DNA from: an uncultured Eubacteriales bacterium
GTDB lineage: Bacteria > Bacillota > Clostridia > Christensenellales > CAG-917
Assembly (NCBI GenBank): GCA_900548005.1
Contig: URIZ01000006.1
Location: forward strand, 7,816 to 71,815
DNA length: 64,000 bases
Direction: 5' to 3'
Program-made: the position numbers and the translations under genes
Shown here: one piece after another, positions 1 through 64,000 of the stretch
Layout of the letters: each line of letters begins with the position of its first letter
How positions within the stretch are numbered: position 1 is the stretch's first letter
The notes under the pieces: model-generated
Database searches by the model: none
What the model was told of the DNA's origin: nothing
Seen by the model: only the letters and a program-made list of their open reading frames with translations

Positions 1-448
1 CGTCGGTGAGGGCTGCGTTGAGCGAGCCGTAAGGCACGTTTGCAGCGGTGTATGCAACAGACCACACACAGTACATAACAAGCACGTATGCAAATCTGCC
101 CCAGTAGGAGAGTGCTCTGACGTCAAGGAACAAAAGCACCGTCGTAAGTGCGATTGCAAAGGCGCCACAGAAAATCCAAGGAATATATTTGCCACGTCTA
201 CCAGGCTTTCTTGCGTCAACCAACGCGCCGATGATGGGATCGTTGATTGCGTCAAAAATCTTTGAAACGATGACGATGATTGACCAATGTCCCATTGTAA
301 GTCCAAGACCTTGGGTGACAAACAACATCAAAAAACTGCTGATAAGTTGGAAACTCATGTTGCAACCGAAGTCGCCCATCATGTATCCAATCTTATCTCT
401 ATTGCCAAAAGGTCTATCAATGGGGGTATTGATTTTCTTCTTTTTCAT
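1..448 (-). CDS. GPH-family glycoside/glucuronide:cation symporter, N-terminal 149 codons (gene continues past the left edge)
   Basis: My reverse-strand translation from ATG at 446-448 reads MKKKKINTPIDRPFGNRDKIGYMMGDFGCNMSFQLISSFLMLFVTQGLG...SKIFDAINDPIIGALVDARKPGRRGKYIPW and stays open to position 1. The DKIGY-x-GDFG and DAxNDPxxG motifs are typical of MelB/GusB/UidB-type symporters. It is absent from the ORF track because no stop lies inside the window. It sits directly upstream of the GH2 gene. Confidence 0.75.
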   Translation of the reverse strand, partial: MKKKKINTPIDRPFGNRDKIGYMMGDFGCNMSFQLISSFLMLFVTQGLGLTMGHWSIIVIVSKIFDAINDPIIGALVDARKPGRRGKYIPWIFCGAFAIALTTVLLFLDVRALSYWGRFAYVLVMYCVWSVAYTAANVPYGSLNAALTD

Positions 449-466
449 AATATCTCCCTTCCTTGC

Positions 467-2731
467 TTATTTTTGGGGCTTCTTGATTTTGTTCAGCATT
501 TCGTTGACTTCAAAGAGCATGTCAGCTGTCACTTTGTCTCCTGCCAAGCCTGCGATACGTTCAATGGTCATACTGCTTGCAAGCTTCATCATACCCTTGC
601 TGATTTTCACTTCGCCTTTTGACTGGCTGTCAGGGCCTGACATCATGATTTTGACCACTCTGTCTATAAGACTATTGATGAGGGCTTCGCCTTCTTCGGT
701 TGCCATAATGTTACCAAGTTTGTCCTTGATTGAGAAATATCCTTCGGGGAACTTGAAGTCAAATTCGTTGTTTTTGTCAAACCAGTTGTCCACCTTTGCC
801 TCTGTCTTCAAGATATATCCTTGATAAGGCTTTCTCACGTACTTGATTGATGCTTCATCACTGACGTCACCGCTGACTGCCTTGATCTTGGTTGCACCGA
901 GAATCTTGAGAGGCACTTCAAAGGTGAAGATATACTTGCCTTCTTGAGTTGCAAATTCCTTGCCATTGACGTAGAGAGTCACCTTGTCGCAGTTGCTGTA
1001 CACCTTGACTGTGGTGGTCTTTTCTGCACGGTAGTAATATCTCTTTGAGGTGATGTGGACGAAAGGATCGGTGGTCCAGTATGCTTTGTAGATGTAGAAG
1101 CTGTCCTTCTTTATCTTTCTATCGTAAGTGACGAGGCCCTTGTTGTTGCGTCCTGCAACACCGCCTTCGTTTCTGCCGTCAACGCCGAAGTCAAACATAT
1201 TCCAAACGTGGGTTGCCCAGAGGTAAGGACGTTCTGCAAAAATGCGGAGGAGGTTTTCGTGATAATATGCTTGATATTCTTCACTGTAGTCACCTTGCTT
1301 GGGGTCTGAGTTGTGCCAAGTGAGAATTGCTTCACAGCCGTATTCGCTGATGCCGATTGTTCTGTCGGGGCGTGCTGCTCTAAAGTCGTCAAGCCATTCT
1401 GCGTTGCCGTTGACGTCGCCCATATACCAGCCGAAATAGTGGTTGTATGACATGATGTCGGGGAGGTCGATGATGGGAGAGTTTATGTCAAGCATTGTCA
1501 CGTTTGCCATGGTTGTGGGACGAGTTTTGTCCATATCGTGGCAAAGGTCGTTGAGTCTGTGGTGGAGTGCCATCATCTCTTCACTTTCACCGGTGATGGT
1601 GATTTCATTGCTCAGTCCCCAACAGAAGATTGATGCGTGGTTGTAGTTTTGTGTGATGAGTTCCTTCATTTGGCTCACTGCGTTTTCATCGCCGTTGGCA
1701 AGATGTGATGAAATGTAGGGGATTTCTGCCCAGACCACCATACCGTATTCGTCGCAGAGGTCATAGAAGTATTGGTCGTGTTGATAGTGTGCAAGACGGA
1801 TTGTGTTTGCGCCCAGTTCTTTGATGAGGTCGATGTCTTCCTTGTGTTCCTTTTCGGTGATTGCCCAACCCATATCTTGTCTGTCTTGGTGACGGGATAC
1901 GCCGTGGAGGGGATATTTTCTGCCGTTGAGCCAGAAGCCGTCTTTGTCTGCCTTCATTGTGCGGACACCAAAGCGGACAACTCTTTCATCGCTGTCGTTG
2001 TCTGTGGTGAGAGTGACTTTTGCTGTGTAGAGTGCAGGGTTTTCAACGCCGTCCCAAAGAATGGGATTTTCAAGGGTGTAGGTGAGGGTTGTTTTTGCAG
2101 TTGCAGGTGCTTCTGCCGTTGCCACCACTTCGCCATCAAAGAGGATGTCGCACTTTACTGTCCCGCCGTCGGTTGCACCGGTGATATAGCTGTTCACCGT
2201 GACTGTTGCACTGCCGTCTTCGTTGACGATGGGTGTCACTTTAACGCCTTCTCCGCCCAGATAGTCAAGGTCAAATCTCACTGCGGGTGCTTCGATGATA
2301 TACACGTTTCTGTAGATACCGCCAAAGAAAGTGAAGTCTGCCATTTGAGGATAGACTCTGTCGTTTGCGGAGTTGTCTGCGGACACGATGATTGTGTTTT
2401 CGCCGTCAACAAGTTGGTCGGTGATGTTGGCACGGAAGGTTGAAAAACCGCCTTCGTGATATGCAACGGACACGCCGTTGACAAACACTTCACTCATTGC
2501 GTTGACACCACGGAATTCAAGATAATACACCTTGTTTTCCTTTTTGGTGAGAGCGATTTTCTTTCTGTAGAAACACTTGCCACGGAAATAATCGTTTCCG
2601 CCGTCTTGACCGTCAAGGTTGTTCCAAGTGTGGGGCAAATTGACTTTGATGCTTTTAATTGCGTCCATTTCTTCAATGCTGTTGCAGTTTTTGAAGAAAC
2701 GCCATCCTGTGTTGATAAGTACTCTGCTCAT
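467..2731 (-). CDS. Glycoside hydrolase family 2, probable beta-glucuronidase
   Basis: 754-aa ORF with SD AAGGAGAG upstream. GH2 hallmarks are present: acid/base WGLSNE and nucleophile ISEYG. GRNNKGLVTYDRK aligns with the E. coli GUS GGNKKGIFTRDRK segment that holds the N-x-K glucuronate motif. The gene is embedded in a hexuronate operon. Confidence 0.8.
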   Translation of the reverse strand: MSRVLINTGWRFFKNCNSIEEMDAIKSIKVNLPHTWNNLDGQDGGNDYFRGKCFYRKKIALTKKENKVYYLEFRGVNAMSEVFVNGVSVAYHEGGFSTFRANITDQLVDGENTIIVSADNSANDRVYPQMADFTFFGGIYRNVYIIEAPAVRFDLDYLGGEGVKVTPIVNEDGSATVTVNSYITGATDGGTVKCDILFDGEVVATAEAPATAKTTLTYTLENPILWDGVENPALYTAKVTLTTDNDSDERVVRFGVRTMKADKDGFWLNGRKYPLHGVSRHQDRQDMGWAITEKEHKEDIDLIKELGANTIRLAHYQHDQYFYDLCDEYGMVVWAEIPYISSHLANGDENAVSQMKELITQNYNHASIFCWGLSNEITITGESEEMMALHHRLNDLCHDMDKTRPTTMANVTMLDINSPIIDLPDIMSYNHYFGWYMGDVNGNAEWLDDFRAARPDRTIGISEYGCEAILTWHNSDPKQGDYSEEYQAYYHENLLRIFAERPYLWATHVWNMFDFGVDGRNEGGVAGRNNKGLVTYDRKIKKDSFYIYKAYWTTDPFVHITSKRYYYRAEKTTTVKVYSNCDKVTLYVNGKEFATQEGKYIFTFEVPLKILGATKIKAVSGDVSDEASIKYVRKPYQGYILKTEAKVDNWFDKNNEFDFKFPEGYFSIKDKLGNIMATEEGEALINSLIDRVVKIMMSGPDSQSKGEVKISKGMMKLASSMTIERIAGLAGDKVTADMLFEVNEMLNKIKKPQK

Positions 2732-2753
2732 ATATTCTCTCCTTTATTATAAT

Positions 2754-3773
2754 CTATCTTTGCACTCTACCGCTTCCGCCGTTTTTGATGAGTGACTGTA
2801 CTTCCTTGACACCGACACGATTGAAGTCGCCTTCAATGGTGTGTTTCAGTGCGCTTGCTGCCACTGCAAATTCGAGCGCGTCTTGGTTGGTGTAGCCGTT
2901 GGTGAGGCCGTAGATGAGCCCTGCACCAAAGCTGTCACCACCACCGACTCTATCTACGATGTGCAGTGAATATTTGTTTGAGAAGTGCGCTACGCCGTCA
3001 GCGTAAAGCATTGCAGACCAATCGTTGTCGTTGGCTGAAAAACTTTCGCGGAGAGTGATTGCCACTTTCTTAAATCCGAATTTGTCAGTGAGTTTTTTGG
3101 CTACACCCACGTATCCCTCACGGCTCAATGCACCCTTTTCAATGTCGGTGCCGTCCGCTTCAATACCGAAGACGTCCTTTGCGTCTTCCTCATTGCAAAT
3201 GCACAGGTCAACGTAAGGCATAAGGCTTGTCATAACCTCTTTCGCCTTTTCTCTTGACCAAAGTTTTTTGCGGTAGTTAAGGTCACAACTGACGCTTAAT
3301 CCCTTTGCTTTTGCAACTTTAAGTGCGTTTAAGGTCACTTTGGCAAGTTCATCACTGATGGCGGGAGTGATGCCTGTGAAGTGGAACCAGTCTGCTCCGG
3401 TGAAGATTTTGTCCCAGTCAAAGTCGCTGTCGGTTGCTGTTGAAATTGATGAGTGCGCTCTGTCATAGATGACGTTTGAAGGACGGCAAGATGCACCCTT
3501 CTCCATATAATAGACCCCCATTCTTTCACCGCCACGTGCGATGAATTTTGTGTCAACGCCAAAGCCACGAAGCTCTCTGATGCAGGCTTCTGCGATTGCG
3601 TTTTCAGGGAGTTTTGTCACAAATGCGGCATCTCCGCCAAAGTTTGCAATGGACACTGCAACGTTTGCTTCACCGCCACCAAAAGTGCCGTTGAGGACAG
3701 GGGTTTGGAAAAGACGGTTGTAGCCCTCAGGGGCAAAACGCAACATAATTTCGCCAAACGTAATTACTCTCAT
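2754..3773 (-). CDS. kdgK: 2-dehydro-3-deoxygluconokinase (PfkB family)
   Basis: 339-aa ORF. N-terminus MRVITFGEIMLRF...GGGEANVAVS and C-terminal DRVGGGDSF motif are typical of KdgK. Its start overlaps the eda stop by ATGA. Confidence 0.9.
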   Translation of the reverse strand: MRVITFGEIMLRFAPEGYNRLFQTPVLNGTFGGGEANVAVSIANFGGDAAFVTKLPENAIAEACIRELRGFGVDTKFIARGGERMGVYYMEKGASCRPSNVIYDRAHSSISTATDSDFDWDKIFTGADWFHFTGITPAISDELAKVTLNALKVAKAKGLSVSCDLNYRKKLWSREKAKEVMTSLMPYVDLCICNEEDAKDVFGIEADGTDIEKGALSREGYVGVAKKLTDKFGFKKVAITLRESFSANDNDWSAMLYADGVAHFSNKYSLHIVDRVGGGDSFGAGLIYGLTNGYTNQDALEFAVAASALKHTIEGDFNRVGVKEVQSLIKNGGSGRVQR

Positions 3774-4387
3774 ATATACTCCTTTGCGATTTCCACCGCA
3801 CGTCTTGATGCGGTTTCGATGTCGCTTTCAGTTCCTTTCATCATCCAGCTTCCACCTGCGCCAATGACAAATTTTTGTCCAAGGAATTCGTGGAGATTGC
3901 TTTCACCAACACCGCCTGTAGGCACAAAGCGGACGTCAGGAAATGCTGCTGACAATGCTTTCATTGTTTTGATTCCGCCAAAGTCACTGGCAGGGAAAAA
4001 CTTGAGGACGTTGAGACCAACTGCCTTTGCCATCATAACCTCTGTGGGGGTGATGACGCCGGGGATATAGGGTACGTCACGGGAGATACACTCTTCTGCC
4101 ACTTCCTTTGAAAAGCCGGGGGACACAACAAACTTTGCCCCAATGTCAAGGGCCTTCACGCATTGTTCTCTATTGATGATTGTGCCAACGCCCACAAGCA
4201 TATCGGGGAAAGTCTTGACTGCCAGTGCAAGGCAATCGGGTGCACAAGATGTACGGAAAGTGATTTCCGCCACGTTGATGCCCCCACGCTTCAATGCGCT
4301 GAGTTTGGGGATTGTTTCGTCAATGCTGTTAAGCACCACAACGGGCACTACTTTGTTTGTGTTGAAAAATGAAAAGTCCATAGTCAC
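3770..4387 (-). CDS. eda: KDPG / 4-hydroxy-2-oxoglutarate aldolase
   Basis: 205-aa ORF with Eda-like pattern (VVPVVVL...RGGINVAEITFRT...GAKFVVSPG...VRFVPTGGV). It lies between the SDR gene and kdgK. Confidence 0.9.
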   Translation of the reverse strand: MTMDFSFFNTNKVVPVVVLNSIDETIPKLSALKRGGINVAEITFRTSCAPDCLALAVKTFPDMLVGVGTIINREQCVKALDIGAKFVVSPGFSKEVAEECISRDVPYIPGVITPTEVMMAKAVGLNVLKFFPASDFGGIKTMKALSAAFPDVRFVPTGGVGESNLHEFLGQKFVIGAGGSWMMKGTESDIETASRRAVEIAKEYI

Positions 4388-4389
4388 CT

Positions 4390-5232
4390 CTACACACCTG
4401 AATATGCGCTGAAACCGCCGTCAATGGGAAGGACTACACCAGTGATGAAACCTGCTGCTTCTTCACTCAAAAGGAAGAGAGTTGCGCCCACAAGTTCCTC
4501 AACTTCGCCAAATCTTTCCATAGGGGTTGCGTTCAGAATTTTCTTTGTTCTGGGAGTTGCGTTGCCCTCTGCGTCAAAGAGCAATGCTCTGTTTTGATTG
4601 GTCACAAAAAATCCCGGCGCAATTGCGTTGACACGGATGCCCACCTTTGCAAAGTGCACTGCAAGCCACTCTGTAAAGTTGCTGATGCCTGCCTTTGCCG
4701 CGCTGTATGCAGGGATTTTGGTGAGAGGTGTAAAGGCGTTCATTGATGAAATGTTCAGGACGGAACAGCCCTTTCTTCCAACCATACCTTTGCAGAAAAC
4801 TTGGGTGGGGAGGAAACTGCCGATGAAGTTCAGTTCAAAGACAAATCTTACCCCGCCTGCGTCAAGGTCAAAAAAGTCCTTGTCCACTTGTTTTTCAAAG
4901 GTGCAGTATTCATTGTCCGTGGTGGCACGAGGGTTATTTCCGCCTGCGCCGTTGATGAGGATGTCGGTGACACCCAAATCCTTTTCAATTTCTTCACGGA
5001 CGGCTTCAAGATTTTCCTTGTCAAGGACGTTTGTCTTGTATGCCTTTGCCACACCGCCTTCTGCGACTATTTCATTTGCCACAGCCTCTGCTGCTTCAAG
5101 ATTGAGGTCAAGGAGTGCAACCTTTGCGCCGTTTGATGCAAGGGCCTTTGCAAGGCATCCGCAGATGACTCCGCCTGCTCCTGTGATGACCACAACTTTA
5201 TTGTTCAAATTGATGCTGATAGGTGTTTTCAT
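4390..5232 (-). CDS. SDR-family oxidoreductase, probable D-mannonate/fructuronate oxidoreductase (YjmF/UxuB type)
   Basis: 280-aa ORF with Rossmann motif VVVITGAGGVICG and catalytic YSAAK. Its position between uxuA and eda fits the missing reductase step. Confidence 0.7.
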   Translation of the reverse strand: MKTPISINLNNKVVVITGAGGVICGCLAKALASNGAKVALLDLNLEAAEAVANEIVAEGGVAKAYKTNVLDKENLEAVREEIEKDLGVTDILINGAGGNNPRATTDNEYCTFEKQVDKDFFDLDAGGVRFVFELNFIGSFLPTQVFCKGMVGRKGCSVLNISSMNAFTPLTKIPAYSAAKAGISNFTEWLAVHFAKVGIRVNAIAPGFFVTNQNRALLFDAEGNATPRTKKILNATPMERFGEVEELVGATLFLLSEEAAGFITGVVLPIDGGFSAYSGV

Positions 5233-5266
5233 AATTATCCTTTTCCTTTTAGGGTTTTGTTTCGAT

Positions 5267-6319
5267 TTATTTTGACTGCTTGTTGAATCTGTTGAGGGTT
5301 TCCCATACGCCGTTGATATAACTTGCGCCCAGTGCTCTATCGTAAAGACCGTATCCGGGCTTGCCTTCTTCCCCCCAAATCATTCTGCCGTGGTCGGGGC
5401 GGAGATAGCCGTCAAAGTTGTTGTCATAGAGGGCTTTCATAATGCCGAGGATGTCAAGCGTGCCTGCGGATTGGTCGTGAGCACACTCCTCAAATCCATT
5501 GTCGAAGACACGGATATTTCTCACGTGCATAAAGTGGATTCTGCCCATCTTTGCGTACTTGTCGACCATTGCAACAAGGTCGTTGTTTTTATCTGCACCC
5601 AGTGAGCCCGTGCAGAAAGTGAGACCGTTATTGGGGCTGTCAACAAGGGAGAGGAATCTGTCGATATTCTTCTCGTTGGTGATGATACGAGGCAGGCCAA
5701 AGATATCCCACGGTGGATCATCGGGGTGGATTGCCATGTTGATGCCACACTCCTCTGCAACGGGGATTATGCGTTCAAGGAAGTAGCCAAGGTTTTCCCA
5801 CAACTTTTCACTATCCACGGCTTTATATTGCTCAAACAGACGTTTTAAGTCCTCTTTTTGATAACTTGCGTCCCAACCGGGCAAGTTCATATCATCAACC
5901 AAAGGGTCCTTGCCGTCGAGTTGTTCGCCGTAGTATACAAGGCTTGTTGAGCCGTCTTCTGCCAACTTGTCCAGTTGTGTTCTTGTCCAGTCAAAGACGG
6001 GCATGAAGTTGTAGCAAATGCACTTGACACCCACTTCACCAAGACGACGAATATTCTCGCAGTAGTTGGCGATATACTTGTCTCTTGTGGGGAGGCCAAG
6101 TTTGATGTCTTCGTGGACGGGAACGGACTCGATGACTTCTGCTTTAAGTCCGTGAGCCTCTGCTTCTCTCACAAGAGTTGCAATGCTTTCTCTGGGCCAC
6201 ACTTCGCCTACGGGCACGTCGTAGACTGCTGTCACAACACTGTACATATTGGGGATTTGTCTTATGTAGTCAAGGGGGATTCTGTCACCAAGACCATACC
6301 ATCTAAAAGTCAGTTTCAT
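5267..6319 (-). CDS. uxuA: Mannonate dehydratase
   Basis: The track ORF extends to 6352. I place the start at ATG 6317-6319 (MKLTFRWYG..., the canonical UxuA N-terminus), which has GGAG 7 nt upstream and abuts the uxaC stop. Confidence 0.9.
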   Translation of the reverse strand: MKLTFRWYGLGDRIPLDYIRQIPNMYSVVTAVYDVPVGEVWPRESIATLVREAEAHGLKAEVIESVPVHEDIKLGLPTRDKYIANYCENIRRLGEVGVKCICYNFMPVFDWTRTQLDKLAEDGSTSLVYYGEQLDGKDPLVDDMNLPGWDASYQKEDLKRLFEQYKAVDSEKLWENLGYFLERIIPVAEECGINMAIHPDDPPWDIFGLPRIITNEKNIDRFLSLVDSPNNGLTFCTGSLGADKNNDLVAMVDKYAKMGRIHFMHVRNIRVFDNGFEECAHDQSAGTLDILGIMKALYDNNFDGYLRPDHGRMIWGEEGKPGYGLYDRALGASYINGVWETLNRFNKQSK

Positions 6320-6320
6320 A

Positions 6321-7706
6321 TCAAACTCCAAAATATTTTTTTGCATTGTCAATGCAAACGTTTTTCACAAGATTTTCAAGGGTTTCCTTGTCGTCGGGAT
6401 ATTCACCGCTTTCAACCCACTCACCAACAAGTGAGCAGAATATTCTGCGGAAATAGTCGTGTCGAGCGTATGAGGTGAAGCTTCTGCTGTCTGTGAGCAT
6501 ACCGTTGAAAAGACCAAGCCCGCCTGTTGAAGCCAGCACCCTCATCTGCTCTTTTATGCCGTCACGATGGTCCATAAACCACCAAGCTGCACCCAGTTGA
6601 ATCTTGCCTCTTTCTCCTCCTTGGAAGTCCCCGATGAGGGTGGCAAGAGGATAATAGGCGGTGGGATTCAGAGTGTAGATTATTGTCTTAGGAAGGCCTC
6701 CGTTTTGCTCAACGTAGTCAAGGAAATCCCTTGCATTGTTGACGTTGAGGACGTTTGCCACACTGTCACCGCCCACGTCAACGCCACATCTGTCAAAAAG
6801 GGCTGTGTTGCAGTTGCGGATGACACCTACGTGCAGTTGCATCACCATGCCTCTGTCACGAAGCATCTTTGCAATGTGTGCCATAAGGGTAAACTGGAAT
6901 TCCGCCTTGTCTTCATCATCAATGAATTTTTCATCAAGTCTATCTTTAATGATGTCGTCGCATTTACTGACGTCTCCGTATCCAAAGGGGAAATCTTCCA
7001 TGCCGATGTCCACTGCGGTTGCGCCGTTTGCCACAAAGAAATCAAGGCGTCTTTCAACTGCTTCAAGAAGTTCATTGAATCCTTTGATTTCAACCCCTGC
7101 CACTTCACCCAGTTTCTTGACGTAGTCTGCATAGTCAGGCTTGTCGATGTTGATGAGACGGTCTGCTCTAAAACAAGGAAGCACCTTGAAGGGGTTGTCT
7201 TCACCTGCAATTGCTCTATGGGCGGAAAGGTCGTCAACGGGGTCGTCTGTGGTGACAACTGCACAAACGTTTGAACGTTCAATCAGTTTCTTTGCAGAAA
7301 AACTGCCGTCAGCCATCTTTTCAAGGGTGCGAGTCCAAATCTCCTCTGCGTTTTTAGGGCAAATAGGGAGAGTGAGGTCAAAATACTTTTTCAGTTCAAG
7401 GTGTGCCCAGTGATAGACAGGGTTGCCGATGAAGTGAGGCAAAGCCTCAGCAAAGCGGAAAAACTTCTCTTTGTCGTCGCCGTCACCGGTGATGAACTTC
7501 TCGTCAACGCCGTATGCTCTCATAATGCGCCACTTGTAGTGGTCGCCGTTGAGCCACAATTCCGTCAAATTTGAAAAAACCTTGTCGCCAAGGATATCTT
7601 GGGGAGCAAGGTGGCAGTGATAATCAAAAATAGGCAGGGACTTTGCGTATTCGTAAAGTTCCACTGCTTTGTCGTTTTCAAGAAAAACTTTATTGTCAAA
7701 AAACAT
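6321..7706 (-). CDS. uxaC: Glucuronate (uronate) isomerase
   Basis: 461-aa ORF. N-terminal FLENDKAVELY...LPIFDYHCHL is characteristic of UxaC. Confidence 0.93.
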   Translation of the reverse strand: MFFDNKVFLENDKAVELYEYAKSLPIFDYHCHLAPQDILGDKVFSNLTELWLNGDHYKWRIMRAYGVDEKFITGDGDDKEKFFRFAEALPHFIGNPVYHWAHLELKKYFDLTLPICPKNAEEIWTRTLEKMADGSFSAKKLIERSNVCAVVTTDDPVDDLSAHRAIAGEDNPFKVLPCFRADRLINIDKPDYADYVKKLGEVAGVEIKGFNELLEAVERRLDFFVANGATAVDIGMEDFPFGYGDVSKCDDIIKDRLDEKFIDDEDKAEFQFTLMAHIAKMLRDRGMVMQLHVGVIRNCNTALFDRCGVDVGGDSVANVLNVNNARDFLDYVEQNGGLPKTIIYTLNPTAYYPLATLIGDFQGGERGKIQLGAAWWFMDHRDGIKEQMRVLASTGGLGLFNGMLTDSRSFTSYARHDYFRRIFCSLVGEWVESGEYPDDKETLENLVKNVCIDNAKKYFGV

Positions 7707-7892
7707 TTTTTTCTTCCTTTTTTAGGTTGCGTCTTTTGCAGCGTTGTTGTCGTTTTGCAACCACAACGGCGTATGCATGGATGAGATAATATTCACTTTA
7801 TAGTTGTATTATACTACTGCATTTTTTGTCAGTAAATTGACAAAATTGCGAAATAACTTGCAAATCTTGCTGTATTGGATTAAAATTGAATT

Positions 7893-8756
7893 ATGAGAGA
7901 AAATATCACCACAAAATGGCAATCTTCACAGCTTATGTCAAAGAAAGATTTCGAAGTAAATCTTTACCGTGATAAGTATTTCAAAACCGTTGAGATGCAC
8001 TCCCACGATTTTTATGAGGTATACTGCTTCATCGGGGGGGCAGTTGATTATATCGTTGAGGACGGCCTATATCGTTTGCAAGCGGGGGACGTTTTGCTCA
8101 TCCCCCCAAACTATCTGCACCAACCCAACGTCAAGGACGGAAGCAAGTCCTATGACCGCATCGTGCTGTGGATAAATCCTGCCTACGTCAAGCGTCTTTC
8201 CTCCCCCTCAACCGACCTTGCCACCTGCTTTCAAAAGGCAAAGGAAAAGGGTGCTTATCTTGTGAGAAACTCCGCTCTTTCTGACAAACTTGTGACCGAG
8301 CTTATTGCAGTCATCGAAAATGAAAACTCCAACTCTTTTGGCGCGGACTTGACTGCAGAAAATCACGTCATCACCGCCCTCACCCTTTTAGGTGCTCATT
8401 ATCTTAAAAACAGGCAAGCAAAACAGGCGGAACAATCCGAGATTATATCCCGTGCAATCGAGTATATTTCCGAGCATCTAACTGAGCCAATCACCCTTGA
8501 CGACATATCAAACGCACTGTATACCAACAAGTATTATTTTGCCCACCTTTTCAAGGAAGAAACCGGCGTTTCACCCCACAATTATATCCTGAAAAAACGC
8601 CTGCTTATGTCCAAGGAATTGATTGAGCAAGGTCTGTCCATAACTGACGTTTACGTGCGCTGTGGATTCTCTGACTACACCCACTTTTTCCGCGCCTTCA
8701 AAAAGGAATTTGACCTGACTCCAAAGCAATATTTCCACCTTATGAAAGCCATCTAA
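7893..8756 (+). CDS. AraC-family transcriptional regulator (cupin sensor + AraC HTH)
   Basis: 287-aa ORF, divergent from the uronate operon. The N-terminal cupin-like part (HSHDFYEVYCF) is followed by a C-terminal AraC-type double HTH (YYFAHLFKEETGVSPHNYILKKRL...GFSDYTHFFRAFKKEF). Confidence 0.88.
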   Translation: MRENITTKWQSSQLMSKKDFEVNLYRDKYFKTVEMHSHDFYEVYCFIGGAVDYIVEDGLYRLQAGDVLLIPPNYLHQPNVKDGSKSYDRIVLWINPAYVKRLSSPSTDLATCFQKAKEKGAYLVRNSALSDKLVTELIAVIENENSNSFGADLTAENHVITALTLLGAHYLKNRQAKQAEQSEIISRAIEYISEHLTEPITLDDISNALYTNKYYFAHLFKEETGVSPHNYILKKRLLMSKELIEQGLSITDVYVRCGFSDYTHFFRAFKKEFDLTPKQYFHLMKAI

Positions 8757-8842
8757 AACCTTATAATAAACTATTTGGTTGATCAAATAATACTATATAA
8801 TGACAGAATCGAGATACGATTTACAAGCCCGATAACAAAGAG

Positions 8843-8867
8843 TCCTGACGATTGTCAGGGCTTTTTA
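8843..8867 (+). terminator. Candidate rho-independent terminator after the AraC gene
   Basis: CCTGAC-GATT-GTCAGG hairpin followed by GCTTTTTATTA. Confidence 0.45.
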
Positions 8868-8972
8868 TTATACTCAAATTCAACGACTATTTCTTGTTAC
8901 GACAAAATTACAGGCATATTTGTCGACGAGCCTTTTTATTGCATCGTGAAACTTTAATTCCCCCAAAATAGC

Positions 8973-9012
8973 AAAAAAAAAGAATACAAGTTGAGGGGTT
9001 CAACTTGTATTC
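8973..9012 (-). terminator. Strong rho-independent terminator (minus strand)
   Basis: 13-bp perfect stem GAATACAAGTTGA/TCAACTTGTATTC with loop GGGGT (8982-9012). On the minus strand it is followed by a run of nine U (A9 at 8973-8981 on the plus strand). Confidence 0.6.
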
Positions 9013-9126
9013 TGACCGGTGGAAAGGATTTGAACTAATCCGCACCGTAAGGAGTGGTTGGTGTTTTTTCAAGGTTGAAACGCAGTTTGTGTCGGCGGTT
9101 TATAACGTAAAGTATCTCAAAATGGA

Positions 9127-9705
9127 TTGTTTGGTCTAGGATTGCAAGATAAAATCCCTAACTTGCAAGAACGTATCGACCATATCTTCCACAAGCAACT
9201 TTTCGGCATTGCAATCACGGAACTAACAAGTCTGTTATCCCGCCGTAGCCTGTATTGCTCAAAATATCCAAACGGCGAATACTCGATTTCTCATTTCGAC
9301 ACCGCCGAAGGCAATACCCGTTTTCGCAAAGTAAACCACGTTTTTGTCGGCGGCAAGTGCAAATATTGCGGTGCGTCAGAAGCCCAATGGAAACGAGAAG
9401 AAGGCAAAGAAACTCACGCATATGAATTTATACACACAGAAAACCCGGAGAAAATATTCAATATGAAATTTGACGTAATTATATCTAATCCACCTTATCA
9501 ATTATCAACATCGGAAATAGAAGGAAAAGCAAATGCAATACCTATCTATCAGTTGTTTGTAAACATGTCAAAAAAACTTTCACCAAATTATTTTACAATG
9601 ATTATTCCTTCACGATGGATGACTGGTGGAACTCGTGCATTGGATGAGTTTAGAGATATGATGATTAAAGATCAAAGAGTTTCTGTATTTATAGACATTT
9701 GTTGA
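9127..9705 (+). pseudogene. Fragment of an N6-adenine DNA methyltransferase (Eco57I/TaqI-like, NPPY class)
   Basis: 192-aa ORF with motif IV DVIISNPPYQ and downstream IIPSRWMTGG..LDEFR. There is no SAM-binding motif I, and stops lie just upstream in frame. The only start is TTG. The ORF ends in three consecutive in-frame stops, TGA-TAG-TAA (9703-9711). Confidence 0.6.
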
Positions 9706-10287
9706 TAGTAAATATTTTTTTTGCAACTTCATTCTTCTGCGCCATATAGTCGTGCGGTTGACGTTCATAAGTTGTGTGACTTCGAGATAAGTCAATCCCG
9801 ACATATAGGCGCAAAGAACGTCATATTCGCCTTGCGTCAAATTCATTCTTTTTATGAGTGCGTCAACGGCGGTATAATCGTTGTTGGATTCATCGTCGAT
9901 AAAAGTTATGTGCGACGACGCAACGCTGTCGTTTATGACGGTTGTGTGCTCCAAATGGCGAGTGAATTGCTTGTCTAAGTATCTATCCGTAAACCGGAAG
10001 CACGCTTGCTTAATCGATATAATGTTTCCACGAGTAGTTGTATAAGTGTCGCCAAGCCTTTTGCCTATGTGTTCGCAAAGGAAAAGTATTGCGGTTTGCG
10101 CTATGTCATATCCGTCCGAGTATTCGGCAAGAGAATCGTTTGATTTATTACAATCTTTGATAAGTCCGTCATAAAGACGATATAAGTCTTTGCCCGAACG
10201 GCACATAACGGTTCTTATAGTAAGCAACGCTATCAATTCGCCGATTTTCTTAATGTTGTCGGCGGCTATAACAACGTCATCGCCCAA
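9610..10287 (-). CDS. Sigma-70 region-4-like HTH protein (resembles Tn916 Orf7-type element regulators)
   Basis: C-terminal LTQGEYDVLCAYMSGLTYLEVTQLMNVNRTTIWRRRMKLQKKY looks like a sigma region 4 / LuxR-type HTH. The last ~30 codons run antisense into the methyltransferase fragment, so the native C-terminus is probably lost. The start (TTG) is uncertain. Confidence 0.4.
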   Translation of the reverse strand: MGDDVVIAADNIKKIGELIALLTIRTVMCRSGKDLYRLYDGLIKDCNKSNDSLAEYSDGYDIAQTAILFLCEHIGKRLGDTYTTTRGNIISIKQACFRFTDRYLDKQFTRHLEHTTVINDSVASSHITFIDDESNNDYTAVDALIKRMNLTQGEYDVLCAYMSGLTYLEVTQLMNVNRTTIWRRRMKLQKKYLLSTNVYKYRNSLIFNHHISKLIQCTSSTSHPS

Positions 10288-10532
10288 TATGTATTGTTCT
10301 TTCGCAACGATTTTGATTTGTGCTTGAGTGTCATTATACTTAAAATTTCATTAGCCGAAAACTCGAGCGCAAAATTGTCCCTTAATTCAATCACAATCTC
10401 CTGAATGGTCATGCCGTCGCCATAATGCTCGCGTAAAACTTCCGTTATCAATCTTTTGAGCTTGTTTTTAAATGTTGTTGACTGATTATCATTTAGAATT
10501 AGTGATAAGCGAAGAAAATCTTTTTTTTCCAT
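10266..10532 (-). CDS. Small hypothetical protein (88 aa), first gene of the element-remnant operon
   Basis: ATG is preceded by GGGGAG 4 nt upstream. The ORF overlaps the next ORF by 22 nt. No motif recognised. Confidence 0.45.
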   Translation of the reverse strand: MEKKDFLRLSLILNDNQSTTFKNKLKRLITEVLREHYGDGMTIQEIVIELRDNFALEFSANEILSIMTLKHKSKSLRKNNTYWAMTLL

Positions 10533-10843
10533 AAATCTCCCCTTCTTGCGTATTTTTTTTATTATAAATCAAAAATTATTATTTTTCAATGTTTTTCCTT
10601 TTTTAGTGCTTTTTTTTAACGATCTATCATTACCTCGCTCGTCAATTATAGTGTTTAAATCCGAAAAAATATAATTGATATACTTGTAATGTTGGATTAG
10701 AGCCTTATTCTGATTTGCAACTATGTATTTTTTTCCCTTCATAATAAAAATATATGTTTGCGTTTGATAAAAAACAACGACATATTTATTTGTAAAATAT
10801 CTATCATTTTAAAAATAAGATTTATGCAAAATAATCCAAGAGA

Positions 10844-10877
10844 ATAAAAAACCAATCCGCCACCGGTGCGGATTGGT
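10844..10877 (-). terminator. Rho-independent terminator directly after the tRNA-end copy
   Basis: ACCAATCCGC-CACCGGT-GCGGATTGGT hairpin (10851-10877). On the minus strand it is followed by UUUUUAUU. Confidence 0.55.
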
Positions 10878-10881
10878 AAAA

Positions 10882-10904
10882 TGTGGTGGAGATAAGGGGA
10901 TTCG
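10882..10904. repeat. Exact 23-bp copy of the tRNA-Ala 3' end (att-core-like direct repeat)
   Basis: TGTGGTGGAGATAAGGGGATTCG at 10882-10904 matches 11192-11214 at 23/23 positions. Identity begins in the T-loop and runs through CCA plus 2 nt. Confidence 0.95.
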
Positions 10905-11159
10905 TAGGAAGCGACCTGGACGCTTCCGTAATAGCGAAGAGAGTGAACTTGTTCACTTCTCTGAGCGTCTACGCTCAACAAATCGTGCTTTGCACTGCGC
11001 CTTTCGCGGACACTTCGTGTCTGATTTGTTGGCTATGAAACTGCACTCGATGTCCGCAAATGCTACGCGCTTGCGTCTCTCTTCGTTTGTTATCAGCCCG
11101 AAGGGGTTCATGTTGCAAAGCAACACCACGATGAAATCGTGGGAATCCCCTATCCCACA
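10882..11159 (-). ncRNA. Candidate tRNA-Ala-end-mimicking structured RNA or miniature element (unclassified)
   Basis: On the minus strand, 5' GGGAUAGGGGAUUC pairs with 3' GAAUCCCCUUAUCUCC-ACCA (14 bp, two 1-nt bulges, G3.U70 kept). There are at least 6 internal hairpins and a 9-bp long-range helix CAACAAAUC/GAUUUGUUG. It has its own downstream terminator. No ORF has an RBS. Confidence 0.35.
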
Positions 11160-11160
11160 T

Positions 11161-11192
11161 AAAAAAATATCGTACATTTGTACGATATTTTT
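11161..11192 (-). terminator. Rho-independent terminator of tRNA-Ala
   Basis: Stem ATATCGTAC/GTACGATAT with loop ATTT. On the minus strand it is followed by U7. It starts 2 nt after the tRNA CCA. Confidence 0.7.
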
Positions 11193-11214
11193 GTGGTGGA
11201 GATAAGGGGATTCG
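11192..11214. repeat. tRNA-proximal copy of the 23-bp direct repeat
   Basis: Identical to 10882-10904. Overlaps the tRNA-Ala T-loop through CCA. Confidence 0.95.
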
Positions 11215-11269
11215 AACCCCTGACCTTCGCATTGCGAACGCGACGCTCTACCAACTGAGCCATATCCCC
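11194..11269 (-). tRNA. tRNA-Ala (anticodon CGC), CCA encoded
   Basis: Hand-folded cloverleaf: GGGGAUA UG GCUC AGUUGGUA GAGC G UCGCG UUCGCAA UGCGA AGGUC AGGGG UUCGAAU CCCCU UAUCUCC A CCA. G3:U70 identity pair present. 76 nt. Confidence 0.93.
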
Positions 11270-11314
11270 ACGAATTTCGCGGCTGTGACAGCCTGTGATT
11301 TTCGCTTGCTTGGT

Positions 11315-11342
11315 TATTATATCACATTATGCGATTTTGGCA
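11315..11342 (-). promoter_or_regulatory. Candidate sigma-70 promoter for tRNA-Ala
   Basis: Minus strand reads TTGCCA, 16-nt spacer, TGA-TATAAT (extended -10), about 45 nt upstream of the tRNA 5' end. Confidence 0.45.
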
Positions 11343-11393
11343 ACGGAATTTAAGCAAAAAAATAATTTCGCGCCACTTTTTCTATGCAATTCG

Positions 11394-12422
11394 TCATTTG
11401 AGCGGAACGGTTGCTTTGGCATCGAGGGACAAATCGCTCTCTTGCATGCCGCTTTTGATCATAAAGCAAGCCGCCGCACCGATCATAGCAGCGTTGTCGG
11501 TGCAATATTTCAGTTTTGGATAATGCACTTCCGCGCCGTGTTTTGCAAGATCGTCGAAACGCGCGCGCAATTCTTCGTTTGCACTGACGCCGCCTGCGAC
11601 GGCGATTTTGCGTATTCCGGTGCGCTCGATTGCGATTTTGAGCGTATCCACGAGTTGCGCCGTTGCGGATTTTTGAAAACTTGCCGCCACGTCCGCTTTG
11701 GAAATCTCCTGCCCTTTCTGTTGGAGATTGTGCACGAGATTGATGACGTACGTTTTCAAGCCGCTATAACTGAAATACAACTCGTCCTTTTCCGAAAAGT
11801 GCGGTTTTGGCATATCGAAGACCGCGTTGCCTTCCTTGGCGAGTTTTTGGATTTCAGGGCCGCCGGGATATGGCAAACCGAGCACTCTTGCCACCTTGTC
11901 GAAGGCTTCTCCGCACGCGTCGTCTCGGCTTTGAGCGACAAGCTGAAGATGCTCATAGTCAAGCACCTTGACGATTGCGGTGTGTCCGCCGCTTGCGAGC
12001 AAGCAAAGATACGGCGGTTCGAGCGTGGAATCGATATAGTTTGCGGCGATATGTCCTTTGACGTGCGATACGGCAAACAAAGGCTTGCCCCACGCATACG
12101 CGAGCGATTTTGCAAAGTTCACTCCCACAAGCAACGCTCCGAGCAACCCCGCGCCGTAGGTGACGGCAACGGCGTCGATGTCGTCCTTGGTCATATTTGC
12201 CTTTTCAAGCGCTTCTTTGACGACGTTTTCGATTGCGAGCGTGTGATTTCTGCTTGCAATCTCGGGCACAACGCCGCCGAAACGTCTGTGTATCTCGATT
12301 TGCGTTGCCACAACGTTTGATACGACTTCTCTGCCGTTTCTCACGATTGCGCAAGCGGTCTCGTCACAGCTCGACTCGATGGCGAGCACCGTCAAATTTT
12401 CTTTGTTTTGCAAACTATTCAT
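11394..12422 (-). CDS. tsaD: tRNA N6-adenosine threonylcarbamoyltransferase
   Basis: The track ORF runs to 12602, but its first 60 codons are Arg-rich junk overlapping prfB. I start at ATG 12420-12422 (MNSLQNKENLTVLAIESSCDETACAIV...), a typical TsaD/Kae1 N-terminus. Confidence 0.9.
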   Translation of the reverse strand: MNSLQNKENLTVLAIESSCDETACAIVRNGREVVSNVVATQIEIHRRFGGVVPEIASRNHTLAIENVVKEALEKANMTKDDIDAVAVTYGAGLLGALLVGVNFAKSLAYAWGKPLFAVSHVKGHIAANYIDSTLEPPYLCLLASGGHTAIVKVLDYEHLQLVAQSRDDACGEAFDKVARVLGLPYPGGPEIQKLAKEGNAVFDMPKPHFSEKDELYFSYSGLKTYVINLVHNLQQKGQEISKADVAASFQKSATAQLVDTLKIAIERTGIRKIAVAGGVSANEELRARFDDLAKHGAEVHYPKLKYCTDNAAMIGAAACFMIKSGMQESDLSLDAKATVPLK

Positions 12423-12445
12423 AGCCTTTTTACGCCTGTTTTGCC

Positions 12446-13555
12446 TTATTTTTGAATGGACGAAAGTTTGAGATATTCGTTGATAAACCCGTCCAAATCG
12501 CCGTCCATAACCGCCTGTACGTTGCCGGTTTCGTAGTTTGTGCGGTGATCCTTGACCATGGTGTAGGGGCAGAACACGTACGAGCGAATTTGGCTGCCCC
12601 ACTCGATTTTTTTGAGCTGACCGCTGATTTGCGCCGCCTCTTCTTCACGCTCGCGCTCACGCTTTTCGATGAGTTTTGAGCGGAGCATTTGCATTGCGAC
12701 TTCGCGGTTTTGGATCTGACTTCTTTCGTTTTGACACGCAACGATGATGCCTGTCGGGATGTGGGTTATGCGAATTGCGCTCTCTGTTTTGTTGACGTGC
12801 TGACCGCCTGCGCCCGACGAGCGATAGGTGTCCACTTTGAGATCTTCGGGGCGAATCTCGATTTCCGCCGTGTCGATGATCTCTGGCATAACTTCAAGGG
12901 ACGCAAAAGACGTATGTCTTCTTGCGTTTGCATCAAACGGCGAAATACGCACAAGTCTATGCACGCCTTTTTCCGCTTTGAGATATCCGTATGCGTTGTC
13001 GCCTTCCACCCTGAAAGTGACGGATTTTACGCCTGCCTCGTCGCCTGCGAGATAATCGAGCTCGGTGCAAGTCCAGCCCGTACGCTCGCAATAGCGCGTG
13101 TACATTCTATACAGCATGGAGCACCAGTCTTGCGCCTCCGTTCCGCCTGCGCCCGCGTGCAAAGTGAGTATTGCGTTGAGCGAATCGTATTTGCCGCTGA
13201 GCAGCGTTGCAAGCGAAAGGCTCTCCACCGCCTCGCCCAGATCGTGCACCGTCGTCAACAATTTCTCGTCTTCGGTTTCATCGCCTTCGAGCTCTATGAT
13301 ATCCACGGTGTCGATTGCATCGTCAATGCGCGCAATCATCTTCTCGAACTTGTCGATTTTGCCTTGGAGTTGACTTATCTCGCGGCTGACTTTTTTTGCG
13401 TTGTCGGTATCGTTCCAAAATCCGTCCGCATTCTGCTCTTTTTCAAGCTCTGCGATTCTTTGGCGCATTTTGTCGGGATTTATGGACTCGTAAGCGCGCA
13501 CCATTTCGGTGCGCATCTTGCTAAGTTGGTTTCTCGGTTCGTTGTAATCTAACAT
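12446..13555 (-). CDS. prfB: Peptide chain release factor 2 (single uninterrupted frame)
   Basis: 369-aa ORF with the SPF tripeptide (RISPFDANARRHTSF) and GGQ (SGAGGQHVNKTES). Confidence 0.93.
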   Translation of the reverse strand: MLDYNEPRNQLSKMRTEMVRAYESINPDKMRQRIAELEKEQNADGFWNDTDNAKKVSREISQLQGKIDKFEKMIARIDDAIDTVDIIELEGDETEDEKLLTTVHDLGEAVESLSLATLLSGKYDSLNAILTLHAGAGGTEAQDWCSMLYRMYTRYCERTGWTCTELDYLAGDEAGVKSVTFRVEGDNAYGYLKAEKGVHRLVRISPFDANARRHTSFASLEVMPEIIDTAEIEIRPEDLKVDTYRSSGAGGQHVNKTESAIRITHIPTGIIVACQNERSQIQNREVAMQMLRSKLIEKREREREEEAAQISGQLKKIEWGSQIRSYVFCPYTMVKDHRTNYETGNVQAVMDGDLDGFINEYLKLSSIQK

Positions 13556-13640
13556 ATATTCCTGCCTGTCGTAATTGCGTTTTGCTGCCGATACAGCGGT
13601 TTTATCTTGCGGTTTTTATTCGATAAACGTTCGATTTGGT

Positions 13641-16301
13641 TTATTGATTCTTTCCGCAACAATTCTTGTATTTGAGACCGCTGCCGCACGGACAAGGATC
13701 GTTTCTGCCCACTTTCTTTTGTTGAGCGACGCTCTTTTGGGCGGTTGCGATGTTTTGTCTTACTTCGGCTTTTGAGCCGTCTTCTCTCTTTTCCACGTGG
13801 ATTTTGAGAAGGATGGACGCCGTCTCTGAGTGTATTCTCGACACCATGTCTTCAAACATATCCCAGCCTTCTTGGCGGTATGCGATGACGGGATCTCTTT
13901 GTCCGTAGCCGCGAAGTCCGATGCCTCGGCGCAGTGCGTCCATGGCGTCGATATGTTCCATCCACTTGGAGTCAACGGTCTTGAGCAGCACCACTCTTTC
14001 AAGCTCTTTGAAGTCAAAGCCTTCCTTTTCGAGAGCGTCCACTTTGTCATTGTAGTCCTTGTTGGCGATCTTGAGCACCGCTTCTTTGAGCTTGTACACA
14101 TCGTAGCAAGAGCAAAGTTCGGGCGTCATAAGATTTGTGCCTTGGGGGATCATTTTCTTTTCCAGAGCAGTGTTGAACGCCTGATAATCCCACGTCTGAT
14201 AGTCCGTCTTGTAGTCGGCATAGTAGCCGATGATTTCTTCTGCAAGGTCGTCTATCATGTCCATGATTTGCTCGTGAACGTCCATGCCGTCAAGCACTTT
14301 GCCGCGCTCTTTGTAGATAAGTTCGCGCTGAGCGTTCATCACGTCGTCATAGCTCAACACTTGTTTTCTTATGGAGTAGTTTCTGCCTTCGACAAGACGT
14401 TGCGCCTTTTCGATTTGCTTTGTGATGATGCCGTTTGAGATAGGCACGTCGTCGCCGAGATTCATAGCCTCGGCAATGGTTTTCATTCTGTCACCGCCGA
14501 AAATACGCGCGATGTCGTCTTCCATTGAGATGTAGAACACCGTGCTGCCCGGATCGCCCTGACGACCGCTACGGCCACGCAACTGGTTGTCTATACGGCG
14601 GCTTTCGTGACGTTCCGTGCCGATGATTCTCAAGCCTCCCAATTCCGCCACCTTTGCTTTTTCTTCATCACAAATGGCTTTGAATGCTTCGTAGTGGTGC
14701 TTGTACACTTCCTTTGCGGCGATGATTTCGGGATCTTGGCTTGCGTGCGGAGAAGATGCAAGCTCGATGACTTCAAGCGGATAACCGTTCTTTTCCATCT
14801 TTTGCTTGGCTTGGAATTCCGCATTGCCGCCCAGCATAATATCCGTTCCGCGACCTGCCATGTTCGTTGCGATAGTCACGGCGTTGAGCCTGCCCGCTTG
14901 AGCGATGATCTCGGACTCTTGCTTGTGGAATTTTGCGTTCAACACGTTGTGAGCAATGCCCTTTCTCTTCAAAATATTGCTGAGTTCTTCGCTCTTTTCA
15001 ACGCTTATCGTGCCCACGAGAATTGGTTGTCCCGTTGCGTGATGATCGATGATATCTTGCACGATTGCGGTGATTTTGCCGCTGACTTTGGTGTAGATTT
15101 GGTCGTGTTCGTCCACTCTTCTTGACGGTCTGTTGGGCGGAATGGTGACAACGTCAAGGCGATAGATGCCTTCAAACTCGTCTTCTTCGGTCTTTGCCGT
15201 GCCCGTCATACCCGAGAGTTTCTTGTACATGCGGAAGAAGTTTTGGAAAGTGATTGTCGCAAGCGTCTTGTTTTCGCTTCTTATGGCAACGTGTTCTTTT
15301 GCTTCGATCGCCTGATGCAAGCCTTCGTTGTAGCGGCGGCCGATCATGATACGTCCCGTAAACTCGTCAACGATAAGCACTTCGCCGTCACTGACGATAT
15401 AGTCCTTGTCGCGTTTCATCATAAAGTGCGCTTTCAACGCCGCTTGAATGTGGTGATACAAGTCGGTATTTTCAAGGTCGGTGAGATTGACGACGTGGAA
15501 GAATCTTTCCGCTTTCTCAACGCCTTGGTCGGTGAGCATAATTGATTTTTCCTTTTCGTCAATGGTGAAATCGTCACCTTCTCTGCATTGGCGAGCAAAG
15601 TTGTCCGCGCTCTTGTACAGCTCGCTCGACTTGCCGCCCCTTCCCGATATAATAAGCGGAGTTCTTGCCTCGTCGATGAGAATGGAGTCCACCTCGTCGA
15701 TGATTGCAAAATTCAGCTCGCGTTGCACCTTGTCTTGCTTTCTGACCACCATATTGTCGCGAAGGAAGTCGAACCCAAGCTCGTTGTTGGTGCAATAGGT
15801 TATGTCGCTCTCATACGCCTTGCGCTTGTCTTCCGAGCTCATCCCCGGCACGACAACGCCAACCGTAAGCCCCAAAAACTTGTAGAGCTTTCCCATCCAC
15901 GCCGCGTCACGAGTGGCAAGATAGTCGTTGACGGTGACAACATGCACACCCTTGCCCGTAAGCGCGTTGAGATACGCGGGCAGTGTTGCCACAAGCGTCT
16001 TGCCCTCACCTGTGCCCATCTCGGCGATACGACCTTGATGCAAAGCGATGCCGCCGAGTATCTGCACGTGGAAGTGGCGCATACCAAGCACTCTTTCGGC
16101 AGCTTCTCTCACAAGCGCGTATGCGTCGGGGAGAATATGATCGAGATCTTCGCCGTTTGCAAGCCTGTCTTTCAGCACCGCGGTTTGCGCAACGAGAGTG
16201 TTGTCGTCCATATCCGCATAGACGGGAGCGAGAGCCTCAACCTTTGCGGCTATCTTTTCAATTTTCTTGATTTTGAATTTGTTTTCGTTAAAAAGCGACA
16301 T
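13641..16301 (-). CDS. secA: Preprotein translocase ATPase SecA
   Basis: 886-aa ORF with Walker A MGTGEGKTLVATLPAYLNAL, DEVD box (IIDEVDSILIDEARTPLIISG) and a C-terminal zinc finger CPCGSGLKYKNCCG. Confidence 0.97.
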   Translation of the reverse strand: MSLFNENKFKIKKIEKIAAKVEALAPVYADMDDNTLVAQTAVLKDRLANGEDLDHILPDAYALVREAAERVLGMRHFHVQILGGIALHQGRIAEMGTGEGKTLVATLPAYLNALTGKGVHVVTVNDYLATRDAAWMGKLYKFLGLTVGVVVPGMSSEDKRKAYESDITYCTNNELGFDFLRDNMVVRKQDKVQRELNFAIIDEVDSILIDEARTPLIISGRGGKSSELYKSADNFARQCREGDDFTIDEKEKSIMLTDQGVEKAERFFHVVNLTDLENTDLYHHIQAALKAHFMMKRDKDYIVSDGEVLIVDEFTGRIMIGRRYNEGLHQAIEAKEHVAIRSENKTLATITFQNFFRMYKKLSGMTGTAKTEEDEFEGIYRLDVVTIPPNRPSRRVDEHDQIYTKVSGKITAIVQDIIDHHATGQPILVGTISVEKSEELSNILKRKGIAHNVLNAKFHKQESEIIAQAGRLNAVTIATNMAGRGTDIMLGGNAEFQAKQKMEKNGYPLEVIELASSPHASQDPEIIAAKEVYKHHYEAFKAICDEEKAKVAELGGLRIIGTERHESRRIDNQLRGRSGRQGDPGSTVFYISMEDDIARIFGGDRMKTIAEAMNLGDDVPISNGIITKQIEKAQRLVEGRNYSIRKQVLSYDDVMNAQRELIYKERGKVLDGMDVHEQIMDMIDDLAEEIIGYYADYKTDYQTWDYQAFNTALEKKMIPQGTNLMTPELCSCYDVYKLKEAVLKIANKDYNDKVDALEKEGFDFKELERVVLLKTVDSKWMEHIDAMDALRRGIGLRGYGQRDPVIAYRQEGWDMFEDMVSRIHSETASILLKIHVEKREDGSKAEVRQNIATAQKSVAQQKKVGRNDPCPCGSGLKYKNCCGKNQ

Positions 16302-16366
16302 ATTTCACCTTTCTATATTCGCCATAAGGCGCATGCGCCTGCGCGCACGATTTTTTTCGATTTACT

Positions 16367-16395
16367 ATTATACACTATATCGGTGTATATTTCAA
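16367..16395 (-). promoter_or_regulatory. Candidate sigma-70 promoter of secA
   Basis: Minus strand reads TTGAAA, 17 nt, TATAAT, about 65 nt upstream of the secA ATG. Confidence 0.5.
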
Positions 16396-16489
16396 CAAAG
16401 TTTTCACACCCGACAAGTTTTTATAAGTTCTCGGTTCTACAAGGTTATACATGTAAAACTTAAATGCAACTTTCCCCTTTCCTCAGGTG

Positions 16490-16865
16490 TTTTCCCTATC
16501 ACCGTTCCCCCTTGCAAGGGAACCCACGGTGACCGCGTGGCGGGGGACAACACTCAGCACTCGCATAGATAGGTATCGTTCTCTTATTATGCCACCACGC
16601 TTTGTGCGCCAGGCAGTAGCCAACAACACGGCGCAGTCGCTCGTACAAATCGTTAAGCTCGGCGTTCGATACGGTCGCCGCCGTTGCGGCTCCAATTCCG
16701 TCTTCAAATAAGCACATTCCGTTTATAAGTACGCCCTGAATAAGTTTTCGTTTCGGGCGCAACCCAAAAACTTTGTCATTGCGAGCTTGCGTGGCAATCT
16801 CGTGGAAACGGAACGACAAAATTTTTCTGCGCCCGCGCCACAATTATTCATTATTAATTATTAAT
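16490..16865 (-). ncRNA. Conserved structured non-coding element, copy A (possible raiA-motif-like RNA; unverified)
   Basis: Long sequence blocks are shared with 50381-50715 on the other strand. Helices between blocks are kept by different sequences. A nested hairpin is GGGCGCA...TGCGCCC. No credible ORF. It lies directly 3' of comFC and upstream of the secA promoter. Strand is inferred from the comFC direction and one U.G pair that would be C.A on the other strand. Confidence 0.5.
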
Positions 16866-17774
16866 TTTATCCTGCTTTTTCCCTTCTTCCATAGGAATTT
16901 TCAGTGTGGTAACCGCGCTTGTAAGCACGTTCACTTCTCTTGCGCCGGCTTTGAGCAACACTTTTGCGCACTCGTTGGCGGTTGCGCCGGTCGTAAAAAT
17001 ATCGTCAATGAGAAGAAGTCTGCGGTTTTTCACTTGCTCGAACGCGCAAGAGAATGCGCCTTCGAGGTTGATTGCTCTTTCTTTGCCGTGCAATTCCTTT
17101 TGCGCCGACGTATCTTTTATCTTCACGAGTGCGGGCAGGACGGGGATATTGAGCCTTCCGCCCACTTCATAAGCGAGCAATGCCGATTGGTTGAATCCGC
17201 GCTTTTTCTCTTCCTTTTGCGTCATTGGCACAAACACGATTATGTCCGCTTGCATGCCGCTTTTCAAAAACTCGTCCGCCATAAGCGCGCCGAGCGTTTG
17301 GGCAATATACTTCTTTCGCCCGAATTTGAGCGCGTATATCATCTTCTTTGTTTCGCCTTCATAGGTGAGCGGAGAGCGGTTTTTCACAAACGCGAATTTC
17401 TCGTATTGACAACGATTGCAGTAGTCCGACTCGTCTTTGAGCGGCATGCCGCACGACAAGCACCTATGCTCGCCCACAAACGGCAGTTTTTCCACGCACT
17501 CGGAGCAAAGACGGTATCTCGTGTCCGCCACAAGCTCTTCTCCGCACACGTCGCAAGTGCAATTCATCGGATACAGTGCGTCCTTGAACGCCGCAAGACA
17601 CTTTTTCAAAAACTCACTCGCCTTTTTCTTGCGGGCAAGACGTTTTTGTTTGCGTATTCCCTTTTTGTCTTCCGATTGTTCGATTGTTGGGGCGCATTCT
17701 TTGTTGTCTTTGTCGTCAAACAAGCCTTTTTGCTCGTCATCTGGCGCAAAATTCTTGTCACCACTCATACGCAC
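16854..17774 (-). CDS. comFC: ComF-family protein (phosphoribosyltransferase domain, zinc-ribbon N-terminal part)
   Basis: 306-aa ORF with CDVCGEEL...CSECV...CLSCG..CNRC cysteine pairs and the PRTase motif RRLLLIDDIFTTGATANE. It has a ~70-aa K/D/E-rich N-terminal extension. Confidence 0.85.
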   Translation of the reverse strand: MRMSGDKNFAPDDEQKGLFDDKDNKECAPTIEQSEDKKGIRKQKRLARKKKASEFLKKCLAAFKDALYPMNCTCDVCGEELVADTRYRLCSECVEKLPFVGEHRCLSCGMPLKDESDYCNRCQYEKFAFVKNRSPLTYEGETKKMIYALKFGRKKYIAQTLGALMADEFLKSGMQADIIVFVPMTQKEEKKRGFNQSALLAYEVGGRLNIPVLPALVKIKDTSAQKELHGKERAINLEGAFSCAFEQVKNRRLLLIDDIFTTGATANECAKVLLKAGAREVNVLTSAVTTLKIPMEEGKKQDKINN

Positions 17775-19980
17775 CGCCTTCCCACTCTCGTTGGATAAGT
17801 TCGAGCAGCAACGAATATCTTCTTGCTGTTTCGTTGTTTTGGATCATGCGTTGCACGGTCTTTCTCGCGCCGCTTATCACCACGATTTTCTTTGCGCGCG
17901 TGACTGCGGTATAAAGCAAGTTTCTTGTCTGCAACATATAGTTGGCGTCAAGCGCAATAACCACCGCGTCAAACTCGCAGCCCTGCGATTTGTGTATTGT
18001 CACGGCATACGCAAGCGTGAGCTGATCTATGTCGCTATATTCATAAATCGACACTTTATCGTCATCAAAACGCACTGTAAACTGCATAATCTGCGTATTG
18101 ATGCTTTCCACAATGCCTATATCGCCGTTGAAAACGCCACTGCCGCGCTCGATACGAGTGCCGTTTGTGACCGTCCATTCTTGCTGATAATTGTTTTGCA
18201 GCTGCATCACTTTGTCGCCTTCGCGGAATATACAATCGCCGCGCTTGACTTCCTTTTTCAAGCGAGAAGGCGGATTGATGACCGCTTGCAACTCCCTGTT
18301 GAGATTGATTGTGCCTGCGCTGCCTCGTTTCATGGGGCAAAGCACCTGAATGTCACTCGGCTTCATGTTGAGATAGTTTGGCAATCTCTTTGTGACGAGC
18401 GCGATCGTGTTTTGACAGATCTCGTCGCTTGTGTTCTTCTCTTCAAAGAAGAAATCGTCGCTCTTGTTGTCCATGTCGGGCATTATGCCGTCATTGATTT
18501 TGTGCGCGTTGGGCACGATTTTGCTCTTTTCGCTCTGACGATAAATCTGCGTGAGATAGCTCACGTTGAATTTGCCGCACTTGATCAGGTCGTTCAGCAC
18601 GTTGCCAACGCCCACCGATGCAAGCTGGTCTTTGTCGCCCACAAGCACAAGGCGAGAGCCCCTTTCCATAGCGTTGATGAGCGCATTGAAGACGTATTCG
18701 TCCACCATGCTCACTTCGTCCACGATCACCACGTCAAAAGGCAATCTCGTGTTCTCGTTGTAGGTGAAATGTCCTTCGCCGTTCTTGTAGTCGAGATCGA
18801 GCATGCGGTGTATGGTCTTTGCGTCTTCACCCGTTGCTTGCGACAATCTCTTTGCCGCGCGTCCCGTGGGGGCGCAAAGCGCAACCTTTTGTCCGAGATT
18901 CTTGAAAAGGCGCAATATACACTTGACGATTGTCGTTTTTCCCGTGCCCGGACCGCCCGTGACGATTTGCACGCCGTTTTCGATGGCTTCCTTGACAGCC
19001 GCAACTTGATTTTGATGCAACTCAAAGCCTGCGTCTTTTTCAAATCTTGCCACTTCGCACGCAACGTCCACTCTGAAATCCGCCGCTTCTTGTTGCAGCT
19101 GCAACAGCTTGCGCGCGATATTCTTTTCGGTGTTGAAATTCTTCTTCAACAGTATCGCAACGTGCTCGCCCGTGTCGTATCTTATCAAATCTCCAAGCAA
19201 CACCATGTCTTGCAGATTGTCACGCACTCTTTGCTCTATATCTTCACAATCGATACTTAAAAGTGCGATTGCGCTGCTCACAAGTTCGTTTTCGGGCAAA
19301 TAGTTGTGCCCTGCTCTTGTCGCAGCGTCTTTGAGAAGATACGTGATTGCGGCGCATATACGATAGTCGCTGTTCTTTTCTATGCCAAGTTCGCCCGCAA
19401 TCCTGTCCGCCGTGGCAAAGCCGATGCCGTCCACGTCGTCAACCAGCATATACGGATTTTTGCGAACGTTGTCTTCTGTTTTTACGTCGTACACCTTGTA
19501 GATGCGAAGAGCCATATTTATGGTTATTCCGAGATTTTGCAAGAACATAATCGCGTCTTGCATCTTTTGGATTTTGACGTAGTTCATTCCAAACTCGGTG
19601 GCGCGTTTTAGGGATATTCCGCGCACTTTTGCAAGTTCCATGGGGTGTTTCATCGCTTCGAGCGAATCCACGCCGAACATATTGACAATCGCCTCTGCCG
19701 TCACAGGTCCTAAACCACTGATAAGACCGCTTGCAAGAAATTTCTTTATGCCGTCAAGTCTGTTGGGCTGTGACACCCACACTTTTTCGGCAAAGAATTG
19801 CTTGCCGTACATCGTACGCACCTGAAACTTGCCTTCCACCCTTATGTTTTGCCCTTCGCTGACGGGCGGAAAAATGCCGACAACGGTGAAAACGCTGTCC
19901 TCGCATCTCATATCGAGCACAGTATATCCCGTGTCTTGACTTGCAAATATGACGTCTTTTATCTCGCCTTGCAGTTGCAT
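17758..19980 (-). CDS. recD2: SF1B RecD2-type ATP-dependent DNA helicase
   Basis: Start moved to ATG 19978-19980 (MQLQGEIKDV...) with GGAG upstream. Walker A VTGGPGTGKTT is present, and the C-terminus AYAVTIHKSQGCEF is typical of RecD2. Confidence 0.88.
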   Translation of the reverse strand: MQLQGEIKDVIFASQDTGYTVLDMRCEDSVFTVVGIFPPVSEGQNIRVEGKFQVRTMYGKQFFAEKVWVSQPNRLDGIKKFLASGLISGLGPVTAEAIVNMFGVDSLEAMKHPMELAKVRGISLKRATEFGMNYVKIQKMQDAIMFLQNLGITINMALRIYKVYDVKTEDNVRKNPYMLVDDVDGIGFATADRIAGELGIEKNSDYRICAAITYLLKDAATRAGHNYLPENELVSSAIALLSIDCEDIEQRVRDNLQDMVLLGDLIRYDTGEHVAILLKKNFNTEKNIARKLLQLQQEAADFRVDVACEVARFEKDAGFELHQNQVAAVKEAIENGVQIVTGGPGTGKTTIVKCILRLFKNLGQKVALCAPTGRAAKRLSQATGEDAKTIHRMLDLDYKNGEGHFTYNENTRLPFDVVIVDEVSMVDEYVFNALINAMERGSRLVLVGDKDQLASVGVGNVLNDLIKCGKFNVSYLTQIYRQSEKSKIVPNAHKINDGIMPDMDNKSDDFFFEEKNTSDEICQNTIALVTKRLPNYLNMKPSDIQVLCPMKRGSAGTINLNRELQAVINPPSRLKKEVKRGDCIFREGDKVMQLQNNYQQEWTVTNGTRIERGSGVFNGDIGIVESINTQIMQFTVRFDDDKVSIYEYSDIDQLTLAYAVTIHKSQGCEFDAVVIALDANYMLQTRNLLYTAVTRAKKIVVISGARKTVQRMIQNNETARRYSLLLELIQREWEGGAYEW

Positions 19981-20049
19981 TATTTCTCCGTTTCGTCTCA
20001 AAAAGTTGCGAAAAACGGTAGGGCTATCCTACCGTTTTTCTCATTGGTG

Positions 20050-21231
20050 TCAAAATTGATATTTTTCGACAGCTTGTTTGACTTGGTCAACCTTGTCGGT
20101 TTCTTCCCACGCAAAGCCGTCTTTTCCGAAGTGGCCGTAGTTGGAAGTCTCGCGATAGATAGGTCTGTCGAGTCTAAGGTTCTTGATAATCGCCTTCGGG
20201 CGCAAATCGAACACTTCTCTGACCACTTTTGCAAGGTCTTCGTCGCTCACTATGCCCGTGCCGTACGTATTGACGTAAATCGAAACGGGATGAGCCATGC
20301 CGATTGCGTACGCAACCTGCAACTCCGCTCTCTTGCAAACGCCTGCCGCCACAAGGTTTTTGCAGATGTAGCGAGCCATATAGGACGCACTTCTGTCAAC
20401 TTTTGTGGGGTCTTTGCCGCTGAACGCGCCGCCGCCGTGCGCGCAGAAACCGCCGTAGGTGTCCACGATGATCTTTCTGCCCGTAACGCCGCTGTCGCCT
20501 GCAGGTCCGCCGATGACAAATCTGCCTGTCGGGTTGATATAAATCTTGGTGTCGTCGTCGATATACTCTTGCGGAATGGCGCGGTTTATGACCTTGTCGA
20601 TGATTTCCTCCTCGAGCGTGTCCATATCCACGTCTTCGGAGTGTTGACAGCTCACAACGATCGTATCCACTCTTTCGGGGACGTCGTCGATGTACTCAAC
20701 GGTGACTTGCGCCTTGCCGTCGGGACGGAGCCATTCGAGTTCGCCGCTCTTTCTGACTTCGGTGAGTTGTCTTGTGAGCGCGTGAGCAAGAGTTATGGGA
20801 AGGGGCATCAATGACTCTGTTTCGTCACACGCATAACCGAACATCATGCCTTGGTCGCCTGCGCCGATTTTGTCAAATTCTTCTTTGTCGTCGGTGTCGG
20901 TTGCGTTGTCAACGCCAAGAGCGATGTCGGGCGATTGCTCGTCAATGGAGCTGAGCACCGCGCACGTCTTGTAGTCGAAACCGAGCGAAGAATCGTTGTA
21001 ACCGATGTCCTTCACCACTTCGCGCACGACTTTGGGGATGTCGCAATAGTGCTTTGTGGACACTTCGCCCATGACCATAACCATACCCGTTGTCGCGCAC
21101 ACTTCAACGGCGACTCTCGCAGACGGATCGTCTGCGAAAATGTCGTCGAGTATTGCGTCTGCGATCTGGTCGCACACCTTGTCGGGATGTCCTTCCGTCA
21201 CGCTTTCAGATGTAAAAAGTTTTCTTTTCAT
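20050..21231 (-). CDS. metK: S-adenosylmethionine synthase
   Basis: 393-aa [33 protein letters not shown] and the [17 protein letters not shown] motif are present. Confidence 0.96.
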
Positions 21232-24200
21232 TAGATTTCTTCGATGTCCTCGTCTTCAAGGCGATGGGGTGCGATGATGTCACCGGGTTGCGTTTGATTT
21301 GCGGCAACGGTGGTGATGTTCTTGTAGCACTTCATGCCCGTACCTGCCGGGATGAGCTTGCCGATGATGACGTTCTCTTTCAAGCCGACAAGCGGATCGA
21401 TGCGGTTGTTGATGGCAGCTTCGGCAAGGACTTTTGCAGTCTCTTGGAAGGATGCTGCCGACAAGAATGATTCGGTTGCAAGAGCGGCTTTGGTGATACC
21501 CAGCAACGTACGTTTTGCAGTTGCGGGAACGCCGCCGTTTTCAAGCGCTTTCTCGTTTTCTTCTTCGTAGGAGAGCAAGTCCACCAAAGTGCCGGGGAGC
21601 ATATTGGTGTCGCCTTGGTTTTCGATACGAACCTTGCGGAGCATTTGTCTGACGATGACTTCGACGTGCTTGTCGTTGATCTCGACGCCCGCGGTGCGAT
21701 ATGCGGATTGAACTTCTTTTGCAATGTATTCCTGCACGCCCTTGACGCCTTTTGCGCGGAGCATGTCTTGAGGATTGATAGAACCTTTGGTGAGCGGATC
21801 GCCTGCGCCGATAGACTCGCCTTCTTGCACGAGAATGTTGGCATTGTACGGGATTGCGTACGCCTTGGTTTCTCCGTCGGGAGCGGTGACGGTGATTTCG
21901 CGGCGATCGTCGCTGATATGCACAAGACCGCTCGTTTCGGTGATGACCGCTTTACCTTTAGGATTGCGCGCTTCAAACAATTCTTCGACACGCGGGAGAC
22001 CTTGAGTGATGTCGTCGTCGGTTGCAACGCCGCCCGAGTGGAAGGTACGCATCGTAAGCTGCGTGCCCGGCTCGCCGATTGATTGCGCCGCGATGATACC
22101 CACCGCCTCGCCGATCTTGACGGGGTTACCGGACGCCATGTTCTTGCCGTAGCACTTCACGCACACGCCGTTCTTGGACTTGCAGGTGAGCACCGAGCGG
22201 ATGAGCACACCGGGTTGATGGTGCATATCCGCGCCCGTCTTCTCCCAGTAGGAAGTGAGCACTTTATCAATCTCTTTTGCCTTGTCGGCGGAGATGAGAG
22301 TGTCGCCTTCGCAGATGATTTCGCCCGTTGCGGGATCGACGACGTCGCCGATGGTGTATCTGCCTGCGATACGGTCTGCAAGAGCTTCGATGACGCTCTT
22401 TTCATCTCTGATTGCCGTGATGAACGTGCCCTTGGTGTCGCCGCAGTCTTGTTCTCTGACGACAACGGAGTGCGAAACGTCGACAAGACGTCTTGTAAGA
22501 TAACCGGAGTCAGCCGTCTTGAGAGCGGTGTCCGCGAGACCTTTTCTGCCGCCGTGCGATGAAATGAAGTATTCCAAGACGGACAAACCTTCACGGAAGG
22601 AAGAACGGACAGGCAACTCGATGGTGCGACCGGACGGGTCAGCCATCAAGCCACGCATACCTGCGAGCTGACGAATTTGTCCCATGCTACCACGAGCGCC
22701 GGAGTTTGCCATCATCCAAATCGGGTTGAAGTCGTCAAGACCTTTCTTGAGTTCGCCTTCCACCTTGTCGGCTGCGTCTTTCCAAATCTTGATGATTTCT
22801 TTGTAACGGCCTTCGTCCGAGAGCACGCCGCGAGCGTGAAGTCTTTCGATCTTGACCACTTCTTTCTCGGCTTCGTGAACGATGAGTTTCTTGTCGCCGG
22901 GGATGTGCATATCGAAGACGGATGCCGTAATTGCACCGATTGTGGAATATTTGTAGCCGAGTGCTTTGATTCTGTCAAGCATTTCGGCAGTTTCGGTTGC
23001 GCCGTGATACTTAAAGCAATTGTCAACGATCATGCTCAGTTGCTTTTTGCCGATAGCCATTGCCTTCTTGCCGAGCACCTTTTGGATGCTTTCGCGAAGA
23101 GCGGTGATTTCACGCAAGTTCTCTTTCTTCTTGGAAAGGTCGAGATCGCCTGCGTCCTTGACGGCTTTTGCGATTTGCTCGATTTGCTCTTGAGTGAGCG
23201 CGCCTTTCTTTAATATTGAACGCGCGCGCACGCACGTATCGGCATTGACGTCGTTTGCTCTGAACAAATCAACGATTGCGTGGAATTGATTTTCGTCAAT
23301 CGCCGCGTTGATGCCGAGAATACCTTCGACTTCGAGTTGACCTGCGTTGGCAGCGTCATCTCTATCGACAAAGTGCAAGTCTTGCGGCAAGTTGTTGTTG
23401 AAGATAAAGCGACCGACCGTGGTGTGCAAGATCTTGTTGCTTGTCGTGCCGTCTTCGTTTTGGACGGGGACACGGATGTAGCAGAGCGATTGGAGCGTAA
23501 GGTCTTTGTCCTGATACGCCATCATCGCCTCGTCGAAGGAGCTGTAATAGTTGCCTTCGCCCTTTGCACCCGGCTTGACGATTGTCAAGTAGTATGAACC
23601 GATGACCATGTCCTGCGTCGGTGAAACGATAGGCTTGCCGTCGGAGAGTTTGAGAATGTTGTTGGTGCAGAGCATCAAGATTCTTGCCTCTGCTTGCGCC
23701 TCGATGGAGAGCGGAACGTGAACAGCCATTTGGTCGCCGTCGAAGTCCGCGTTGAACGCGCCGCAGGCGAGCGGGTGAAGTTTGATTGCTCTACCCTCGA
23801 CAAGCACCGGCTCGAATGCTTGGATACCGAGTCTGTGAAGCGTCGGAGCACGGTTGAGAAGGACGGGGTGATCTTTGATGATCTCTTCAAGGATGTCCCA
23901 CACTTGATTCTTGCCCGTATCGACAAATCTCTTTGCGCTCTTGATGTTGTGGCAAAGGTTGCGCTCGACAAGCTTGTTCATGATGAACGGCTTGAAGAGT
24001 TCAAGTGCCATTTCCTTTGGCAAACCGCATTGATAGAGTTTGAGCTCAGGTCCGACGACGATAACCGAACGACCGGAGTAGTCAACACGCTTGCCGAGCA
24101 AGTTTTGACGGAAACGTCCTTGCTTGCCGCGGAGCATACCCGAGAGTGATTTGAGATCTCTATTGCCGGGACCTGCCACCGCTTTGCCGCGACGGCCGTT

Positions 24201-25097
24201 GTCGATGAGAGCGTCAACTGCTTCTTGAAGCATACGCTTTTCGTTGCGCACGATGATGTCGGGCGCGCCGAGCTCTTTGAGCTTTTTCAAACGGTTGTTG
24301 CGGTTGATGACTCTGCGATAAAGGTCGTTCAAGTCACTTGTCGCAAATCTGCCGCCGTCGAGTTGGATCATCGGACGAAGTTCGGGCGGGAGAACGGGAA
24401 GAACGTCAAGCACCATCCATTCGGGTTTGTTGCCCGATTGACGGAACGCTTCCACGATTTCAAGGCGTTTGACCGCTTTGATACGCTTTTGTCCCACCGA
24501 GTTGTTGATGATGTTTTTGAGCTGTTCGCTCTCTTGCTCGAGATCCACTTCCATAAGGAGTTCCTTCACAGCTTCCGCGCCCATGCCGAGTTTGAAGTCG
24601 GACGGGGAATATTTTTCGAGAAGATCTCTGTATTCCTTGTCGGAAATGACTTGTTTTTTGTGCAGTTCGGTCGCCTTGCCGGGATCGAGAACTATGAAGG
24701 AGACGAAATACACGACTTGTTCGAGTTCCTTGGGGGAAACGTCGAGAAGAATTGCGATTCTGGACGGCACGCCGCGCAAGTACCAAATATGAGTGACGGG
24801 GCAAGCGAGTTCGATATGTCCCATTCTTTCACGACGCACTTTGGACTTGGTCACTTCAACGCCGCACTTTTCGCAGATGACGCCTTTGTAGCGGATGCGT
24901 TTGTAGCGTCCGCAATGGCATTCCCAGTCACGCGTAGGTCCGAAGATCTTCTCACAGAAAAGACCGTCCTTTTCGGGCTTTTGCGTACGGTAGTTTATGG
25001 TTTCGGGTTTTGTCACCTCACCGTAAGACCATTCTCTGATCTTATCGGGAGAGGCGATTCCGATTTGAATTGCATCAAAATTGCTAAGTTCGTACAT
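21231..25097 (-). CDS. rpoC: DNA-directed RNA polymerase subunit beta'
   Basis: 1288-aa ORF with the N-terminal zinc-binding [23 protein letters not shown] and the catalytic NADFDGD. Confidence 0.98.
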
Positions 25098-25111
25098 ATT
25101 GTCATCTCCTA

Positions 25112-28100
25112 TTACTCTTCATCGGAGCCTGTGCCGAAGAGATCGCTGAGATCGGGAGTTCCTTCGGTGAGTGCGCTGAATATGCTTTCGTCATCGTCGT
25201 CGGTGTCGAACATACTCGTGTCTATGCCGCTCTTTTCGTCTGCGCCGAAGTTGTCAAAGATGTTGTTCTCGCCGCCGAGAATGTCGATTTCTTTGAGTTC
25301 TTCATGCTTTCTCGTTGCCGGCTCGAAGTCGGTGTCGTCGTCATAGTCGCGGAGTTTGACTTCATCTCTGTCTTCGGTGAGCACCTTGACGTCAAGTCCG
25401 AGAGATTGCAATTCTTTGACAAGCACCTTGAAGGATTCGGGGATACCCGGCTCTGAGATGTTGGTGCCTTTGACGATTGACTCGTAGGTCTTGACACGTC
25501 CCACCACGTCGTCCGACTTGACGGTGAGAATCTCTTGCAACACATTTGCCGCGCCGTACGCTTCCAAAGCCCAGACTTCCATTTCACCGAAACGTTGTCC
25601 GCCGAATTGCGCCTTGCCGCCGAGCGGTTGTTGCGTAACCAAGCTGTACGGGCCGGTGCTTCTTGCGTGGATCTTGTCATCGACAAGGTGATGGAGCTTG
25701 AGGTAGTACATAAAGCCGACCGTCGTTCTGTTTTCAAACGGTTCGCCCGTTCTGCCGTCGTAAAGTTGGATCTTGCCGTCCACTTCGCCGTCTTCGTTGA
25801 CGATGCCGCATTGTTGGAACAACGCTTTGATGTCTTGCTCGTTCGCGCCGTCAAAGACGGGGGTTGCGACCTTCCAATCAAGCATGTTTGCGATAAGTCC
25901 GAGGTGAACTTCAAGAACTTGTCCGATGTTCATACGGCTAGGAACGCCGAGCGGGTTGAGCACGATTTGAAGCGGAGTGCCGTCTGCCATGAAAGGCATA
26001 TCTTCCTTGGGGAGAACTCTTGACACGACGCCCTTGTTGCCGTGACGTCCCGCCATCTTGTCGCCGACGGAGATTTTTCTCTTTTGAGCGATGTAAACGC
26101 GCACGAGTTTGTTGACGCCGGGAGCAAGCTCGTCTTTGTTCTTTCTCGTGAAGATCTTCACGTCAACGACGATACCGCTCTCACCGTTTGGAACACGCAA
26201 GGACGTGTCACGCACTTCTCTTGCCTTCTCGCCGAAGATTGCGCGCAGCAATCTCTCTTCCGGAGTAAGCTCGGTCTCGCCCTTCGGTGTGACCTTGCCG
26301 ACGAGAATATCGCCCGCTTTGACTTCCGCACCCACTCTCACGATACCTTCTTCGTCAAGGTTTTTGAGAACGTCGTCCGAAAGGTTGGGGATATCTCTTG
26401 TGATTTGCTCGTCACCGAGTTTGGTGTCGCGACATTCGATTTCGTATTCTTCGATGTGGATGGAAGTGTACAAGTCGTCGCGCACGAGTTCTTCACTGAT
26501 AAGAACGGCGTCTTCGTAGTTGTAACCTTCCCACGACATGAAGCCGATGAGCATGTTTCTGCCAAGCGCAAGCTCGCCGTGATCGGTTGCGGGACCGTCC
26601 GCAAGAACGGTGCCTTCCTTGACGAGATCGCCCTTTTCGTTGTACTTAGGAGCGTACACTCTGTCACCCTTGCTGACAATCGGATGTTGATTGATGCAAG
26701 TGGATTGGTTTGAACGCTCGAATTTGCTGAGAATATAAGTATCTTGCGTGCCGTCGTTGCATTCCACGACAATCTTGTCGCTGTCAACGTACTTCACGAA
26801 GCCGTCATGCTTTGCGATCTTGAGAACGCCCGAGTCGTATGCAATCTTATGTTCGACGCCCGTTGCAATCATCGGAGCTTGCGGTTTAAGGAGCGGAACC
26901 GCCTGACGTTGCATGTTGGAGCCCATAAGAGCACGGTTGGTATCGTCGTTTTCAAGGAACGGAATAAGCGCGGTTGCGATTGAAATCAACTGCTTGGGGT
27001 TGACGTCCATGTAGTCCGCCTTCTCTCTGGGGACTTCACGGATGTCATTTTGGATACGGCAGTTGACACGAGAATTTGCAAACTTGCTTTCTTCATCGAG
27101 CGGCTCGTTGGCTTGCGCGATGACGTATTTGTCTTCTTCGTCCGCCGCCATATACACCACTTCGTCCGTCACGACGCCCGTCTGTTTGTCCACCTTGCGA
27201 TAAGGAGTCTCGATAAAGCCGTACTCGTTGACCTTTGCGTAAGAAGACAAGGACGTGATAAGACCGATGTTTTGTCCTTCAGGCGTTTCGATCGGGCACA
27301 TACGACCGTAGTGTGAGTGGTGAACGTCACGCACTTCGAAGCTCGCGCGCTCTCTGTTAAGGCCGCCGGGGCCGAGAGCGGAAAGTTTACGCTTGTGCGT
27401 AAGCTCTGCAATCGGGTTGGGCTGATCCATAAATTGCGACAACTGCGAAGATCCGAAGAACTCTTTGATCGCACTAGTCACGGGACGGATGTTGATGAGA
27501 GTTTGCGGAGTGATTTCTGCGTTCTCCTGCGCAGAAGCCATTCTCTCTTTAATGACTCTCTCAAGACGAGAGATACCGATACGGAATTGGTTTTGGAGCA
27601 ACTCGCCCACAGCACGCACGCGGCGGTTGGACAAGTGGTCGATGTCGTCGCAAGTGCCGAAACCGTAGCGCAATCCGAGGTTGTAGTCTTCTATGGACAC
27701 GATATCGTCAAGCGTGATGTGCTTGTAGACAAGCTCGTCCACGGACGCTTTGATGGCAAGAAGAAGTTGATCTTTGTCATCGCCGAATTCGTCCATCAAC
27801 GCTTTGAGGTTGGGGTAGTAAACTCTTTCGAGAATTCCGAGGTCCTTGGGATTGCAATCGACAAAAGCGTCAAGATCGACGGTGTTGTTGCCGATGACTT
27901 TGAACTTCTTGTCCTTGCCGTCCTTGTCGGTGTAGGCAAGCCACACGACGTTGACTGCGTTGTTTTGGATCTCAAAGCCTTTCTTCTCGTCAACAACTTC
28001 ACCCTTTTGAGCGAGAATCTCGCCGGTGACGGGGCTGATGACGTCTTCTGCAAGTTTGTAGCCCGCAATACGAGTGCCCAGAGCAAGTTTCTTGTTGTAC

Positions 28101-28930
28101 TTGTAGCGGCCCACTCTTGCAAGGTCATATCTCTTGTAGTCGTAGAAAGTGTTGTGGATAAGAATGTTCGCGCCTTCGACGGTGGGAACTTCGCCCGGAC
28201 GCAAACGACGGAACAAATCGATTTTGCCTTGTTCTTCGTTCTTGCATTGAGCGTCTTTTTGGCAGGTGTTGACGATCATCTCGTCGCCGCCGAACAAATC
28301 TATGATCTCTTCATCCGTGCCGTAGCCGAGCGCGCGAAGAAGAGTGGTTGCGGTGATCTTTCTCGTTCTGTCAACGTGCACCCATTGCACGTCGTTGGAG
28401 TCTTGCTCGTATTCAAGCCATGCGCCTCTGTTGGGGATGACGGTCGTTGCATAGCGAGGCACGCCGTTCTTGTCGAGAATCTTGTCGTTGTAAACGCCCG
28501 GGCTTCTGACAAGCTGAGAGACGATAACGCGTTCTGCACCGTTGATGACAAAGGAGCCTGCGTCGGTCATGAGCGGGAAATCACCCATAAACACTTCTTG
28601 CTCCACCACTTCACCGGTTTCGGTGTTGGTCAGACGCGCTTTGACTTTGAGCGGAATAGCATACGTTGTGTCGCGGTCTTTGCACTCTTTGACGGTGTAT
28701 TTGGGTTCGCCGTCAAATCTGTGTGACAAAAACTCGAGTTTCAATCTGCCGGAGAAGTCAATGATCGGAGAATAATCTTTGAAAACTTCCGTGATGCCGG
28801 CATCAATGAAATTTGCGTAGGAATTCTTTTGCACCTCAATGAGATACGGAATCGGCAAGACGTCTTTAATTTTTGAAAAGTCACGTCTTTCGGTTGTTCC
28901 GTACATTTGATTGTGAATTCTTTGGGACAT
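25112..28930 (-). CDS. rpoB: DNA-directed RNA polymerase subunit beta
   Basis: 1272-aa ORF with typical RpoB blocks ([29 protein letters not shown]). It has an acidic ~90-aa C-terminal tail. Confidence 0.98.
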
Positions 28931-29396
28931 ATATTCACTCCTTAAAAAAATTGCCTTGGATTGCGATTTGCAAAAAAACTTTTCGGTTTCTGAAAAAAAT
29001 TTTTTCGACCGCCAAAAAATTTTTTCATAAATCTACGCTTTCGTGCGGTTTTGCCATAAAAACATAAGTCTTTATAACCCCCTACCCCCAAAAACGCTCT
29101 GTTTTAGGGGTAGAAATTTGCATTATTGCGCAGTTTTCTATTGTATAGGAAAAAATCAAGACTGTCAAGCGTCGCGCGCATAAATTTTTTATTATTTTTT
29201 AATTTATTTTATATATTTATCGCACGCGAGCACGTTGCGCGTTTCATTAAAGACAGCGGCGAGAAAAATGGTGGTTGGTGAAAATTGTATTATGGGAATA
29301 ATAGTATGGGAATATTGCTTGGAAATGGTTGTTGGTAAATTTGAGGTTGTTGAGAAGACAAATCTCGGGTTTTTATAAAAAATGAGTGCGCTCTAT

Positions 29397-29425
29397 TGAA
29401 AAATCACGGGCGGCATAGTATAATT
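29397..29425 (+). promoter_or_regulatory. Consensus sigma-70 promoter abutting the S4-domain gene start
   Basis: TTGAAA (29397-29402), 17-nt spacer, TATAAT (29420-29425). The ATG at 29431 lies only 5 nt beyond the -10 hexamer. Confidence 0.55.
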
Positions 29426-29430
29426 TTGGT

Positions 29431-29673
29431 ATGAGAATAGACAAATTTTTGAAAGTATCAAGAGTTATCAAAAGGCGCACCGTGGCGCAAGAAGCGTGTG
29501 ACGGCGGTCGCATAGAGGTCAACGGAAAAGTGGTCAAACCTGCAAAGGAAGTCAAAGTCGGCGACGTCGTGACAGTCACTTTCGGCAACAACTCGATGTC
29601 CTTTGAAGTGCTGTCCACCGATGAGCGTCAGACCAAGCAAAGCGCGGAAACGATGTATCGCATTTTGCCGTAA
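29431..29673 (+). CDS. S4-domain RNA-binding protein (Hsp15/YabO/RqcP-like)
   Basis: 80-aa ORF. MRIDKFLKVSRVIKRRTVA... closely parallels the YabO/RqcP N-terminus as I remember it. Confidence 0.85.
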   Translation: MRIDKFLKVSRVIKRRTVAQEACDGGRIEVNGKVVKPAKEVKVGDVVTVTFGNNSMSFEVLSTDERQTKQSAETMYRILP

Positions 29674-29754
29674 ACGGCGTTTTATCGTTCGTTTTGAGCG
29701 AGTAAAACGTATGTTTTTGCACTTTGTCGCAAAAACTCAATCACAAGGAGAGTT

Positions 29755-30864
29755 ATGAAAATCAATGTCGTTATCACCGCAGGCGGCACGAGCCAACGCT
29801 ATGGAGTGGACAACAAATTGCTTGCTCCGTGCAACGATTCGTGCGTGCTTGTCGAAGCAATCAAACCCTTTTTGACAACGGACGGAGTGAGCAAAATCAT
29901 CGTTGCGATACACCCCTCTTTCAGTGACGAATTTCTCAATGCGCTTGACAACGCGCGAATAGAAGACACCCGCATAATACTCACAAACGGCGGACTTACT
30001 CGCACTCAAACCGTGAAAAACGGACTTCGTGCAATCGATGACGATTGCGATTACGTCATCATTCATGACGGCGCGCGCCCCTACGTCACCAACGCGCTCA
30101 TAGACAGCGTTGTCGCAGGCGCGGCGGAAAAAGGCGTGGCGCTGCCGCTCCTTCCGCTCACCGACTCGCTTGTGTGCGTCAAGTTCGGAGTTGATCCCGT
30201 CAACAGAGCCGACTATCGCAGAGTGCAGACTCCCCTATGCGCAAGAAAGGATATCGTCATCGCCGCATACTCAAAGTGTGACGGCGAATATCTTGACGAC
30301 ATTGCGGTGATACAAAAGCACTGCCCTTGCGACGTGAGAATGATAGAAGGCGATCCCAAAAACGTCAAAATCACCACAAAAGACGACTTGAAAACGCCAC
30401 TTTCGGGCATCGGATACGACATACACCGCTTCAAAAAAGGGACGGGCATAAAGCTGATGGCAACGCTCATCCCCTGCGAATTTGCATTTGTGGCGCACAG
30501 TGACGGGGACGTTGCAATACACGCGCTTATGGACGCGATACTCTCTGCAATGGGCGAAAAGGACATCGGGCATCTCTTCCCCGTGGACGATGCAAGATAT
30601 GACGACGCCGACAGCAAAGACCTTCTCGAAGTGGTGCTTGACAAGGTGCAAAAGAAGGGATTGCGCCTTCAAAACGTGACGGTTGCCATAATTGCGGAAC
30701 GCCCGATGCTTGCGCCGTACATTGACGCTATGCGCAACAACATGTCCGCGATTTTGCATATTCCGTGCGAGAAAATCGGCATAACTGCCACCACCAACGA
30801 GCAAGTGGGTGACCTTGGCGATTCAAAATCCATAGCCGCATTTGCCACTGCGCTTTTGGCGTAA
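29755..30864 (+). CDS. ispDF: Bifunctional IspD/IspF (MEP cytidylyltransferase + MEcPP synthase)
   Basis: 369-aa ORF with SD AAGGAGAG. The N-terminal half starts VVITAGGTSQR (IspD). The C-terminal half has GIGYDIHRF...HSDGDVAIHAL (IspF). Confidence 0.9.
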   Translation: MKINVVITAGGTSQRYGVDNKLLAPCNDSCVLVEAIKPFLTTDGVSKIIVAIHPSFSDEFLNALDNARIEDTRIILTNGGLTRTQTVKNGLRAIDDDCDYVIIHDGARPYVTNALIDSVVAGAAEKGVALPLLPLTDSLVCVKFGVDPVNRADYRRVQTPLCARKDIVIAAYSKCDGEYLDDIAVIQKHCPCDVRMIEGDPKNVKITTKDDLKTPLSGIGYDIHRFKKGTGIKLMATLIPCEFAFVAHSDGDVAIHALMDAILSAMGEKDIGHLFPVDDARYDDADSKDLLEVVLDKVQKKGLRLQNVTVAIIAERPMLAPYIDAMRNNMSAILHIPCEKIGITATTNEQVGDLGDSKSIAAFATALLA

Positions 30865-31014
30865 AAAAGCGAATTTATCTCAAAAATCAGCCAAAATCGA
30901 GCGTTTTTTGAAAAATGCAACCGATAGTTGCGCATTTGACAATCAAAATCGGTGGCGCAACCGAGCTCCCATTTGCGACAATGTAGGCACAAAAAACACA
31001 AGGCAGGTCACATT

Positions 31015-31917
31015 ATGGACATCACAACCGCAAACAGATTGTACGAACTGAGAAAACAACACGGATACTCGCAAGACGAGCTTGCCGAGATGCTCAACGT
31101 GTCCCGTCAAGCCGTATCCAAGTGGGAACGCTCCGAAAGCTCCCCCGACACCGACAATCTCATCGCACTGGCGAAATTGTACGGAATAAGCCTTGACAAC
31201 CTTCTCGGCTACACCCCGCAAACGAGCGAGGCATGCGACAATAAAGGCGAAACGGCAGACGGCGCAGACAATGAAACAGACGACGATTCAACCGTAAGCG
31301 TTGAAAGCGACGGCGACAAAGTACATATCGACGAAGACGGCATCTACATCGAAGACAAAAACGGCGAGAAGGTCACCATCAAAGGCGGCATTGCAAAATT
31401 TGTCAACAAAGTTGTCGGAAGCGTGCATATTGACGGCAAAAAAACAACCGTAACCGACAAAGAAGCGCATTGCGACAAAGATGCTCCGCGCGTAGAAATC
31501 GCAGACGGCAAAATCGTGGTCAGCGAAAAAGACAAGGCTGCGCGCATAATCAACGACTGCGTATGGGGCGTATCCTTCCTCCTTTCAACGATTGCATATC
31601 TTCTCATCGGATTCCTTTGCAATTTGTGGCACCCCGGCTGGATTCTCTTCTTCGCCCCCTTCGTTCTCGGCGGAATTTCAAACACGATAACCCACCGCAA
31701 TGCAAGCGAATTTCCGATAGTGTTTCTCGCTCTCGCCGCGTATTTGCTCATGGGCTTTCTTGCAAACCTGTGGCATCCGGGCTGGGTGATTTTCATTCTC
31801 ATCCCCGCATATTACATCGTGGTCGAGCCGATAAAGAAAGCGGTCAAATCCAATCACAAAATCGAAGTTACGCTTTCAAACGACAATAGCGACAGTGATG
31901 AAGACAACGAAGACTAA
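31015..31917 (+). CDS. XRE-family HTH protein with C-terminal transmembrane region
   Basis: Start moved to ATG 31015 (MDITTANRLYELRKQHGYSQDELAEMLNVSRQAVSKWE). Hydrophobic repeats follow downstream (LIGFLCNLWHPGW / LMGFLANLWHPGW). Confidence 0.8.
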   Translation: MDITTANRLYELRKQHGYSQDELAEMLNVSRQAVSKWERSESSPDTDNLIALAKLYGISLDNLLGYTPQTSEACDNKGETADGADNETDDDSTVSVESDGDKVHIDEDGIYIEDKNGEKVTIKGGIAKFVNKVVGSVHIDGKKTTVTDKEAHCDKDAPRVEIADGKIVVSEKDKAARIINDCVWGVSFLLSTIAYLLIGFLCNLWHPGWILFFAPFVLGGISNTITHRNASEFPIVFLALAAYLLMGFLANLWHPGWVIFILIPAYYIVVEPIKKAVKSNHKIEVTLSNDNSDSDEDNED

Positions 31918-31989
31918 TCAAGTTTTTCAGCCAAAGGCACGGAGCAAATTCCGTGTCTTTTAATATTGCATAAAGTCTATACAAAACTG

Positions 31990-32018
31990 TTGACTTATGC
32001 ATAAAATGTCCGTATAAT
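31990..32018 (+). promoter_or_regulatory. Candidate sigma-70 promoter of the MATE transporter gene
   Basis: TTGACT, 17 nt, TATAAT. This leaves a leader of about 105 nt. Confidence 0.5.
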
Positions 32019-32128
32019 CGTATTGAAAAATACAAATATAAGATAAACTCATCGCCGGGTGAGAGTGTCGGTTTGCGTCGATAGGCCTTTTGAAGATGCA
32101 AACAAGACGCCTTTTTTATTGGAGAAAC

Positions 32129-33484
32129 ATGAAGAACAAGCAACCAAACGCAACGTTGAAAGAATTTGCAAAATACGTATCGGCAAACGTCATTGCCATG
32201 ATAGGTATCTCTTGCTACATTCTCGCAGACACCCTGTTTATCTCTCTCGACATGGGGGACACGGGGCTTGCCGCGCTCAACTTCTCTTCTCCGACGTTCT
32301 CGCTCGTATTCTCGCTGGGTATGCTTTTCGGCGTGGGCGGCGCGACCAAATTTGCCATACACAAGGGCGCAAAAGACACCGACAAGGGCAACAAAGTCTT
32401 CACCCACACCGTCATTATCGTGGGCGTGATTTCCTTGATATTCGTGCTTATCGGCGCGTTTTTGAACGGACAAGTGGCAAGCCTTCTCGGCGCAAGCGGC
32501 GACACCTACGAGCTTAGCAAGATCTACGTGCAGATCATCCTTTGCTTTGCGCCGTTCTTTATGTACAGCAACGTTTTTCAAAACTTCGTGCGCAACGACG
32601 GCGGCCCCAGACTTGCCATGATCGCAACGCTGTCGGGCAACCTGTTCAACATCGTTTTTGACTACGTGCTTATCTTCCCTGCAAAACTCGGCATGCTCGG
32701 CGCGGCTCTTGCAACGGGCTTTTCGCCTATCGTGAGCATACTCATTCTCTCCCTTTTCGTGATAAGGAAGAAAAACACCTTCAAGCTAGCAAAGACTCGA
32801 TTCAGTTTCCGCACGCTCGGCGACATCGCAAGGCTGGGGCTTGCCTCCTTCATTGCAGAGCTGTCCTTTGGCGTGGTGCTGCTCATCTTCAACAAACTTT
32901 TCGACTCTATCGGCGGCACGATCGCAGTTGCGGCATACGGCATCATCGTCAACGTCTATTACGTCACAAACGCGATCTTCAACGGCATATCGTCGGGCAC
33001 GCAACCCATGATCAGTTTCAGCTACGGCGAGAGCGACCACAAAAAAATCCGCAAAGTGCTGAAATACGCGCTTGTCACCACGGCTTGCACGGCGGTGATA
33101 ATCTACGTCGCGCTGTTCTTCGGCGCGGGCGGCATTGCGCAAATTTTCAACAAAAAGGGTGCGCCCGAAGTGCAAAACATCGCAACGCTCGGCATACGTC
33201 TATATTTCATATCCGTGCTGTTTTCGGGCTTCAACTTGCTCTTCTCGTGCTATTTTGCAGCGTCCAACAAGGGCTTGTATGCGCAAATCGTCACCCTTAT
33301 GCGCGGCATAATCACAATCATTCCCCTTGCGTTTATATTTGCAAATCTTTGGAACATGACGGGGCTTTGGCTTGCAACTCCTGCGGCCGAGCTCATCACG
33401 CTTGCCGTCACGCTCACAATCTTCTTCGTCAACAAAAAAAAGAACTCCGTCCCCACCCAAGCTCAGCTCTACGTCAAAGAATAA
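32129..33484 (+). CDS. MATE-family efflux transporter
   Basis: Start moved to ATG 32129 (GGAGAAAC upstream). A 12-TM-like pattern and a typical MATE N-terminus (FAKYVSANVIAMIGISCYILADTLFIS) are present. Confidence 0.85.
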   Translation: MKNKQPNATLKEFAKYVSANVIAMIGISCYILADTLFISLDMGDTGLAALNFSSPTFSLVFSLGMLFGVGGATKFAIHKGAKDTDKGNKVFTHTVIIVGVISLIFVLIGAFLNGQVASLLGASGDTYELSKIYVQIILCFAPFFMYSNVFQNFVRNDGGPRLAMIATLSGNLFNIVFDYVLIFPAKLGMLGAALATGFSPIVSILILSLFVIRKKNTFKLAKTRFSFRTLGDIARLGLASFIAELSFGVVLLIFNKLFDSIGGTIAVAAYGIIVNVYYVTNAIFNGISSGTQPMISFSYGESDHKKIRKVLKYALVTTACTAVIIYVALFFGAGGIAQIFNKKGAPEVQNIATLGIRLYFISVLFSGFNLLFSCYFAASNKGLYAQIVTLMRGIITIIPLAFIFANLWNMTGLWLATPAAELITLAVTLTIFFVNKKKNSVPTQAQLYVKE

Positions 33485-33522
33485 CGGCACGAAAAGCTCA
33501 ATCGCAAATCGTATAAAACCAC

Positions 33523-33548
33523 AAAAGCACCGACAACTCGGTGCTTTT
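33523..33548. terminator. Bidirectional terminator between MATE and cysK
   Basis: AAAAGCACCGA-CAAC-TCGGTGCTTTT. Confidence 0.65.
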
Positions 33549-33683
33549 CAAATTCATTTCAATTCTCATATCGGTTGCAAAACTCATATCGTTGTTCTTC
33601 ATTGCAACCGTTTTACGTCATCTTGCGGCGTTTTCAACGTCATCTAATAAGACGAAATTGCTTTGCATTGTTTGCTCGACAAG

Positions 33684-34613
33684 TCATTCAAACAATGTCG
33701 TTGACAAATATCTGTCCCCCGTGTCGGGGAAAAGAACGACTATGTTTTTCCCTGCGTACTCGGAGCGTTTTGCAATTTGCATCGCGCCGAAAAGTGCCGC
33801 GCCCGACGATATACCCACAAGCACGCCTTCGCTCTTTCCCGCTTCTCTTGCGGCGGCAAAAGCGTCTTCGTCACTGACGGCAATCACTTCGTCATACACG
33901 CTTGTGTCAAGCACTTTCGGCACAAAGCCTGCGCCTATGCCCTGAATTTTGTGCGCGCCGCTCTCGCCCTTTGACAAAACGGGTGAAGACAGCGGCTCAA
34001 CGGCAACGATTTTGACATCGGGATTTTTCTCTTTGAGATAGCGTCCCACACCGCTTATCGTTCCGCCCGTGCCCACGCCTGCCACAAAAACGTCCACTTT
34101 GCCGTCCATATCGCACCAAATTTCGGGCGCGGTGGTGTCATAGTGCGCTTTGGGATTTGCAGGATTGACAAACTGCCCTGCAAGGATACTTCCTTCAATT
34201 TGCTCGTGCAGCTCGTTCGCCTTGTCGATTGCGCCTTGCATGCCTTTTGCACCGTCCGTAAGCACAAGGCTCGCGCCGTATGCAAGCATGAGTTTTCTGC
34301 GTTCGACAGACATTGTTTCGGGCATGACGATGACCACTTTGTATCCGCGCGCGCATCCGACGCACGCAAGACCTATGCCGGTGTTGCCCGAAGTCGCCTC
34401 GATTATGGTTGCACCACTTTTGAGCAAGCCTTTGCTTTCGGCATCGTCGATGATTGCCCTTGCAACTCTGTCTTTCACAGAGCCTGCCGGGTTGAAATAC
34501 TCGAGCTTTGCAAACACTTTTGCTTGCAGTCCGTGCGCCTGTTCTATGTGCGACAACTGCATGATCGGCGTGTTGCCGACAAGCTCGTCAACGGACTTGA
34601 ACACTCTTGACAT
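33684..34613 (-). CDS. cysK: Cysteine synthase A (O-acetylserine sulfhydrylase)
   Basis: Start moved to ATG 34611-34613 (AGGAG upstream). NPAGSVKDRVA PLP-lysine motif and the GTGGTISG loop are present. Confidence 0.92.
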   Translation of the reverse strand: MSRVFKSVDELVGNTPIMQLSHIEQAHGLQAKVFAKLEYFNPAGSVKDRVARAIIDDAESKGLLKSGATIIEATSGNTGIGLACVGCARGYKVVIVMPETMSVERRKLMLAYGASLVLTDGAKGMQGAIDKANELHEQIEGSILAGQFVNPANPKAHYDTTAPEIWCDMDGKVDVFVAGVGTGGTISGVGRYLKEKNPDVKIVAVEPLSSPVLSKGESGAHKIQGIGAGFVPKVLDTSVYDEVIAVSDEDAFAAAREAGKSEGVLVGISSGAALFGAMQIAKRSEYAGKNIVVLFPDTGDRYLSTTLFE

Positions 34614-34719
34614 AAGCACTCCTTTCGGCACAAATCGCCGCTTGTTTTTATATCGCCATTTTGCACAATCGCAAGATAAAGCAATCGTTTTGGCTCAATA
34701 AAACTCGTTTTTGTGCAAA

Positions 34720-35340
34720 TCAACCTATTTCTCTGACATACTCGTCCGAGTATTTGCGGGAGTACGGCACGGGGTTTATGCGCTTGAACACCGCAAATGT
34801 GACAAACGAGCAGAGCACGCACCACGTTGCGTCCGTGGGCAAGAACACAGCGCATCCCACCATCCACGCTTTTGCCATGGACATGGGCGAGCCGACGTAG
34901 AAGTTGAGCATGAGATACATGTACATCACACCCACCGTGTAGCATATCGCAAGCGCGCTGAATGCGCCTGCAAGCATACGCCAAATGTTGGGACGAGCGG
35001 AGTTTTTGAAGCCCCTTGCGATGTATCCGCACACCGGCGCGCCGATCAAAAAGCCGAGAATATAACCGAACGTGGGTTTTAGCACATAGTATATTCCGCC
35101 GCCTGCCGTGAACACGGGCAAGCCTGCAAGCCCCATAATAATGTATATCAGAATGCAAAAAAATGCGTCCGTTCCGCCAAGCATAAGCCCCGCAAACATA
35201 CAAAAGGCAAACTGCATGGACACCGGCACTATGCCGATGGGAAACTTGACGAACGCGCCCACAATAACCAGCGCAAGAAATATTGCGATTCTGACGAGCC
35301 TAACCGTTCTCGACAAAGCTTTTGATGAAGTTTTCAACAT
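34720..35340 (-). CDS. bioY: Biotin transporter BioY
   Basis: Start moved to ATG 35338-35340, overlapping the birA stop. BioY-like TM pattern (GLMLGGTDAFFCILIYIIMGLAGLPVFTAGGG). Confidence 0.85.
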   Translation of the reverse strand: MLKTSSKALSRTVRLVRIAIFLALVIVGAFVKFPIGIVPVSMQFAFCMFAGLMLGGTDAFFCILIYIIMGLAGLPVFTAGGGIYYVLKPTFGYILGFLIGAPVCGYIARGFKNSARPNIWRMLAGAFSALAICYTVGVMYMYLMLNFYVGSPMSMAKAWMVGCAVFLPTDATWCVLCSFVTFAVFKRINPVPYSRKYSDEYVREIG

Positions 35341-36104
35341 AGTATTTTCACTTCTCCGATGCGTAAATTCTCTATTTTCCCGTCCCCGTATCTCACGATA
35401 AGTCCGCAATCTTCGTCAATGCCGACAGCCTCTGCCGCGATCTCGGATTGCTCGTCCTTGCACACGTCGATTTGCTTGCCGACGAGCATGGACAATCTCC
35501 TATATTTTGCGGCGACGTATTCTTTGTCAAAATCGTCAATCAGCGCGCGTATGTCGTTGACGATTGCCGCCACGATCAAGTTTGCGGCATTGTCCACACC
35601 GTCCGCCACGGCGCAAGCCTTGTGCTTGATTTCTTCATCGAAACCGCCATCTTTTTCATACAAATTGACGCCGATGCCCAAGACCACTTTGTCTATCTCG
35701 CCGTTTTTTGAAGTGGCTTCGCACAAAATGCCCGCGCACTTTTTGCCGTCCACGTAAACGTCGTTCACCCACTTGACAAGCGCGTTTTTGCCACAAATCG
35801 AGCGCACCGCATCGGCTGTCGCTATCGCGCAAATCGGAGTGTAAAAAGCAATCTCTTCCTGCGTTTTGGGTGTGATAACAAGCGAGAAATACACGCCTGC
35901 GTCCTTTGGAGAATAGAACTTGCGCTCAAATCTTCCGCGTCCTGCCGTTTGCTCTCTTGCCACGATCAAAAAATCACCCTTTTCGCCGCCTTTGAGCATG
36001 GCTTTTGCGCGCGTGTTGGTGGAGTCGAGCGAGTCGAAAACAAGCACTTTCAAAGGCTTTTCAAGGCGTTTTTCAATTTCAAATCTATTTGCGGGCTGTT
36101 TCAT
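35334..36104 (-). CDS. birA: Biotin--[acetyl-CoA-carboxylase] ligase (no N-terminal HTH)
   Basis: Start moved to ATG 36102-36104 (MKQPANRFEI...). The QTAGRGRFERKF biotin-binding loop is present. Confidence 0.85.
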   Translation of the reverse strand: MKQPANRFEIEKRLEKPLKVLVFDSLDSTNTRAKAMLKGGEKGDFLIVAREQTAGRGRFERKFYSPKDAGVYFSLVITPKTQEEIAFYTPICAIATADAVRSICGKNALVKWVNDVYVDGKKCAGILCEATSKNGEIDKVVLGIGVNLYEKDGGFDEEIKHKACAVADGVDNAANLIVAAIVNDIRALIDDFDKEYVAAKYRRLSMLVGKQIDVCKDEQSEIAAEAVGIDEDCGLIVRYGDGKIENLRIGEVKILC

Positions 36105-36209
36105 TGCAAAAATTATAACATCTTTCTTGAAAAAAGTCACAAAATCGCACAAAATGCTCAACAAAAAAACGCCCGATTGCCGAGCGTAATTTTTATCGTT
36201 TTTCTCTTG

Positions 36210-37082
36210 TCAGAAAGCAAACACAAACACCATAGAACATACGATGCCCACAAGCATGCTCACCGCCGGCACTCTGCCTTCTTCCATAAGTATGGATTGC
36301 GGCAAAATCTCGCAGAAAGTGACGTAGAGCATCGCGCCGCCCGCAAGTCCCATGCAAATGCCGCTTGCAAGCTGACTTATGCCACCCACCGCCAAGCCTA
36401 TGAGCGCACCGACAACGGTTGCCGCGCCTGCAAGAGCCGTGAGCAAAATTGTCTTCCACCCCTTCACGCCGCCGCTTGCGAGCGGAGCGGAAATCGCCAT
36501 GCCTTCAGGGATGTTGTGCACTGCAATGATGATTGCAACCAAAATGCCCGTCTGCGAGTTCGACGCACCCGACGCGCCGATTGCCATGCCTTCTGGAAGG
36601 TTGTGAAACGCGATTGCAAGCAACATAATAAGCCCTGCTTTGAGCAGCGACTTCTTGTCCACCGCCTGCACCGCCGCCGTATTGCCGCATGCGTTGGCTT
36701 CCATAAGGGCGTCGTTTGCCTCGATGACCTTTGTCTCGTGGTGCAACTCTTCTATGCTCTTGTGCGTGCCTCGCATATTCTCGATGACGTCAAGCATTTT
36801 GTTCAAGCCGAAAATGATGAGCATACCCACAACAAGCGCAGATACTGCAATCAGTATGCCCGACTGCTCTATGGAGTTTTCTATCTTTGAATACTCCACG
36901 GCCTCGGGCAGCATCTCGAAAGTGACGACACCCACCATCACGCCGCCTGCAAAGCTGAGCACTCTGCCCATCACTTTGTTGCCCTTGTTTTTGAGCAACA
37001 CGCCTATAATGCCGCCAAGCCCCGTGCCGACTATACCGGCAACAAGTGACAGCACCAAAATCAGAATTTGTTGTTTATCCAT
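36210..37082 (-). CDS. ZIP-family divalent metal transporter (ZupT-like)
   Basis: 290-aa ORF. The repeated HN(L/I)PEGMAI motifs are typical of ZIP transporters. Confidence 0.85.
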   Translation of the reverse strand: MDKQQILILVLSLVAGIVGTGLGGIIGVLLKNKGNKVMGRVLSFAGGVMVGVVTFEMLPEAVEYSKIENSIEQSGILIAVSALVVGMLIIFGLNKMLDVIENMRGTHKSIEELHHETKVIEANDALMEANACGNTAAVQAVDKKSLLKAGLIMLLAIAFHNLPEGMAIGASGASNSQTGILVAIIIAVHNIPEGMAISAPLASGGVKGWKTILLTALAGAATVVGALIGLAVGGISQLASGICMGLAGGAMLYVTFCEILPQSILMEEGRVPAVSMLVGIVCSMVFVFAF

Positions 37083-37196
37083 ATATTTCTCTCTCGGCGA
37101 TATTATACATTGTCCGATGCGAATTTATCAATCTTTTTGACGGAATTTTTCGGCGAAATTTGATTTATTTTTCACATTTTCTCGCATACTATACCT

Positions 37197-38039
37197 ATGA
37201 AAGCAACAAACCATATATGCATATGCGCGCAAGCGTTTTTGGCGGCGATATTTGCTGTTTGCTTGATGTTTCTATCCTCTCCGATAGGCGTTGTCGCGGC
37301 TGCAAATTCTATGCCCGACACCTGCCCCACGCAAGAGAAGGAGCAATACAAGATGATAGCCTGCTTTTCCACCTACTACGGCGACAGCTCGCAAACTAGA
37401 AAACACAACATCGCGCTTGCAAGCCGCAAAATCGACGGCGCGGTGCTGTATCCCGAAGACGAGTTTTCCTTCAACGACACCGTAGGCGCAAGGACGATCG
37501 AGAGCGGATTTCAATCCGCGTATATCATTCAAAACGGCGAGTTTGTGGAAGGCGTGGGCGGCGGTGTATGCCAAGTGTCGAGCACCCTTTACAACTGCGC
37601 TTTGCTTGCCGACCTTGCAATCACCTGCGTGAGAGCGCACTCTCTAAAAGTGAGCTACGTTGCGGCAAGTTTCGACGCAATGGTGTCGTCAACAAGCGAT
37701 TTGCGCTTTGTCAACGTGTCGTCTTCGCCCATAACAATCAAAATGAAAGCGGACGGCAAATATCTGCGCGCCGAGATGTACGGCGTTGACAAAAAGACAA
37801 TAAAACGCCGCTCGCAAACCATCGAAAATCTGCCCTTTGAAATCGAGTATCGCGACGATCCCGACATCGAGCAGGGCAAGCAAGTCATAGACGTTTACGG
37901 AAAAGAAGGACTGCGCTCGCAAGGTTTTTTGGAATACTACGACAACGGCAAGCTCACAAAAACCGTTCTCATACGCCAAGACACGTATTCGCCTCAAAAA
38001 CGCATTGTTTTGCGCGGAGTGAAATCACCATTGACATAA
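37197..38039 (+). CDS. VanW-family protein
   Basis: 280-aa ORF with an N-terminal signal/anchor. EFSFNDTVGART...GGGVCQVSSTLYN is a VanW-domain pattern. Confidence 0.8.
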   Translation: MKATNHICICAQAFLAAIFAVCLMFLSSPIGVVAAANSMPDTCPTQEKEQYKMIACFSTYYGDSSQTRKHNIALASRKIDGAVLYPEDEFSFNDTVGARTIESGFQSAYIIQNGEFVEGVGGGVCQVSSTLYNCALLADLAITCVRAHSLKVSYVAASFDAMVSSTSDLRFVNVSSSPITIKMKADGKYLRAEMYGVDKKTIKRRSQTIENLPFEIEYRDDPDIEQGKQVIDVYGKEGLRSQGFLEYYDNGKLTKTVLIRQDTYSPQKRIVLRGVKSPLT

Positions 38040-38089
38040 AGGCTCGTTTGGCGGTATAATTTATACAATATCTCAACAGGAGTATTGTT

Positions 38090-39832
38090 ATGGATTATCA
38101 ACAAGTTTACGAGCAATGGCTTGCAAGCGACGAGCTGACGAGCGAAGACAAACGCCGTCTGCAATCGCTCGGCGAAGACGAGAAAAAAGAAATGTTCTTC
38201 TGCCCCCTTCAATTCGGAACGGCAGGCATGCGCGGCGTTCTCGATTTGGGCACAAACCGCATGAACGTTTTCACCGTCAAACGCGCAACGCAAGGTCTTG
38301 CGCAATACATCAAGACTCTGGGCAAAGAGGCAATGGACAGGGGCGTTGTCATATCCTACGACACCCGCCGTTTCTCAAGCGAGTTTTCAATCAAAGTGGC
38401 AAAGGTGCTTGCCAAAAACGGCATCAACGCCTACCTTTTCGACACGGTGCACCCCGTGCCTATGTGCTCGTTTGCAATCCGTCATTTGAACGCGATCGCA
38501 GGCGTTATGATCACCGCATCGCACAACCCCAAGATCTACAACGGATACAAAGTGTATGGCGAAGACGGCGCGCAGATGTCGCCCGAATCGACAGATAAAG
38601 TGGTCGAATTTATAGACAAAACCCCGTATTTTGACATTTGCGAAGAAAATGCCGACATCACTGCGGACAACATCAAAGGGCTTGACAACGTGCTTGTCGC
38701 GCCGCATATCACCGTCATAGGCAAGAGCGTTGACAACGCATATTTCGACACGATAAGCAAGCTCTCGTTATCCCCCGCCGCCGTTGAAAAATTCGGCAAA
38801 AACGTCAAGATTGTCTACACTCCAATTCACGGCAGCGGATATATCCCCGTCACCACCATACTTTCAAGAATGGGCATCACCGTCAACGTCGTCAAAGAGC
38901 AGGCGCTCCCCGACACCGAGTTCTCCACCGTACGCGTGCCCAACCCCGAAGAAGCAGACACTCTCCGCCTCGGAGTCAAGCTCGCAGACGAGATCGGCAG
39001 TGACGTTGTCATCGGCACAGACCCCGATGCAGACCGTATGGGCATCGCAATCCGTGACGACAACGGCAAATTTGTCCTTCTCAACGGCAACCAAATCGGC
39101 GTTCTGCTTGCCGACTACATATTTAGACGCAAGACGGAAGAAAACACTATGCCCCAAAACGGCGCGCTTGTGAAAACCATCGTCACCACCGAGCTTGCAA
39201 GAAAAGTTGCCACAAGCTATGGCGTGACCACCTTTGACGTGCTCACCGGCTTCAAATTTATCGGCGAAAAAATCAAAGAATGGGAAGAAAACGGCAAATA
39301 CACCTATCTGTTCGGCTTTGAAGAGAGCTACGGCTCGCTTGTGGGCACTCACGCAAGAGATAAGGACGCAGTTGTCGCAAGCATGATTTTTGCCGAAATG
39401 ATTTGCTATTACGATTCGATCGGCAAACGCGTCTATGACGTGCTGCAAGACATATACAAGCAATTCGGCTACTTTGTCGAAAAGGCAAAATCAATCACTT
39501 TCGGCGGTCTTGACGGCATGCAAAAAATGGCAGATATTATGACCGAAATTCGCTCCACTTCTTTCAGCGAGATCGCAGGCACAAAAGTGCTTGCGCAAAG
39601 CGACTTTGTCACTCGCAAAAAGACGTATGCGGACGGAAAGACAGAAGACATCACCCTGCCCAAAACCAACGCTTTCAAGATCCACCTTGACAACGGCGAT
39701 TGGATTTGCGTGCGCCCGAGCGGCACCGAGCCGAAACTGAAATTCTACGTTGCAACAAGCAAGCCCACGCAAGATGCCGCCACCGCCCTTGCCGACAGCT
39801 ATCTCGCCTATATGGAAAACTTGGTGAAATAA
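38090..39832 (+). CDS. Phospho-sugar mutase (phosphoglucomutase/phosphomannomutase family)
   Basis: 580-aa ORF with the active-site loop ITASHNPKIYNGYK and metal loop GTDPDADR. Confidence 0.9.
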   Translation: MDYQQVYEQWLASDELTSEDKRRLQSLGEDEKKEMFFCPLQFGTAGMRGVLDLGTNRMNVFTVKRATQGLAQYIKTLGKEAMDRGVVISYDTRRFSSEFSIKVAKVLAKNGINAYLFDTVHPVPMCSFAIRHLNAIAGVMITASHNPKIYNGYKVYGEDGAQMSPESTDKVVEFIDKTPYFDICEENADITADNIKGLDNVLVAPHITVIGKSVDNAYFDTISKLSLSPAAVEKFGKNVKIVYTPIHGSGYIPVTTILSRMGITVNVVKEQALPDTEFSTVRVPNPEEADTLRLGVKLADEIGSDVVIGTDPDADRMGIAIRDDNGKFVLLNGNQIGVLLADYIFRRKTEENTMPQNGALVKTIVTTELARKVATSYGVTTFDVLTGFKFIGEKIKEWEENGKYTYLFGFEESYGSLVGTHARDKDAVVASMIFAEMICYYDSIGKRVYDVLQDIYKQFGYFVEKAKSITFGGLDGMQKMADIMTEIRSTSFSEIAGTKVLAQSDFVTRKKTYADGKTEDITLPKTNAFKIHLDNGDWICVRPSGTEPKLKFYVATSKPTQDAATALADSYLAYMENLVK

Positions 39833-39876
39833 CAAAACACATAAACAATCTTCGACAATTTTACAATAATAGACAC

Positions 39877-39907
39877 AAAGAAACGCACCCGATTGGTGCG
39901 TTTCTTT
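39877..39907. terminator. Bidirectional terminator after the mutase gene
   Basis: AAAGAAACGCACC-CGATT-GGTGCGTTTCTTT. Confidence 0.7.
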
Positions 39908-39923
39908 TATTATTCACATTCTA

Positions 39924-40199
39924 TTATATTCTTTGCAGAACTTCCCTTGCCATCCTTTTCACTTCATATCCTGACAAACCTATCGTATTTCTGCTAAGTC
40001 TATCTACATCCATCTTCAGAACTTCGTTTAACCAATCCGCTCTCTTATCCGCTGCATTATGATAAACGGCAGTACGACTAGTATAGGTGTTAGTTTTTCT
40101 CCATGCCAAATGTGTCCTATCCACATAATCGTAATAGGCATAAGACACAAACCAAGATGCGCCCATAGTTTCAAGTCCTCTTCCGTATTTACCGTTCAT
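39924..40199 (-). CDS. Hypothetical 91-aa protein in an AT-rich islet
   Basis: ATG is preceded by GGGGGAG 7 nt upstream. No motif recognised. Confidence 0.45.
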   Translation of the reverse strand: MNGKYGRGLETMGASWFVSYAYYDYVDRTHLAWRKTNTYTSRTAVYHNAADKRADWLNEVLKMDVDRLSRNTIGLSGYEVKRMAREVLQRI

Positions 40200-40511
40200 T
40201 TTTCTACTCCCCCTTTATCGGATTTTTCTTTCATTCATATTTCGTCTTGATATTAAGTTTTATTAAAAGTGTATATCATCTCTCCTGATTTAAAAGCTAT
40301 CAACAGTATATACAATTTGTGTCTCATCTTTCTCTCCTAATACATTTTCCCCGTACATTGTAATTAGGTAATACCTAATTGTCAAGATAAAAATTTAGCA
40401 ATGCCTAATAATACACATATCATAAAGGTGTTGTCTTATTTAAAAACTGTTGAATACCATTTTCTTTGGCATACTTTGCAGGTCGATACACAACTCTTTC
40501 ATTTTTTAATT

Positions 40512-40826
40512 TTATTGAAGATTTGGATTCCATTGATATTTGTTCAAATCGACGTAGCCGTCATTGTCCACTTCGATGCCGTCCGCGCGCAAAAGAGCCG
40601 CTTGTGCATCCGCGCCGCCAAAGGCGAATGCAGGGGCGCATTTGCCAAAGCGATTGACCACTCGAAAACACGGGATATGTTCGGGATCGGGATTGAAATG
40701 CAAGGCATAGCCCACCGCTCTCGATGCGCGCGGTGAGCCGCAAAGCGCGGCTATTTGCCCATAGGTTGCCACTTTGCCGCTTGGTATTTTCTTGACCTGT
40801 CGATATACGACATCATAAAAACTCAT
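40512..40826 (-). CDS. MGMT-family (alkyltransferase DNA-binding domain) protein with variant active site PCFRV
   Basis: 104-aa ORF. VATYGQIAALCGSPRASRAVGYAL...IPCFRVVN matches the short MGMT-family pattern, except Phe replaces the canonical His. Confidence 0.8.
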   Translation of the reverse strand: MSFYDVVYRQVKKIPSGKVATYGQIAALCGSPRASRAVGYALHFNPDPEHIPCFRVVNRFGKCAPAFAFGGADAQAALLRADGIEVDNDGYVDLNKYQWNPNLQ

Positions 40827-40840
40827 AGTGCTTATATTGA

Positions 40841-40887
40841 CAAAAACGGCGGTTTATATTCGCATTGCGCCGATATAAACTGCCGTT
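40841..40887 (-). terminator. Terminator after the mrp / C-GCAxxG-C-C gene pair
   Basis: 15-bp stem AACGGCGGTTTATAT/ATATAAACTGCCGTT (one non-Watson-Crick pair). On the minus strand it is followed by UUUUUG. Confidence 0.55.
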
Positions 40888-40895
40888 TGTTTGTT

Positions 40896-41363
40896 TTATT
40901 GCTTTATTATGCCACGCTCTATAAGAAACTGTTCAAGCACTTCGGCGGCGTCTCCGCACATCTTTGCGCACGGGCGCGTGCGATAGTATTCGGGAGTGCG
41001 AGCGTCGGGAGTCGGATTGGTAGTGGCTCTTGCACCAAGAATTTCACGACAGACGATAGAGCCGTTTATCTCTTTGAACCGTCTTGCAAGCTCTTGTATT
41101 CTGGCATAATGTTGCGCCTTTTGCGCTTGCGCGTCGGGCGCATCGGGATAGGAATAACCTTCGAGCAAGCCTTCCACGATAAACATGCCGCTCACCGCTC
41201 CGCACACTTCTCTGAGCCTGCCCATGCCGCCGCCAAAGGACGAGCAAAGCATAAGTGCCTGTTTGCCTTCAAAGCCCGTGACGTCCGAAAAGGCGAGCAC
41301 CACCGCTTGCGCGCAGCTGTATCCGTCAACAAAATTCTTTTCTGCAATTTCGCGTCTTGTCAT
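40896..41363 (-). CDS. C-GCAxxG-C-C family protein
   Basis: Start moved to ATG 41361-41363 (MTRREIAEKNF...). GYSCAQAVV, CSSFGGGMG...CGAVSG and the C-terminal PCAKMC are present. Confidence 0.8.
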   Translation of the reverse strand: MTRREIAEKNFVDGYSCAQAVVLAFSDVTGFEGKQALMLCSSFGGGMGRLREVCGAVSGMFIVEGLLEGYSYPDAPDAQAQKAQHYARIQELARRFKEINGSIVCREILGARATTNPTPDARTPEYYRTRPCAKMCGDAAEVLEQFLIERGIIKQ

Positions 41364-41364
41364 A

Positions 41365-42177
41365 TCAGTTTTCGATTGCGTCAAGCGCAGGTTTGAGATA
41401 TTTCTCGGCATCGATTTTTTCCACTTCGCCCGCGTCCACGGCTTGCGCGATTGCTCTGTCCATAGGCAACTTGCCAAGCACTGCAAGGTCGAAATCTTTT
41501 GCGATCTTGTCCACGTTGCCGCTGCCGAAGATGTCAATCTTCTTGCCGCAGTCGGGGCATTCGATATAGCTCATGTTTTCAACAACGCCGTAGATGTGGA
41601 TGTTCATCTTGTTTGCCATCTTCACTGCCTTTTCCACGATCATGGACACAAGGTCTTGCGGAGATGTGACGATTATTATGCCGTCAAGTTTGATGGATTG
41701 AAACACCGTGAGCGGCACATCGCCCGTTCCCGGAGGCATATCCACAAACATAAAGTCCACGTCGTCCCACACAACGTCCGTCCAAAACTGTTTCACCATG
41801 CCGGCGATGACAGGGCCGCGCCATATCACGGGATCGTTCTCGTTGTCAAGAAGAAGGTTGGACGACACCACTTTGATGCCGAACGCGCTCTGACGGGGAT
41901 AGAGTCCGTTTTCGTCAGCGTCTATGCCGCCACTGATGCCAAAGGCTCTGGGGATGGACGGGCCCGTGATGTCCGCATCCAAAATGGCAACCGATTTGCC
42001 TTGTTTTGCTTTGCCCACGGCAAGCAGTGACGTGACGAGAGATTTGCCCACTCCGCCTTTGCCGCTGACGATGCCGATGACTTTTTTGACGTTGGAAAAC
42101 TCGTTTGTGTTTTCCTTGACGATTCTCGATGCGCAGTCTTTTCCGCAAGACTCGCAATCGTGCGTGCATTCGCTCAT
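41365..42177 (-). CDS. Mrp/NBP35/ApbC-type iron-sulfur cluster carrier ATPase
   Basis: 270-aa ORF with an N-terminal Cys cluster (CTHDCESCGKDC), deviant Walker A VSGKGGVGKS and a CPDCG motif. Confidence 0.88.
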   Translation of the reverse strand: MSECTHDCESCGKDCASRIVKENTNEFSNVKKVIGIVSGKGGVGKSLVTSLLAVGKAKQGKSVAILDADITGPSIPRAFGISGGIDADENGLYPRQSAFGIKVVSSNLLLDNENDPVIWRGPVIAGMVKQFWTDVVWDDVDFMFVDMPPGTGDVPLTVFQSIKLDGIIIVTSPQDLVSMIVEKAVKMANKMNIHIYGVVENMSYIECPDCGKKIDIFGSGNVDKIAKDFDLAVLGKLPMDRAIAQAVDAGEVEKIDAEKYLKPALDAIEN

Positions 42178-42356
42178 ATATAACTCCTTGCGCTATCGCG
42201 CCAATTTTTTTGTCCTATAAAATTATACCACCAAAGCGGAAATAATAAAAGCCTTTTGTCCAAATATTGTCGTGCGCACGCCCAAATCCGCGCGACAGCG
42301 TATAAAAACGCACCGATTTTGCAATAATTGCCGTAAATCAAAAAGGAGAATACCCT

Positions 42357-42947
42357 ATGAAACTCATCGACAGCAAAACCCTATCCAACCTTGCCCGCGC
42401 ATACGCAGGCGAAACCCAAGCCCTGACTCGCTACCGTTTCATCGAATACGGCGCGCGCAACGAAGGCTACTCCGCCCTTGCCGAAGTGGTGGACAAAGTG
42501 GTGTACAACGAGTTCAACCACGCAAGAGTGCTCTACACCTTCATTCAACAGGCAAGCAACAAAACCATCGAAAACATAGACGTGTCCGCAGGCTACCCCT
42601 TCAAAGAAAAGTGGAACCTCGAAGAAAATCTCAAACTCGCCGCCGAAGACGAAGAAAACGAAGTGAAAATCTACAAGCAGTTTGCAAAAACCGCGCGTGA
42701 AGAAGGCTTTGACGAAATAGCCGACGCTTTTGAAATGCTATCGGGCGTGGAGCACTGCCACAAACTTATGTTTGAAGACTTGCACAAGCAACTAAAAGAT
42801 GGCACGATGTACAAGAAAGACAAGCCTGTCAAATGGAAATGCTCGGGTTGCGGCTATGAAGCCGAAAGCAAAGAAGCCTGGGACGTCTGCCCCCTTTGCA
42901 AAGCAAAACAAGGCGTTGTCATGCTCAAACTCTCGGACGGCAACTGA
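42357..42947 (+). CDS. Rubrerythrin-family protein
   Basis: 196-aa ORF with a ferritin-like di-iron part (YAGETQALTRY...EFNHARV...EVKIY...GVEHCH) and a C-terminal rubredoxin-like CSGCG...CPLCK. Confidence 0.88.
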   Translation: MKLIDSKTLSNLARAYAGETQALTRYRFIEYGARNEGYSALAEVVDKVVYNEFNHARVLYTFIQQASNKTIENIDVSAGYPFKEKWNLEENLKLAAEDEENEVKIYKQFAKTAREEGFDEIADAFEMLSGVEHCHKLMFEDLHKQLKDGTMYKKDKPVKWKCSGCGYEAESKEAWDVCPLCKAKQGVVMLKLSDGN

Positions 42948-42972
42948 TTTTTCATATTGTAATTCTGCATAC

Positions 42973-43007
42973 AAAAATAGACCGTTTATTTCAAACGGTC
43001 TATTTTT
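42973..43007. terminator. Bidirectional terminator between convergent genes
   Basis: AAAAATAGACCGTTT-ATTTC-AAACGGTCTATTTTT. Confidence 0.75.
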
Positions 43008-43017
43008 GTAAATTGTT

Positions 43018-45246
43018 TTATCTTGAGTATTGATTCCCTGAACCCGTTATTAGATTTCTTGCGTCCACAACGTAAAATACAATAAATCTGTTATCGTTGA
43101 TATACACAACAAGTGCATCTACTCCTTCATAAGCGGGAGACGAAATATAACGTTTCAGATATTTTTCTTCCACATATTCGTATTTATAAGTGTCTCTTTC
43201 GCCATTCTGCACATAGTCACAATATCCATTCGACATAAAACTTATACTATTGGAACTATTGTACGTGTACTTATAATAATAGTTTTTCGGATCTCTGCTT
43301 TCTCCTCTTCCATCTGTATCTGTTGGATAAAACGTATATCCGTTCATTGTATTGAAATAATATATTTTATATCCTAATATTTCATTAACCGTCACAGCAT
43401 AAACGCCTATCTTGTTTTTGTGATTAGTCGCATCGTAATAAACAATTATTGCATCCTTATCTTTGTAATCGGAAGAACTATAATTGGATATGTTCTTACA
43501 AGCCCATTTTGCAGACACATATTCGTACTCATATTCTTGCAAATCGGCATGTCCGTTTCTCAAATAGCACCGTCCATTAGAATCAAGTGTTATGCTTGAA
43601 TACGAATTATTATTACTATACTCATAAGTCCCATAATAGTTTTTTGGATCCGTCCCCTTTGACACACTACCCGCGCCGCCCGTGGCAAATCTTGCTAGAA
43701 AAATTATGCCCGCAATAAGCATTGCGACGCCGATTATAGTAAAAACTATTCCGACAATATTCAAAATCTTTGCATCTTTTTTTGTAAATGCCTTACCCGG
43801 GGTCGCATGCTCGTCCAAATTCAACTCCAATTGTTTGCTTGTTCCCGTAGTCAAATCGTCTTCTGCATACTTTAGTTTTTTTCTGAAAACATTTTCCGTG
43901 CCGCACTTCGGACAAATTCTCGTGAACTCATACGTATTATAATAGTCTATGTATGAATGATTTTGTTGCGGATTGGGACTATTTCCTCTGCGTTCTTTGC
44001 TCTCACTGCTTACGACTTTATAAGAATAATCGCCGTATTCCAAAGATGATTTACAATTTCGGCATACACTTCGTTTGTAGGTGACCATTGATGATATAAA
44101 CATACAAATCCAAACGATAGGAACAATGATTACCGCAAGACGAAGACCTATTCCATAGCTCAAAACAATATATCCAACCGCAAGCACAATCAAACATATA
44201 TAAATCATAGGCATTTGCTTAAAATGTGCTGCTAAGTTGGTGAAATAATTCCCCTTTTTATCCTTTTTGCTAGGCTTGTTATTTTTATTTGTTTTTACAA
44301 CGTTTTTATTGTTTTTATCATCACCTTTATTGTCGTCAAAGAAATTGACTTCGTTCGTTGCACCATTCCTTCCTGTTTTCGTATCTGACGCCGCTTGATT
44401 TGCAACATCACTCTGTTTCGTCGCCAAATTCGGCGATTCGGTTTTTGGAACGTTATAGTAATTGTATTTCATTCCCATAATGACCGCACTAAGGACAGGA
44501 ACGAATTTCACGTTATTTTGTATTGAAATATTTTGCTCAAACAAGTCGGCGGATTGCTTGATTCTTTGCGACAACAATTCTGAATTGTTCACCGCCTTAT
44601 CTTTGCCCGACAATGTTTTCTTCATAAAATCAGGCAACTTCATTGCAATATAATCTTTGATTGTGGATATTCTCAAAGCTATCGGATTTTGACAATCGGA
44701 CATGCCATGAGCCAAATATACACCACGCTTTTCTTGTGGGGCAGCTAAATCTTTTGCAATTTCGTCAATCAAGTCAAAAACAACATTAATTGCAGTTGCA
44801 TCGTCACAAGCAATGGCTTTTGAAAAATAAGTCGCCACACTATCTTGCAGTTTCATATACGAATTGTTCAAATCCGGCAAAGCAATGTTCATAGGATTCG
44901 GTGTAAACATTTGTCCCACATAACACTCTTTGGACAATTCTGTCATTCTATTTGCTCCGTGAGCAATGGCAAACCCCGCATACGCACACGCAATACCGCA
45001 TGATGAATCGGTGCTTAAAATCGACTGGCACTCGTCAAACATACCGTCATAATCGGCAGCTTGTTTAAGCGTTTCGAGTTTCTTCACTCTTTCTTCGTTG
45101 ATTTTCGCAATCGTTTCTTCAACATTTGGAGCATCTGACTCGATACTCACGGGTGAGCCACAATAAATACAGAAACCTTTCTTAAAATTCTCGTCCAATT
45201 GCAATTCTCCACCACAATTAGGGCACTTGAAGATCTTTACTCCCAT
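43018..45246 (-). CDS. Large AT-rich hypothetical membrane protein: two zinc ribbons, 3-4 TM helices, tandem C-terminal Tyr-rich repeats
   Basis: Start moved to ATG 45244-45246 (AAGGAG 8 nt upstream). It has CPNCGG...CIYCG and CRNC...CPKCG ribbons and a K/N-rich linker. The TM segments are MIYICLIVLAVGYIVL.., AVIIVPIVWICMFISSMV and ILNIVGIVFTIIGVAMLIAGIIF. The duplicated unit starts DPKNYYGTYEYS.. and DPKNYYYKYTYN... Confidence 0.75.
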   Translation of the reverse strand: MGVKIFKCPNCGGELQLDENFKKGFCIYCGSPVSIESDAPNVEETIAKINEERVKKLETLKQAADYDGMFDECQSILSTDSSCGIACAYAGFAIAHGANRMTELSKECYVGQMFTPNPMNIALPDLNNSYMKLQDSVATYFSKAIACDDATAINVVFDLIDEIAKDLAAPQEKRGVYLAHGMSDCQNPIALRISTIKDYIAMKLPDFMKKTLSGKDKAVNNSELLSQRIKQSADLFEQNISIQNNVKFVPVLSAVIMGMKYNYYNVPKTESPNLATKQSDVANQAASDTKTGRNGATNEVNFFDDNKGDDKNNKNVVKTNKNNKPSKKDKKGNYFTNLAAHFKQMPMIYICLIVLAVGYIVLSYGIGLRLAVIIVPIVWICMFISSMVTYKRSVCRNCKSSLEYGDYSYKVVSSESKERRGNSPNPQQNHSYIDYYNTYEFTRICPKCGTENVFRKKLKYAEDDLTTGTSKQLELNLDEHATPGKAFTKKDAKILNIVGIVFTIIGVAMLIAGIIFLARFATGGAGSVSKGTDPKNYYGTYEYSNNNSYSSITLDSNGRCYLRNGHADLQEYEYEYVSAKWACKNISNYSSSDYKDKDAIIVYYDATNHKNKIGVYAVTVNEILGYKIYYFNTMNGYTFYPTDTDGRGESRDPKNYYYKYTYNSSNSISFMSNGYCDYVQNGERDTYKYEYVEEKYLKRYISSPAYEGVDALVVYINDNRFIVFYVVDARNLITGSGNQYSR

Positions 45247-45379
45247 TTCCAATTCTCCTTTGTACCAAAAATTATGCATATAGCACTGTTTTTAAATTTT
45301 ATAGGATTTTTTCCTATATGTCAATACTAAATATGGAATTTTTACTATATTTTGTTTAACAATAAAAAGGAGTGACGGT

Positions 45380-45589
45380 ATGGATATTAGAAAAAGTGTT
45401 GGAAAAAATTTGAAAATGGCACGCAAAGCCGTCGGTCTCACTCAAAAACAAATTGCCGAAGAACTTGGCAAGTATCAATCAGATTATAGCGAATACGAAA
45501 CAGGAAAAATAGAATTGGATTATGAAAAAATCATATTCCTTTGCAAAAGACTTGATATAACCCCAAACGATTTATTTGATTTTCATTAA
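45380..45589 (+). CDS. Small XRE-family HTH regulator (69 aa)
   Basis: SD AAGGAG. LKMARKAVGLTQKQIAEELGKYQSDYSEYETGK is an XRE-type HTH. It is divergent from the large zinc-ribbon gene. Confidence 0.85.
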   Translation: MDIRKSVGKNLKMARKAVGLTQKQIAEELGKYQSDYSEYETGKIELDYEKIIFLCKRLDITPNDLFDFH

Positions 45590-45590
45590 C

Positions 45591-45621
45591 AAAAAGAACG
45601 GCAAAATGTGCCGTTCTTTTT
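45591..45621 (+). terminator. Terminator of the XRE gene
   Basis: AAAAAGAACGGC-AAAATGT-GCCGTTCTTTTT. Confidence 0.7.
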
Positions 45622-45685
45622 CAAATCATAGCTTTATTGTGCGGATTTTGCGATATAAACTGTCTTTTGTGCAAAAATACGCTTT

Positions 45686-46381
45686 TTAGTTGTATCCGCG
45701 CAGATCAACGTGGGGGACGGTGTTTTCAAAATAGGTCTTGAAACGCAATGCGTCCGCTTTGTCCACGGGAGTGTAGCCGTGCGCGATGCAACCGTCGATG
45801 TCTTTGTATTTTTGCATGAAATATCTCGGCGTGTTTTTCACCATGGCGGCGATCGCTTGCATGTCTTCGTCGGTGTGAAACTCTTTGATCAAAGTCGTGC
45901 GGAACTCGTGATCCACTCCGCTTTGGTTGAGAAGGTCTATGCTTGCTTGTATCTTGGATATATCCACCCTGTCAAGTCCCACGGTGAGCGGATATTTTTG
46001 GGGACTGTTTTTCACGTCCATAGCCACGTAGTCCACAAGCCCTTTTGCGAGGATCTTTTCCACGACGTCGGGGCGAAGTCCGTTGGTGTCGAGCTTTGTT
46101 TTGTAACCCATATCTCGCACTTGTTGCAAAAACTCGGCAAGATCGGGTTGCAAAGTGGGCTCTCCGCCCGTGACGCACACGGCGTCCACGAGCCCTTTGC
46201 GCTTTTGAAGATAGTCAAACACTTCTTCACCATTCATTTGCTCCACCTTCAAATCGCCTATGACAAGGGGCGCGTTGTGGCAAAACGGGCAACGGAAGTT
46301 GCACCCGCCCGTGAAAACCGTGCAGGCGATGTTGCCGTCATAATCCACCATTGAAAACTTTTCGTATCCGCAAATTATCAT
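45686..46381 (-). CDS. nrdG: Anaerobic ribonucleoside-triphosphate reductase activating protein (radical SAM)
   Basis: 231-aa ORF. FTGGCNFRCPFCHN is the radical-SAM cluster motif typical of class III RNR activases. No nrdD is adjacent in the window. Confidence 0.85.
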   Translation of the reverse strand: MIICGYEKFSMVDYDGNIACTVFTGGCNFRCPFCHNAPLVIGDLKVEQMNGEEVFDYLQKRKGLVDAVCVTGGEPTLQPDLAEFLQQVRDMGYKTKLDTNGLRPDVVEKILAKGLVDYVAMDVKNSPQKYPLTVGLDRVDISKIQASIDLLNQSGVDHEFRTTLIKEFHTDEDMQAIAAMVKNTPRYFMQKYKDIDGCIAHGYTPVDKADALRFKTYFENTVPHVDLRGYN

Positions 46382-46488
46382 ACGCCTATTTTAGCACACC
46401 GCGCGATTTTGTTCAATGCGTTTTTGCACTTTTTGCTCTTTACATTGCGATTTTGCAATGATATAATTTTTTCATATACAGGTGGGCT

Positions 46489-47244
46489 GTGAAAAGAAAC
46501 AAAAAAACGTATTGGCTCGATATATTGAAACTGTTCGTCGTCTTCTTGAAGATCGGCGCGTTTTCGTTTGGGGGCGGATATGCAATGATTTCGCTCATCG
46601 AAAACGAAGTGGTCAACAAAAAGCAGTGGATCACAAAAACCGAGCTTGCCGACATCTTTGCAATTGCCGAGAGCACCCCCGGGCCTATTGCCATCAACAC
46701 CGCAACCTACATCGGCGTGAAGCAATGCGGCATATTGGGCGGCATAGTTGCAACGCTTGGCGTGGTCATTCCGTCATACGTCGTGATTGTTGCGCTGTCC
46801 TATCTCATAGAAGCGGTCAAAGACAACGTGTGGGCGGGCTACTTTTTCAAAAGCATACGCATTGGCGTGCTTGTGCTGATTGCAAAAGCAGTGTTTTCTT
46901 TCTTCAAGGACCTACGCAAAAACGTGGTGTCCGTCGCGCTTGCAATCACGGCGTTTTGCCTTGTTCTGCTCACAAACGTGAAAGTGACCTACATAATTCT
47001 CGCCACATTTGTCATAGGCGCACTCACCGTTGCGACAACCAATTTTGTGAAGAAGAAACTCTATCACTCGGTCGGCACTCCCGAATATTTCAACGAGCGC
47101 ATAGGCTACAAACCCCAAAAGGACGAATATGTCCGTATATCGACAAATTCCGCCGCCGCGGACAACGCTCTGCTCGAAAACAGCAAAAGCACGCTTTCGG
47201 ACGGCGAAAAAGCACAAAAAAGCGAAAAGGAGAGCGCAAAATGA
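46489..47244 (+). CDS. Chromate-transporter (CHR) family protein, first half-size paralog
   Basis: FLKIGAFSFGGGYAMISLIE...AESTPGPIAINTATYIG is the CHR signature. It has a ~70-aa hydrophilic C-terminal extension. Confidence 0.85.
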   Translation: MKRNKKTYWLDILKLFVVFLKIGAFSFGGGYAMISLIENEVVNKKQWITKTELADIFAIAESTPGPIAINTATYIGVKQCGILGGIVATLGVVIPSYVVIVALSYLIEAVKDNVWAGYFFKSIRIGVLVLIAKAVFSFFKDLRKNVVSVALAITAFCLVLLTNVKVTYIILATFVIGALTVATTNFVKKKLYHSVGTPEYFNERIGYKPQKDEYVRISTNSAAADNALLENSKSTLSDGEKAQKSEKESAK

Positions 47245-47840
47245 TATATCTCGAACTCTTCTGGACGTTTTTCAAAATCGGGCTGTTCACAATCGGTGGC
47301 GGGCAAGCGATGATCCCCATGATCTCGCAAGAAGTCGTGCAAAAAGGCTGGCTGACAATCGAGCAAGTGCAATCTTTCATCGCCATATCCGAGAGTACGC
47401 CCGGTCCTTTTGCCGTGAACATTGCAACCTACACGGGCGTGTCGGTGACATCGTCAATGGGAATCGGGCAAAGCCTTCTCGGCGCGATTTGCGCAACGTT
47501 CGGCGTGACTTTGCCGTCCGTTGTCATCATAACAATCATCGTCCTTGCCCTTGCAAACTTCATCAAACGCCCTGCCGTGCAAGAAACGTTCTCGTACGTG
47601 CGCTCCACCGTGACGGGACTGCTTGCCGCCGTGTTTGTGAGCTTTGTGCTCTCCACGCTCTTTGGGATATCCAACGTGCTTGGCAGCGAGCCTATATCCT
47701 TTGACGTGATAGGCACTTGCATATTCGTCTTTCTTATGGCGATATCGCTTGTCAAGGTGAAAGGCAAGTCCCTGCCGCCGATTGCAATCATACTCTTGTC
47801 GGCAGTGATAGGCACGCTGTGTTACGGCTTTATTCATTAG
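47241..47840 (+). CDS. Chromate-transporter (CHR) family protein, second half-size paralog
   Basis: ATG 47241 overlaps the upstream stop (ATGA). FFKIGLFTIGGGQAMIPMIS...SESTPGPFAVNIATYTG. It is hidden inside the long track ORF 46482-47840. Confidence 0.85.
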   Translation: MIYLELFWTFFKIGLFTIGGGQAMIPMISQEVVQKGWLTIEQVQSFIAISESTPGPFAVNIATYTGVSVTSSMGIGQSLLGAICATFGVTLPSVVIITIIVLALANFIKRPAVQETFSYVRSTVTGLLAAVFVSFVLSTLFGISNVLGSEPISFDVIGTCIFVFLMAISLVKVKGKSLPPIAIILLSAVIGTLCYGFIH

Positions 47841-47903
47841 AACCGCCGCCATATCGGCAGAATATACGCGTGCTTGCAACGGTTGAAAACAAAAACACAT
47901 AGA

Positions 47904-47937
47904 AAAAACGACGGAATATCCGTCGTTTAGTTTTTTT
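47904..47937. terminator. Bidirectional terminator
   Basis: AAACGACGGA-ATA-TCCGTCGTTT followed by AGTTTTTTT. Confidence 0.7.
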
Positions 47938-47954
47938 CTTTTTTGTTGTGCTTT

Positions 47955-48644
47955 TTAGACAAAGAAACGTTTTTTGATTTCACTGCCCAGCACTTGTCTG
48001 CCGAAAATCAGCGAAAACGCAATCTCTGCTAGTCCCACGCCGAGCGTTGCAAGGGATGCGATCCAGTTGTAACCCGCATAGTGCAAAGACAAGCAATAGT
48101 TGAGCGGGAACAAGGCGATCATAAACAGCGCAAGCACAAAGGAGTGGAAGGCATATCTATACCACTTTTTGGTGATGACTGCGGTGAGCAACGTCACGAC
48201 GCTCAATGCGCCTGCCGCGCAAGGTATCACGTAAGAAAGCGCGATGTAGAACTTGCCAAAGTGCAAGCACACAAGAATCGCAAGGATCATCAGCCAGAAC
48301 GTCGATCTGTAATAGAACGTTCTAAGATCCGTGCGGAAAAAGACAAATTGTCCGATGACAAGCCAGAAGAATCCCACGGACGCAAGCCCGATGTAGATGA
48401 TCGAATACACCTTGGAGATCACCGACGCAAGCAGCAAGCCCACAAGCGTGAGCACGGAGAGCGCGATAAACACGTCTCTGACGGTCTTTCTTGCGTTACG
48501 TCTTTTTTCGTTGGCGTTGTAAGGGGCAAAATCAAAGTTTTCGTCTGTTTTGTCCGTTGCCTCGACAAGTCCTGCGCCGCAAAGGGGGCAGTTGTCGTCA
48601 TATTCGGGATGATACGTTTTGCAAAGTCTACAATATTTCATCAT
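47955..48644 (-). CDS. Zinc-ribbon polytopic membrane protein (DUF6320-like, from memory)
   Basis: 229-aa ORF with N-terminal CRLC...CPLCG followed by ~6 hydrophobic helices. Its start overlaps the stop of the upstream gene by 4 nt. Confidence 0.7.
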   Translation of the reverse strand: MMKYCRLCKTYHPEYDDNCPLCGAGLVEATDKTDENFDFAPYNANEKRRNARKTVRDVFIALSVLTLVGLLLASVISKVYSIIYIGLASVGFFWLVIGQFVFFRTDLRTFYYRSTFWLMILAILVCLHFGKFYIALSYVIPCAAGALSVVTLLTAVITKKWYRYAFHSFVLALFMIALFPLNYCLSLHYAGYNWIASLATLGVGLAEIAFSLIFGRQVLGSEIKKRFFV

Positions 48645-50116
48645 TTATCTCCGTTTGTTTCGATGTACACGTCAAGACCTTCCGCCGTCAACGCTCTGAC
48701 GAACTCTTTTTCAAGGTGTGAAGATTTGAAAGTCCTTGAGAACGTCAGCACGCACTCGTCTCCGAACGTCACGCCGGCAAGTTTGTAGCCCGAGTCCTTA
48801 GGCTCTTTCAAGCAAAACTCCACTCTGTCCACAATCTCGGACAATTCTTTGGGCGGATTTAGGCGTCCGTAGTTTGAAAAGTCCATAGACACGGCTTTGT
48901 TGTCCATGATATATTTTGTGATTTTGAGCCCTATATCTTTGAGCGCAAGCGGCACAAGCGCGATAAATTTGTTGCGTTCTTCACGCATATTCGCGTTGAC
49001 GTTCTCTTGCAAATATTTTTCGTTGAGTTGCTCTTTGAAGCACTCTTTGACCGCGTCCACGTATGCTTGGATGCCGCCGTCCACGCTGTCTTTGAGCGTC
49101 ACGTCAAGATAGAACGAGAAGTTGCGCACCGTGTCGGACGGGAAGAATTTGCGAAGATTGACAGGCACTCTTGCGTTGATGTCCTTGTTGCTGCCCTCTT
49201 TCTTGCGCATATCGAACATGATGCCGAATATGATCGCAAGCACGTATTCCGTGATGGTTGCGCCGTATTCTTTCGCCTTTTGGTTGAGCTTCGATGCGGA
49301 AGTGATCACGTGAGTCATCACGCCGTGGCGAGCCTTGGGGAGCTTGGGGATATAGGTGAAATTGATCTTTCTTTTTGCGTAGTCGTGCTTTTCGGCATAC
49401 ACTTGAAAGCTGTCTTCGATCTCGGTGGGAGTGGGCAAATCGCGATAGTCCTTTGCGCTCTTGTAGTCTTCGATTCGCTTGCCAGTCTTGATCTCGTAGT
49501 ATCTTGCAAGCAAACTCATAAGGAAAGTCGAGCCGCCCGTGCCGTCCGTGATGCTATGGAAAAACTCGCATCCGATTCTGTAATCGCTGTACACCACTCT
49601 GAAAAGATAGCGTTTGCCGTCAAGCGGAATGGGTTGGAACGAATAAAGGCTCTCTTTCTCCACTCTGGGCTTGAAAGGCAATCTCTCAAAATAGTACCAA
49701 AACGCGCCGCGCTTGATGGTGACCATAAGCGTGGGAAATCTCGGCACGAGATCGTCAAGCGCTTGTTGCAAAATCTCGCCGTCTACTCTCTCCTTCATCA
49801 CCGCCGCAAAGCGGAAGTGCGTGCTGTATTCGTTTGAAGAAGATGACGGATACACTTTTGCCGCGTTGTCGAGCTTGTACCACTCGGTCGGATCGAAAAT
49901 ACTCTCCTTCTTCTTGCTCTTCACCGTGCCTTCAACAAGAGAATCGTATTGAACGCCGAAATACCTTGAAATCGCTTCCAAAGTCTTTTGATCCACGTCT
50001 TCACCGTCTTCGGCTTTTTGGATCTCTTCAACGTCGATCGACAAGCGTTTTGCAAGCTCGTCAACCGTGAGATTCTTGTCTTCTCTGAGTCGTTTTATAG
50101 ATTTTGAATACTCCAT
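48641..50116 (-). CDS. XRE-type HTH fused to a condensation/alcohol-acetyltransferase-like acyltransferase domain
   Basis: 491-aa ORF. The N-terminal IKRLREDKNLTVDELAKRLSIDVEEIQKAEDG is an XRE-type HTH. The catalytic-type motif FHSITDGTGG (HxxxDG) sits at about residue 195. Confidence 0.75.
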   Translation of the reverse strand: MEYSKSIKRLREDKNLTVDELAKRLSIDVEEIQKAEDGEDVDQKTLEAISRYFGVQYDSLVEGTVKSKKKESIFDPTEWYKLDNAAKVYPSSSSNEYSTHFRFAAVMKERVDGEILQQALDDLVPRFPTLMVTIKRGAFWYYFERLPFKPRVEKESLYSFQPIPLDGKRYLFRVVYSDYRIGCEFFHSITDGTGGSTFLMSLLARYYEIKTGKRIEDYKSAKDYRDLPTPTEIEDSFQVYAEKHDYAKRKINFTYIPKLPKARHGVMTHVITSASKLNQKAKEYGATITEYVLAIIFGIMFDMRKKEGSNKDINARVPVNLRKFFPSDTVRNFSFYLDVTLKDSVDGGIQAYVDAVKECFKEQLNEKYLQENVNANMREERNKFIALVPLALKDIGLKITKYIMDNKAVSMDFSNYGRLNPPKELSEIVDRVEFCLKEPKDSGYKLAGVTFGDECVLTFSRTFKSSHLEKEFVRALTAEGLDVYIETNGDK

Positions 50117-50380
50117 ACTTCCATTCCGTCGAAAATTTATTTCGCATTGTGCAAATACTTATTAATACAAAAAGCTGACATAATGCATTTATTAGGACAC
50201 TATCTTAACACGCCAAGTCACTTTCGTCAAACGATTTGCCTTTGCCGTCCCGTTTTTATACTTTTATTACAACCCGTCCGACATCGCGCCCGCGCATAAT
50301 GCGCACACGTATATACACGTGTACGCATTTAAAAGGAATGTGCAATTTCAAAGACGAACACGAGCCACAACGGCATAATA

Positions 50381-50715
50381 ATTAATAATTAATAATGAAT
50401 AATTGTGGAAGGCGAAGCCTTATCCAAAAGCCTATTCGGAGCGTACTTATACACGGAATGTGCTTATTCGAAGTGAGCGTTCGCAAGGCGAACGCCGAGA
50501 TAAGCGCCGAGCAAGACGGTTGTACGAGAATGCGTGGCACTGTGTTGCGCAAGCCGCCACGCAGGCGAAGTGGCATAACAAGGGGACGATACTTTTCTAT
50601 GCGAGTGCCGACTGTCTTCCCCGTGAGCGATGTACACTTTTGTAGAGAAAGCACTCTATACGAGTGGTGGAAGAAATACCGGCGCGGACCGGAAAGATGG
50701 GGCAATTCTATTTAG
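50381..50715 (+). ncRNA. Conserved structured non-coding element, copy B (paralog of 16490-16865)
   Basis: It shares the 28/28 block ATTAATAATTAATAATGAATAATTGTGG, the 31/33 block GCGTACTTATACACGGAATGTGCTTATTCGAAG, and CGAACGCCGAG, TTGTACGAG and the GTGGCATAA...TCTATGCGAGTGC...TCCCC block with copy A. Hairpins AAGGC-GAA-GCCTT, GCGTTCG-CAAGG-CGAACGC, TGCGTGGC/GCCACGCA and TCTTCC/GGAAGA are present. Confidence 0.5.
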
Positions 50716-50816
50716 GGTTTCAAACGTTCACCCCTTGTAGAGCCGTGAACAATATGCGCCTTACGGCTGGATGTTTCGACAGGCTCAACATGACGATATG
50801 GAAAATTTGATACAGC

Positions 50817-50866
50817 ACCCGAGCATGCGTAGCGGAGCGTACACGTAGTACGTGAGCAACACACGC
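50817..50866 (+). repeat. 50-bp perfect direct repeat, copy 1 (GTAC-hairpin module)
   Basis: ACCCGAGCATGCGTAGCGGAGCGTACACGTAGTACGTGAGCAACACACGC, identical to 51175-51224. Confidence 0.95.
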
Positions 50867-50870
50867 ACAG

Positions 50871-51035
50871 CCGGAACAAAAGCCGTCATCGCGGCAACGG
50901 CATCGCTTGCTTACAAGCAACGCCGAAAGCCGTATTAGGCTTGTTGTTCTGCTAACCGCGCCGAAAATCTTTGCTATCAGTTTAGTTACGGACAAAAACT
51001 TCTGCCGCAATTTCGCAAGATTGTCGGCTTGGTGT
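50871..51035 (+). repeat. 165-nt repeat module, copy 1
   Basis: It aligns by eye end-to-end with the reverse complement of 58391-58551. Differences are scattered substitutions and one 3-nt indel. Confidence 0.9.
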
Positions 51036-51174
51036 TTAGATTGGGTGGGACACCCACAAATGCGTCCCTTGCCGAAAAGCAAACGGCAAGAGCCAAGGAA
51101 GACGAGAACGAGTAGCGGAATGTACTTTGTACCAAGAGATAATCAGACACAGAGCAAGCGGCGAAAGTCAAGGA

Positions 51175-51224
51175 ACCCGAGCATGCGTAGCGGAGCGTAC
51201 ACGTAGTACGTGAGCAACACACGC
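51175..51224 (+). repeat. 50-bp perfect direct repeat, copy 2
   Basis: Identical to 50817-50866. The two copies start 358 bp apart. Confidence 0.95.
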
Positions 51225-51238
51225 GCAGGGTGACGAAG

Positions 51239-51269
51239 AAAAAAGCACGGCAAGAAATTGCCGTGCTTT
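51239..51269. terminator. Terminator after rpsI (hairpin usable in both directions)
   Basis: AGCACGGCAA-GAAA-TTGCCGTGCT. It is flanked by A6 on one side and TTTGTTTT on the other. Confidence 0.7.
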
Positions 51270-51294
51270 GTTTTCGTCGCTTGAATGCGTCTGA

Positions 51295-51705
51295 TTATCT
51301 CTTGGAGAATTGGGGTGCTTTACGAGCCTTATGCAATCCGTATTTCTTGCGTTCTTTGGCTCTGGGGTCACGAGTGAGATATCCTTCTTTCTTGAGGATA
51401 GCTCTGTATGCTTCACTGTCTGCAACGCAGAGTGCGCGAGCGATGCCGTGACGGATTGCGCCTGCTTGACCGGTGTAGCCGCCGCCGTACACGTTGACGA
51501 GAACGTCAAACTTGTCGGAAGTGCCGGTTGCCACGAGCGGTTGATTGACGATGAATTTCATCGTGTCAAGCGGGAAGTACTCGTCGAGAGTGCGTTTGTT
51601 GATGACGATATTGCCGTCGCCGGGGATAAGGCGAACTCTTGCGATTGCCGTCTTTCTTCTGCCGGTGCCGAGATATTGAACTTTCTTGGTTTTCTTAGTA
51701 GCCAT
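51295..51705 (-). CDS. rpsI: 30S ribosomal protein S9
   Basis: 136-aa [17 protein letters not shown] and the C-terminal [17 protein letters not shown] are present. Confidence 0.97.
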
Positions 51706-51720
51706 ATTTCACCTCTCCAA

Positions 51721-52185
51721 TTAGTTGAGTTTGAGCTCAACCGGGCATTGTGCCTGATGATCATGCTCTGCACCTGCGTAAACGCGGAGTTTCTTGAGCA
51801 TTTTTGCACCGAGCGTGTTCTTGGGAAGCATACCCTTGACCGCCTTGTACACTGCGAATTCAGGTTTTTCCGCCATCAATTTCTTGTATTGGATTTCCTT
51901 GAGTCCGCCGATGTAACCGGTGTGATAGCGATAGTACTTATCTTCGAGTTTGTTGCCCGTGAGAATGACTTTGTCGCAGTTGATTATAATAACGTGGTCG
52001 CCGCAGTCGACGTTGGGAGTGTATTGTGGTTTGTTCTTACCTTTCAAGATTGTTGCAACTTGAGAAGCGAGACGACCGAGAACCATATCGGTTGCGTCAA
52101 CGATGTACCACTTGCTTTCCACTTCGCCCGGCTTTGCCATATAAGACTTATTGTTTTTTGCCATTGAAGACAAATCCTTAGCCAT
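51721..52185 (-). CDS. rplM: 50S ribosomal protein L13
   Basis: Start moved to ATG 52183-52185. The TTG at 52200 in the track is part of the [24 protein letters not shown] is the L13 N-terminal signature. An internal later Met start cannot be excluded. Confidence 0.93.
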
Positions 52186-52284
52186 AGTGCTAACCTCCAA
52201 AAATTCTGTTTTTGCAAGAAATCGGCGTGTTCGGAGGGGCTAGTTCTTCCCACAGACATACTTCTTCCAAAAATATGCTTGTTA

Positions 52285-52313
52285 ATGATATTAAATTGCG
52301 CGCGATAAGTCAA
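52285..52313 (-). promoter_or_regulatory. Candidate sigma-70 promoter of rplM-rpsI
   Basis: Minus strand reads TTGACT, 17 nt, TATCAT. This leaves a leader of about 95 nt. Confidence 0.5.
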
Positions 52314-52441
52314 GCGTTTTTCCACAAAAAGTCCCGATTTTTGCACATTCGGGGCATATTGCGAGCAATCCGCTCAAAATACGCCGCCATTTTCACGCTT
52401 TTCTTGACGCCTGTTTTGCGGTTTTTCGGTTTTCTATGCCG

Positions 52442-54541
52442 TCAAAACTCAATGCTCATAGCGGCGCAATCAAGGTTTTTGGCGGGCATCTCTTGTCCGT
52501 TCACAATCGTATTTTCGCCCTTCAGCCCGACAATCTCAAAGCTGAGTTTTTCCGTCTTGCAATCATCGCTCGGCGTGACGTTCAACACATATCCGTCCTC
52601 GGTTTTTTGCATATCAAACGCGATATTTCCAATCTCGTCATACATCGTGAATGTGTTTTCTCCCGGGAAGATTTTCAACGTTAGATGCTTGAAATCTTTG
52701 CAATTGAGCCTGTCTTGCTCCCTTACGTCAAGCAAGGGGATTATGCCGCCGTCTTTGACGAAAACGGGGTATTGATCGAGCGGACATTCTATCTCGTATT
52801 CTTTGTCGCCGTCAAAGCGTTCGCCGCTGAAAAAGTGCGTCCAGTTGCCTTTTGGCAGCCACACTTGCATCTTTGTCGTGCCGTTTTTGCCGGGTTTTGT
52901 CACGGGGCATACGAGCATTTGCTCGCCGAAGAAATATTGGTTGCGCCACTTTTTCGCATACGCGTTTTTGTCATTGACGTAGTAGTACATGGGGCAAACA
53001 AGCGGCACTCCGTCCTTGGCGGTGCGGATATTTGCCGTGTACAAATAGGGCAAAAGCCTATGGCGCAAACGCATGAAATCTTCCGCAACGCTTTCCACTT
53101 TGGGATAATTCCACGGTTCTTTACTCATAGATTTATTGTTTGAATGCAAGCGGTTCACGGGTGAGAATACGCCAAACTGCAACCATCTGAGATACAATTC
53201 CTGATCGCCTTTGCCTAAAAGATGCCCGCCGATGTCGTGCGACCACCAAGTGTAGCCTGCGTTGGATGCAAGCGACGTGAAATAGGGCTGAAAATTCAAG
53301 CTCTTCCAACACACCATCGTATCTCCCGAAAAGCCGAGCGGATAGCGATGCGAGCCGAGTCCTGAATATCTTGAAAGGATAATCCCCTTCTTACCGTCCC
53401 TATTGATGTCGAGCATGTGATAGTGATTGAGCAGCCACAAAGGATCGAGCCCTTTCATCTTGGACTTTGTGCCTTGTTGCCAGTCTATCCACCAAAAATC
53501 CACGCCTTCCTTTTCGTAGGGATGGTGCAAGACGTCAAAGTATGCGTTCAAAAACTTCTCGTCCGTCAAATCGAACTCGACGGTCTTCTTGGTTGCGGGA
53601 TCTATGCCGCACGCTTTTGCCATCTCGGGATACTGCTCTTCAAAATATCTCACTCCGTCACGCGGATGCAAATTCATGGTGACGGCAAGATCTCTGTCCT
53701 TCAAATCGGCAAGGAATTTTTTGTGGTCTGGAAAGAGCTGTTTTTCAAAGGTGTATCCCGTCCACCCCGCGCCTTGAAAAGACTTGAACTCGGCGTCCTT
53801 GGGCGTGTTTTTGACAATGTGCCAATCCATATCCACAGTCGCAACCGTGAGCGGAACGCCCTTTTGGGCAAACTCGTCCATGAGCGAGATATATTCGTCT
53901 TGCGTGTATGCGTGATAGCGTGACCACCAGTTGCCAAGCGCGTATTTTGGCAAAACGGGAGTGTATCCGCAAAGCGAATAAAACTCTTTGAGTCCGCCAA
54001 GATAATCGTCTTCAAACACAAACACGTATTTGTCCGCATAGGTCTTTTCTCTTTGCTTGACAAAGCCGTCCTCGGTGAGCAGAAAAGATTTTTTGTCATC
54101 GATCTCGCTCACGCCGTTTTTGGCAAACAAGCCTTTTCTTATATGCGATATGCCGAAGTGGTCTTTGCCTTCCGCCATGCCCTTCCAACCAAAAAGCATG
54201 CCGAAAGTGCCGTCAAGCGTGCGAGCCGTGCCGCCGAGATTTTGAGCGTTGCTCGCCTTTCTCCAATCCTTTTCTTCGGGTGTCTTGACATATACGAAAG
54301 CGGTGTCCAAGTCCACGCAAAAATAATACTTATCCGTCAAAATCAACACTTTATCTTGCGTTTTTTGCACTGTAAAGTGTGGATTTGCAAAATCTCTGCA
54401 CGCAACCATCTGCGTTCTGTTGTCCGTAAACGCGCCCTTTTCGACACGTATTATCCTGTCGGAAAGCACGCTTATTCTCACGTCGTCAAACTCGATGACA
54501 TTGCTTTCTTTGCAGGGTGCAAGCGTTGTTGCAAATCTCAT
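52442..54541 (-). CDS. Glycoside hydrolase family 31 protein
   Basis: Start moved to ATG 54539-54541 (AGGAG upstream; MRFATTLAPC...). The GVDFWWIDWQQG block resembles GH31 catalytic-nucleophile regions of the WxDW type, from memory. Confidence 0.7.
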   Translation of the reverse strand: MRFATTLAPCKESNVIEFDDVRISVLSDRIIRVEKGAFTDNRTQMVACRDFANPHFTVQKTQDKVLILTDKYYFCVDLDTAFVYVKTPEEKDWRKASNAQNLGGTARTLDGTFGMLFGWKGMAEGKDHFGISHIRKGLFAKNGVSEIDDKKSFLLTEDGFVKQREKTYADKYVFVFEDDYLGGLKEFYSLCGYTPVLPKYALGNWWSRYHAYTQDEYISLMDEFAQKGVPLTVATVDMDWHIVKNTPKDAEFKSFQGAGWTGYTFEKQLFPDHKKFLADLKDRDLAVTMNLHPRDGVRYFEEQYPEMAKACGIDPATKKTVEFDLTDEKFLNAYFDVLHHPYEKEGVDFWWIDWQQGTKSKMKGLDPLWLLNHYHMLDINRDGKKGIILSRYSGLGSHRYPLGFSGDTMVCWKSLNFQPYFTSLASNAGYTWWSHDIGGHLLGKGDQELYLRWLQFGVFSPVNRLHSNNKSMSKEPWNYPKVESVAEDFMRLRHRLLPYLYTANIRTAKDGVPLVCPMYYYVNDKNAYAKKWRNQYFFGEQMLVCPVTKPGKNGTTKMQVWLPKGNWTHFFSGERFDGDKEYEIECPLDQYPVFVKDGGIIPLLDVREQDRLNCKDFKHLTLKIFPGENTFTMYDEIGNIAFDMQKTEDGYVLNVTPSDDCKTEKLSFEIVGLKGENTIVNGQEMPAKNLDCAAMSIEF

Positions 54542-54803
54542 ATTTTTTCTCCTATATGACGGCTTGTCGCAACTTCTTTTGACTGCATGCCGCCGATTTT
54601 GTGTGTAAAATATTGTATCAATTCTACCGCAAATTGTCAATATACACTGCATTTCACGCTCGCTTTTAAGCGACATGTTTCGCACTTGATTTTCACCTGT
54701 TTTTCGGCGCGTTGACACCCGCGCGCAAAGGTGATATAATCTTTTCATCATATAGGGGAGCAAAAGCGCAAATACACTCAAGAAAAGTTTGCATATAAAG
54801 GTC

Positions 54804-56285
54804 ATGAAAGAAAAGTTTCAAAAAGCGTTGAACGTTGTCAATCGCTTTATTCAATCGGATTATTTCATTTTGTTTTCCGCCGTCATAATTCTGATAGGTT
54901 GGTGTTTCAACATTTGGGCGCCCATGCTTGCGGTGCTTGCTCTTGTTGCGATACTTCCGCTGTTTTTCGCAAAAGGCACAAAACAAATTCTGTGCGTCGT
55001 GATGATGTTCACTCTCATCATAAGCTCAAACCGTCACCGCCTTGACGACTATGCGTGGCTTCTTTCGCTTGTTGTCGTTCTTCTTGCGGGTGCACTGTTC
55101 AATCTCATAAGATACAAGCGTTCGCTCTCCCTTCTCTCTCCCACAAAAATCAAAGGTTTTCACTGCTCGGTCATCGCGCTTGCAATTCCGTTTGCACTGG
55201 GCGGAGCAGGCTCTCCCACGGAAAAACCGCTTGCCATATTGGCGGCTTTTGCGCTCATTCTCGTGGCAGGCGTATCCTATTCTTTCTTTGTGGTCACCCA
55301 AGACGAGCAGGACAGAAAAGGCATGGCGGAGTATATCCTGAAAGTTTTGTTTGCCATGGGCGTCGTGATATGCGCACAGATGATTGTATATTTCTCGTCC
55401 TTTGACTCCAAGCAGGACGTTCTCAACGCAATAATATCCAAGAACATCGCGCTCGGCTGGGCAGGCCCCAACAACGTTGCGCCCGTGCTTAGCATGACAG
55501 TGCCGGCAACTCTTTATTTCTGCATCAAGAAAAACAAAGCCACGCCGCTTTTTGCGATAATGGCAACACTCGAATACATATTTATCATTTCGACGGGTTG
55601 CCGCGGCGCAATTATATTCACCACAATCGCAATGCCTGCTATGTGTCTGTACGTCATGGCAAAATCCGAAAATAAGGTGCTTTTCGGCATGACGCTCAGC
55701 GTGCTGTTCGCGGCGATTATTTTTGTCTGTGCTTATTACGGCGAGTACGTAAGCAAAATAATGACCACCATCCTCAACAAAGGTCTCGACAGCAGCGGTA
55801 GAGTGGAAATGCTTTATCCCGAAGCAATCGAAGTCTTCAAAAAATGGCCGCTTTTCGGTTCCGGTTGGGACTATCATCTCGGAGGTATGGCACACAACAA
55901 CTACACACCGTACTGGTATCACTCCACCGCTCTGCAAATCCTTGCAACTATGGGCATTGTCGGCGCAATCGGCTTTGCGTTCTTCTATTTCTTCCGCTAT
56001 CGCACCTTCCTTGTCGCACGCAAGAATCCCGCCGCCGTCATGCTCCTTTGCGGCACAATCCTGTTTGACGCCTACGGCATGATCGACACCAACTTCTTCG
56101 GCCCGACGTTCTTTATTATGCTGTTGATAATGACGTTTGCGGTGGAAATCAACCTTCCCGCGAGCAAATGCCGCGCCTTTGGCGGCCACAATCCGTTTGT
56201 TGAAATCCCCGACTTTTTCAAACGTCTTTTTGCAAAACTCTCCGTCAAGAAACTTCCGAGCGACGAATACGTCCGCGAGATATAA
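54804..56285 (+). CDS. O-antigen ligase/polymerase-like (Wzy_C) polytopic membrane protein
   Basis: Start at ATG 54804. It has more than 10 hydrophobic helices. GMAHNNYTPYWYHSTALQILATMGIVG resembles the O-antigen ligase loop. Confidence 0.7.
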   Translation: MKEKFQKALNVVNRFIQSDYFILFSAVIILIGWCFNIWAPMLAVLALVAILPLFFAKGTKQILCVVMMFTLIISSNRHRLDDYAWLLSLVVVLLAGALFNLIRYKRSLSLLSPTKIKGFHCSVIALAIPFALGGAGSPTEKPLAILAAFALILVAGVSYSFFVVTQDEQDRKGMAEYILKVLFAMGVVICAQMIVYFSSFDSKQDVLNAIISKNIALGWAGPNNVAPVLSMTVPATLYFCIKKNKATPLFAIMATLEYIFIISTGCRGAIIFTTIAMPAMCLYVMAKSENKVLFGMTLSVLFAAIIFVCAYYGEYVSKIMTTILNKGLDSSGRVEMLYPEAIEVFKKWPLFGSGWDYHLGGMAHNNYTPYWYHSTALQILATMGIVGAIGFAFFYFFRYRTFLVARKNPAAVMLLCGTILFDAYGMIDTNFFGPTFFIMLLIMTFAVEINLPASKCRAFGGHNPFVEIPDFFKRLFAKLSVKKLPSDEYVREI

Positions 56286-56292
56286 AACATAA

Positions 56293-56332
56293 CAAAAATA
56301 AATGGCTCGCAAGACAGCGAGCCATTTATTTT
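56293..56332. terminator. Bidirectional terminator between convergent genes
   Basis: AAAATAAATGGCTCGC-AAGACA-GCGAGCCATTTATTTTT. Confidence 0.75.
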
Positions 56333-56336
56333 TATA

Positions 56337-57320
56337 TCAACCATATATTCTCGTTATTTTTAAATATGCCACAGGATCTACACGCGACTTATCACTCCAT
56401 TTTATCATAATTTCAACAGGTTGTCCGCCCCACATATAATATCTTGTTTGAATCGTGGATTGCGAATCTCTTATCTGCAATGCATCATTTGCGTATATGG
56501 AAAACACAAGATTTTCATCATTTGACGAAATTTCAATGACGTAATACGCACTTTCTGTCGGGTTAAACATAAATTTCTTTTGTTGTTTTTCATTTATGTC
56601 GAGTTTTTCATAAGTATCAATTTTTATCTCATTAGTAACGGAATTTTGAGAAACAACACTACCTATTTTGACTCCTATCAACGCGACATAAAATGCTCCG
56701 ACAATTATTGTTAGTGTCAGTATTATTGAAATTGTGCACTTAGACGCATTTCCTATCAATCCAGCATCACAATCATAGTTTTCATCAAACAAGAATGGCG
56801 ACAACTTTATACCACCACAACCATATGTATATGCCAAAATGTCAAAAATGAAGAACAAAATCGCAAGGTATAATGCAATTATTGCCTGCCCCATTTTGAA
56901 AAGAAATACAAATGGATATCCGACAAAATAAACAACTCCGTTGGAAAGTATATTGTTTCCTTCTTTTCTCATGTGTTGCAACAAAAATTCAGCCGGCGCT
57001 GCAATTATTTTACTAAAAAAGCACAACAAATAAATGTTTGCCAGCACCACCAAAGATGCAATCAAAAGTGGACTGAATATTATTCCTGCAACGACCGCCA
57101 ATCCAATGGGTATTCTTTTAAATTGTTTAAAAGCAAAAAACTCTTTAACAACGTCATTTATTGTCTTAAAACAGTCATTCTTCTTGTTTTCATCATTTTT
57201 TTTGTCTGTTTTTTCGACATTTTCGGCATTTTCTTGCGAATTTACGTCTTCTTCAACAACGTTTTCTTCAACTTTGTCTTCTAAGACTTTTTCATTGTTT
57301 TGTTCATCAAAATCATTCAT
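56337..57320 (-). CDS. AT-rich hypothetical membrane protein (acidic N-terminus, ~5 TM, beta-rich C-terminal domain)
   Basis: 327-aa ORF with SD AGGGGAG 8 nt upstream. No motif recognised. Confidence 0.65.
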   Translation of the reverse strand: MNDFDEQNNEKVLEDKVEENVVEEDVNSQENAENVEKTDKKNDENKKNDCFKTINDVVKEFFAFKQFKRIPIGLAVVAGIIFSPLLIASLVVLANIYLLCFFSKIIAAPAEFLLQHMRKEGNNILSNGVVYFVGYPFVFLFKMGQAIIALYLAILFFIFDILAYTYGCGGIKLSPFLFDENYDCDAGLIGNASKCTISIILTLTIIVGAFYVALIGVKIGSVVSQNSVTNEIKIDTYEKLDINEKQQKKFMFNPTESAYYVIEISSNDENLVFSIYANDALQIRDSQSTIQTRYYMWGGQPVEIMIKWSDKSRVDPVAYLKITRIYG

Positions 57321-57355
57321 AATATTTCTCCCCTTTTAAAACCCTATAAGGTTTA

Positions 57356-58063
57356 TTATTTTTTGTTTTTCTTTTTTGCGTCGAAGGCGGCGATTTCTTT
57401 GTTGAAGTCGATCTCGGTGAGCTTGCCTTTGTTGGCAAGATAGCAATGCTTGCCAAGCGCAAAGATGTATCTGTCGTGATCAAGACTGTCGCTAAATACG
57501 TTCTCAACTTCCACATCGGGCAAAATCTCGTTCAATCTGCGCACCTTCTCTTCTTTGCGACACACTTTGCCAAGCAAGTGTCCGTTGTCCTTGCTGTGCG
57601 GACTTGCGATGCAATAGTCGATCTTCATGCGCCTTGCGATCTCTTCGATGAGAAAATCGGGGCTTGCGCTGATAAGCACGGTTTTTCTTGACGGATCGCG
57701 ATTTTCGGGCTTGAAAAAGTCATAAATATCCTTTTCATGCTTGTCCCAATACTTCTTCACCGTCTTCTCGGTGTTGACGAGCTTGACAAAATTGAACGCG
57801 ATTTTCTTGAAGATAGGCACGGGCAAAATCTTTGTGACCATCAAAAAGCCCCAAAAAAGTTGGAACGGCAAAAGAATCAACGTCCACGGACAATGCAACA
57901 TGCTCCAATACCAATAATGGAGCGCGCTGTCGTACGGGATTGCCGTTTTGTCGAAATCATAAATGTCAACCGTGATTTTTTCACCATTTTCCATAGTGTA
58001 TATTGTATCAAACTTTTCAACGCAATACAAGAGCGAAAAATCAAAACTTGAAAAATGCATCAC
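57356..58063 (-). CDS. HAD-superfamily hydrolase (HAD-IB-like)
   Basis: DFDKT motif I (DIYDFDKTAIPY), ISASP motif II and the downstream SDSLDHD. The start is uncertain: GTG 58063 in the track, or ATG 57992-57994 (MENGEKITVDIYDFDKT). Confidence 0.75.
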   Translation of the reverse strand: MMHFSSFDFSLLYCVEKFDTIYTMENGEKITVDIYDFDKTAIPYDSALHYWYWSMLHCPWTLILLPFQLFWGFLMVTKILPVPIFKKIAFNFVKLVNTEKTVKKYWDKHEKDIYDFFKPENRDPSRKTVLISASPDFLIEEIARRMKIDYCIASPHSKDNGHLLGKVCRKEEKVRRLNEILPDVEVENVFSDSLDHDRYIFALGKHCYLANKGKLTEIDFNKEIAAFDAKKKNKK

Positions 58064-58390
58064 CGCCGCAAAATTTGTATCTTAAACCACAAACCCGACA
58101 TAAGTAAACATTGTCGAAACATTCGGGTGTGGGTGTCCCACCCTATCTGTCATGTTGTCAATACAAAGCGGAGCAACTTGCTTGCAAGGGTTGCGTAGCG
58201 TATGTATTCACGTAGCAACGCCTTTGAAAAAGGCGAAACCGCAGGTTTCTATGCGCAAGCATAGCAGTTGCGAGTAGCCTGCCGAAACATCCAGCCGTAA
58301 GGCGCATATCTTGCTTTTTCTTTTCGCTACGCTAGATTCTTCGATTCTCTCAGAATGACAAGGAAAAATTTAGAATTTCACCGCTTAAAA

Positions 58391-58551
58391 ATACCAAGCC
58401 GACAATCTCGCGAAATTGAGGCAGGAGTTTTTGTCCGTGTCTGAACTGTCAAAGATTTTCGGCGCGGTTAGCAGAACAACAAGCCTAATGCGGCTCTCGG
58501 CGTTGCTTGCAAGCAAGCTATGCCGTTGCCGCAATGACGGCTTTTGTTCGG
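58391..58551 (-). repeat. 165-nt repeat module, copy 2 (inverted relative to 50871-51035)
   Basis: Its reverse complement aligns with 50871-51035. Confidence 0.9.
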
Positions 58552-58560
58552 AACAAGAAA

Positions 58561-58621
58561 GGCACGGCTTGAAACAAAACCCAACGTACATTTAGTACGT
58601 GATTTTGGAGCAAGCCGTGCC
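58561..58621. repeat. GTAC-hairpin module H-b
   Basis: 11-bp closing stem GGCACGGCTTG/CAAGCCGTGCC. Apical ACGTAC-ATTTA-GTACGT. It is preceded on the plus strand by GAACAAGAAA. Confidence 0.8.
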
Positions 58622-58682
58622 TGACAAAGTTATTCGCAGTTTGGTGTATAAACGAGCGCGATATTTAGATGAAGAACAAGAA

Positions 58683-58745
58683 AGAGCCACGCTAACGGCA
58701 ACCCTAATGTACACATAGTACATGAGTTGACGGGAGCGTGGCTCT
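58683..58745. repeat. GTAC-hairpin module H-a
   Basis: 11-bp closing stem AGAGCCACGCT/AGCGTGGCTCT. Apical ATGTAC-ACATA-GTACAT. It is preceded on the plus strand by GAACAAGAAA. Confidence 0.8.
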
Positions 58746-58775
58746 GCCGCAGTCATTCGCTAAATAGCGCGCTCG

Positions 58776-60230
58776 TTAGTCGCGCTCGTGAGCAACGTTG
58801 AAATCCTCATAATAATTCAATGGCACGCAATCAAACGTATTGTCTTTCTTCAACTCGATGCGGGTGCAACCGCGTTGAGAGTGCTTTTTGAAGATGCCGG
58901 GATAGGCGAGATAGTCAACGGACATGCCGTAGGTAAGACGGATTGAACGGTCTGCTCCTGCGGGCGTGTAGTTGACGGAGAAGTTGTTGTAGTGGTCGTG
59001 ACCGCAGAACACGCCTTGCATGCCGTGGGTGAGGCCCGTTTCAAACAACTCGTCGGATCTGCTGCCGCAGAAGACGCCGTAGGTGCGAACGCCGTTCTTT
59101 TTCTTGTCGGTCTCGCCCATTTTGCCGTAGATAAACTCGGTCTTGCCGCGCTCTGTTTCAACGGTTTTGCCTTTGGTCATGGTTTCGCCGCTGTCGATGA
59201 CGTTTGCCCAAGCGTTGCGGTACTCTTCAAGCGGAATGTGGAAGAATGCAATGTTGTTGACGGTGTTATTGTTGTTGTGGTCTTTGGACAATCTTTCGAT
59301 CTCGGTTGCGTACCAATCGATTTGGCATTGGTGGATGTTGTCATACTTCCACGCCATTCCGAAATAGTCGCCGTCCGTGTAGCTGTGGCTGTCGAAGGTC
59401 ACAACCGTTTGATTGATAGAGCCGTCGCTGTTCTTGACCACGATCATGTCGTTGCCAAAGCCGCGAGCGTCATTGCCGATGTAGTCCTTCTTGTCGCAGA
59501 AACCGCGGCGGAAAAGGCAATACTTGAAACCTGCATTCTCATAGTAATCGCAGATTTCGTCACGGGAGTAGAGGCTGTAAAGCTCGGTGTCGTGGTTGCC
59601 GAACGCAAACGTCCAATATACGCCGAGAGTTTCCATCATGTTGGAGAAGATCTTGGTTGCGTTGAGATTGTTGAACGTACCCGATTGCACAGGCACGGGG
59701 TATGCAATGTCACCGGTGACAACCACAAGGTCGGGTTGCTCTTGTCTGATCATGGTGGCAACCGCGTTCATAGCCCACGCGTCTTTTTGGTGAGTGAAAC
59801 TGCCGCCGCCGATATGTACGTCGGTGAATTGCAAGATCTTGAATTCTCTGCCGTCTTCCTTGGTGAACGTCCAATATCCGTTGCCGCTTTCCTCGGGCTT
59901 TTGGGGCGCGAGTTGCGTGTGAGCGGTGTATTCGACCTTGCTGTAGGAAGTGGCTTGTTGAATAAGACCTTTTGTGCCGACTGCCGTTGCAATTGCGCAG
60001 CCGCTGAAGAAGATCACGATTGCAAGCACAATGCTGCCCGTGATGATGAGAGCTTTTGCCGTGCGTTTTTTCTTTTGTTCGGGAGTGAGTTGCTTTTTGG
60101 CTTTTTTGCCTTTCTTTTGCGCTTTCTTCTCTTCTTGATCGGAAAGGATGCCTTCTTTTTCGAGCGTTTCGTCCGCAGTGGCGGTTTCGTCTTGCTCGGT
60201 GGCGATTTCGTTTTTGATTTCGTCGCTCAT
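58776..60230 (-). CDS. Membrane-anchored metallophosphoesterase (calcineurin-like)
   Basis: 484-aa ORF with a K/E-rich N-terminus, one TM helix, then FTDVHIG, VTGDIAYP, FGNHD and GHDH motifs. Confidence 0.85.
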   Translation of the reverse strand: MSDEIKNEIATEQDETATADETLEKEGILSDQEEKKAQKKGKKAKKQLTPEQKKKRTAKALIITGSIVLAIVIFFSGCAIATAVGTKGLIQQATSYSKVEYTAHTQLAPQKPEESGNGYWTFTKEDGREFKILQFTDVHIGGGSFTHQKDAWAMNAVATMIRQEQPDLVVVTGDIAYPVPVQSGTFNNLNATKIFSNMMETLGVYWTFAFGNHDTELYSLYSRDEICDYYENAGFKYCLFRRGFCDKKDYIGNDARGFGNDMIVVKNSDGSINQTVVTFDSHSYTDGDYFGMAWKYDNIHQCQIDWYATEIERLSKDHNNNNTVNNIAFFHIPLEEYRNAWANVIDSGETMTKGKTVETERGKTEFIYGKMGETDKKKNGVRTYGVFCGSRSDELFETGLTHGMQGVFCGHDHYNNFSVNYTPAGADRSIRLTYGMSVDYLAYPGIFKKHSQRGCTRIELKKDNTFDCVPLNYYEDFNVAHERD

Positions 60231-60330
60231 AATTTTTCTCCTTGTTTTGCTATATTGTTATAACATATTTTATTGTAACACAAAATATTTCCTTTGTATA
60301 GCGGGATTTGCAGACAAAAAACAATGCTTT

Positions 60331-61236
60331 TCAATCCCTGTTTTCGCTGCCTATGGCGCAAGCGTTCAAATCATTTTCGTTTGCATTGCCGTCTGATTGC
60401 GCATCGTCTTCGATGCGGATAAACGTGACGTCCGCATTGGTTGCCGCCATGACTTTGTCGTGAAGCTCTTTTGACACGTCTTTGCCGTCATAGCGCACAA
60501 AAACGTCGCCCACCTTTGCTCCGAAACCGTAGTCGTGAAGGACAATTTTGTCAATCGTCACGCCCAAATCGTCACAAGCGGCGGATATCGCGTTTTTCTC
60601 GTCTTGCGCGCCGTCCCCGACCACGATTGCCTTGACGTTGTCAACAACCATTTTGATTGCCACGACAACGATAAACACGCTCACCACGATGCCAAAGATT
60701 GCGTCAACGGCATAGTCCACGTTGCTGGATATGGCAAAGGACACCACGCTTGTTGCCGTCACGCCGATGTCGAGAAAGCTGTCGATCATGATTGCCTTGA
60801 TTGCGGTGGACTTGATCTTTTTGTTGGCAAAATAATACATCAATCCCATGCCGATTTTGACGGGGAGCGTGACGCTGATAAGCACGCAGTTTTGCCAGCT
60901 GAACCACACGGGCTCGGGCATCGCCAAACGGTTGATGGAGCGCAAGAAAAACAATCCGCCCACCACGACAGCCACAACGGACACGATAAAGCCCGACAGA
61001 TATTCGCCCCTGCCGTAGCCAAACGGAGCTTTTTCGCTTTTTGGCGCAAGCAGGACAATGAAAAATATGAGCGTGACTATGCACGTGATTATATCAAGAA
61101 AACTGTTGACCGCATCAAGCATAATGCAAAGGCTGTTGGAACTTAGCCCCACGTACATTTTGACGATCGCAAGAATCACGTTGACAATGATGCCGACGCT
61201 CACGAGTATGATTGATTTTTTCACGCGATCTTTCAT
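60331..61236 (-). CDS. Cation diffusion facilitator family transporter
   Basis: 301-aa ORF with six TM helices. SNSLCIMLDAVNSFLDI and the DSFLDIGV motifs are typical of CDF. Confidence 0.85.
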   Translation of the reverse strand: MKDRVKKSIILVSVGIIVNVILAIVKMYVGLSSNSLCIMLDAVNSFLDIITCIVTLIFFIVLLAPKSEKAPFGYGRGEYLSGFIVSVVAVVVGGLFFLRSINRLAMPEPVWFSWQNCVLISVTLPVKIGMGLMYYFANKKIKSTAIKAIMIDSFLDIGVTATSVVSFAISSNVDYAVDAIFGIVVSVFIVVVAIKMVVDNVKAIVVGDGAQDEKNAISAACDDLGVTIDKIVLHDYGFGAKVGDVFVRYDGKDVSKELHDKVMAATNADVTFIRIEDDAQSDGNANENDLNACAIGSENRD

Positions 61237-61541
61237 TCTATTTCACTTCCTTGTCTTCTCGCTTGCTTATTCTTTTTGCCGTGACGAGCTTTCTTTTCAA
61301 GCGGTGTATCCACATGCTCGTTTTCGGCTGTATTTGCACAAATCGCAGGTTTATCGGGTTTTTTGCGCTGATAAACGTATCTTTCAAGCTTTTTCTTGTC
61401 GCCTTGTACTCTTTTTGCAAGCACGATGGAGAGCGTTGCGACAATCACCGCAAACACGCCCACAAGCGCGGATAGGAGCGCAACGACAAAGTCTTGATTG
61501 ACTGCCGCCAATATGAAACTTGAAAAAATCACACTTCTCAT
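61233..61541 (-). CDS. Small membrane protein (102 aa) with a basic C-terminal tail
   Basis: Start moved to ATG 61539-61541, an ATGA overlap with the upstream stop (MRSVIFSSFILAAVNQDFVVALLSALVGVFAVIVATLSIVLA...). Its stop overlaps the CDF gene start. Confidence 0.55.
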   Translation of the reverse strand: MRSVIFSSFILAAVNQDFVVALLSALVGVFAVIVATLSIVLAKRVQGDKKKLERYVYQRKKPDKPAICANTAENEHVDTPLEKKARHGKKNKQARRQGSEIE

Positions 61542-63220
61542 TTCAGCGGTCTCCTTTTCAAAATCAAAGTCAGCGCAAGCGCAACCGCGGCACACGCAAG
61601 CGTTGTTGCAACCGTCAAAAGCGCAATCGTAACCGCCGTCCATTCAAAGCGTTCAACGGGCGGTTCGCCGTAAAAAGCTATCACGTTGGTTGCCGTGTCA
61701 AACTTCAACACGCCGCCCAGCGCCTCGAGATCGAGCAAGGCGTTTTCCCCTTCGACCGCAATCCATTTTGCGCCGCTCGGAGAGTTTGTCCACGCAACAA
61801 AATACGGCTCTTTTGGCTCAACCACGTTGCCATAATTGTCGGTGAGCACCACTTTGTAGGCGGCAATCGCTCTTGCTCCGTCATACGCCTTTACGTCTTC
61901 TGTCGCAACGATTTCCACCTTTGCGGTCTTGAAATTGGCAAAGCCTTCATCGCTGGACACGACAAACTTTCTGCCGTCAGCGGCGGTGATTTCCACTTCC
62001 TTGGGATATACAACGTATCTGCCGCCGTCCACAAAAACGCTGTGTCTGTTGCGGCTGACCACCGTGTAATTGGTGTTGGAACAAGCGGCATAAATTCTGT
62101 ACGAGTTGCTTGCAACGTCCTTGTTGACGTCATCCGAATAGTAAAGCGAGATTCCGAGATCGCTTATTTTATCTCCGTTTGCGAGCTTTGTCGCGTCAAC
62201 GTAAAACTCAACGCTTTCAAGCGGCACAAGGTCTTCGCCGACAAGCGAGAACGCGTCCGAGATGTAGACGTACACTTCTCTCTTTTGTACGGTCACCTGC
62301 ACGGGTATGTCGGTGACGTTGATATAGTTGCCGCTCTTTGACACGTAGTCGAAAAACACGGTGTAGCTTGTATCTCTTGCACTCGGCATAACCGCCGCAA
62401 CGTCGCCGACGCCGACAAAAGCCGCGTCCGTTTGCGCGCCGCTTACCGCAAAATGCCCGCCGTCCGAAATCATTTTTTCATCGGTGACAAGAGCTTTGAG
62501 CCTGCCTGCGATTTGCCCCACGCTTTCGCCGTACACAACGGACAAACCGTCAAAACTCGGCTTGTCAAGCGTTGCCTTTGTCACGGCACAATGCTTTGAC
62601 GGGCTGTATCTTGTCACAATATGCGTCTTGCCGTCAAAGTTGACAGTCTCGGTGACAACGTATCTCACGTCATACTCGCCAACGTCCGCGCCTGCAAACA
62701 GCAATTTGTTTGCGCCTGCCGATTGAGCGTACAAGTCTTTATACTCGCCGTCCGCCGCCTTGTATTGAAGACGAGAAGACGTTTCGTTGACAGCTGCCGC
62801 ATGCTCGCAAGTCACCGTTATGCCGCTCGACACCGAATACCGAGCGGACTCTTTGTCAAGCGTAGGCTCGGCAAGGGGCGGAAGATGAAACTCTATATCG
62901 TAATACTCGTTGAGATTGCTCTCAATATCTTCGCCTATTATACCGCGCGCGACAAGCTCCTTTTTGATCGCCTTGTACAGCACGATCGAATAGGCTTTGT
63001 CGGGGTTTGCGATGTCGATAAAACTGCCGCTTGCGCACGCATAGTCGAGCTTTGCGCCGTCAAGATACAGCTCCCAGCTTTGTCCGTCTTGCGTTTTCAC
63101 GACAAAACGGGGCTTGTCTTGCGCATTTGCAACGGGAGCTTGCACAAAAAGAGCAACGGCAAAAAGCGCGATAAACGCGCACACCAAAACTATGAAAATT
63201 GTCTTGCTTTGTTTTGTCAC
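61538..63220 (-). CDS. Cell-surface protein with N-terminal signal/anchor, MBG-like repeats and a C-terminal TM anchor
   Basis: 560-aa ORF. The signal-like N-terminus is IFIVLVCAFIALFAVALFVQAPVANA. Segments such as VTKATLDKPSFDGLSVVYGES resemble MBG/YGX-type repeats, from memory. The C-terminal anchor is WTAVTIALLTVATTLACAAVALALTLILKRR. Confidence 0.65.
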   Translation of the reverse strand: MTKQSKTIFIVLVCAFIALFAVALFVQAPVANAQDKPRFVVKTQDGQSWELYLDGAKLDYACASGSFIDIANPDKAYSIVLYKAIKKELVARGIIGEDIESNLNEYYDIEFHLPPLAEPTLDKESARYSVSSGITVTCEHAAAVNETSSRLQYKAADGEYKDLYAQSAGANKLLFAGADVGEYDVRYVVTETVNFDGKTHIVTRYSPSKHCAVTKATLDKPSFDGLSVVYGESVGQIAGRLKALVTDEKMISDGGHFAVSGAQTDAAFVGVGDVAAVMPSARDTSYTVFFDYVSKSGNYINVTDIPVQVTVQKREVYVYISDAFSLVGEDLVPLESVEFYVDATKLANGDKISDLGISLYYSDDVNKDVASNSYRIYAACSNTNYTVVSRNRHSVFVDGGRYVVYPKEVEITAADGRKFVVSSDEGFANFKTAKVEIVATEDVKAYDGARAIAAYKVVLTDNYGNVVEPKEPYFVAWTNSPSGAKWIAVEGENALLDLEALGGVLKFDTATNVIAFYGEPPVERFEWTAVTIALLTVATTLACAAVALALTLILKRRPLK

Positions 63221-63526
63221 GATGCTCTCTTTTCTTTTGCTTGTATTTTGTCACAAACGACAAATATTGTGTCTGCCCTATGGCTTGCCTATGCAAATAT
63301 TGTCGTTTTTCGCCCTTTCAAGATATATGATTATATCATCAAAATCGCCTTTTAGCAATACGGGCGCGACATAAAATACATTTTAACTTATAATATATAC
63401 AAACAAAATGTCCGTTTTATTTGAATTAGTTGCGAAATCCGCCGTTTTTAATATTGTTTTAAGACGGCAAAAGTAGTATAATAATAATCAAATTGCAAAG
63501 AAACTCATTCTTTTTAGGAGAACACA

Positions 63527-64000
63527 ATGAGAATACTGCTTGTTGAAGACGAAAAAGAATTGTCAAGAGCTCTTGCTCAAATGCTCATGAAAGACGGCTA
63601 TGACGTCGACTGCGTGTACGACGGCGCGGACGGGCTCAATTTTGCGTCCACCGGGATGTACGACATCGTGCTGCTTGACGTGATGATGCCAAAGCTCAAC
63701 GGCTTTGAAGTGCTTGCCAAACTTCGCGCAAGAAAACTCGAAACCCCCGTCATCATGCTCACCGCTCTCACCGACGAGAGAGACAAGATCGAAGGTCTAG
63801 ATAAAGGCGCGGACGATTATGTGTCCAAACCCTTCTCTTTCAACGAGCTTTCCGCTCGCATCCGCGCGGTGCTCAGAAGAAGGGGCAAACTGCTCTCGGA
63901 CAACAAACTGGAATACCGCAACGCGTCCCTTGATTTGACCACGTTTACCCTCTCCACCGACAAAGCGTCAATCAATCTCACCGGCAAAGAGTTCGAGCTG
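63527..64000 (+). CDS. OmpR-family response regulator, N-terminal 158 codons (runs off the right edge)
   Basis: My translation from ATG 63527 reads MRILLVEDEKELSRALAQMLMKDGYDVDCVYDGADGLNFASTGMYDIVLLDVMMPKLNGFEVL...DDYVSKPFSFNELSARIRAVLRR. This is a receiver domain followed by the start of a winged-helix domain. There is no stop before the window end. Confidence 0.88.
   Translation, partial: MRILLVEDEKELSRALAQMLMKDGYDVDCVYDGADGLNFASTGMYDIVLLDVMMPKLNGFEVLAKLRARKLETPVIMLTALTDERDKIEGLDKGADDYVSKPFSFNELSARIRAVLRRRGKLLSDNKLEYRNASLDLTTFTLSTDKASINLTGKEFEL

Follow-up and report, generated by a model that had tools for sequence, protein, structure and literature searches.

A copied tRNA 3' end encloses a gene-less segment

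The window (the whole 64,000-nucleotide stretch of DNA analysed here) carries a tRNA-Ala gene and, a short distance downstream, a second copy of that gene's 3' end; the question raised by this locus is what the DNA enclosed by the two copies represents. The gene, tRNA-Ala(CGC) with an encoded CCA, was placed at 11194-11269 on the minus strand by ARAGORN and scored 72.5 bits against the Rfam tRNA model, both in agreement with the sequence-only reading that first described the locus. The string TGTGGTGGAGATAAGGGGATTCG, which corresponds to tRNA C56-A76 plus 2 nt, occurs at exactly two sites in the window, 10882-10904 and 11192-11214, even with 3 mismatches allowed, and gave 0 matches in 100 shuffles. 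The two sites are direct repeats of the tRNA 3' segment, identical at 23 of 23 positions as had been claimed. The last 21 nt of the tRNA (C56-A76, window 11214-11194) are the template for the tail of the element (10882-10904, minus strand), which consists of an exact copy of tRNA-Ala C56-A76 (10904-10884) followed by CA. The element begins 35 nt past the tRNA CCA, on the same strand, and a degenerate inverted copy of the repeat is indeed present at its tRNA-proximal end. The enclosed 287 bp were found to contain no genes and no integrase or recombinase, as the sequence-only reading had noted, and a conserved ORF in the element is impossible because homologues differ by frame-breaking indels. 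Three explanations had been offered: (a) the att-flanked scar of a lost island, (b) a MITE-like element and (c) an unclassified tRNA-like or tmRNA-like non-coding RNA.

Fold and parts of the window element

The minus-strand 278-mer has a minimum free energy (MFE) of -107.1 kcal/mol, compared with -76.3 +/- 4.8 for shuffled sequences (z = -6.4), with the terminal helix part of the MFE structure. This is in line with the earlier description of a hairpin-dense element of ~280 nt, and all of the interior hairpins proposed for it were located. Most of them are backed by compensatory change or independent refolding in homologues, namely P2 CCACGAU/AUCGUGG, P3 UGUUGC/GCAACA, P5 AGAGAAGUGAAC/GUUCACUCUCU and P6 GGAAGCG/CGCUUCC, and likewise GACAC/GUGUC and the long-range helix CAACAAAUC/GAUUUGUUG. 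The GAGCG/CGCUC helix is almost invariant in homologues and hence uninformative on compensatory change.

Read along the minus strand, the element opens with the 5' strand of P1, UGUGGGAUAGGGGAUUC (11143-11159), an imperfect complement of the tail, the latter providing the 3' strand. Across the family described below, P1 covaries with the tail type (8/8 pairs with double changes, 86.6% paired). Covariation also defines P2 (11142-11126) and P3 (11125-11111), which together span 11111-11142; P2 is 95.1% paired with compensatory change in 7/7 pairs, and P3 95.6% paired with such change in 5/6. The P4 mini-hairpin CCC-UUC-GGG follows, with the conserved joiner GCUGA (together 11093-11106). A UNCG tetraloop at P4 was considered as evidence for the folding strand and discarded, a UNC triloop on a stem of 3 bp being the better reading. 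The joiner extends to the invariant GGCUGACGCU in compact units, whereas the window copy has the long-form insertion at this point. The window copy is a long variant of the family, with two extra domains at the P4/P5 junction. Domain 1, UAACAAACGAAGAGAGACGCAAGCGCGUAGCAUUUGCGGACAUCGAGUGCAGUUUCAUA (11034-11092, minus strand), forms nested helices, and its sequence is kept between Ala-type and Arg-type long forms. Domain 2 (10973-11033, minus strand) is closed by a long-range helix pairing 11033-11023 with 10984-10973, which encloses GACAC/GUGUC at 11021-11009, a hairpin at 11008-10998 and GUGC/GCAC at 10995-10985. This closing helix shows 4 compensatory positions, and the architecture of the domain recurs in 9 homologues of differing sequence.

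The stretch at 10938-10976 (minus strand) comprises GAGCGUAGACGCUC (10976-10963), a repeat resembling P4 and its joiner, and then P5 (10962-10938; 95.9% paired, 5/5 compensatory). The covariance model scores 11026-10884 as a second unit-like half, with 63.7 bits. The 3' module (10905-10936, minus strand) is made up of the joiner CGCUAUUACG (10936-10927), P6 (10927-10907) and CUA (10907-10905), and is common even to relatives with other bodies. As CGCUAUUACG was present in both patterns used for the collection scans, its invariance is largely ascertainment, and variants detected by the covariance model exist.

A conserved family in gut Clostridia

The element is not a one-off scar; it is one member of a conserved family. 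Motif scans yielded ~38 instances in GTDB genomes and ~46 in gut metagenomes, and the covariance model picked up further ones, the hosts being Christensenella-like gut Clostridia. The units are gene-less, measure 130-310 bp and share a six-helix core with the joiners GGCUGACGCU, CGCUAUUACG and CUA. All six helices are backed by compensatory double changes, seen in 31/35 core pairs. In an alignment that was itself fitted to the covariance model (built from five consistent rows), 93.0% of core cells are paired, compared with 71.9% in shuffles and 36-51% with slid partners. The covariance model was used because MAFFT followed by RNAalifold mis-registered the hairpins of compact units; run independently on the long forms, RNAalifold recovered P1-P6 together with the long-range helix. 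No Rfam family matches the window element or the other members tested, and literature searches found no description of the family.

Viral contigs contain the family only very rarely, and the plasmid scan gave no instance. One viral contig (L154) holds a genuine match. The nominal phage MT835493 (L001) shares flanking genes with a bacterial chromosome (L198), placing its element in host DNA. Viral-contig matches to GCATTTGCGGANATCGAG / TTGAGCGTAGACGCTC were coding-sequence false positives only, those to GAACCCCTNCGGGCTGA were false positives only, and eleven metagenome matches ending CTAC/CTCGGCGACGAGG (the slash marking the junction) represent a coding gene, not family units. As a separate observation, a likeness to HUH nick sites (TATTAC) was noticed in CGCTATTACG, and one to ssoA CS-6 (TAGCG) in its complement; we regard both as too short to carry evidential weight.

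The tail follows the local tRNA

Family units follow tRNA genes for Ala, Ser, Arg, Lys and Tyr at a distance of 90-450 nt and on the same strand; one orphan copy (L196), with a degenerate tail and no consensus promoter upstream, sits at a non-tRNA site. Counting units with a called upstream tRNA, the tail equals C56-A76 of the local tRNA (21/21 nt) in 20/36 of the genome set and 20/32 of the metagenome set, with diverged or non-CCA tails in the others. Such matches were seen at Ala-CGC, Ala-GGC, Ser-CGA, Arg-ACG/CCG/CCU, Lys-CUU and Tyr-GUA, and at least nine tRNA species are involved. Further tail types occur, and bodies with matching 5' strands stand behind more than 12 tRNA types. Correspondence holds where the T-loop is itself variant, CGAGUCC (21/21) or CGAAUCU, and is merely partial at Ser-UGA and at loci with CGACCCC/CGACTCC T-loops; a Ser-CGA subgroup has no CCA end. 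In every tRNA type, identity with the tRNA starts at a fixed T-loop position, xUA/C56, and ends at CCA. At one locus (L176), two near-identical units with different tails are joined exactly after CUACGAAUCC.

A 5' strand paired with a CCA-ended tail could suggest a tmRNA-like RNA, or a tRNA-Ala minihelix charged by AlaRS on its terminal helix through G3.U70. The G1-C72, G2-C71 and G3.U70 pairs pointed out earlier can indeed form, with an ACCA end, in the window copy and in 'B-type' copies, yet they are peculiar to some Ala(CGC) copies and do not extend family-wide. Between 0 and 6 of the 7 acceptor pairs are formed, depending on the family member; in Ala(GGC) units the ends are unpaired or show A3-U70, most members carry Ser, Arg or Lys tails, and one subgroup is devoid of CCA. 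On the tmRNA side, a sub-threshold tmRNA_permuted match was obtained (26.4 bits against a gathering score of 47), but what it covers is the end of the tRNA, the spacer and the 5' strand rather than the element. The check proposed with the sequence-only reading gave a negative result: ARAGORN reports no tmRNA, and no tmRNA family reaches the Rfam threshold. There is no intact T-loop, the whole body taking its place, and no conserved tag reading frame; homologues differ by frame-shifting indels in the candidate region, and short units are without that region altogether. We therefore regard a tmRNA-like or aminoacylatable RNA as highly improbable.

Locus-specific lineages under purifying selection

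Across genomes, the units group by tRNA locus and not by genome. Unit identities of 91.2%, 85.8% and 84.6% compare with flanking third-codon identities of 65.4%, 66.1% and 75.3%, respectively; the units are thus under purifying selection and evolve far slower than synonymous sites. The comparison of the window with L186 is confounded by a recent recombination block, and the Arg-ACG loci are too alike for this test. Genomes carry 1-7 units. Arrays of 2-3 copies are frequent, identical short units occur in tandem and distal truncated half-units are also found. Strains with identical TsaD carry 0, 1, 2 or 3 units, a polymorphism that homologous recombination between repeats explains as well as integration would; a clean empty site sharing the distal flank did not turn up.

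These data bear on the two readings that would make the segment debris or a passenger. An inert scar would have the 23-mers as attL and attR and the 287 bp as leftover arm sequence of a deleted island. This accounts for a direct repeat of the tRNA 3' end, running from T-loop to CCA, with no genes inside. Moreover, the neighbouring segment 9024-10884 looks like a decayed conventional island at the same tRNA end. That much of the att-scar proposal stands, but the interior has been conserved in many genomes and behind various tRNAs, 31/35 pairs covary, lineages are vertical and locus-specific, evolution is far slower than at synonymous sites, identical short units stand in tandem, and no integrases were found in ~20 flanks. 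As an account of the element itself, the scar is very improbable.

A MITE-like element, the terminal inverted repeats of which happen to resemble a tRNA end, would be small and non-coding with inverted complementarity between 5' strand and tail, as is the case here. However, no target-site duplication surrounds the unit, the supposed inverted repeat varies with the adjacent tRNA, and the 1-7 units per genome lie in one orientation downstream of tRNAs and group by locus. Duplicated flanks and a cognate transposase at copies lying away from tRNAs would have spoken for a MITE; apart from the orphan L196, we saw no such copies. The MITE proposal consequently fails on copy number, target sites and grouping, and we give it hardly any credence.

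Transcription signals and the folding strand

The only strong sense-strand promoter candidate for tRNA and element is a promoter-like site at 11316-11343 (minus strand) with TTGCCA, a 16-nt spacing, TATAAT and an upstream TG (11/12 matches); no promoter-like site was found between tRNA-Ala and the element. An AU-rich, terminator-like hairpin occupies the spacer at 11163-11192 (minus strand; 13 bp, dG -13.6, followed by U7), and a GC-rich intrinsic terminator follows the element at 10846-10877 (minus strand; 10 bp, dG -16.5, followed by U6). Both hairpins and U-runs thus exist as originally noted, although only the distal one passes the terminator criteria of our scan. Spacers before units are terminator-like throughout, with a median dG of -13.6, values of <= -8 in 32/36 and a U-run of >= 5 in 25/36. 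Expression of the element would therefore depend on read-through, and these spacers argue for the read-through being limited.

Outside P1, 12 independent G.U events were counted against 17 A.C events, so that G.U is not in excess. This is not usual for a selected sense-strand RNA, and the structure may act at the DNA level or on either strand. In addition, the tRNA tail can form a long alternative hairpin with the element 5' strand (11216-11141, -38.1 kcal/mol), with the spacer at its apex. The 5' strand pairs equally well with the upstream tail, which makes the closing helix P1 inseparable from this long palindrome.

Integration into the tRNA T-loop as an alternative

Several of these features would be expected of a non-autonomous integrative DNA element, inserted in the tRNA T-loop by a trans-acting recombinase. 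Circularly permuted with respect to our description, the unit would run tail, terminator, 5' strand, body, CUA. Like the islands that target tRNAs, this miniature att-bearing element would displace the original tail and supply a new tail and terminator in its place. Single-stranded DNA would be the form in which the fold is active, and the crossover would fall at the palindrome made up of tail, spacer and 5' strand, much as at integron attC sites. The fixed T-loop-to-CCA identity is consistent with this, since an att footprint from the T-loop to the end of the tRNA gene is classical according to PMC9897764, which cites Williams 2002. So are the terminator-like hairpin directly after the proximal tail in every unit, the arrays and distal half-units, the exact junction in L176, the G.U/A.C symmetry and the high stability of the palindrome. 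A conventional island occupies the same tRNA end, and elements with serine recombinases occur at tails, although those beside the tails in L112 and L154 are separate insertions.

Against integration, no integrase is adjacent in the window or in ~20 flanks; no integrase or phage gene is recurrent in the latter, and none was found in the window flanks tested. We found no autonomous relative with genes between the two halves, and whereas the two sides of a tyrosine-recombinase core site would mirror each other, the variable P6 and CUA on the element side here are no mirror image of the T-stem. Old locus-specific lineages, purifying selection and few copies are unlike an active or decaying mobile element, and the family's rarity in viral contigs and absence from plasmids likewise speak against it. 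On balance we consider an integrative element rather unlikely, while it is the most credible of the readings that invoke mobile DNA.

A structured RNA possibly appended to tRNA transcription units

Our tentative preference is for a non-coding RNA, structured and conserved, that has been appended to tRNA transcription units. The tRNA-like RNA among the initial proposals comes closest to the evidence, given the covariation, the purifying selection and the lack of an Rfam match, whereas its tmRNA likeness and acceptor/T-arm minihelix embellishments fail. Transcription would start at the tRNA promoter, and partial read-through of the AU-rich hairpin after the tRNA would allow RNA polymerase to continue through the element and to end at the GC-rich terminator. 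In the resulting RNA, the 5' strand and 3' tail would form P1, closing a P2-P6 junction held by the invariant single-stranded joiners. Since the tail is identical to that of the tRNA, including NCCA, we propose that its role is to let the machinery acting on tRNA 3' ends trim, protect and repair the end of this RNA too. In the DNA, the direct repeats formed by the tails would recombine, leading to changes in copy number, deletion of units and swaps of bodies, while rare crossovers in the near-universal T-loop would place an existing body before the tail of a new tRNA. As to its function, our guess is a mimic of, or competitor for, factors reading tRNA 3' ends.

A new type of gene-less element, able to copy the 3' end of the tRNA beside it, or a set of host-selected tRNA-3'-end decoys, appears unlikely. 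Copying could conceivably proceed by structure-dependent T-loop recombination on single-stranded DNA, resembling that at attC, or by an RNA-level reaction in which the 5' strand guides a tRNA 3' fragment (C56-A76). Decoys, one per tRNA species, could titrate nucleases, nucleotidyltransferase toxins or integrases attacking T-loops and CCA ends. Either, if true, would explain the xUA/C56 junction, the matching 5' strand, the arrays and the long-term selection.

Relation to known systems

For the appended RNA that we favour, the only close precedent is found in the 178-bp repeats of the E. coli tyrT operon, or rtT (rttR; RF00391 RtT), to which the family is probably best likened though the sequences are unrelated. 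Both are non-coding, directly follow a tRNA gene in the same orientation, occur in tandem copies and have a tail, of 19 nt in E. coli and 21 nt in the present family, that copies the tRNA 3' end from the T-loop to CCA; in each repeat an internal stretch is complementary to this tail. Indeed, we checked from sequence that the E. coli rtT repeats end in the tRNA-Tyr T-loop-to-CCA 19-mer and hold an internal complement. The likeness is one of architecture only, with no similarity in sequence or Rfam: the RtT model (RF00391) matches neither the window element, even at E <= 10, nor other members. In contrast to rtT, the family has a covarying six-helix core to which large domains may be added, its units are separated by terminator-like hairpins where E. 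coli has a gap of 7 nt, and it is associated with many tRNA species, not one, in Clostridia and not Enterobacteria. The rtT RNA has been reported to be processed from the tyrT transcript (bioRxiv 10.1101/2024.07.17.603846).

Remnants of attL/attR from tRNA-targeting integrative elements (the T-loop class of Williams 2002; CIME-like elements flanked by att sites but lacking an integrase) share the direct repeat from T-loop to gene end, tandem accretion at one tRNA, and a proximal copy that restores the tRNA and brings its own terminator. The family differs in its gene-less units of 130-310 bp, integrase-free surroundings, conserved covarying interior and locus-specific lineages. As in tmRNA, including its two-piece and permuted forms, a large structured insert has a 5' strand paired with a tRNA-like CCA 3' end; unlike tmRNA, the family shows no T-loop, D-loop analogue, tag frame or pseudoknot series, and has many types of tRNA tail. 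The comparison with integron attC arrays is an analogy only: short units, imperfect palindromes with bulged bases and a junction at the palindrome base are shared, but no IntI-like gene was found, the junction UA/CGAAUCC is unlike GTTRRRY, and the units are non-coding. Small RNAs from tRNA-operon spacers and trailers, such as 3'ETS-leuZ, illustrate that functional RNA can reside in a tRNA transcription unit and be freed by tRNA processing. These are short base-pairing sponges, without a copy of a tRNA tail or a conserved multi-helix fold.

The locus belongs to a well-supported, unclassified family of structured RNAs or elements from abundant human-gut Clostridia, which would join a category that so far consists essentially of one example, rtT. 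Annotators should note that a partial tRNA 3' end found behind a tRNA gene need not be an att scar. Because homologous bodies carry the tails of many tRNAs, the family makes it testable how and why a non-coding element gains and keeps the 3' end of its neighbouring tRNA.

The window locus

ARAGORN and Rfam both called tRNA-Ala(CGC) at 11194-11269 on the minus strand, in agreement with the sequence-only reading. The 23-mer TGTGGTGGAGATAAGGGGATTCG, which had been noted as a duplicated tRNA 3' end, occurs exactly at 10882-10904 and 11192-11214 and at no other site in the window, and chance alone would be expected to yield none; it comprises C56 to A76 of the tRNA and two further bases. The 278-nt minus-strand element (11159-10882) folds at -107.1 kcal/mol versus -76.3 kcal/mol in shuffles (z = -6.4), and the minimum free energy structure contains the helix that had been proposed between its 5' and 3' ends. 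A strong promoter-like site (TTGCCA-16-TGnTATAAT, 11343-11316) lies 5' of tRNA-Ala, and a promoter scan of the locus found none between the tRNA and the element. Two flanking terminators had been proposed: the GC-rich hairpin at 10877-10846 is the sole consensus terminator, while the one between tRNA-Ala and the element, an AU-rich hairpin (-13.6 kcal/mol) followed by U7, received no consensus call.

A family of units with tRNA-derived tails

The first relative was a blastn match on a faecal 'phage' contig, with the same layout 3' of tRNA-Arg(ACG). This element carries the tail of tRNA-Arg at its 3' end, with identity starting at the same T-loop position. The flanking genes at this contig end also occur together on a bacterial chromosome, hence the element lies in host DNA. 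Scanning GTDB species genomes with CGCTATTACG...CTACGAATCC gave 53 loci, approximately 38 of them genuine, mostly in Christensenella, in Christensenellales, and in 'Clostridiales' MAGs from human, rabbit and buffalo gut; a few loci fell in bins labelled Bacteroidaceae or Phascolarctobacterium. A metagenome scan with unconstrained tail yielded ~46 further units, nearly throughout from human-gut assemblies. Plasmid and phage collections contained essentially no members, and neither the window element nor further members matched an Rfam family, even when thresholds were relaxed. The family is real and previously unclassified.

Each unit shares its strand with a tRNA gene 90-450 nt upstream, and its last 21 nt reproduce the 3' end of this tRNA: Ala(CGC), Ala(GGC), Ser(CGA), Arg(ACG), Arg(CCG), Arg(CCU), Lys(CUU) or Tyr(GUA). 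The copy is only partial (8 nt) 3' of Ser(UGA), and several further tail types were seen with no assigned tRNA. The tail match is 21/21 for the T-loop CGAGUCC and partial for CGACCCC or CGACUCC (19/21 and 11/21); CAAGUCC, CAAAUCC and CGAUUCC tails have no called upstream tRNA and fall outside this comparison. The unit/tail junction always lies between xUA and C56.

Within P1, the helix closed by the 5' strand and the tail, the core (positions 57-65) has 7-9 of 9 positions paired in 35/36 non-redundant units and 6 of 9 in the remaining one. In the acceptor region, anywhere between 0 and 6 of 7 positions pair, Ala-type units show no conservation of G3.U70, and the CCA end is absent from one Ser-CGA subgroup. 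The resemblance to a tRNA-Ala minihelix recognised by AlaRS is therefore a peculiarity of the window copy. In that Ser(CGA) subgroup (L193, L200, L209, L210 and L234), the 5' strand complements the tail of the upstream tRNA-Ser perfectly over 13 nt, the tail of the unit itself is only CGAAUCC(C/U)AU, and a large conserved hairpin (…GAUGUUCUUUGC.CAGCAAAGACUUACGCCACCG) replaces the acceptor strand and CCA. One long-form copy, sharing 97% identity with the window element, is an orphan that lacks an upstream tRNA (L196 3972-4252, ~1.3 kb past window coordinate 1 in the related genome of Christensenella sp. nC33). Its tail is degenerate (CGAATCCCTTTGTTTCCATCA), with three substitutions converting Watson-Crick pairs with the 5' strand into G.U wobbles, and a search upstream found no consensus promoter.

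A conserved, covarying fold

The compact unit (125-165 nt) consists, from 5' to 3', of the 5' strand that complements the tail, P2, P3, GAA, the mini-hairpin P4, GGCUGACGCU, an optional P5, CGCUAUUACG, P6, CUA and the tail. The joiner CGCUAUUACG was written into both collection-scan patterns, and its constancy in those sets reflects ascertainment. A covariance model built from five rows gave 89 matches in the loci searched, extra array members included. Among 39 distinct confident units, 93.0% of cells are paired, compared with 71.9 +/- 0.7% for shuffled and 36-51% for slid partners, and 31/35 pairs show changes on both sides, with support for every helix, P1 included; as the alignment was fitted to the model, these figures lean towards structure. 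Independent RNAalifold analysis of nine long forms returned the same helices, and recovered the long-range helix described from the sequence alone, with four compensatory positions. The segment inside it forms two or three hairpins in each homologue, with differing sequences. The window element is itself a long form, with two extra domains (11092-11034 and 11033-10973) inserted after GGCUGA, and the covariance model treats the distal half of the element as another unit-like module.

Copy number and selection

Contigs encoding an identical TsaD protein show four states of the locus: absence of units; a single long unit, as in the window; a short with a long unit; and two identical 160-bp short units with one long. 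The window unit looks like the product of short-long recombination at GAACCCCUUCGGGCUGA, which both kinds of unit share. Arrays often end in a 5' half-unit (5' strand, P2, P3, P4), cut directly after GGCUG(A/G)C or P4 (L198 5626-5771; L177 3513-3636; L001 3369-3492; L214 1728-1831; L181 2175-2309). This cut point coincides with the insertion site of the long-form domains and the joining point of short units, and appears to be a recurrent breakpoint. Downstream of a tRNA-Lys(CUU) (L199, oriented 5051-5347), ~230 nt with iteron-like repeats (TTTGATGTCAAA three times, plus AAACGTC-type) substitute for the 5' half, followed by a normal 3' module and tail.

Across genomes, unit bodies group according to tRNA type, the Ala and Ser units of one genome falling in separate clusters. 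At the Ser-CGA locus, third-codon identity of the flanking gene is 65.4%, 66.1% and 75.3%, versus 91.2%, 85.8% and 84.6% for the unit region. This slow divergence, together with the compensatory changes, indicates long-term purifying selection on the units; the pattern does not fit a recent burst or a decaying scar. An att footprint in the sense of an inert scar is likewise rejected on the basis of the conserved covarying interior and purifying selection. We also discarded both a tmRNA-like RNA and a MITE, the latter given only 1-7 units per genome and the clustering by tRNA type.

Recombination at the tRNA end

The main alternative, and a serious rival to an RNA function, is that the units arose or are maintained at the DNA level through recombinases, as structure-dependent, non-autonomous integrative elements; a recombinase-driven origin is the standard explanation of partial tRNA genes (PMC9897764). 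In L176, two near-identical tandem units with different tails are joined exactly after CUACGAAUCC, indicating that tails are switched by recombination at the T-loop, as the rival would have it. The tRNA end is also a recombination hot spot, a further point in its favour. In the window, a strain-specific insertion of ~1.86 kb (9024-10884) sits precisely where the element's tail ends in CCA, whereas in L108 and L186 the tail runs straight into sequence resuming at window 9023. Its distal end (about 9046-9018, sense GATTAGTTCAAATCCTTTCCACC|GG) resembles a degenerate T-arm and tail. The insertion contains an AT-rich stretch, a truncated Eco57I-like type IIG methyltransferase fragment (9127-9705) and two ORFs lacking Pfam matches (10266-10532 and 9610-10287, the second of which has a weak PADLOC match of CARF-like type). 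It resembles a genomic island that has decayed and has no remaining integrase. Serine-recombinase elements lie at tails in L112 and L154. In L112 (4428-5959), a same-species contig with identical TsaD, the small element is missing and a different terminator comes straight after tRNA-Ala(CGC), then a large serine recombinase gene in convergent orientation (Resolvase, Recombinase and Zn_ribbon_recom domains); this terminator also follows tRNA-Ala(GGC) arrays of other genomes (L171, L189). An IMG/VR contig (L154, 3300045988_176260; 8700-10264) carries a unit with a tRNA-Ser-type tail and then a partial second unit, ~180 nt downstream of an apparent serine recombinase gene C-terminus, with no tRNA on the stretch examined. 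A TIR-domain/methyltransferase ORF lies nearby (7039-8337).

Comparison of window 1-12539 with Christensenella sp. nC33 (CP091723.1; L186/L196) reveals mosaic identity: 99.6% 3' of the element, from the tail onwards (9023 to 1), versus 86.7% for tsaD and 83.7% for the spacer between tsaD and the tRNA. The high-identity part also takes in the tRNA (100%), the spacer hairpin (100%) and the element (98.5%), which implies that recombination has recently left a boundary immediately 5' of the tRNA. Against the integrative-element explanation, no integrase recurs in the flanks examined, where the genes are ordinary housekeeping ones.

Expression, precedent and interpretation

Three further observations favour the rival. 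Nearly all spacers between the upstream CCA and the unit resemble terminators (median -13.6 kcal/mol; 25/36 with a U-run of at least 5), so unit expression must rely on read-through. Outside P1, G.U events are no more frequent than A.C events (12 versus 17), and the usual sense-strand RNA signature is thus missing. Finally, the 5' strand can alternatively pair with the upstream tRNA tail across the spacer, in a hairpin of -38.1 kcal/mol.

The nearest known parallel is found in the tyrT operon of E. coli (NC_000913.3), where three ~178-bp repeats follow tyrV and rttR is annotated. Each repeat ends in AATCCTTCCCCCACCACCA, the tRNA-Tyr 3' end from the T-loop, and internally carries GGGGAAGGAT, which is complementary to the tail AUCCUUCCCC derived from tRNA-Tyr (L222, 1286700-1287330); the repeat could on this complementarity form the same kind of tail-closing helix. 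The rtT RNA is reported to arise from the tyrT transcript by processing, its role being unclear (bioRxiv 10.1101/2024.07.17.603846). While the architecture is common to both, they share no sequence or Rfam model; unlike rtT, the clostridial family is attached to many tRNA species, and its covarying fold is much more elaborate.

We tentatively consider the units to be structured non-coding RNAs appended to tRNA transcription units, with the tRNA's own tail as 3' end, a proposal to which we give slightly less than an even chance. This reading and an integrative origin are not mutually exclusive, and the mechanism by which tails are acquired is the point of greatest interest in the family.

Follow-up and report, generated by a model that had tools for sequence, protein, structure and literature searches.

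The gap between comFC and secA in this bacterium was shown to hold one copy of an element family that is interspersed at high copy number in the genomes of uncultured gut Clostridia and contains no ORF. The copy in this gap was shown to be a derived, strain-polymorphic insertion: it took the place of 14 bp and gave comFC new final codons, while the secA promoter was unaffected. Comparison of the copies indicates that the element carries a large, covariation-supported fold. No description of the element family was found in the literature.

The two copies in the window and their insertion sites

Two copies of one ORF-less element were found in the window, the whole 64-kb stretch of DNA that was analyzed. 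Copy A lies at 16398-16868 on the minus strand and copy B at 50380-50750 on the plus strand. The two copies share an exact 29-nt inverted repeat (16838-16866 / 50380-50408), a 47-nt block with 87% identity (16702-16748 / 50427-50473), and a 58-nt block with 81% identity (16543-16600 / 50565-50622). The shared blocks listed by an earlier, sequence-only reading were all found by this comparison at the positions it had given. That reading had placed the homologous unit at 16490-16865. The unit is longer: the inserted segment is 16398-16868, and the conserved tail CCTTGTAGA(A/G)CCG(A/T)GAAC of copy A is also in copy B. The pairwise alignment also shows the long hairpin of copy A, roughly 70 nt, opposite the short AAGGC-GAA-GCCTT of copy B, and TGCGCC/GGCGCA of copy A opposite GCGTGGC/GCCACGC of copy B, both as described in that reading; its proposal that helices are preserved between the copies is backed by compensatory changes.

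A covariance model, R1, was built from relatives. When searched against the 64-kb window, R1 returned two full matches, which were copies A and B (195.8 and 146.3 bits). The third match was a 5' fragment at 50326-50385 (R1 model positions 7-69, 15.5 bits, E = 0.007), and the next match had an E-value of 0.33. The features of both copies are collected in Table 1.

Table 1. Coordinates of the element copies and adjoining features within the window.
Feature	Position	Strand	Evidence or remark
Copy A, entire inserted segment, 471 nt	16398..16868	-	missing from conspecific 'empty-site' alleles
Copy A, AT-rich head, heptads (T/G)AATAAT then TGTGG	16838..16866	-	29-nt exact match to 50380-50408
Copy A, variable 5' hairpin, GGCGCGGGCGCAG ... 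GGGTTGCGCCC, nested helices	16755..16836	-	read from sequence
Copy A, 5'/central domain	16555..16735	-	R1 match, 195.8 bits, E = 3.7e-52
Copy A, 5'/central cores CTTATAAACGGAATGTGC, GCCGAGCTT, GTGGCATAA, TCTATGCGAGTGC; helices P2, Ha, Hc, Pd	16555..16735	-	
Copy A, 3' domain, type T1: GTGTTGTCCCCC ... GGGTTCCCTTGCAAGGGGGAAC ... GGGAAAACAC ... GAGGAAAGGGG	16460..16554	-	aligned with T1 domains of other loci
Copy A, conserved tail AGTTTTACATGTATAACCTTGTAGAACCGAGAAC	16427..16459	-	CYTTGTAGAG..GAAC common to copy B and most copies
secA promoter TTGAAA-17-TATAAT, outside the element	16367..16395	-	11/12; also in empty-site alleles
Copy B, AT-rich head and short 5' hairpin AAGGCGAAGCCTT	50380..50420	+	sequence, block match to copy A
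Copy B, 5'/central domain	50440..50610	+	R1 match, 146.3 bits, E = 1.2e-38
Copy B, 3' domain, type T2: TCTTCCCCGTGAGCG ... TTGTAGAG ... GAGTGGTGGAAGA ... CCGGCGCGGACCGG ... GATGGGG	50611..50714	+	
Copy B, conserved tail AGGGTTTCAAACGTTCACCCCTTGTAGAGCCGTGAAC	50715..50749	+	sequence comparison
Third unit, 5' fragment (..AAGGAATGTGCAATTTCAAAGACGAACACGAGCCACAACGGC), interrupted by copy B head	50326..50385	+	partial R1 match

Copy A is flanked by a ComF-family gene (Pfam DZR_2 and Pribosyltran) and secA. The called ComFC gene begins two codons after the first GTG, and the ORF from that GTG has no exact record. In locus L040, whose flanks are 97.5-97.7% identical to those of the window, 14 nt (AGTTTCAGCCAACT) are found where the window has 471 nt. 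The comFC-secA gap measures 100 bp in L040-L043 and 101-104 bp in the relatives L037-L039; ComFC is 72-87% identical in the relatives with a gap of about 100 bp. The ancestral gap in this lineage was about 100 bp long and held no raiA RNA and no hpf, and the insertion of copy A is recent. The head of copy A provides comFC with a new stop codon (16854-16856) and with the C-terminus ...KQDKINN*; the C-terminus is KQDKINN in the filled allele and RVSAN in the empty one. Both alleles of the site are common; one ComF cluster has 92 contigs with the 304-aa filled form and 20 with the 302-aa empty form. An optional hairpin of 47 nt and one heptad distinguish two filled alleles that encode the same ComF protein (P0001), and the filled allele L036 carries 7 nt more than the window in the heptad head. 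The secA promoter proposed at 16367-16395 was verified as an 11/12 match, read from 16395 to 16367 on the minus strand. It is conserved in L037 and L040-L043 and adjoins the insertion from outside.

Copy B points at the 3' end of rpsI and is missing in six of the eight strains with identical RpsI. The site holds about 745 nt in place of about 46 nt of the empty allele, and the gap between rpsI and the HTH gene ranges from 398 to 1271 bp among strains with identical RpsI. No target duplication was seen at the junctions of sites A and B, and no motif was common to the left junctions. An orthologous hydrogenase locus holds a copy in three lineages (84% gene identity), and these copies are 73-82% identical. 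The intergenic regions of the carrier genomes are made hypervariable by the repeats, and gene ends can be rewritten, as with the C-terminus of ComFC.

Copy number, surroundings and modular build of the family

One DNA-pattern search identified 24 genome loci; a single MAG carries at least 11 copies, spread over 10 contigs. A scan of metagenomes identified at least 119 loci. R1 gave 148 matches in 0.92 Mb of mostly human-gut contigs. The named carriers are Clostridia bacterium HGM11462, Christensenella sp. UBA7571/UBA7588, and Firmicutes bacterium CAG:238. No match to copy B was found by blastn in 'distant' mode within phage records (2.3 Gb) and plasmid records (7.3 Gb). Ten viral-contig matches to the 16-mer ACGGAATGTGCTTATT were rejected as chance because the second block was present in none of the ten.

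The copies are surrounded by ordinary housekeeping genes and lie mostly at gene 3' ends. Of 75 copies, 70 are located downstream of one or more genes, and divergent gaps hold only 5. Within co-directional gaps, 32 copies were sense and 19 antisense to the neighbouring genes (n = 51), a small sample in which gene direction is a mere proxy for replication direction. No recurrent protein neighbour was found in the 24 genome loci, nor within 3 kb among the 119 loci listed. A Pfam scan of nine proteins, drawn from the largest neighbour clusters, showed only housekeeping proteins of unrelated function. A divergent 'gene' (MKAQFLACGKKEH...) beside 13 variant copies was considered and turned out to be another non-coding module, with ORFs of at most 62 aa, mostly 24-25 aa.

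The unit is about 330-470 nt long. An AT-rich heptad head, which is optional, is followed by a variable hairpin, the 5'/central domain, a 3' domain, and a conserved CYUUGUAGAG tail. The AT head was present in about 28 of the ~180 upstream contexts examined, and the number of heptads varies among strains and among copies. The 5' hairpin of other copies is different and short, for example AAGGCGAAGCCTT, GGGTGGGACACCCAC or CCAAACTTTGTTTGG. Within the 5'/central domain the unpaired cores are nearly invariant and the helices covary. The 3' domain exists in at least three interchangeable types, and domains are swapped between copies. Type T1 is represented by 25 non-redundant domains in other loci, which form two covarying subtypes, and type T2 by 22 non-redundant domains, with compensatory changes between TCTCCC/GGGAGA and TCTTCC/GGAAGA and between CCGG/CCGG and CCC/GGG. 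Units are arranged singly, in tandem, truncated or nested. Other repeat modules often precede them, in the constant order of F3/F4 (terminator-like), F2, and the element.

The element was predicted to be non-coding by the sequence-only reading, and the ORF analysis agrees. No Pfam match was obtained for 10 ORFs across the copies on both strands. The shared blocks lie in one frame in copy A and in two frames in copy B, and no frame is kept from copy to copy, owing to indels of 1 and 2 nt. Together with the covarying helices, this supports the proposal that the conservation is not protein-coding. A small peptide running from UUG to UAG in the T1 tail was dismissed, as its frame is lost in L004 and T2 copies have no start codon.

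No convincing conserved promoter was found in the element, and copy A has no scoring promoter. A promoter in the AT head was also rejected: 9/12 matches are present in some copies, yet none is present in copy A, and the spacing is inconstant because the heptad number varies. A terminator scan downstream of 120 copies gave sense results no better than the antisense control, and no terminator-like hairpin was found on the strand of copy A. A riboswitch or 5' leader was rejected since position and orientation are not fixed (the downstream gene is co-oriented with the element in only 37 of 75 cases) and the neighbours are functionally unrelated. A MITE was rejected for the lack of terminal inverted repeats and target-site duplication; both copies in the window were checked, and neither has an inverted repeat linking its ends.

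Covariation and the predicted fold

The long-range helices that RNAalifold predicted from MAFFT alignments were unstable. Model-based realignment was used because MAFFT shifts the Hc variants 2 columns out of register. The proportion of paired cells was 86.9%, compared with 76.0% in shuffles and 14-50% with slid partners. Covariation was strong: changes on both sides were seen in 27 of 31 pairs, with 378 such cells against 92 in shuffles, counts that are inflated by relatedness and module swapping and that come from an alignment (A7) also fitted to the model. None of 500 shuffles reached the observed covariation values, and the seed alignment agrees.

Helix Hc-inner is 98.3% paired, with up to four pair types per column and at least eight fully complementary sequence versions. 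Helix Ha is 97.5% paired and is flanked by tandem G.A motifs. The candidate long-range pairing P2 has 79% of its cells paired, and Hc-outer is just 53% paired in the register chosen. Further candidate pairings, with pseudoknots considered, are CUU(AU)/(AU)RAG and the GGGG tail with CCCC. The best-supported helices are purely Watson-Crick and therefore do not discriminate the strand; G.U exceeds A.C (187:61) only in the weaker helices. The single-sequence folding energy is unexceptional (z = -1.2 sense, -1.5 antisense). Another long-range helix, P1 (GUACUU/GAGUGC), was discarded, as U-U is found at one position in one third of the copies and the 3' strand is invariant.

Identity of the element and rival explanations

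The sequence-only reading had proposed that a conserved, raiA-motif-like element fills the gap where hpf/raiA usually sits. The raiA-motif RNA is encoded by one syntenic gene that typically lies between comFC and raiA/hpf, and is found directly downstream of comFC in 74% of cases (PMC10861870). The absence of an hpf gene from the comFC-secA locus was confirmed. Copy A lies immediately downstream of comFC as a raiA-motif RNA would, and the element resembles that RNA as a large, intricately folded Bacillota ncRNA of comparable size and complexity with many invariant nucleotides. However, the Rfam raiA model was not matched, even at E<=10. The raiA-motif RNA is syntenic and has one copy per genome, whereas the element has tens of copies, most of them far from comFC, with strain-variable insertion. 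In conspecifics and relatives, this gap measures about 100 bp and contains neither the element nor its blocks, an outcome that the sequence-only reading had itself named as refuting. The raiA-motif RNA has P1-P8, two pseudoknots and 51 conserved nucleotides, and the element was compared with it through the covariance model alone; the helices P2, Ha, Hc, Pd and T1/T2 were derived independently. Membership in the raiA family is thus refuted, and a divergent raiA-motif RNA is hardly credible. The place of copy A downstream of comFC appears coincidental; the element is a multi-copy interspersed repeat beside dozens of unrelated genes. A false raiA lead is thereby removed.

The wider Rfam comparison was also negative. 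The cmscan check suggested for raiA, ROOL, GOLLD, OLE and 6S gave no match across the whole window with Rfam 15 at gathering thresholds, and no Rfam 15 family, including HEARO, matched the element. With relaxed filters, copies A and B had no match to these families at E<=10 and the tandem copies in the relative L007 none at E<=1. The neighbouring repeat modules gave only chance-level miRNA/snoRNA matches, as did the element copies.

The explanation that we favour, with moderate confidence, is a structured-RNA repeat that is non-autonomous and recombines, and that probably serves as a platform for a factor with its gene at another place in the genome; its mechanism is one that we infer. The sense-strand transcript would fold into a multi-helix RNA, with the strand and the nature of the folded molecule as RNA rather than ssDNA both presumed. 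Transcription may come from read-through of the upstream gene or from a putative promoter inside the unit; the 19 of 51 antisense copies in co-directional gaps indicate that read-through cannot serve all copies. The invariant single-stranded cores are the probable binding or active site for the putative factor, which would be encoded elsewhere in the genome. Selection on the fold would act on every copy, since the fold is proposed to be needed either for propagation or retention, which would make the element mobile, non-autonomous and 'RNA-first', or for a function in the host that all copies share. Copies would spread and be reshuffled as they recombine with each other or undergo gene conversion, and through replacement-type insertions at the 3' ends of genes; cut-and-paste with target duplication is probably not involved.

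A host ncRNA gene family is rather unlikely. The units would be independent genes for a trans-acting RNA (regulator, sponge or RNP component), multiplied by duplication and transcribed from the AT head. The nearly invariant unpaired cores and compensated helices are as in functional RNAs, a copy is kept at an orthologous locus across lineages, TTAATA-17-AATAAT-like matches lie at a roughly fixed distance from the core in many AT heads, and terminator hairpins follow some copies (L014, L017, L020). The terminator scan that was no better on the sense than on the antisense strand, the scarcity of the AT head with its varying heptads, and copy A without a scoring promoter all argue against such genes. 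Tens of copies with presence and absence in near-identical strains would be unusual for an ncRNA gene, and truncated, nested and domain-swapped copies are common.

Mosaic intergenic repeats are known as REP/BIME in E. coli, BOX/RUP in pneumococcus, ERIC, and bcr1-bcr18 in the Bacillus cereus group; ERIC and certain bcr repeats have RNA-level structure with compensatory changes. The element resembles these repeats in being high-copy, intergenic, located at gene 3' ends, mosaic, and present or absent by strain. A REP/BIME/BOX-like element would have its effect at the 3' ends of mRNAs or at the DNA level, as an mRNA stabiliser, terminator/insulator or protein binding site, and its fold would be incidental to a hairpin mosaic. 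The avoidance of divergent promoter gaps, the modular build and the constant order with the F3/F4 and F2 hairpin modules are consistent with this. However, the unit is ten times the length of a REP, with at least seven helices in 330-470 nt rather than an imperfect palindrome of 20-40 nt. Its long, invariant, non-palindromic unpaired cores, the candidate long-range P2 and the interchangeable whole domains are unlike mosaic repeats, and neither palindromic symmetry nor terminal inverted repeats are present. With no terminator-like hairpin on the copy A strand and only a mild orientation bias (32:19), this explanation is improbable.

Still less probable is a protein-less IS200/IS605-type element (PATE) with an omega-RNA, or another RNA-guided mobile element, whose ssDNA would be mobilised by TnpA or retained by TnpB/IscB encoded elsewhere. 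HEARO/omega-RNA elements and the PATEs that bear omega-RNAs are mobile non-coding units of a few hundred nt with an elaborate structure and several to many copies, and some members have no ORF and would depend on proteins in trans. The element is likewise a structured unit of a few hundred nt, multi-copy and ORF-less; it has hairpins near both ends, an elaborate conserved fold, and neither terminal inverted repeats nor target duplication. PATEs carrying omega-RNAs used in trans have been described (doi 10.1101/2023.03.14.532601). Against this assignment, HEARO and the other Rfam models were unmatched, and IscB, TnpB and TnpA were not recurrent within 3 kb among the 119 loci listed, where nine neighbours were Pfam-scanned. 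The empty sites are not scarless, as 14 nt and about 46 nt were replaced, and the left junctions have no conserved target motif. No recognisable TAM and no clear guide-like variable segment beside the scaffold were seen; the strand bias is weak, and copies A and B are opposed within a GC skew that is one-signed across the window.

The family combines features that usually mark a functional RNA (invariant unpaired cores, many compensated helices, tandem G.A) with the behaviour of a selfish repeat (copy number, strain polymorphism, truncation, swapping of domains). Should propagation depend on the fold, the family would be a rare ORF-less bacterial element selected at the RNA level. A more speculative idea, put forward tentatively, is that the family forms a new class of large RNAs with a complex fold, and that selection acts on the RNA as such: an ORF-less transcript, catalytic or serving as scaffold or guide of a trans-encoded enzyme, that would propagate in uncultured gut Clostridia with tens of copies per genome, between which whole structural domains are exchanged. 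A role in the host would instead make the family a large RNA with many copies in Clostridia that are abundant in the human gut.

Two related copies and their allelic states

The comFC-secA gap of the window, 552 bp long, contains copy A of the element, and the rpsI-HTH gap contains copy B (table). Three blocks common to the two copies were found by sequence comparison, with lengths of 29 nt (exact), 47 nt (87% identity) and 58 nt (81% identity). In the pairwise alignment, the long nested hairpin of copy A falls at the place of AAGGC-GAA-GCCTT in copy B, and TGCGCC/GGCGCA corresponds to GCGTGGC/GCCACGC. The two related copies noticed in the sequence-only reading are real, and its secA promoter, TTGAAA-17-TATAAT, was confirmed. 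When the window was searched with R1, a covariance model built from relatives, only copies A and B were recovered, plus one 5' fragment. In public assemblies, the ComF-family gene is called from a start two codons 3' of the first GTG (304 aa vs 306 aa).

Features in and around the element copies
Feature	Position in the window	Strand	Remark
tRNA gene	11197-11269	-	72.5 bits; no other Rfam family reaches gathering threshold in the window
prfB	12446-13555	-	
secA	13641-16301	-	
secA promoter	16395->16367		
Copy A	16398-16868	-	comFC-secA gap
ComF-family gene	16854-17774	-	Pfam DZR_2 + Pribosyltran
recD2		-	
rpsI-HTH gap	50117-51294		
AT/GC palindrome	50290-50343		near-perfect
5' fragment	50326-50385		R1 match
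Copy B	50380-50750	+	rpsI-HTH gap
54-nt direct repeat	50817-50870, 51175-51228		98% identical
F2 repeat	50874-51040	+	~165 nt
F2 repeat	58389-58549	-	88-95% identical to the other copy
F4 repeat	58550-58640	-	
F3 repeat	58655-58775	-	
Patchwork gap	58064-58775		whole gap made of such repeat modules

The sequence-only reading had treated the element as a resident of the comFC-secA gap. This did not hold. The gap is 100 bp in the conspecific loci L040-L043, and 101-104 bp, with no hpf, in the relatives L037-L039 (ComF identity 87%, 75% and 72%), vs 552 or 606 bp in the filled alleles L035 and L036. Both filled and empty alleles are common in public assemblies. Compared with L040 (flanks 97.5-97.7% identical), 14 nt are replaced by the 471 nt of copy A, with GAAGGGAAAAAG joined to CAGGATAAAATTAATAATT and GTCGGGTGTGA joined to AAACTTTGTTGAAA at the junctions, where no target duplication was found. 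Through the insertion, ComF came to end in ...EEGKKQDKINN instead of ...EEGKRVSAN. Its homologues divide by C-terminus into two classes: ...EEGKRVSAN is found in P0003, P0004, P0006, P0007 and P0008 (identity to the window's protein 97-98% for P0003 and P0004, 87% for P0007), and ...EEGKKQDKINN in P0001 and P0002 (98-100% identical). The secA promoter lies just beyond the insertion and is common to all alleles. Two filled alleles with the identical ComF P0001 are set apart by one AATAATG heptad and by an optional hairpin of 47 nt, which other element copies have too. Where this hairpin of ~47-50 nt (TAAGGAACGAAGTGACGGAATAGCGATTGCTACGAAGTCAATCGCGTCG) is present, it follows the central domain and precedes the 3' domain (L036:5220-5270; also L002, L003, L070, L096, L112 and L160); it is polymorphic even among conspecific alleles of this insertion.

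Eight contigs share an identical RpsI; their rpsI-HTH gaps measure 398-1271 bp, and copy B is absent in six; at this site ~46 nt are replaced by ~745 nt of the window. Insertion occurs by replacement, without TIR or TSD. The gap is hypervariable, with strains combining the element, F2 and the 54-nt repeat differently, and L164 carries a different element variant at the same place. The 54-nt direct repeat flanks an F2 module. A syntenic relative, L016, has one repeat copy only and lacks the 304 nt between the repeats, which would fit a gain or loss through recombination between them. The palindrome (GCGCATAATGCGCACACGTATATACACGTGTACGCAT), which stands at the variable segment's left border, attracts spurious Rfam miRNA matches, and empty-site alleles diverge in sequence from it onward.

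Fold, covariation and modules

The alignments contain long invariant unpaired stretches (CTTAT..ACGGAATGTGC, GCCGAGCTT, GTGGCATAA and TCTATGCGAGTGC), between which lie helices whose sequences vary from copy to copy. The central stem Hc occurs in at least eight fully complementary versions: UGCGCC/GGCGCA, GCGUGGC/GCCACGC, GCGGACGA/UCGUCCGC, GCAAGUGC/GCACUUGC, GCAAACGA/UCGUUUGC, GCAGACGA/UCGUCUGC, CCAACGA/UCGUUGG and ACGGGCGA/UCGCCCGU.

Pairs were counted in a model-based alignment of 146 distinct sequences. Standard pairs filled 86.9% of cells, vs 76.0% when shuffled and 14-50% when slid. Changes on both sides were seen in 27 of 31 pairs (18.7 in shuffles) and 378 cells (92 in shuffles), counts that are inflated by relatedness and module exchange; none of 500 shuffles attained the observed pair values. 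The helices Ha, Hc-inner and Pd were 97.5%, 98.3% and 96.6% paired; as drawn, P2 (79%) and Hc-outer (53%) pair weakly. The MAFFT seed alignment, made without fitting to the structure, agreed. The fold is supported by covariation; single-copy folding energies were unremarkable. Since the robust helices contain Watson-Crick pairs only, the strand was inferred from weaker evidence: tandem G.A at the flank of Ha, a GCAA loop of GNRA-like type, and an excess of G.U over A.C in the weaker helices (187:61).

The 3' domain is interchangeable among T1, T2 and at least one more type, each with its own compensated helices, and a second type of 5' subdomain exists. In one variant, the 5' subdomain is swapped for a long hairpin CCCACACGCCAAAAAC...GTTTTTGACGTGCGGG followed by AGCCCTTGTGTGTG (L056, L065, L070, L088, L090, L097, L105, L108, L109, L112, L135, L142 and L149). 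It often forms arrays of several partial units, with, for example, four R1 matches within 870 nt in L142. No ORF behind its apparent start codon exceeds 62 aa, and in most loci the length is 24-25 aa.

Spread and genomic neighbourhood

Searching the species-representative genome collection with a two-block DNA pattern gave 24 loci; the Clostridia bacterium HGM11462 MAG holds at least 11 copies over 10 contigs, and a second MAG 5. A core pattern found at least 119 metagenome stretches, mostly human gut, from which at least 92 full copies were taken, 81 of them <94% identical to one another. With a seed of 51 sequences, R1 matched at 148 places across 0.92 Mb of loci, tandem and truncated units among them. 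A blastn search of phage and plasmid collections with copy B gave no match. Beside a hydrogenase operon, copies 73-82% identical to one another stand at the orthologous position in three lineages (adjacent gene 84% identical). This indicates that the family is more than a recent burst and that the fold was kept through divergence. The element-bearing contigs L002, L009 and L022 were binned under names of unrelated taxa (Butyrivibrio crossotus and Phascolarctobacterium succinatutens in the record titles); mis-binning is one possible explanation.

The element has no recurrent protein at its side; Pfam scans of recurrent neighbour clusters gave ABC transporters, a hydrogenase operon, a histidine kinase, a P-type ATPase and an amylase, and ORFs across the element had no Pfam match on either strand. 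In 75 copies flanked by called genes at both ends, the upstream gene was co-oriented in 51 and the downstream gene in 37; only 5 gaps were divergent, and co-directional gaps held 32 copies in sense and 19 in antisense. The element is located mostly at gene 3' ends. It is ORF-less, high-copy, strain-variable and modular.

Possible identity and companion repeats

The sequence-only reading had proposed a raiA-motif RNA, and the gene position that it gave for this RNA is right, as raiA genes lie downstream of comFC in 74% and upstream of raiA in 66% (PMC10861870). The identity itself is rejected by the covariance models. Rfam 15 was scanned with cmscan over the whole window at gathering thresholds, on copies A and B at E<=10, and on tandem copies from the relative L007 at E<=1, with relaxed filters. 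Neither raiA nor ROOL, GOLLD, OLE, 6S, HEARO, T-box or intron models matched, and the relaxed scans returned chance miRNA/snoRNA-type matches only.

The functional form is probably the sense transcript, whose invariant cores would serve a factor encoded elsewhere; such an interaction would explain why the fold is retained in every copy, through propagation or retention of the element or through a host role. One rival is a host ncRNA gene family. Another is a REP/BIME-like 3'-end element; size, invariant unpaired cores and whole-domain swapping distinguish the family from REP, BOX and MITE. A PATE of the IS200/IS605 kind bearing an omega-RNA is opposed by the lack of a model match, by the empty sites, which are not scarless, and by the element's neighbours, among which such a gene did not surface. 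The element is of a known kind, that of structured repeats interspersed between genes and of mobile RNAs lacking an ORF. Our literature search found no description of this family, and Rfam 15 holds nothing matching it. A truly new functional RNA class is unlikely.

Other repeat families often stand 5' of the element in fixed order and orientation: terminator-like hairpins F3/F4, then F2. The upstream contexts include an AT-rich heptad head, F2, GATATC-hairpin arrays, a tandem unit and others. F2, which has no Rfam match, is directly 5' of the element in L004, L005, L007, L010, L014, L015 and L023. F3 and F4 are each a long hairpin that encloses an ACGTAC..GTACGT hairpin; TTCTTGTTC(TTCATC) comes next, which gives them a terminator-like look. 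They occur in many of the related loci, in most cases 5' of F2 or the element.

Follow-up and report, generated by a model that had tools for sequence, protein, structure and literature searches.

Two loci of the 64-kb stretch of DNA analyzed here (the window) carry the same structured, non-coding element in diverged form. It recurs in dozens of copies per genome and is confined to a small group of uncultured Clostridia from the human gut. The copies are scattered through the genomes and sometimes arrayed, they are gained, lost and rebuilt site by site between strains and species, and their modules recombine freely. The element probably represents a new interspersed-repeat family, modular and non-autonomous and similar in kind to BOX and BIME, which would spread and exchange modules by recombination or through an enzyme acting in trans, and which would fold in a single-stranded form.

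Two window copies and the modules of the element

The following features of the window are referred to throughout (copy B is broken down into its parts):

16415–16868, minus strand: copy A, complete (AT-rich module, long P1 and body; types U2/D2), between the stop codon of comFC and the promoter of secA
16555–16595, minus strand: conserved core of copy A
50335–50374, plus strand: fragment of a further copy, made up of M2 (3′ half) and H2 (5′ half) and directly adjoining copy B at its AT-rich end
50376–50750, plus strand: copy B, complete (AT-rich module, P1 and body; types U1/D1)
50380–50408, plus strand: optional AT-rich 5′ module, TAATAAT-type repeats ending GAATAATTGTGG, identical in both window copies
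50409–50421, plus strand: P1 hairpin, here AAGGC-GAA-GCCTT (P1 has three or more alternative forms)
50432–50473, plus strand: M2 block CTATTCGGAGCGTACTTATACACGGAATGTGCTTATTCGAAG, with which the body usually begins
50477–50495, plus strand: H2 hairpin GCGTTCG-CAAGG-CGAACGC, around the conserved CGCAAGGCG
50500–50528, plus strand: conserved linker ATAAGCGCCGAGC..GACGG..TTGTACGAG, an optional expansion site in other copies
50531–50563, plus strand: U hairpin, type U1, TGCGTGGC/GCCACGCA
50570–50610, plus strand: conserved core GTGGCATAACAAGGGGACGATACTTTTCTATGCGAGTGCCG, 40 nt, the anchor of the collection scan
50611–50698, plus strand: D domain, type D1, with outer helix, inner hairpin and 3′ hairpin
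50615–50674, plus strand: D1 outer helix TCTTCC/GGAAGA (to which the coordinates refer) plus CCGT/GTGG
50643–50658, plus strand: D1 inner hairpin TAGAG-AAAGCA-CTCTA
50679–50692, plus strand: D1 hairpin CCGG-CGCGGA-CCGG
50699–50750, plus strand: 3′ tail with GGGGCAATTCTATTTAGGGT, then C/A-rich sequence and, as terminus, CTTGTAGAGCCGTGAAC
50751–51228 and 58122–58749: gaps filled with mosaics of modules

Copy B on the plus strand is homologous to copy A on the minus strand (16868–16415) from end to end, with a mean column identity of 74% in the alignment. Both are headed by an identical 29-mer, AATTAATAATTAATAATGAATAATTGTGG (50380–50408, plus strand; 16866–16838, minus strand), and both contain the blocks GCGTACTTATAnACGGAATGTGCTTATT and GTGGCATAAnAAGnGnACGATACnTnTCTATGCGAGTGC; each of these three conserved blocks occurs exactly twice in the 64-kb window, where none is expected (100 shuffles). 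The bounds of the copies were set by 13–15-mers common to at least three other related loci, and for copy B they are also backed by the pairwise alignment and by the positions covered in the full-length profile (2–379). The 3′ limit of homology lies at 50750 and 16415, at CTTGTAGAG/ACCGnGAAC. Besides the two copies the window contains the fragment at 50335–50374, a partial profile match to core positions 8–54.

According to the original prediction, the two loci hold one and the same structured non-coding element in diverged copies, and the alignment over their whole length bears this out. Block order and conserved linkers are the same in both copies with variable helices at equivalent sites, all hairpins that had been listed for copy B were found where they had been placed (50409–50421 through 50679–50692), and the identical AT-rich block at both 5′ ends is a shared 5′ module. 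Homology extends 35–75 nt further 3′ than had been drawn, in copy A as in copy B. The stretch 50117–50314, which had been included, lies outside the element and represents conserved sequence upstream of a gene for a 491-aa HTH protein, with 96–97% identity in six of the eight strain contigs that encode an identical RpsI and ∼90% in one (L099). Compensatory changes between the two copies had been proposed as well. Copy A does carry hairpins unlike those of copy B at equivalent positions, but these differences are mostly swaps of whole modules (U1 and D1 in copy B, U2 and D2 in copy A) and not point covariation.

Open reading frames, 106 and 114 aa long, overlap with the copies, and their frames differ between copies A and B. 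Since the two copies have no conserved reading frame in common, the element is non-coding, and a protein-coding reading was rejected.

Full-length copies are ∼330–450 bases long and keep one order: optional 5′ module, P1, M2, H2, linker, U, the 40-nt core, D and tail. The 5′ module consists of AT-rich repeats or, in some relatives, of the Rfam motif Gut-1. AT-rich repeats were found in 17 of 89 anchored copies, with a number of TAATAAT units that differs among copies, and 27 of 154 matches to the full-length profile begin there (positions 1–9). P1 may be replaced by GTGGGACACCCAC or by a long hairpin of ∼85 nt as in copy A. A further 54 of the 154 matches begin at profile positions 40–59, in M2, and 81 stop at positions 350–379. 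From these start and end positions we define a body of ∼320 nt to which the AT-rich module and P1 are optional additions. M2 is repeated on the 3′ side in 20 of 59 complete copies compared with 13 of 2000 control positions, it forms the junction between units in tandem arrays, and the direct repeat that flanks about a third of the copies is a 15–45-nt M2 block.

Within the body, invariant and exchangeable parts alternate. Core positions are mostly at least 90% conserved among 77 near-full copies from many assemblies, and the linker motifs GCCGAGC and GTAC.AG reach at least 90% in 77 copies, the linker ending in GTACrAG. In more than 12 copies the linker is expanded by 84–208 nt (mostly ∼160 nt) at about profile position 145; a search of these expansions for an ORF found none. 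The U site is occupied by 43 distinct variants, which group into three classes of stem that are unrelated to one another. The D site likewise takes three unrelated forms, with D2 or D3 in place of D1 elsewhere, and all nine combinations of the three U types with the three D types were found. The tail follows the consensus GGGGnAAT-TGCATTTAGrGT, continues with ∼15 C/A-rich bases and closes with CTTGTAGAG; the terminus varies among copies, and a variable stretch lies directly before it.

Copy number, hosts and turnover of sites

A genome collection with a single representative for each GTDB species was searched for a pattern of 20 specified core bases (ACGATACNNNTCTATGCGAGTGC). The scan returned 89 matches on 87 stretches from 13 species-level assemblies, all from the human gut and titled at NCBI as Christensenella sp., Clostridia or ‘Firmicutes bacterium CAG’. 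The complete 1.65-Mb chromosome CP091723.1 alone contains 21 matches and the MAG CAAFLX01 contains 19; many matches lie at contig ends, as would be expected of repeats that break assemblies. A core profile built from 44 copies and searched against the fetched loci and the window gave 145 matches, 77 of them near full length. As 54 of these lack the exact anchor, true copy numbers must be higher than 89, and counts in MAGs are further affected by the collapse of repeats during assembly. Some copies form head-to-tail arrays with a period of ∼320 nt (L031). These numbers (89 copies with the exact core across 13 assemblies, including 21 on a single chromosome) contradict the original expectation of a housekeeping RNA that is normally present once per genome.

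Every copy sampled is intergenic. Sampling rested on one exact 20-base anchor and 8-kb windows, which biases both the census and the statistics of genomic context given here. We called ORFs by a simple longest-ORF rule and clustered the 409 that flank copies: they fall into scattered housekeeping families without a recurrent neighbor gene, and no transposase, nuclease or reverse transcriptase recurs among them. Flanking genes are in tandem in 30 cases (element antisense in 19, sense in 11), convergent in 17 and divergent in 5, and no orientation bias relative to the flanking genes was found. Orientation is also unbiased with respect to local GC skew (29 versus 26), the skew being a rough estimate from 8-kb windows.

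Comparison of orthologous sites revealed that both window copies are insertion polymorphisms. The gene order recD2-comFC-secA-prfB-tsaD is conserved in relatives whose SecA is 91%, 85% and 83% identical, and there the comFC–secA gap measures 101–160 nt and contains no element. A relative with 97% SecA identity carries an element at this site, of types U3 and D1 and without AT-rich module or P1. In the window the comFC stop codon falls inside the AT-rich module of copy A; it is supplied by the element in the 97% relative, too. Just 3′ of copy A lies the secA promoter (TTGAAA-17-TATAAT, 16395–16367, minus strand). At the second site, the gap between rpsI and the HTH gene is 1178 nt in the window and 398, 478, 638, 686, 761, 836, 1022 and 1271 nt in the eight contigs with identical RpsI. 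Only two of the eight (L104 and L098) share the element with the window, one of them without AT-rich module or P1, and empty alleles contain a short M2-like remnant in its place. Furthermore, one contig carries an element upstream of secA in the opposite orientation (L035), two carry elements where the window has none (L053 and L001), and in another species an element with different modules lies downstream of rpsI (L064).

Filled and empty alleles differ by replacement of a segment and not by clean insertion, and for this reason they do not demonstrate transposition proper. Homologous recombination together with transformation could be sufficient to explain everything. Copies would spread and be homogenized by recombination with one another, or else by an enzyme acting in trans; M2, which is often present at both ends, might serve as a crossover site and might persist as a solo remnant at empty sites. 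Effects on neighboring genes, that is the replaced comFC stop, the approach to the secA promoter and the padding downstream of rpsI, would be incidental to this spread.

The ends of the element were compared with those of mobile DNA. A search for inverted repeats of 10 nt or longer found none that connects the two ends of copy B and none that spans those of copy A; nor is the consensus 5′ end, AATTAATAAT..., related to the 3′ end, ...CTTGTAGAGCCGTGAAC. Filled and empty alleles at comFC–secA and rpsI show no target-site duplication. At the 5′ junctions no fixed short target sequence is visible, and the AT-rich end is itself variable. Among collections of phages and plasmids no blastn match to the element was obtained, and IMG/VR contained no match to the core. 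The lone IMG/VR match to a 19-nt M2 pattern was otherwise dissimilar and at chance level, and was discarded. No mobilizing enzyme was found among the flanking ORFs, which, like the absence of terminal inverted repeats (TIR) and target-site duplications (TSD), counts against the reading as a mobile repeat.

Fold, covariation and a possible RNA form

RNAalifold was uninformative on mixed-type MAFFT alignments of the whole element. Because unrelated modules misalign in such alignments, we tested helices within each module class. In class U3, seven of nine pairs are changed on both sides while 99% of cells pair; none of 500 shuffles reached this covariation and no slid register came close. Further compensatory variants were found in U2 and in H2, whose outer pairs vary and yet remain complementary (GCCGC/GCGGC, GUCGC/GCGAC, ACCGC/GCGGU and GUUCGC/GCGAAC). 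Among 30 D1 copies the three helices are paired to 98.7%, 86.6% and 98.2%; at one position the pair is split between C-G (16 copies) and U-A (14), and at another a G-U pair has been retained in 27 of the 30.

The predicted fold also distinguishes between the strands. The plus strand of the element folds better than the other in all 77 copies (−88.1 versus −74.2 kcal/mol), and G-U pairs make up 14.5% of pairs on the plus strand compared with 8.0% on the other. At an overall G+C content of ∼53% the plus strand is rich in G (31.6% G, 21.7% C). A cruciform in duplex DNA would lack such an asymmetry between strands, and the predicted folds thus imply that a single-stranded form is under selection. 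We infer that RNA is likelier than DNA as this form, and the selected structure would be that of the element's own single strand and not of host mRNAs.

A core conserved to at least 90% across species, covarying helices and a strand-specific fold exceed what a decaying selfish repeat needs. Together, these three features fit an RNA with its own function.

We compared both copies and their relatives with known RNAs. Rfam gave no match at gathering score over the window and none at E ≤ 10 over 16200–17000 or 50000–51400. In E ≤ 10 scans of eight relatives' loci the element itself was again without a match; SRP RNA was detected in one of them (L055), showing that the search works on these genomes. 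Covariance models of the housekeeping RNAs (RNase P, tmRNA, SRP and 6S) did not match the window copies. In the literature, the core sequence was not found in any paper of the collection searched, and a search on repeats in Christensenellales returned nothing relevant.

The one known motif associated with the element is Gut-1 (RF01706). Gut-1 was described as a likely non-coding RNA found in the ‘human gut only’ (Weinberg et al. 2010, PMC2864571). Neither copy in the window matches it. In relatives we found four matches (L031 1–77, L028 944–1025, L028 4926–4993 and L064 4612–4689); sorted by size, their scores are 53.8, 51.9, 46.9 and 42.6 bits, the gathering score being 50 bits. All four lie directly 5′ of copies of the element, are co-oriented with them and occupy the slot of the AT-rich module. 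Gut-1 and the element thus have hosts and loci in common. They differ in extent: Gut-1 is a 77-nt motif of hairpins spaced by GTGATAT, and the larger element downstream is absent from Rfam.

These observations raise the question whether the copies are genes. A multi-copy family of genes for a trans-acting structured RNA, in which copy turnover would reflect gene birth and death, is an explanation that we regard as rather unlikely. The AT-rich block would be its promoter and P1 a protective 5′ hairpin, while the core would bind protein or nucleic acid, with the variable helices acting as its scaffold. Strong helix covariation with kept G-U pairs, the better folding of the plus strand in 77 of 77 copies and the conservation of the core across species speak for such genes. 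Orientation is independent of flanking transcription, so that the copies would require transcription of their own if the RNA matters, and P1 lies just downstream of a −10-like AATAAT. Gut-1, judged a likely non-coding RNA (PMC2864571), moreover takes the place of the AT-rich block as 5′ module in some of these elements. However, the AT-rich block, for which a promoter had originally been suggested, is a weak candidate: its best −10 is AATAAT (5/6) and its best −35 ATAATA (3/6), the promoter scan called none, and the module is present in only about a quarter of the copies. Neither a promoter nor a terminator of its own was called for the element at either window copy, and no terminator was called after the element. 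Many copies are truncated, no partner protein is encoded nearby, and, unlike a needed gene, orthologous copies are absent, inverted or rebuilt even in close strains.

A more ornate variant would combine structure and mobility. The element might be a multi-copy structured RNA, with Gut-1 as a 5′ accessory, that propagates through its single-stranded form, either in the manner of a SINE, as RNA that is copied back into DNA, or as a scaffold or guide RNA of an enzyme whose gene lies elsewhere. We put this forward as a tentative and on balance doubtful idea. Propagation as a single strand, if true, would explain why the fold of one strand and the core are conserved despite the turnover of copies.

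Relation to known repeat systems

The preferred reading, a family of modular interspersed repeats, was compared with the repeat systems known from other bacteria. BOX, RUP and SPRITE are modular, intergenic and structured repeats that are enriched between convergent genes (Croucher et al. 2011, PMC3049150). BOX of Streptococcus pneumoniae has the layout boxA-boxB(n)-boxC and resembles the element in several ways: it is intergenic and present in ∼100 or more copies, its modules may be absent or repeated, it is over-represented away from divergent promoter regions, it is predicted to form extended stem-loops when transcribed and it can provide neighboring genes with stop or start codons (PMC3049150). 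Ordered modules of which some are optional or repeated, an abundance of stem-loops and an intergenic location are just what we found for the element. The likeness is organizational only, as there is no sequence similarity to boxA, boxB or boxC. The element is also longer (∼330–450 nt) and has a 40-nt invariant core and strand-asymmetric folding, and, whereas BOX varies the number of one module, the element swaps non-homologous modules at fixed positions.

With REP/BIME and with NIME of Neisseria the element shares intergenic gaps made of variable concatenations of modules, which are hot spots of variation between strains; the two mosaic gaps of the window are of this kind. BIMEs consist of REP palindromes in alternating orientation and are linked to RAYT transposases (PMC2817692). 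In contrast, the modules of the element are co-linear and co-oriented within a unit of ∼320 nt, and neither a RAYT nor a recurrent transposase-like ORF was found among the ORFs flanking the 89 copies.

MITEs such as RUP, Correia and Nezha are similar to the element in being non-coding, non-autonomous, multi-copy, intergenic, polymorphic for insertion and predicted to be highly base-paired. The element is small, non-coding, multi-copy and polymorphic but has no TIR and no TSD, and therefore does not fall under the classical definition of a MITE; also, it is not AT-rich overall. We know of no IS related to it. The original prediction had named membership of a known IS or MITE family as the result that would count against it. 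In spirit this is what emerged, since the copies do belong to a repeat family; the family, however, is not a known one.

The missing TIR and TSD would also fit another class of mobile DNA. This would be a derivative of a single-strand-DNA transposon, namely a palindrome-associated element of the IS200/IS605 type, or an orphan omega-RNA of IscB or TnpB, and the enzyme that mobilizes or uses it would be encoded at another place in the genome. Strand-specific hairpins with G-T/G-U pairs and a multi-copy element of ∼300–450 nt with a conserved scaffold and a variable stretch before the 3′ terminus would fit as well, and HEARO, the omega-RNA of IscB, is itself multi-copy and several hundred nt long with a conserved scaffold, variable helices and a strand-specific structure. 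Nevertheless we consider this origin improbable. Neither the HEARO covariance model nor any other Rfam model matches the element at E ≤ 10, and none of the 89 copies adjoins a TnpA-, TnpB- or IscB-like ORF or, more generally, an ORF for a nuclease or transposase. Insertion of IS200/IS605 elements takes place 3′ of a fixed tetra- or pentanucleotide and is tied to the replication strand, whereas orientation of the element relative to the roughly estimated GC skew is balanced (29 versus 26) and no conserved short target is visible at its 5′ junctions, where the AT-rich end itself varies.

Finally, raiA-motif RNAs usually lie directly downstream of comFC, as does the structured copy A, but the idea that an RNA gene such as raiA, with a housekeeping role or a link to comFC, was duplicated and then diverged is refuted by copy number (dozens of copies per genome beside unrelated genes) and by empty orthologous sites, including comFC–secA in syntenic relatives; moreover, neither copy matches raiA or any other Rfam model at E ≤ 10, secA and not raiA/hpf follows copy A, and copy B lies elsewhere.

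Recognition of the repeat family removes the false lead of a duplicated housekeeping RNA and accounts for several large ORF-free gaps and for many contig breaks in assemblies from a gut lineage that is abundant although uncultured. Gut-1, so far an orphan motif, can now be assigned to a clade of hosts and to a larger structure. Copies alter the ends of genes, as at the comFC stop, and promoter-proximal DNA, as at secA, and they are handy strain markers. The combination of module shuffling, strand-specific covariation and rapid turnover of sites is unusual among bacterial interspersed repeats and makes the family well suited to the question whether repeats of this sort persist as RNA, as single-stranded DNA or solely as duplex DNA that recombines.

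Repeat modules in the rpsI-side gap

Unit numbers of two short repeats in the rpsI-side gap vary among strains with identical RpsI, so the entire gap consists of stacked repeat modules and varies in its make-up. The window copies of these repeats are:

50817–50870 and 51175–51228: 54-nt direct repeat, 98% identity, spacing 358 nt
50752–50785 and 58276–58309: 34-nt module, inverted copies 7.5 kb apart

A separate repeat module of 164 nt, which includes AACAAAAGCCGTCATCGCGGCAACGGC, is also present twice in the window; a GGGTGGGACACCCAC hairpin lies immediately 3′ of its first copy, at ∼51044–51058. The module also adjoins copies of the element in up to 16 related loci.

50874–51037 and 58389–58549: 164-nt module, mutually inverted, 90% identity

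Upstream of the gene for an HTH/AATase-like protein lies a further feature:

50290–50330: near-perfect palindrome, GCGCATAATGCGC, then CACACGTATATACACGTGT

Searches with this palindrome returned microRNA-model matches only, at chance level. The region up to 50314 is kept in every strain compared. The palindrome may serve the HTH protein as an operator.

Element copies and their surroundings

The window gap at 58060–58776 is orthologous to positions 4380–5400 of locus L001, taken from the complete chromosome CP091723.1, and the flanks are 93.6% identical. The L001 gap carries a full element; the window gap carries other modules only. Common to both is a hairpin module of ∼100 nt (AGAGCCACGC...GCGTGGCTCT, with TTCGCTAAATAGC flanking), which also adjoins many element copies elsewhere. 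In CP091723.1, 13 of the 21 exact copies of the element's 20-base core pattern are found within 0.68–1.01 Mb, ∼20% of the chromosome, which suggests that the repeats cluster regionally. Four further unusually long ORF-free gaps of the window (8757–9609, 28931–29430, 40737–41184 and 45280–45685) have no 15-mers in common with the fetched element loci, and the element family is therefore absent from them.

At copy A, between comFC and secA, the element reaches into the coding sequence:

16854–16868: comFC 3′ end inside the element, stop codon TAA within the AT-rich module

The comFC frame enters the copy and takes its stop from this optional 5′ module; in a relative with 97% SecA identity, the stop comes instead from the M2 block, the usual 5′ start of the element body. 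The ComFC C-terminus thus varies between strains, ending in ...MEEGKKQDKINN, in ...MENS or, in a relative without the element, in ...VESNDGTSQI.

Gut-1 motif 5′ of element copies

In relatives' loci, Rfam matches to Gut-1 (RF01706) adjoin element copies directly on the 5′ side and in the same orientation:

L031 1–77 (+): 5′ of element copy
L028 944–1025 (+): 5′ of element copy
L028 4926–4993 (+): 5′ of element copy
L064 4612–4689 (−): 5′ of element copy

Gut-1 seems to take the place of the AT-rich block as 5′ module of these copies, with TTGTGG as the junction in both cases. It is an orphan Rfam motif previously listed as ‘human gut only’ (PMC2864571). Its place 5′ of element copies gives Gut-1 a host clade.

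Follow-up and report, generated by a model that had tools for sequence, protein, structure and literature searches.

The 1.18-kb gap between the stop codon of rpsI and the start of an XRE-family gene in G000, the metagenome-assembled genome (MAG) of an uncultured human-gut Christensenellales-like bacterium, is best explained, with a probability of about 75%, as a 'safe-harbour' pile-up of non-coding hairpin repeat families confined to one subclade, in which an array of H units holds an M4–M5 element and is accompanied by further modules. The repeats are uncatalogued, new families of BOX/BIME-like interspersed mosaic repeats, and the 'perfect direct repeat' that marks the gap has an ordinary explanation among them. 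The pile-up would consist of three layers: an H-unit array anchored on the rpsI stop codon, whose rpsI unit would also carry the intrinsic terminator of the operon, a 185-nt two-domain M4–M5 element inside this array, and the modules X, M3a, M2, and M1 on the promoter-distal side.

The rpsI-downstream gap and its modules

The window, i.e., the whole stretch of 64,000 nt that was analysed and to which the positions given below refer, corresponds to C6:7816–71815 of a 1.57-Mb genome of ca. 48% G+C, assembled from short reads into 26 contigs whose breaks fall in the repeats. rpsI (51295–51705, minus strand) codes for the 30S ribosomal protein S9 (NF001099 match, E = 1e-55), and the XRE-family gene (48641–50116, minus strand) lies on the far side of the gap, with a promoter-like site at 50230–50202 (minus strand) found in a site scan. 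The preliminary description had placed a repeat-built stretch at 50716–51294; such a stretch does exist, but it starts already at ca. 50330. In whole-genome blastn, nearly all of 50330–51058, as well as of 58125–58778 at a second locus, consists of dispersed modules, each found 8–57 times.

On the plus strand, the first of them is M1 (50330–50410, blast depth 15–19), a partial copy of a dispersed module comprising a start motif (TAAAAGGAATGTGC..TTCAAAG) and an AT-rich AATAATTAATAAT tail, the latter recurring to the left of several M4 copies. It is followed by M2–M3a (50427–50750, blast depth 20–42), one copy of a structured dispersed repeat of ca. 325 nt, which has an orthologous copy of 92% identity in the relative G001 and is absent in G184 according to the locus comparison. 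The X module (50751–50812; M3b, module iv of the preliminary description), a hairpin of ca. 60 nt with 22–23 copies, abuts exactly the distal hairpin copy DR1, and the same X/hairpin junction is found in G001. DR1 (50817–50870), assigned to the truncated distal H unit as its alpha-type apical hairpin, is identical at 54 of 54 positions to the alpha-unit hairpin of the relatives L054 and L055. Next lies M4 (50874–51037), a dispersed element of two hairpin domains with a sharp 5' edge and 22 near-full copies; it had been described as a 165-nt block recurring in an inverted orientation, of which the recurrence is correct and the true length is 164 nt. M4 at the rpsI locus is antisense to the flanking genes, its minority orientation. 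M5 (51038–51058), a GGGTGGGACACCCAC hairpin with 27 exact motif sites in the genome, is the 3' end module of the M4–M5 unit and at this locus is cut off ahead of its usual CCCGA continuation.

The segment 51059–51131 is a remnant of a beta-type H unit. It matches the orthologous left arm of G184 at 95.5% and that of L055 at 91%; in L055 the matching arm runs on into a full beta unit ending at rpsI. The remnant retains the junction motif AATGCGTCC, the left-arm hairpin CTTGCCG-AAAAGCAAA-CGGCAAG (51069–51091), and the apex GTAC-TTT-GTAC (51122–51132), both hairpins having been correctly read from the sequence before. A complete alpha-type H unit (51132–51305, minus strand), recognised by its fold and by the inverted repeat I9, sits on the rpsI stop codon. 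The comparison of the modules with the whole genome, proposed in the preliminary description, found all of them dispersed except the 54-mer of the direct repeat and 51060–51174, a segment unique in the genome.

The motif CGGAGCGTAC occurs both in the 5' region of M2 (TTCGGAGCGTACTTATACACGGAATGTGC, 50436–50465) and in the H apex, on its left side (GCGGAGCGTAC). It is precisely at CGGAGCGTAC that L054 and L055 pass from an M2-like start to an H apex (L054:6075–6040), and the position of this fusion suggests short shared motifs as sites of module exchange.

The second locus is arranged around an M4...M5 unit in the usual orientation (58128–58549, minus strand; inverted repeats I1, I2, I4, and I7; locus 48 in the set of module strings). 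The inverted copies reported there are real, M4, M5, and X all recurring with 88–97% identity: 50874–50973 matches 58450–58549 at 95%, 50978–51037 matches 58389–58448 at 88%, M5 (51038–51058) matches 58128–58148 at 95% (I7), and the X segment 50752–50785 matches 58276–58309 at 97% (I4). The reported difference in module order between the two loci also holds, because at the second locus extra modules, B_b (58310–58388), X (58276–58309), and B_a (58149–58275), sit between the M4 end (58389–58549, minus strand) and the M5 end (58128–58148, minus strand) of the unit. Beyond M4 lie Hs (58557–58624, plus strand), a small H-type hairpin, and a 127-nt H palindrome (58651–58777, plus strand) placed on the stop codon of a gene at 58776–60230 (minus strand), both with a GTAC-N5-GTAC apex like that of the direct repeat; the two are covered by the inverted repeats I17 and I3 and by the direct family D3, and the fold predicted here has an energy of -64.5 kcal/mol and a z-score of -7.1. 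Read on the minus strand, the locus is thus H - Hs - M4 - [B_b, X, B_a] - M5. In the genome, M4 runs straight into the GTGGGACACCCAC hairpin of M5 in 15 copies, forming the 185-nt unit, and in seven others it is followed by AAGCGGTAAAATTC, which is B_b in reverse complement; four of these seven regain M5 after 2–3 inner modules. At the rpsI locus M4–M5 is contiguous and runs opposite to the H units, and the X next to it comes from a different composite.

The direct repeat and the H units

The direct repeat noted in the gap is real. Its copies, DR1 (50817–50870) and DR2 (51175–51228), start 358 nt apart (family D1), and the repeat is 54 nt long with one mismatch, its first 50 nt being perfect. 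The 50-mer has two matches in the whole genome, both local, and is not dispersed. On the evidence of the folds and alignments described below, each copy of the 54-mer is the apical hairpin of its own alpha-type H unit; the proximal unit is intact and the distal one truncated, the left arm of the latter having been replaced by X and its terminator branch by M4–M5.

Palindromic, and either branched or long, the H units share a GTAC-N5-GTAC apex, occur in tandem arrays, and copy the last bases of the host gene in their outer stem. With its apex, CGTAC-ACGTA-GTACG, the 54-mer bears the signature of the H palindrome, the commonest repeat of the genome (family D3). The motif YGTAC-N5-GTACR has 81 sites in the genome, 77 of them intergenic, and stands in tandem (2–3 copies) at 16 of 58 loci. 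In 48 of 50 cases H lies directly against a gene 3' end, always in one orientation. In the proximal H unit the 20-bp outer stem is formed by 51132–51151 pairing with 51286–51305 (I9, 95% complementary), the latter arm including the last 8 coding bases of rpsI and its stop codon. The stem contains an inverted copy of this gene end (CCAAGAGATAA vs TTATCTCTTGG), and in the tandem arrays of relatives, e.g., in G003, every unit has its own copy of the gene end.

The rpsI H unit lies tight against the 3' end of the coding sequence and comprises a long duplex with a U-rich tail. The fold predicted for 51132–51305 on the rpsI strand (-91.9 kcal/mol, z-score -12.1) is a three-way junction, one branch of which is the predicted intrinsic terminator of the operon (51232–51278), while the second, DR2 (51175–51228), is exactly the 54-mer. 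Terminator-like hairpins are found on both strands of 51242–51269; that on the minus strand (51269–51242), a 12-bp stem followed by TTTCTTCGTC and lying ca. 25 nt past the rpsI stop codon, has the form of an intrinsic terminator, with a GC-rich hairpin and a U tract on the strand of the gene. Judging from this prediction, the proximal H unit is probably the intrinsic terminator of the rplM–rpsI transcript, which it would terminate and whose 3' end it would protect.

Alleles of the locus in relatives

An H unit is kept behind rpsI in 12 congeners, in numbers from 1 to 4, several of them having 2–4 tandem units, and the alpha and beta types of the unit are distinguished by their hairpin and terminator sequences. 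Five alleles were compared. In G000 the order is X - DR1 - CCG+M4+M5 - beta remnant - alpha unit (DR2) - rpsI. L054 (ca. 96% identical) and L055, both metagenome contigs, have a diverged unit - alpha unit - rpsI and a diverged unit - alpha unit - beta unit - rpsI, respectively, and the alpha unit of each contains one 54-mer identical to DR1. In the complete genome G184 the promoter region (96%) is followed by 47 nt, a single beta unit, and rpsI, and the locus holds no counterpart of 50315–51058. G001 (ca. 91%) has M2 - M3 - X - single hairpin - beta terminator - rpsI, without the 358-nt unit. The alignment regarded as decisive is that of L055 with G000: in the former the 54-mer is followed by a 57-nt terminator branch, AATGTGTCC, and the beta left arm, and in the latter the 54-mer of DR1 is followed by CCG+M4+M5 (188 nt), AATGCGTCC, and the beta left arm (51059–51131). 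DR1 is therefore the hairpin left over from a distal alpha unit. The single hairpin of G001 is a hybrid, with 18 nt of an alpha left arm (ACCCGAGCATGCGTAGCG) followed by a beta core, and its allele would be the product expected from recombination between the left arms GCGTAGCG and GAGTAGCG of two units. Taken together, the alleles show that the polymorphism of the locus among relatives matches what recombination between homologous hairpins would generate.

These comparisons bear on the origin of the 358-bp unit (one repeat plus the 308-bp insert), at which the preliminary description, from a perfect 50-mer standing next to modules with scattered substitutions, read a recent duplication or insertion event. 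A mobile element or other recent insertion, with the 50–54-bp repeat as its target-site duplication, would account for the two copies differing at only 1 of 54 positions and for G001, where the unit is missing and the repeat stands only once at the corresponding position; the absence of the unit from relatives is indeed the outcome of the strain comparison. On the other side, 51059–51174 is orthologous in G184, G010, G018, G016, and L055 and there adjoins the hairpin and rpsI; the unit occurs nowhere else in the genome, only its M4–M5 part being repeated; and the other M4 copies have no flanking duplications. The G001 copy is not an untouched empty site but an alpha/beta hybrid, as a deletion between hairpins yields. 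Known target-site duplications are far shorter than 54 bp, and the length of the repeat also speaks against an insertion. The alleles of the relatives thus make a part of the '308-bp insert' ancestral, contiguous elsewhere with the repeat and rpsI, and the 358-nt polymorphism a matter of recombination within the H-unit array. Nor does the near-perfect repeat require a very recent event, because L054 and L055 carry the identical 54-mer. An insertion of the 358-bp unit is accordingly hardly credible. The target-site duplication as an origin of the 54-mer is rejected on the comparisons with G001, G184, L054, and L055.

The doubled hairpin might also be an assembly artefact, two strain alleles having been joined through the shared 50 nt in a short-read metagenome. 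The genome is a 26-contig MAG with contigs ending in these very repeats, and single-copy alleles are present in other samples. But the copies differ at position 51 and beyond (CAGCC vs CAGGG), and therefore each join needs its own supporting reads; no other allele contains the junction of the beta remnant with the alpha unit (GTACTTTGTACC|AAGAGATAATC), which means that the contig is no simple splice of the known ones; and reads of ordinary length exceed a repeat of 50 nt. Such an artefact is considered very unlikely.

Recombination among H units and modules remains the preferred account of the locus. Its history would be one of duplicated H units and replaced modules, with homologous hairpin cores, and short motifs shared at the bases of hairpins, as the points between which recombination or template switching took place; the order of duplication, replacement, and deletion is inferred from the five alleles. 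By the same route the locus would have kept changing, one relative having a deletion product and another lacking the whole mosaic.

Genome-wide distribution and turnover

A self-comparison of the genome (depth of at least 5) reveals ca. 124 repeat loci occupying 2.8% of its 1.57 Mb, ca. 30 of them at contig ends. With at least 60% of a module covered, H has 54 copies, B_b 33, M4 28, X/M3b 23, Hs 21, M2 20, M3a 17, and M5 14 (27 exact motif sites); counted as motifs, exact or with up to 3 mismatches, GGTGGGACACCCAC is found 27 times, module iv 22, the M4 core 25, and the 50-mer 2 times. Repeat loci are enriched in convergent gaps (28/92, vs 12.5% of all gaps) and depleted in divergent ones (7/92). 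In 19 of 23 copies M4 points the same way as the gene upstream of it; the orientation counts rest on a codon-usage-scored gene caller and are approximate. Four head-to-tail M4–M5 copies with a period of ca. 188 nt lie at C1:996747–997448 of G184 (CP091723.1), an array showing that tandem amplification of M4–M5 is possible.

M4 occurs in 26 of the 52 species of the genus and in none of the 150 other genomes of the order. The rpsI H unit and M4 were both scored in 23 species, of which 12 have the two together and 11 neither. In the rpsI–rplM tree the positive species are all close relatives, and the negative ones are placed in clades of their own with good support, which makes the repeat set a trait of one subclade. 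Within it the turnover is rapid: between G000 and G184 the length is kept (within 30 nt) at 9 of 72 repeat loci vs 240 of 396 repeat-free gaps, and the module strings at orthologous loci differ wholesale. No clean pairs of filled and empty sites were found between these two genomes, since the 'empty' sites examined hold replaced or diverged sequence, or an AT-rich stretch common to both, and are free of a precise excision or insertion scar. At C14:20702–21143, G000 has a structured repeat of ca. 440 nt, M2-like at its start and of the GGGGAAAGTTG type at its end, which G184 lacks; it adjoins an AT-rich AATAATTAATAATT stretch that both genomes have, and this stretch may be a preferred target or an end of the element.

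Structure of M4 and a possible function in RNA

The predicted fold of M4 comprises two hairpin domains with 43 pairs, 16 of which display compensatory double changes in 48 copies from five genomes, and this covariation shows selection for, or copying of, the folded form, be it DNA or RNA. The indications of the strand conflict: the fold energy is lower on the minus strand, and the fixed G-U pairs are on the plus strand. The ends of M4 pair imperfectly, AAGCCGTC with GTCGGCTT. When M4 is read antisense, as it lies at the rpsI locus, its first hairpin followed by TTTTGTTCC scores as terminator-like (50882–50901, minus strand).

Such features could mean that the modules act as functional RNA, be it as stabilisers or terminators in 3'-untranslated regions, as small RNAs, or as domains of one long structured non-coding RNA. 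The predicted folds are strong (z-scores of -12 and -7), the compensatory pairs and invariant G-U pairs of M4 on the plus strand fit a transcribed molecule, M4 and H tend to be co-oriented with the upstream gene (19/23 and 48/50), and terminator-like hairpins occur within the modules. Against this, Rfam gives no match even at permissive thresholds, and M4 at the rpsI locus is antisense to the only evident direction of transcription. The content of the locus is wholly different among G000, G001, G184, L054, and L055, although the flanking genes are 90–96% identical; this wholesale difference and the reversed M4 speak against the earlier suggestion that the modules are domains of one large multi-hairpin RNA, and the many permutations in which the modules occur leave no one long RNA conserved. 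The orientation bias of M4 can be a consequence of the fixed linkage between M4 and the stop-anchored H units, and termination by the proximal H unit already belongs to the pile-up reading. A role of the modules as functional RNA is therefore judged improbable. Under the pile-up reading the rest of the mosaic is most likely selfish or neutral DNA, tolerated between the terminator and the next promoter, and any function of the modules apart from termination would probably be incidental.

Comparison with known repeat families

The preliminary description likened the modules to BOX-like modular intergenic repeats of an unrecognised family, and this has been borne out, no catalogued match having been found. 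BOX elements of Streptococcus pneumoniae and S. suis are composites of boxA, variable boxB/boxD, and boxC (Croucher et al. 2011, PMC3049150), in which discrete modules are combined in 'particular permutations' (PMC3049150). In the M4...M5 strings, too, conserved end modules bracket inner ones in variable permutations, here with 0–3 inner modules; stable stem-loops are predicted if the repeats are transcribed, the repeats are enriched downstream of coding sequences, and the mobilising enzyme is not known in either case. The modules described here are longer than those of BOX (M4 with its two domains has 164 nt) and are mixed with at least three other families, and their host is an uncultured Christensenellales-like lineage, not a streptococcus. 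The comparison is one of descriptions, and we know of no sequence relation between these modules and BOX.

BIMEs and REPs of Enterobacteria and Pseudomonas are mobilised by RAYT Y1 transposases (PMC3184786). Like them, the repeats described here are extragenic, strain-variable mosaics of palindromic units and short motifs, located mostly past gene 3' ends. They differ in the size of the unit, 54–185 nt as opposed to the short, GC-rich, imperfect palindromes of 20–40 nt, in the anchoring of H units on stop codons, and in the lack of a Y1/RAYT gene in G000, in the complete genome G184, and in eight other repeat-rich congeners. With MITEs such as the Correia/NEMIS elements of Neisseria they have in common a small size, a non-coding and highly base-paired sequence, a high copy number, and an intergenic location, but they have neither target-site duplications nor clear terminal inverted repeats matching an IS, and no transposase of the families searched accompanies them.

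In the window, the only match to Rfam 15 at the gathering level is tRNA-Ala; permissive scans of both loci gave chance-level matches only, none of them near the gathering score of a covariance model, so the Rfam search proposed in the preliminary description matched no catalogued family. Phage and plasmid collections hold nothing similar to the repeats, and a search of the literature on repeats in Christensenellales found nothing.

Spread of the modules

G000 contains no Y1/RAYT (PF01797), TnpB, reverse transcriptase, IS110, or rve genes; the transposase search covered Y1, TnpB, IS110, and rve, the last being the only DDE family among them. Y1/RAYT is likewise missing from nine of ten repeat-rich congeners, G184 included. 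Since MAGs can lose IS elements, the absence of transposases counts for less in G000 than in the complete genome G184. The sole Y1 gene (IS200/IS605-type) among the ten congeners, G186:C92:182–538 (L168), is in a 72%-complete MAG. At M4 copies no target-site duplication was found, the flanks of 22 copies being mutually unrelated, and within the gene families searched neither an enzyme nor a process came to light that would carry the modules to new loci.

A bolder reading, held with considerable reserve and rated well below the pile-up, is that H, M4–M5, and the X/B modules belong to an undescribed transposase-independent mobile hairpin DNA system that arose once in the gut Christensenellales subclade. 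The modules would spread and nest at hairpin bases, such as the fixed 164|165 junction of M4–M5 and the terminator hairpins, by means of single-strand fold-back or template-switch synthesis, or of a structure-specific host enzyme.

At the rpsI site, the direct repeat and the shuffled modules are explained without a new mobile element. One clade of abundant uncultured human-gut bacteria holds dense structured intergenic repeats with a fast turnover, at which short-read assemblies break and by which the 3' ends of genes are remodelled. They are useful as strain markers and also give rise to errors in annotation and binning. With no known transposase accompanying them, the way in which they spread is a testable question.
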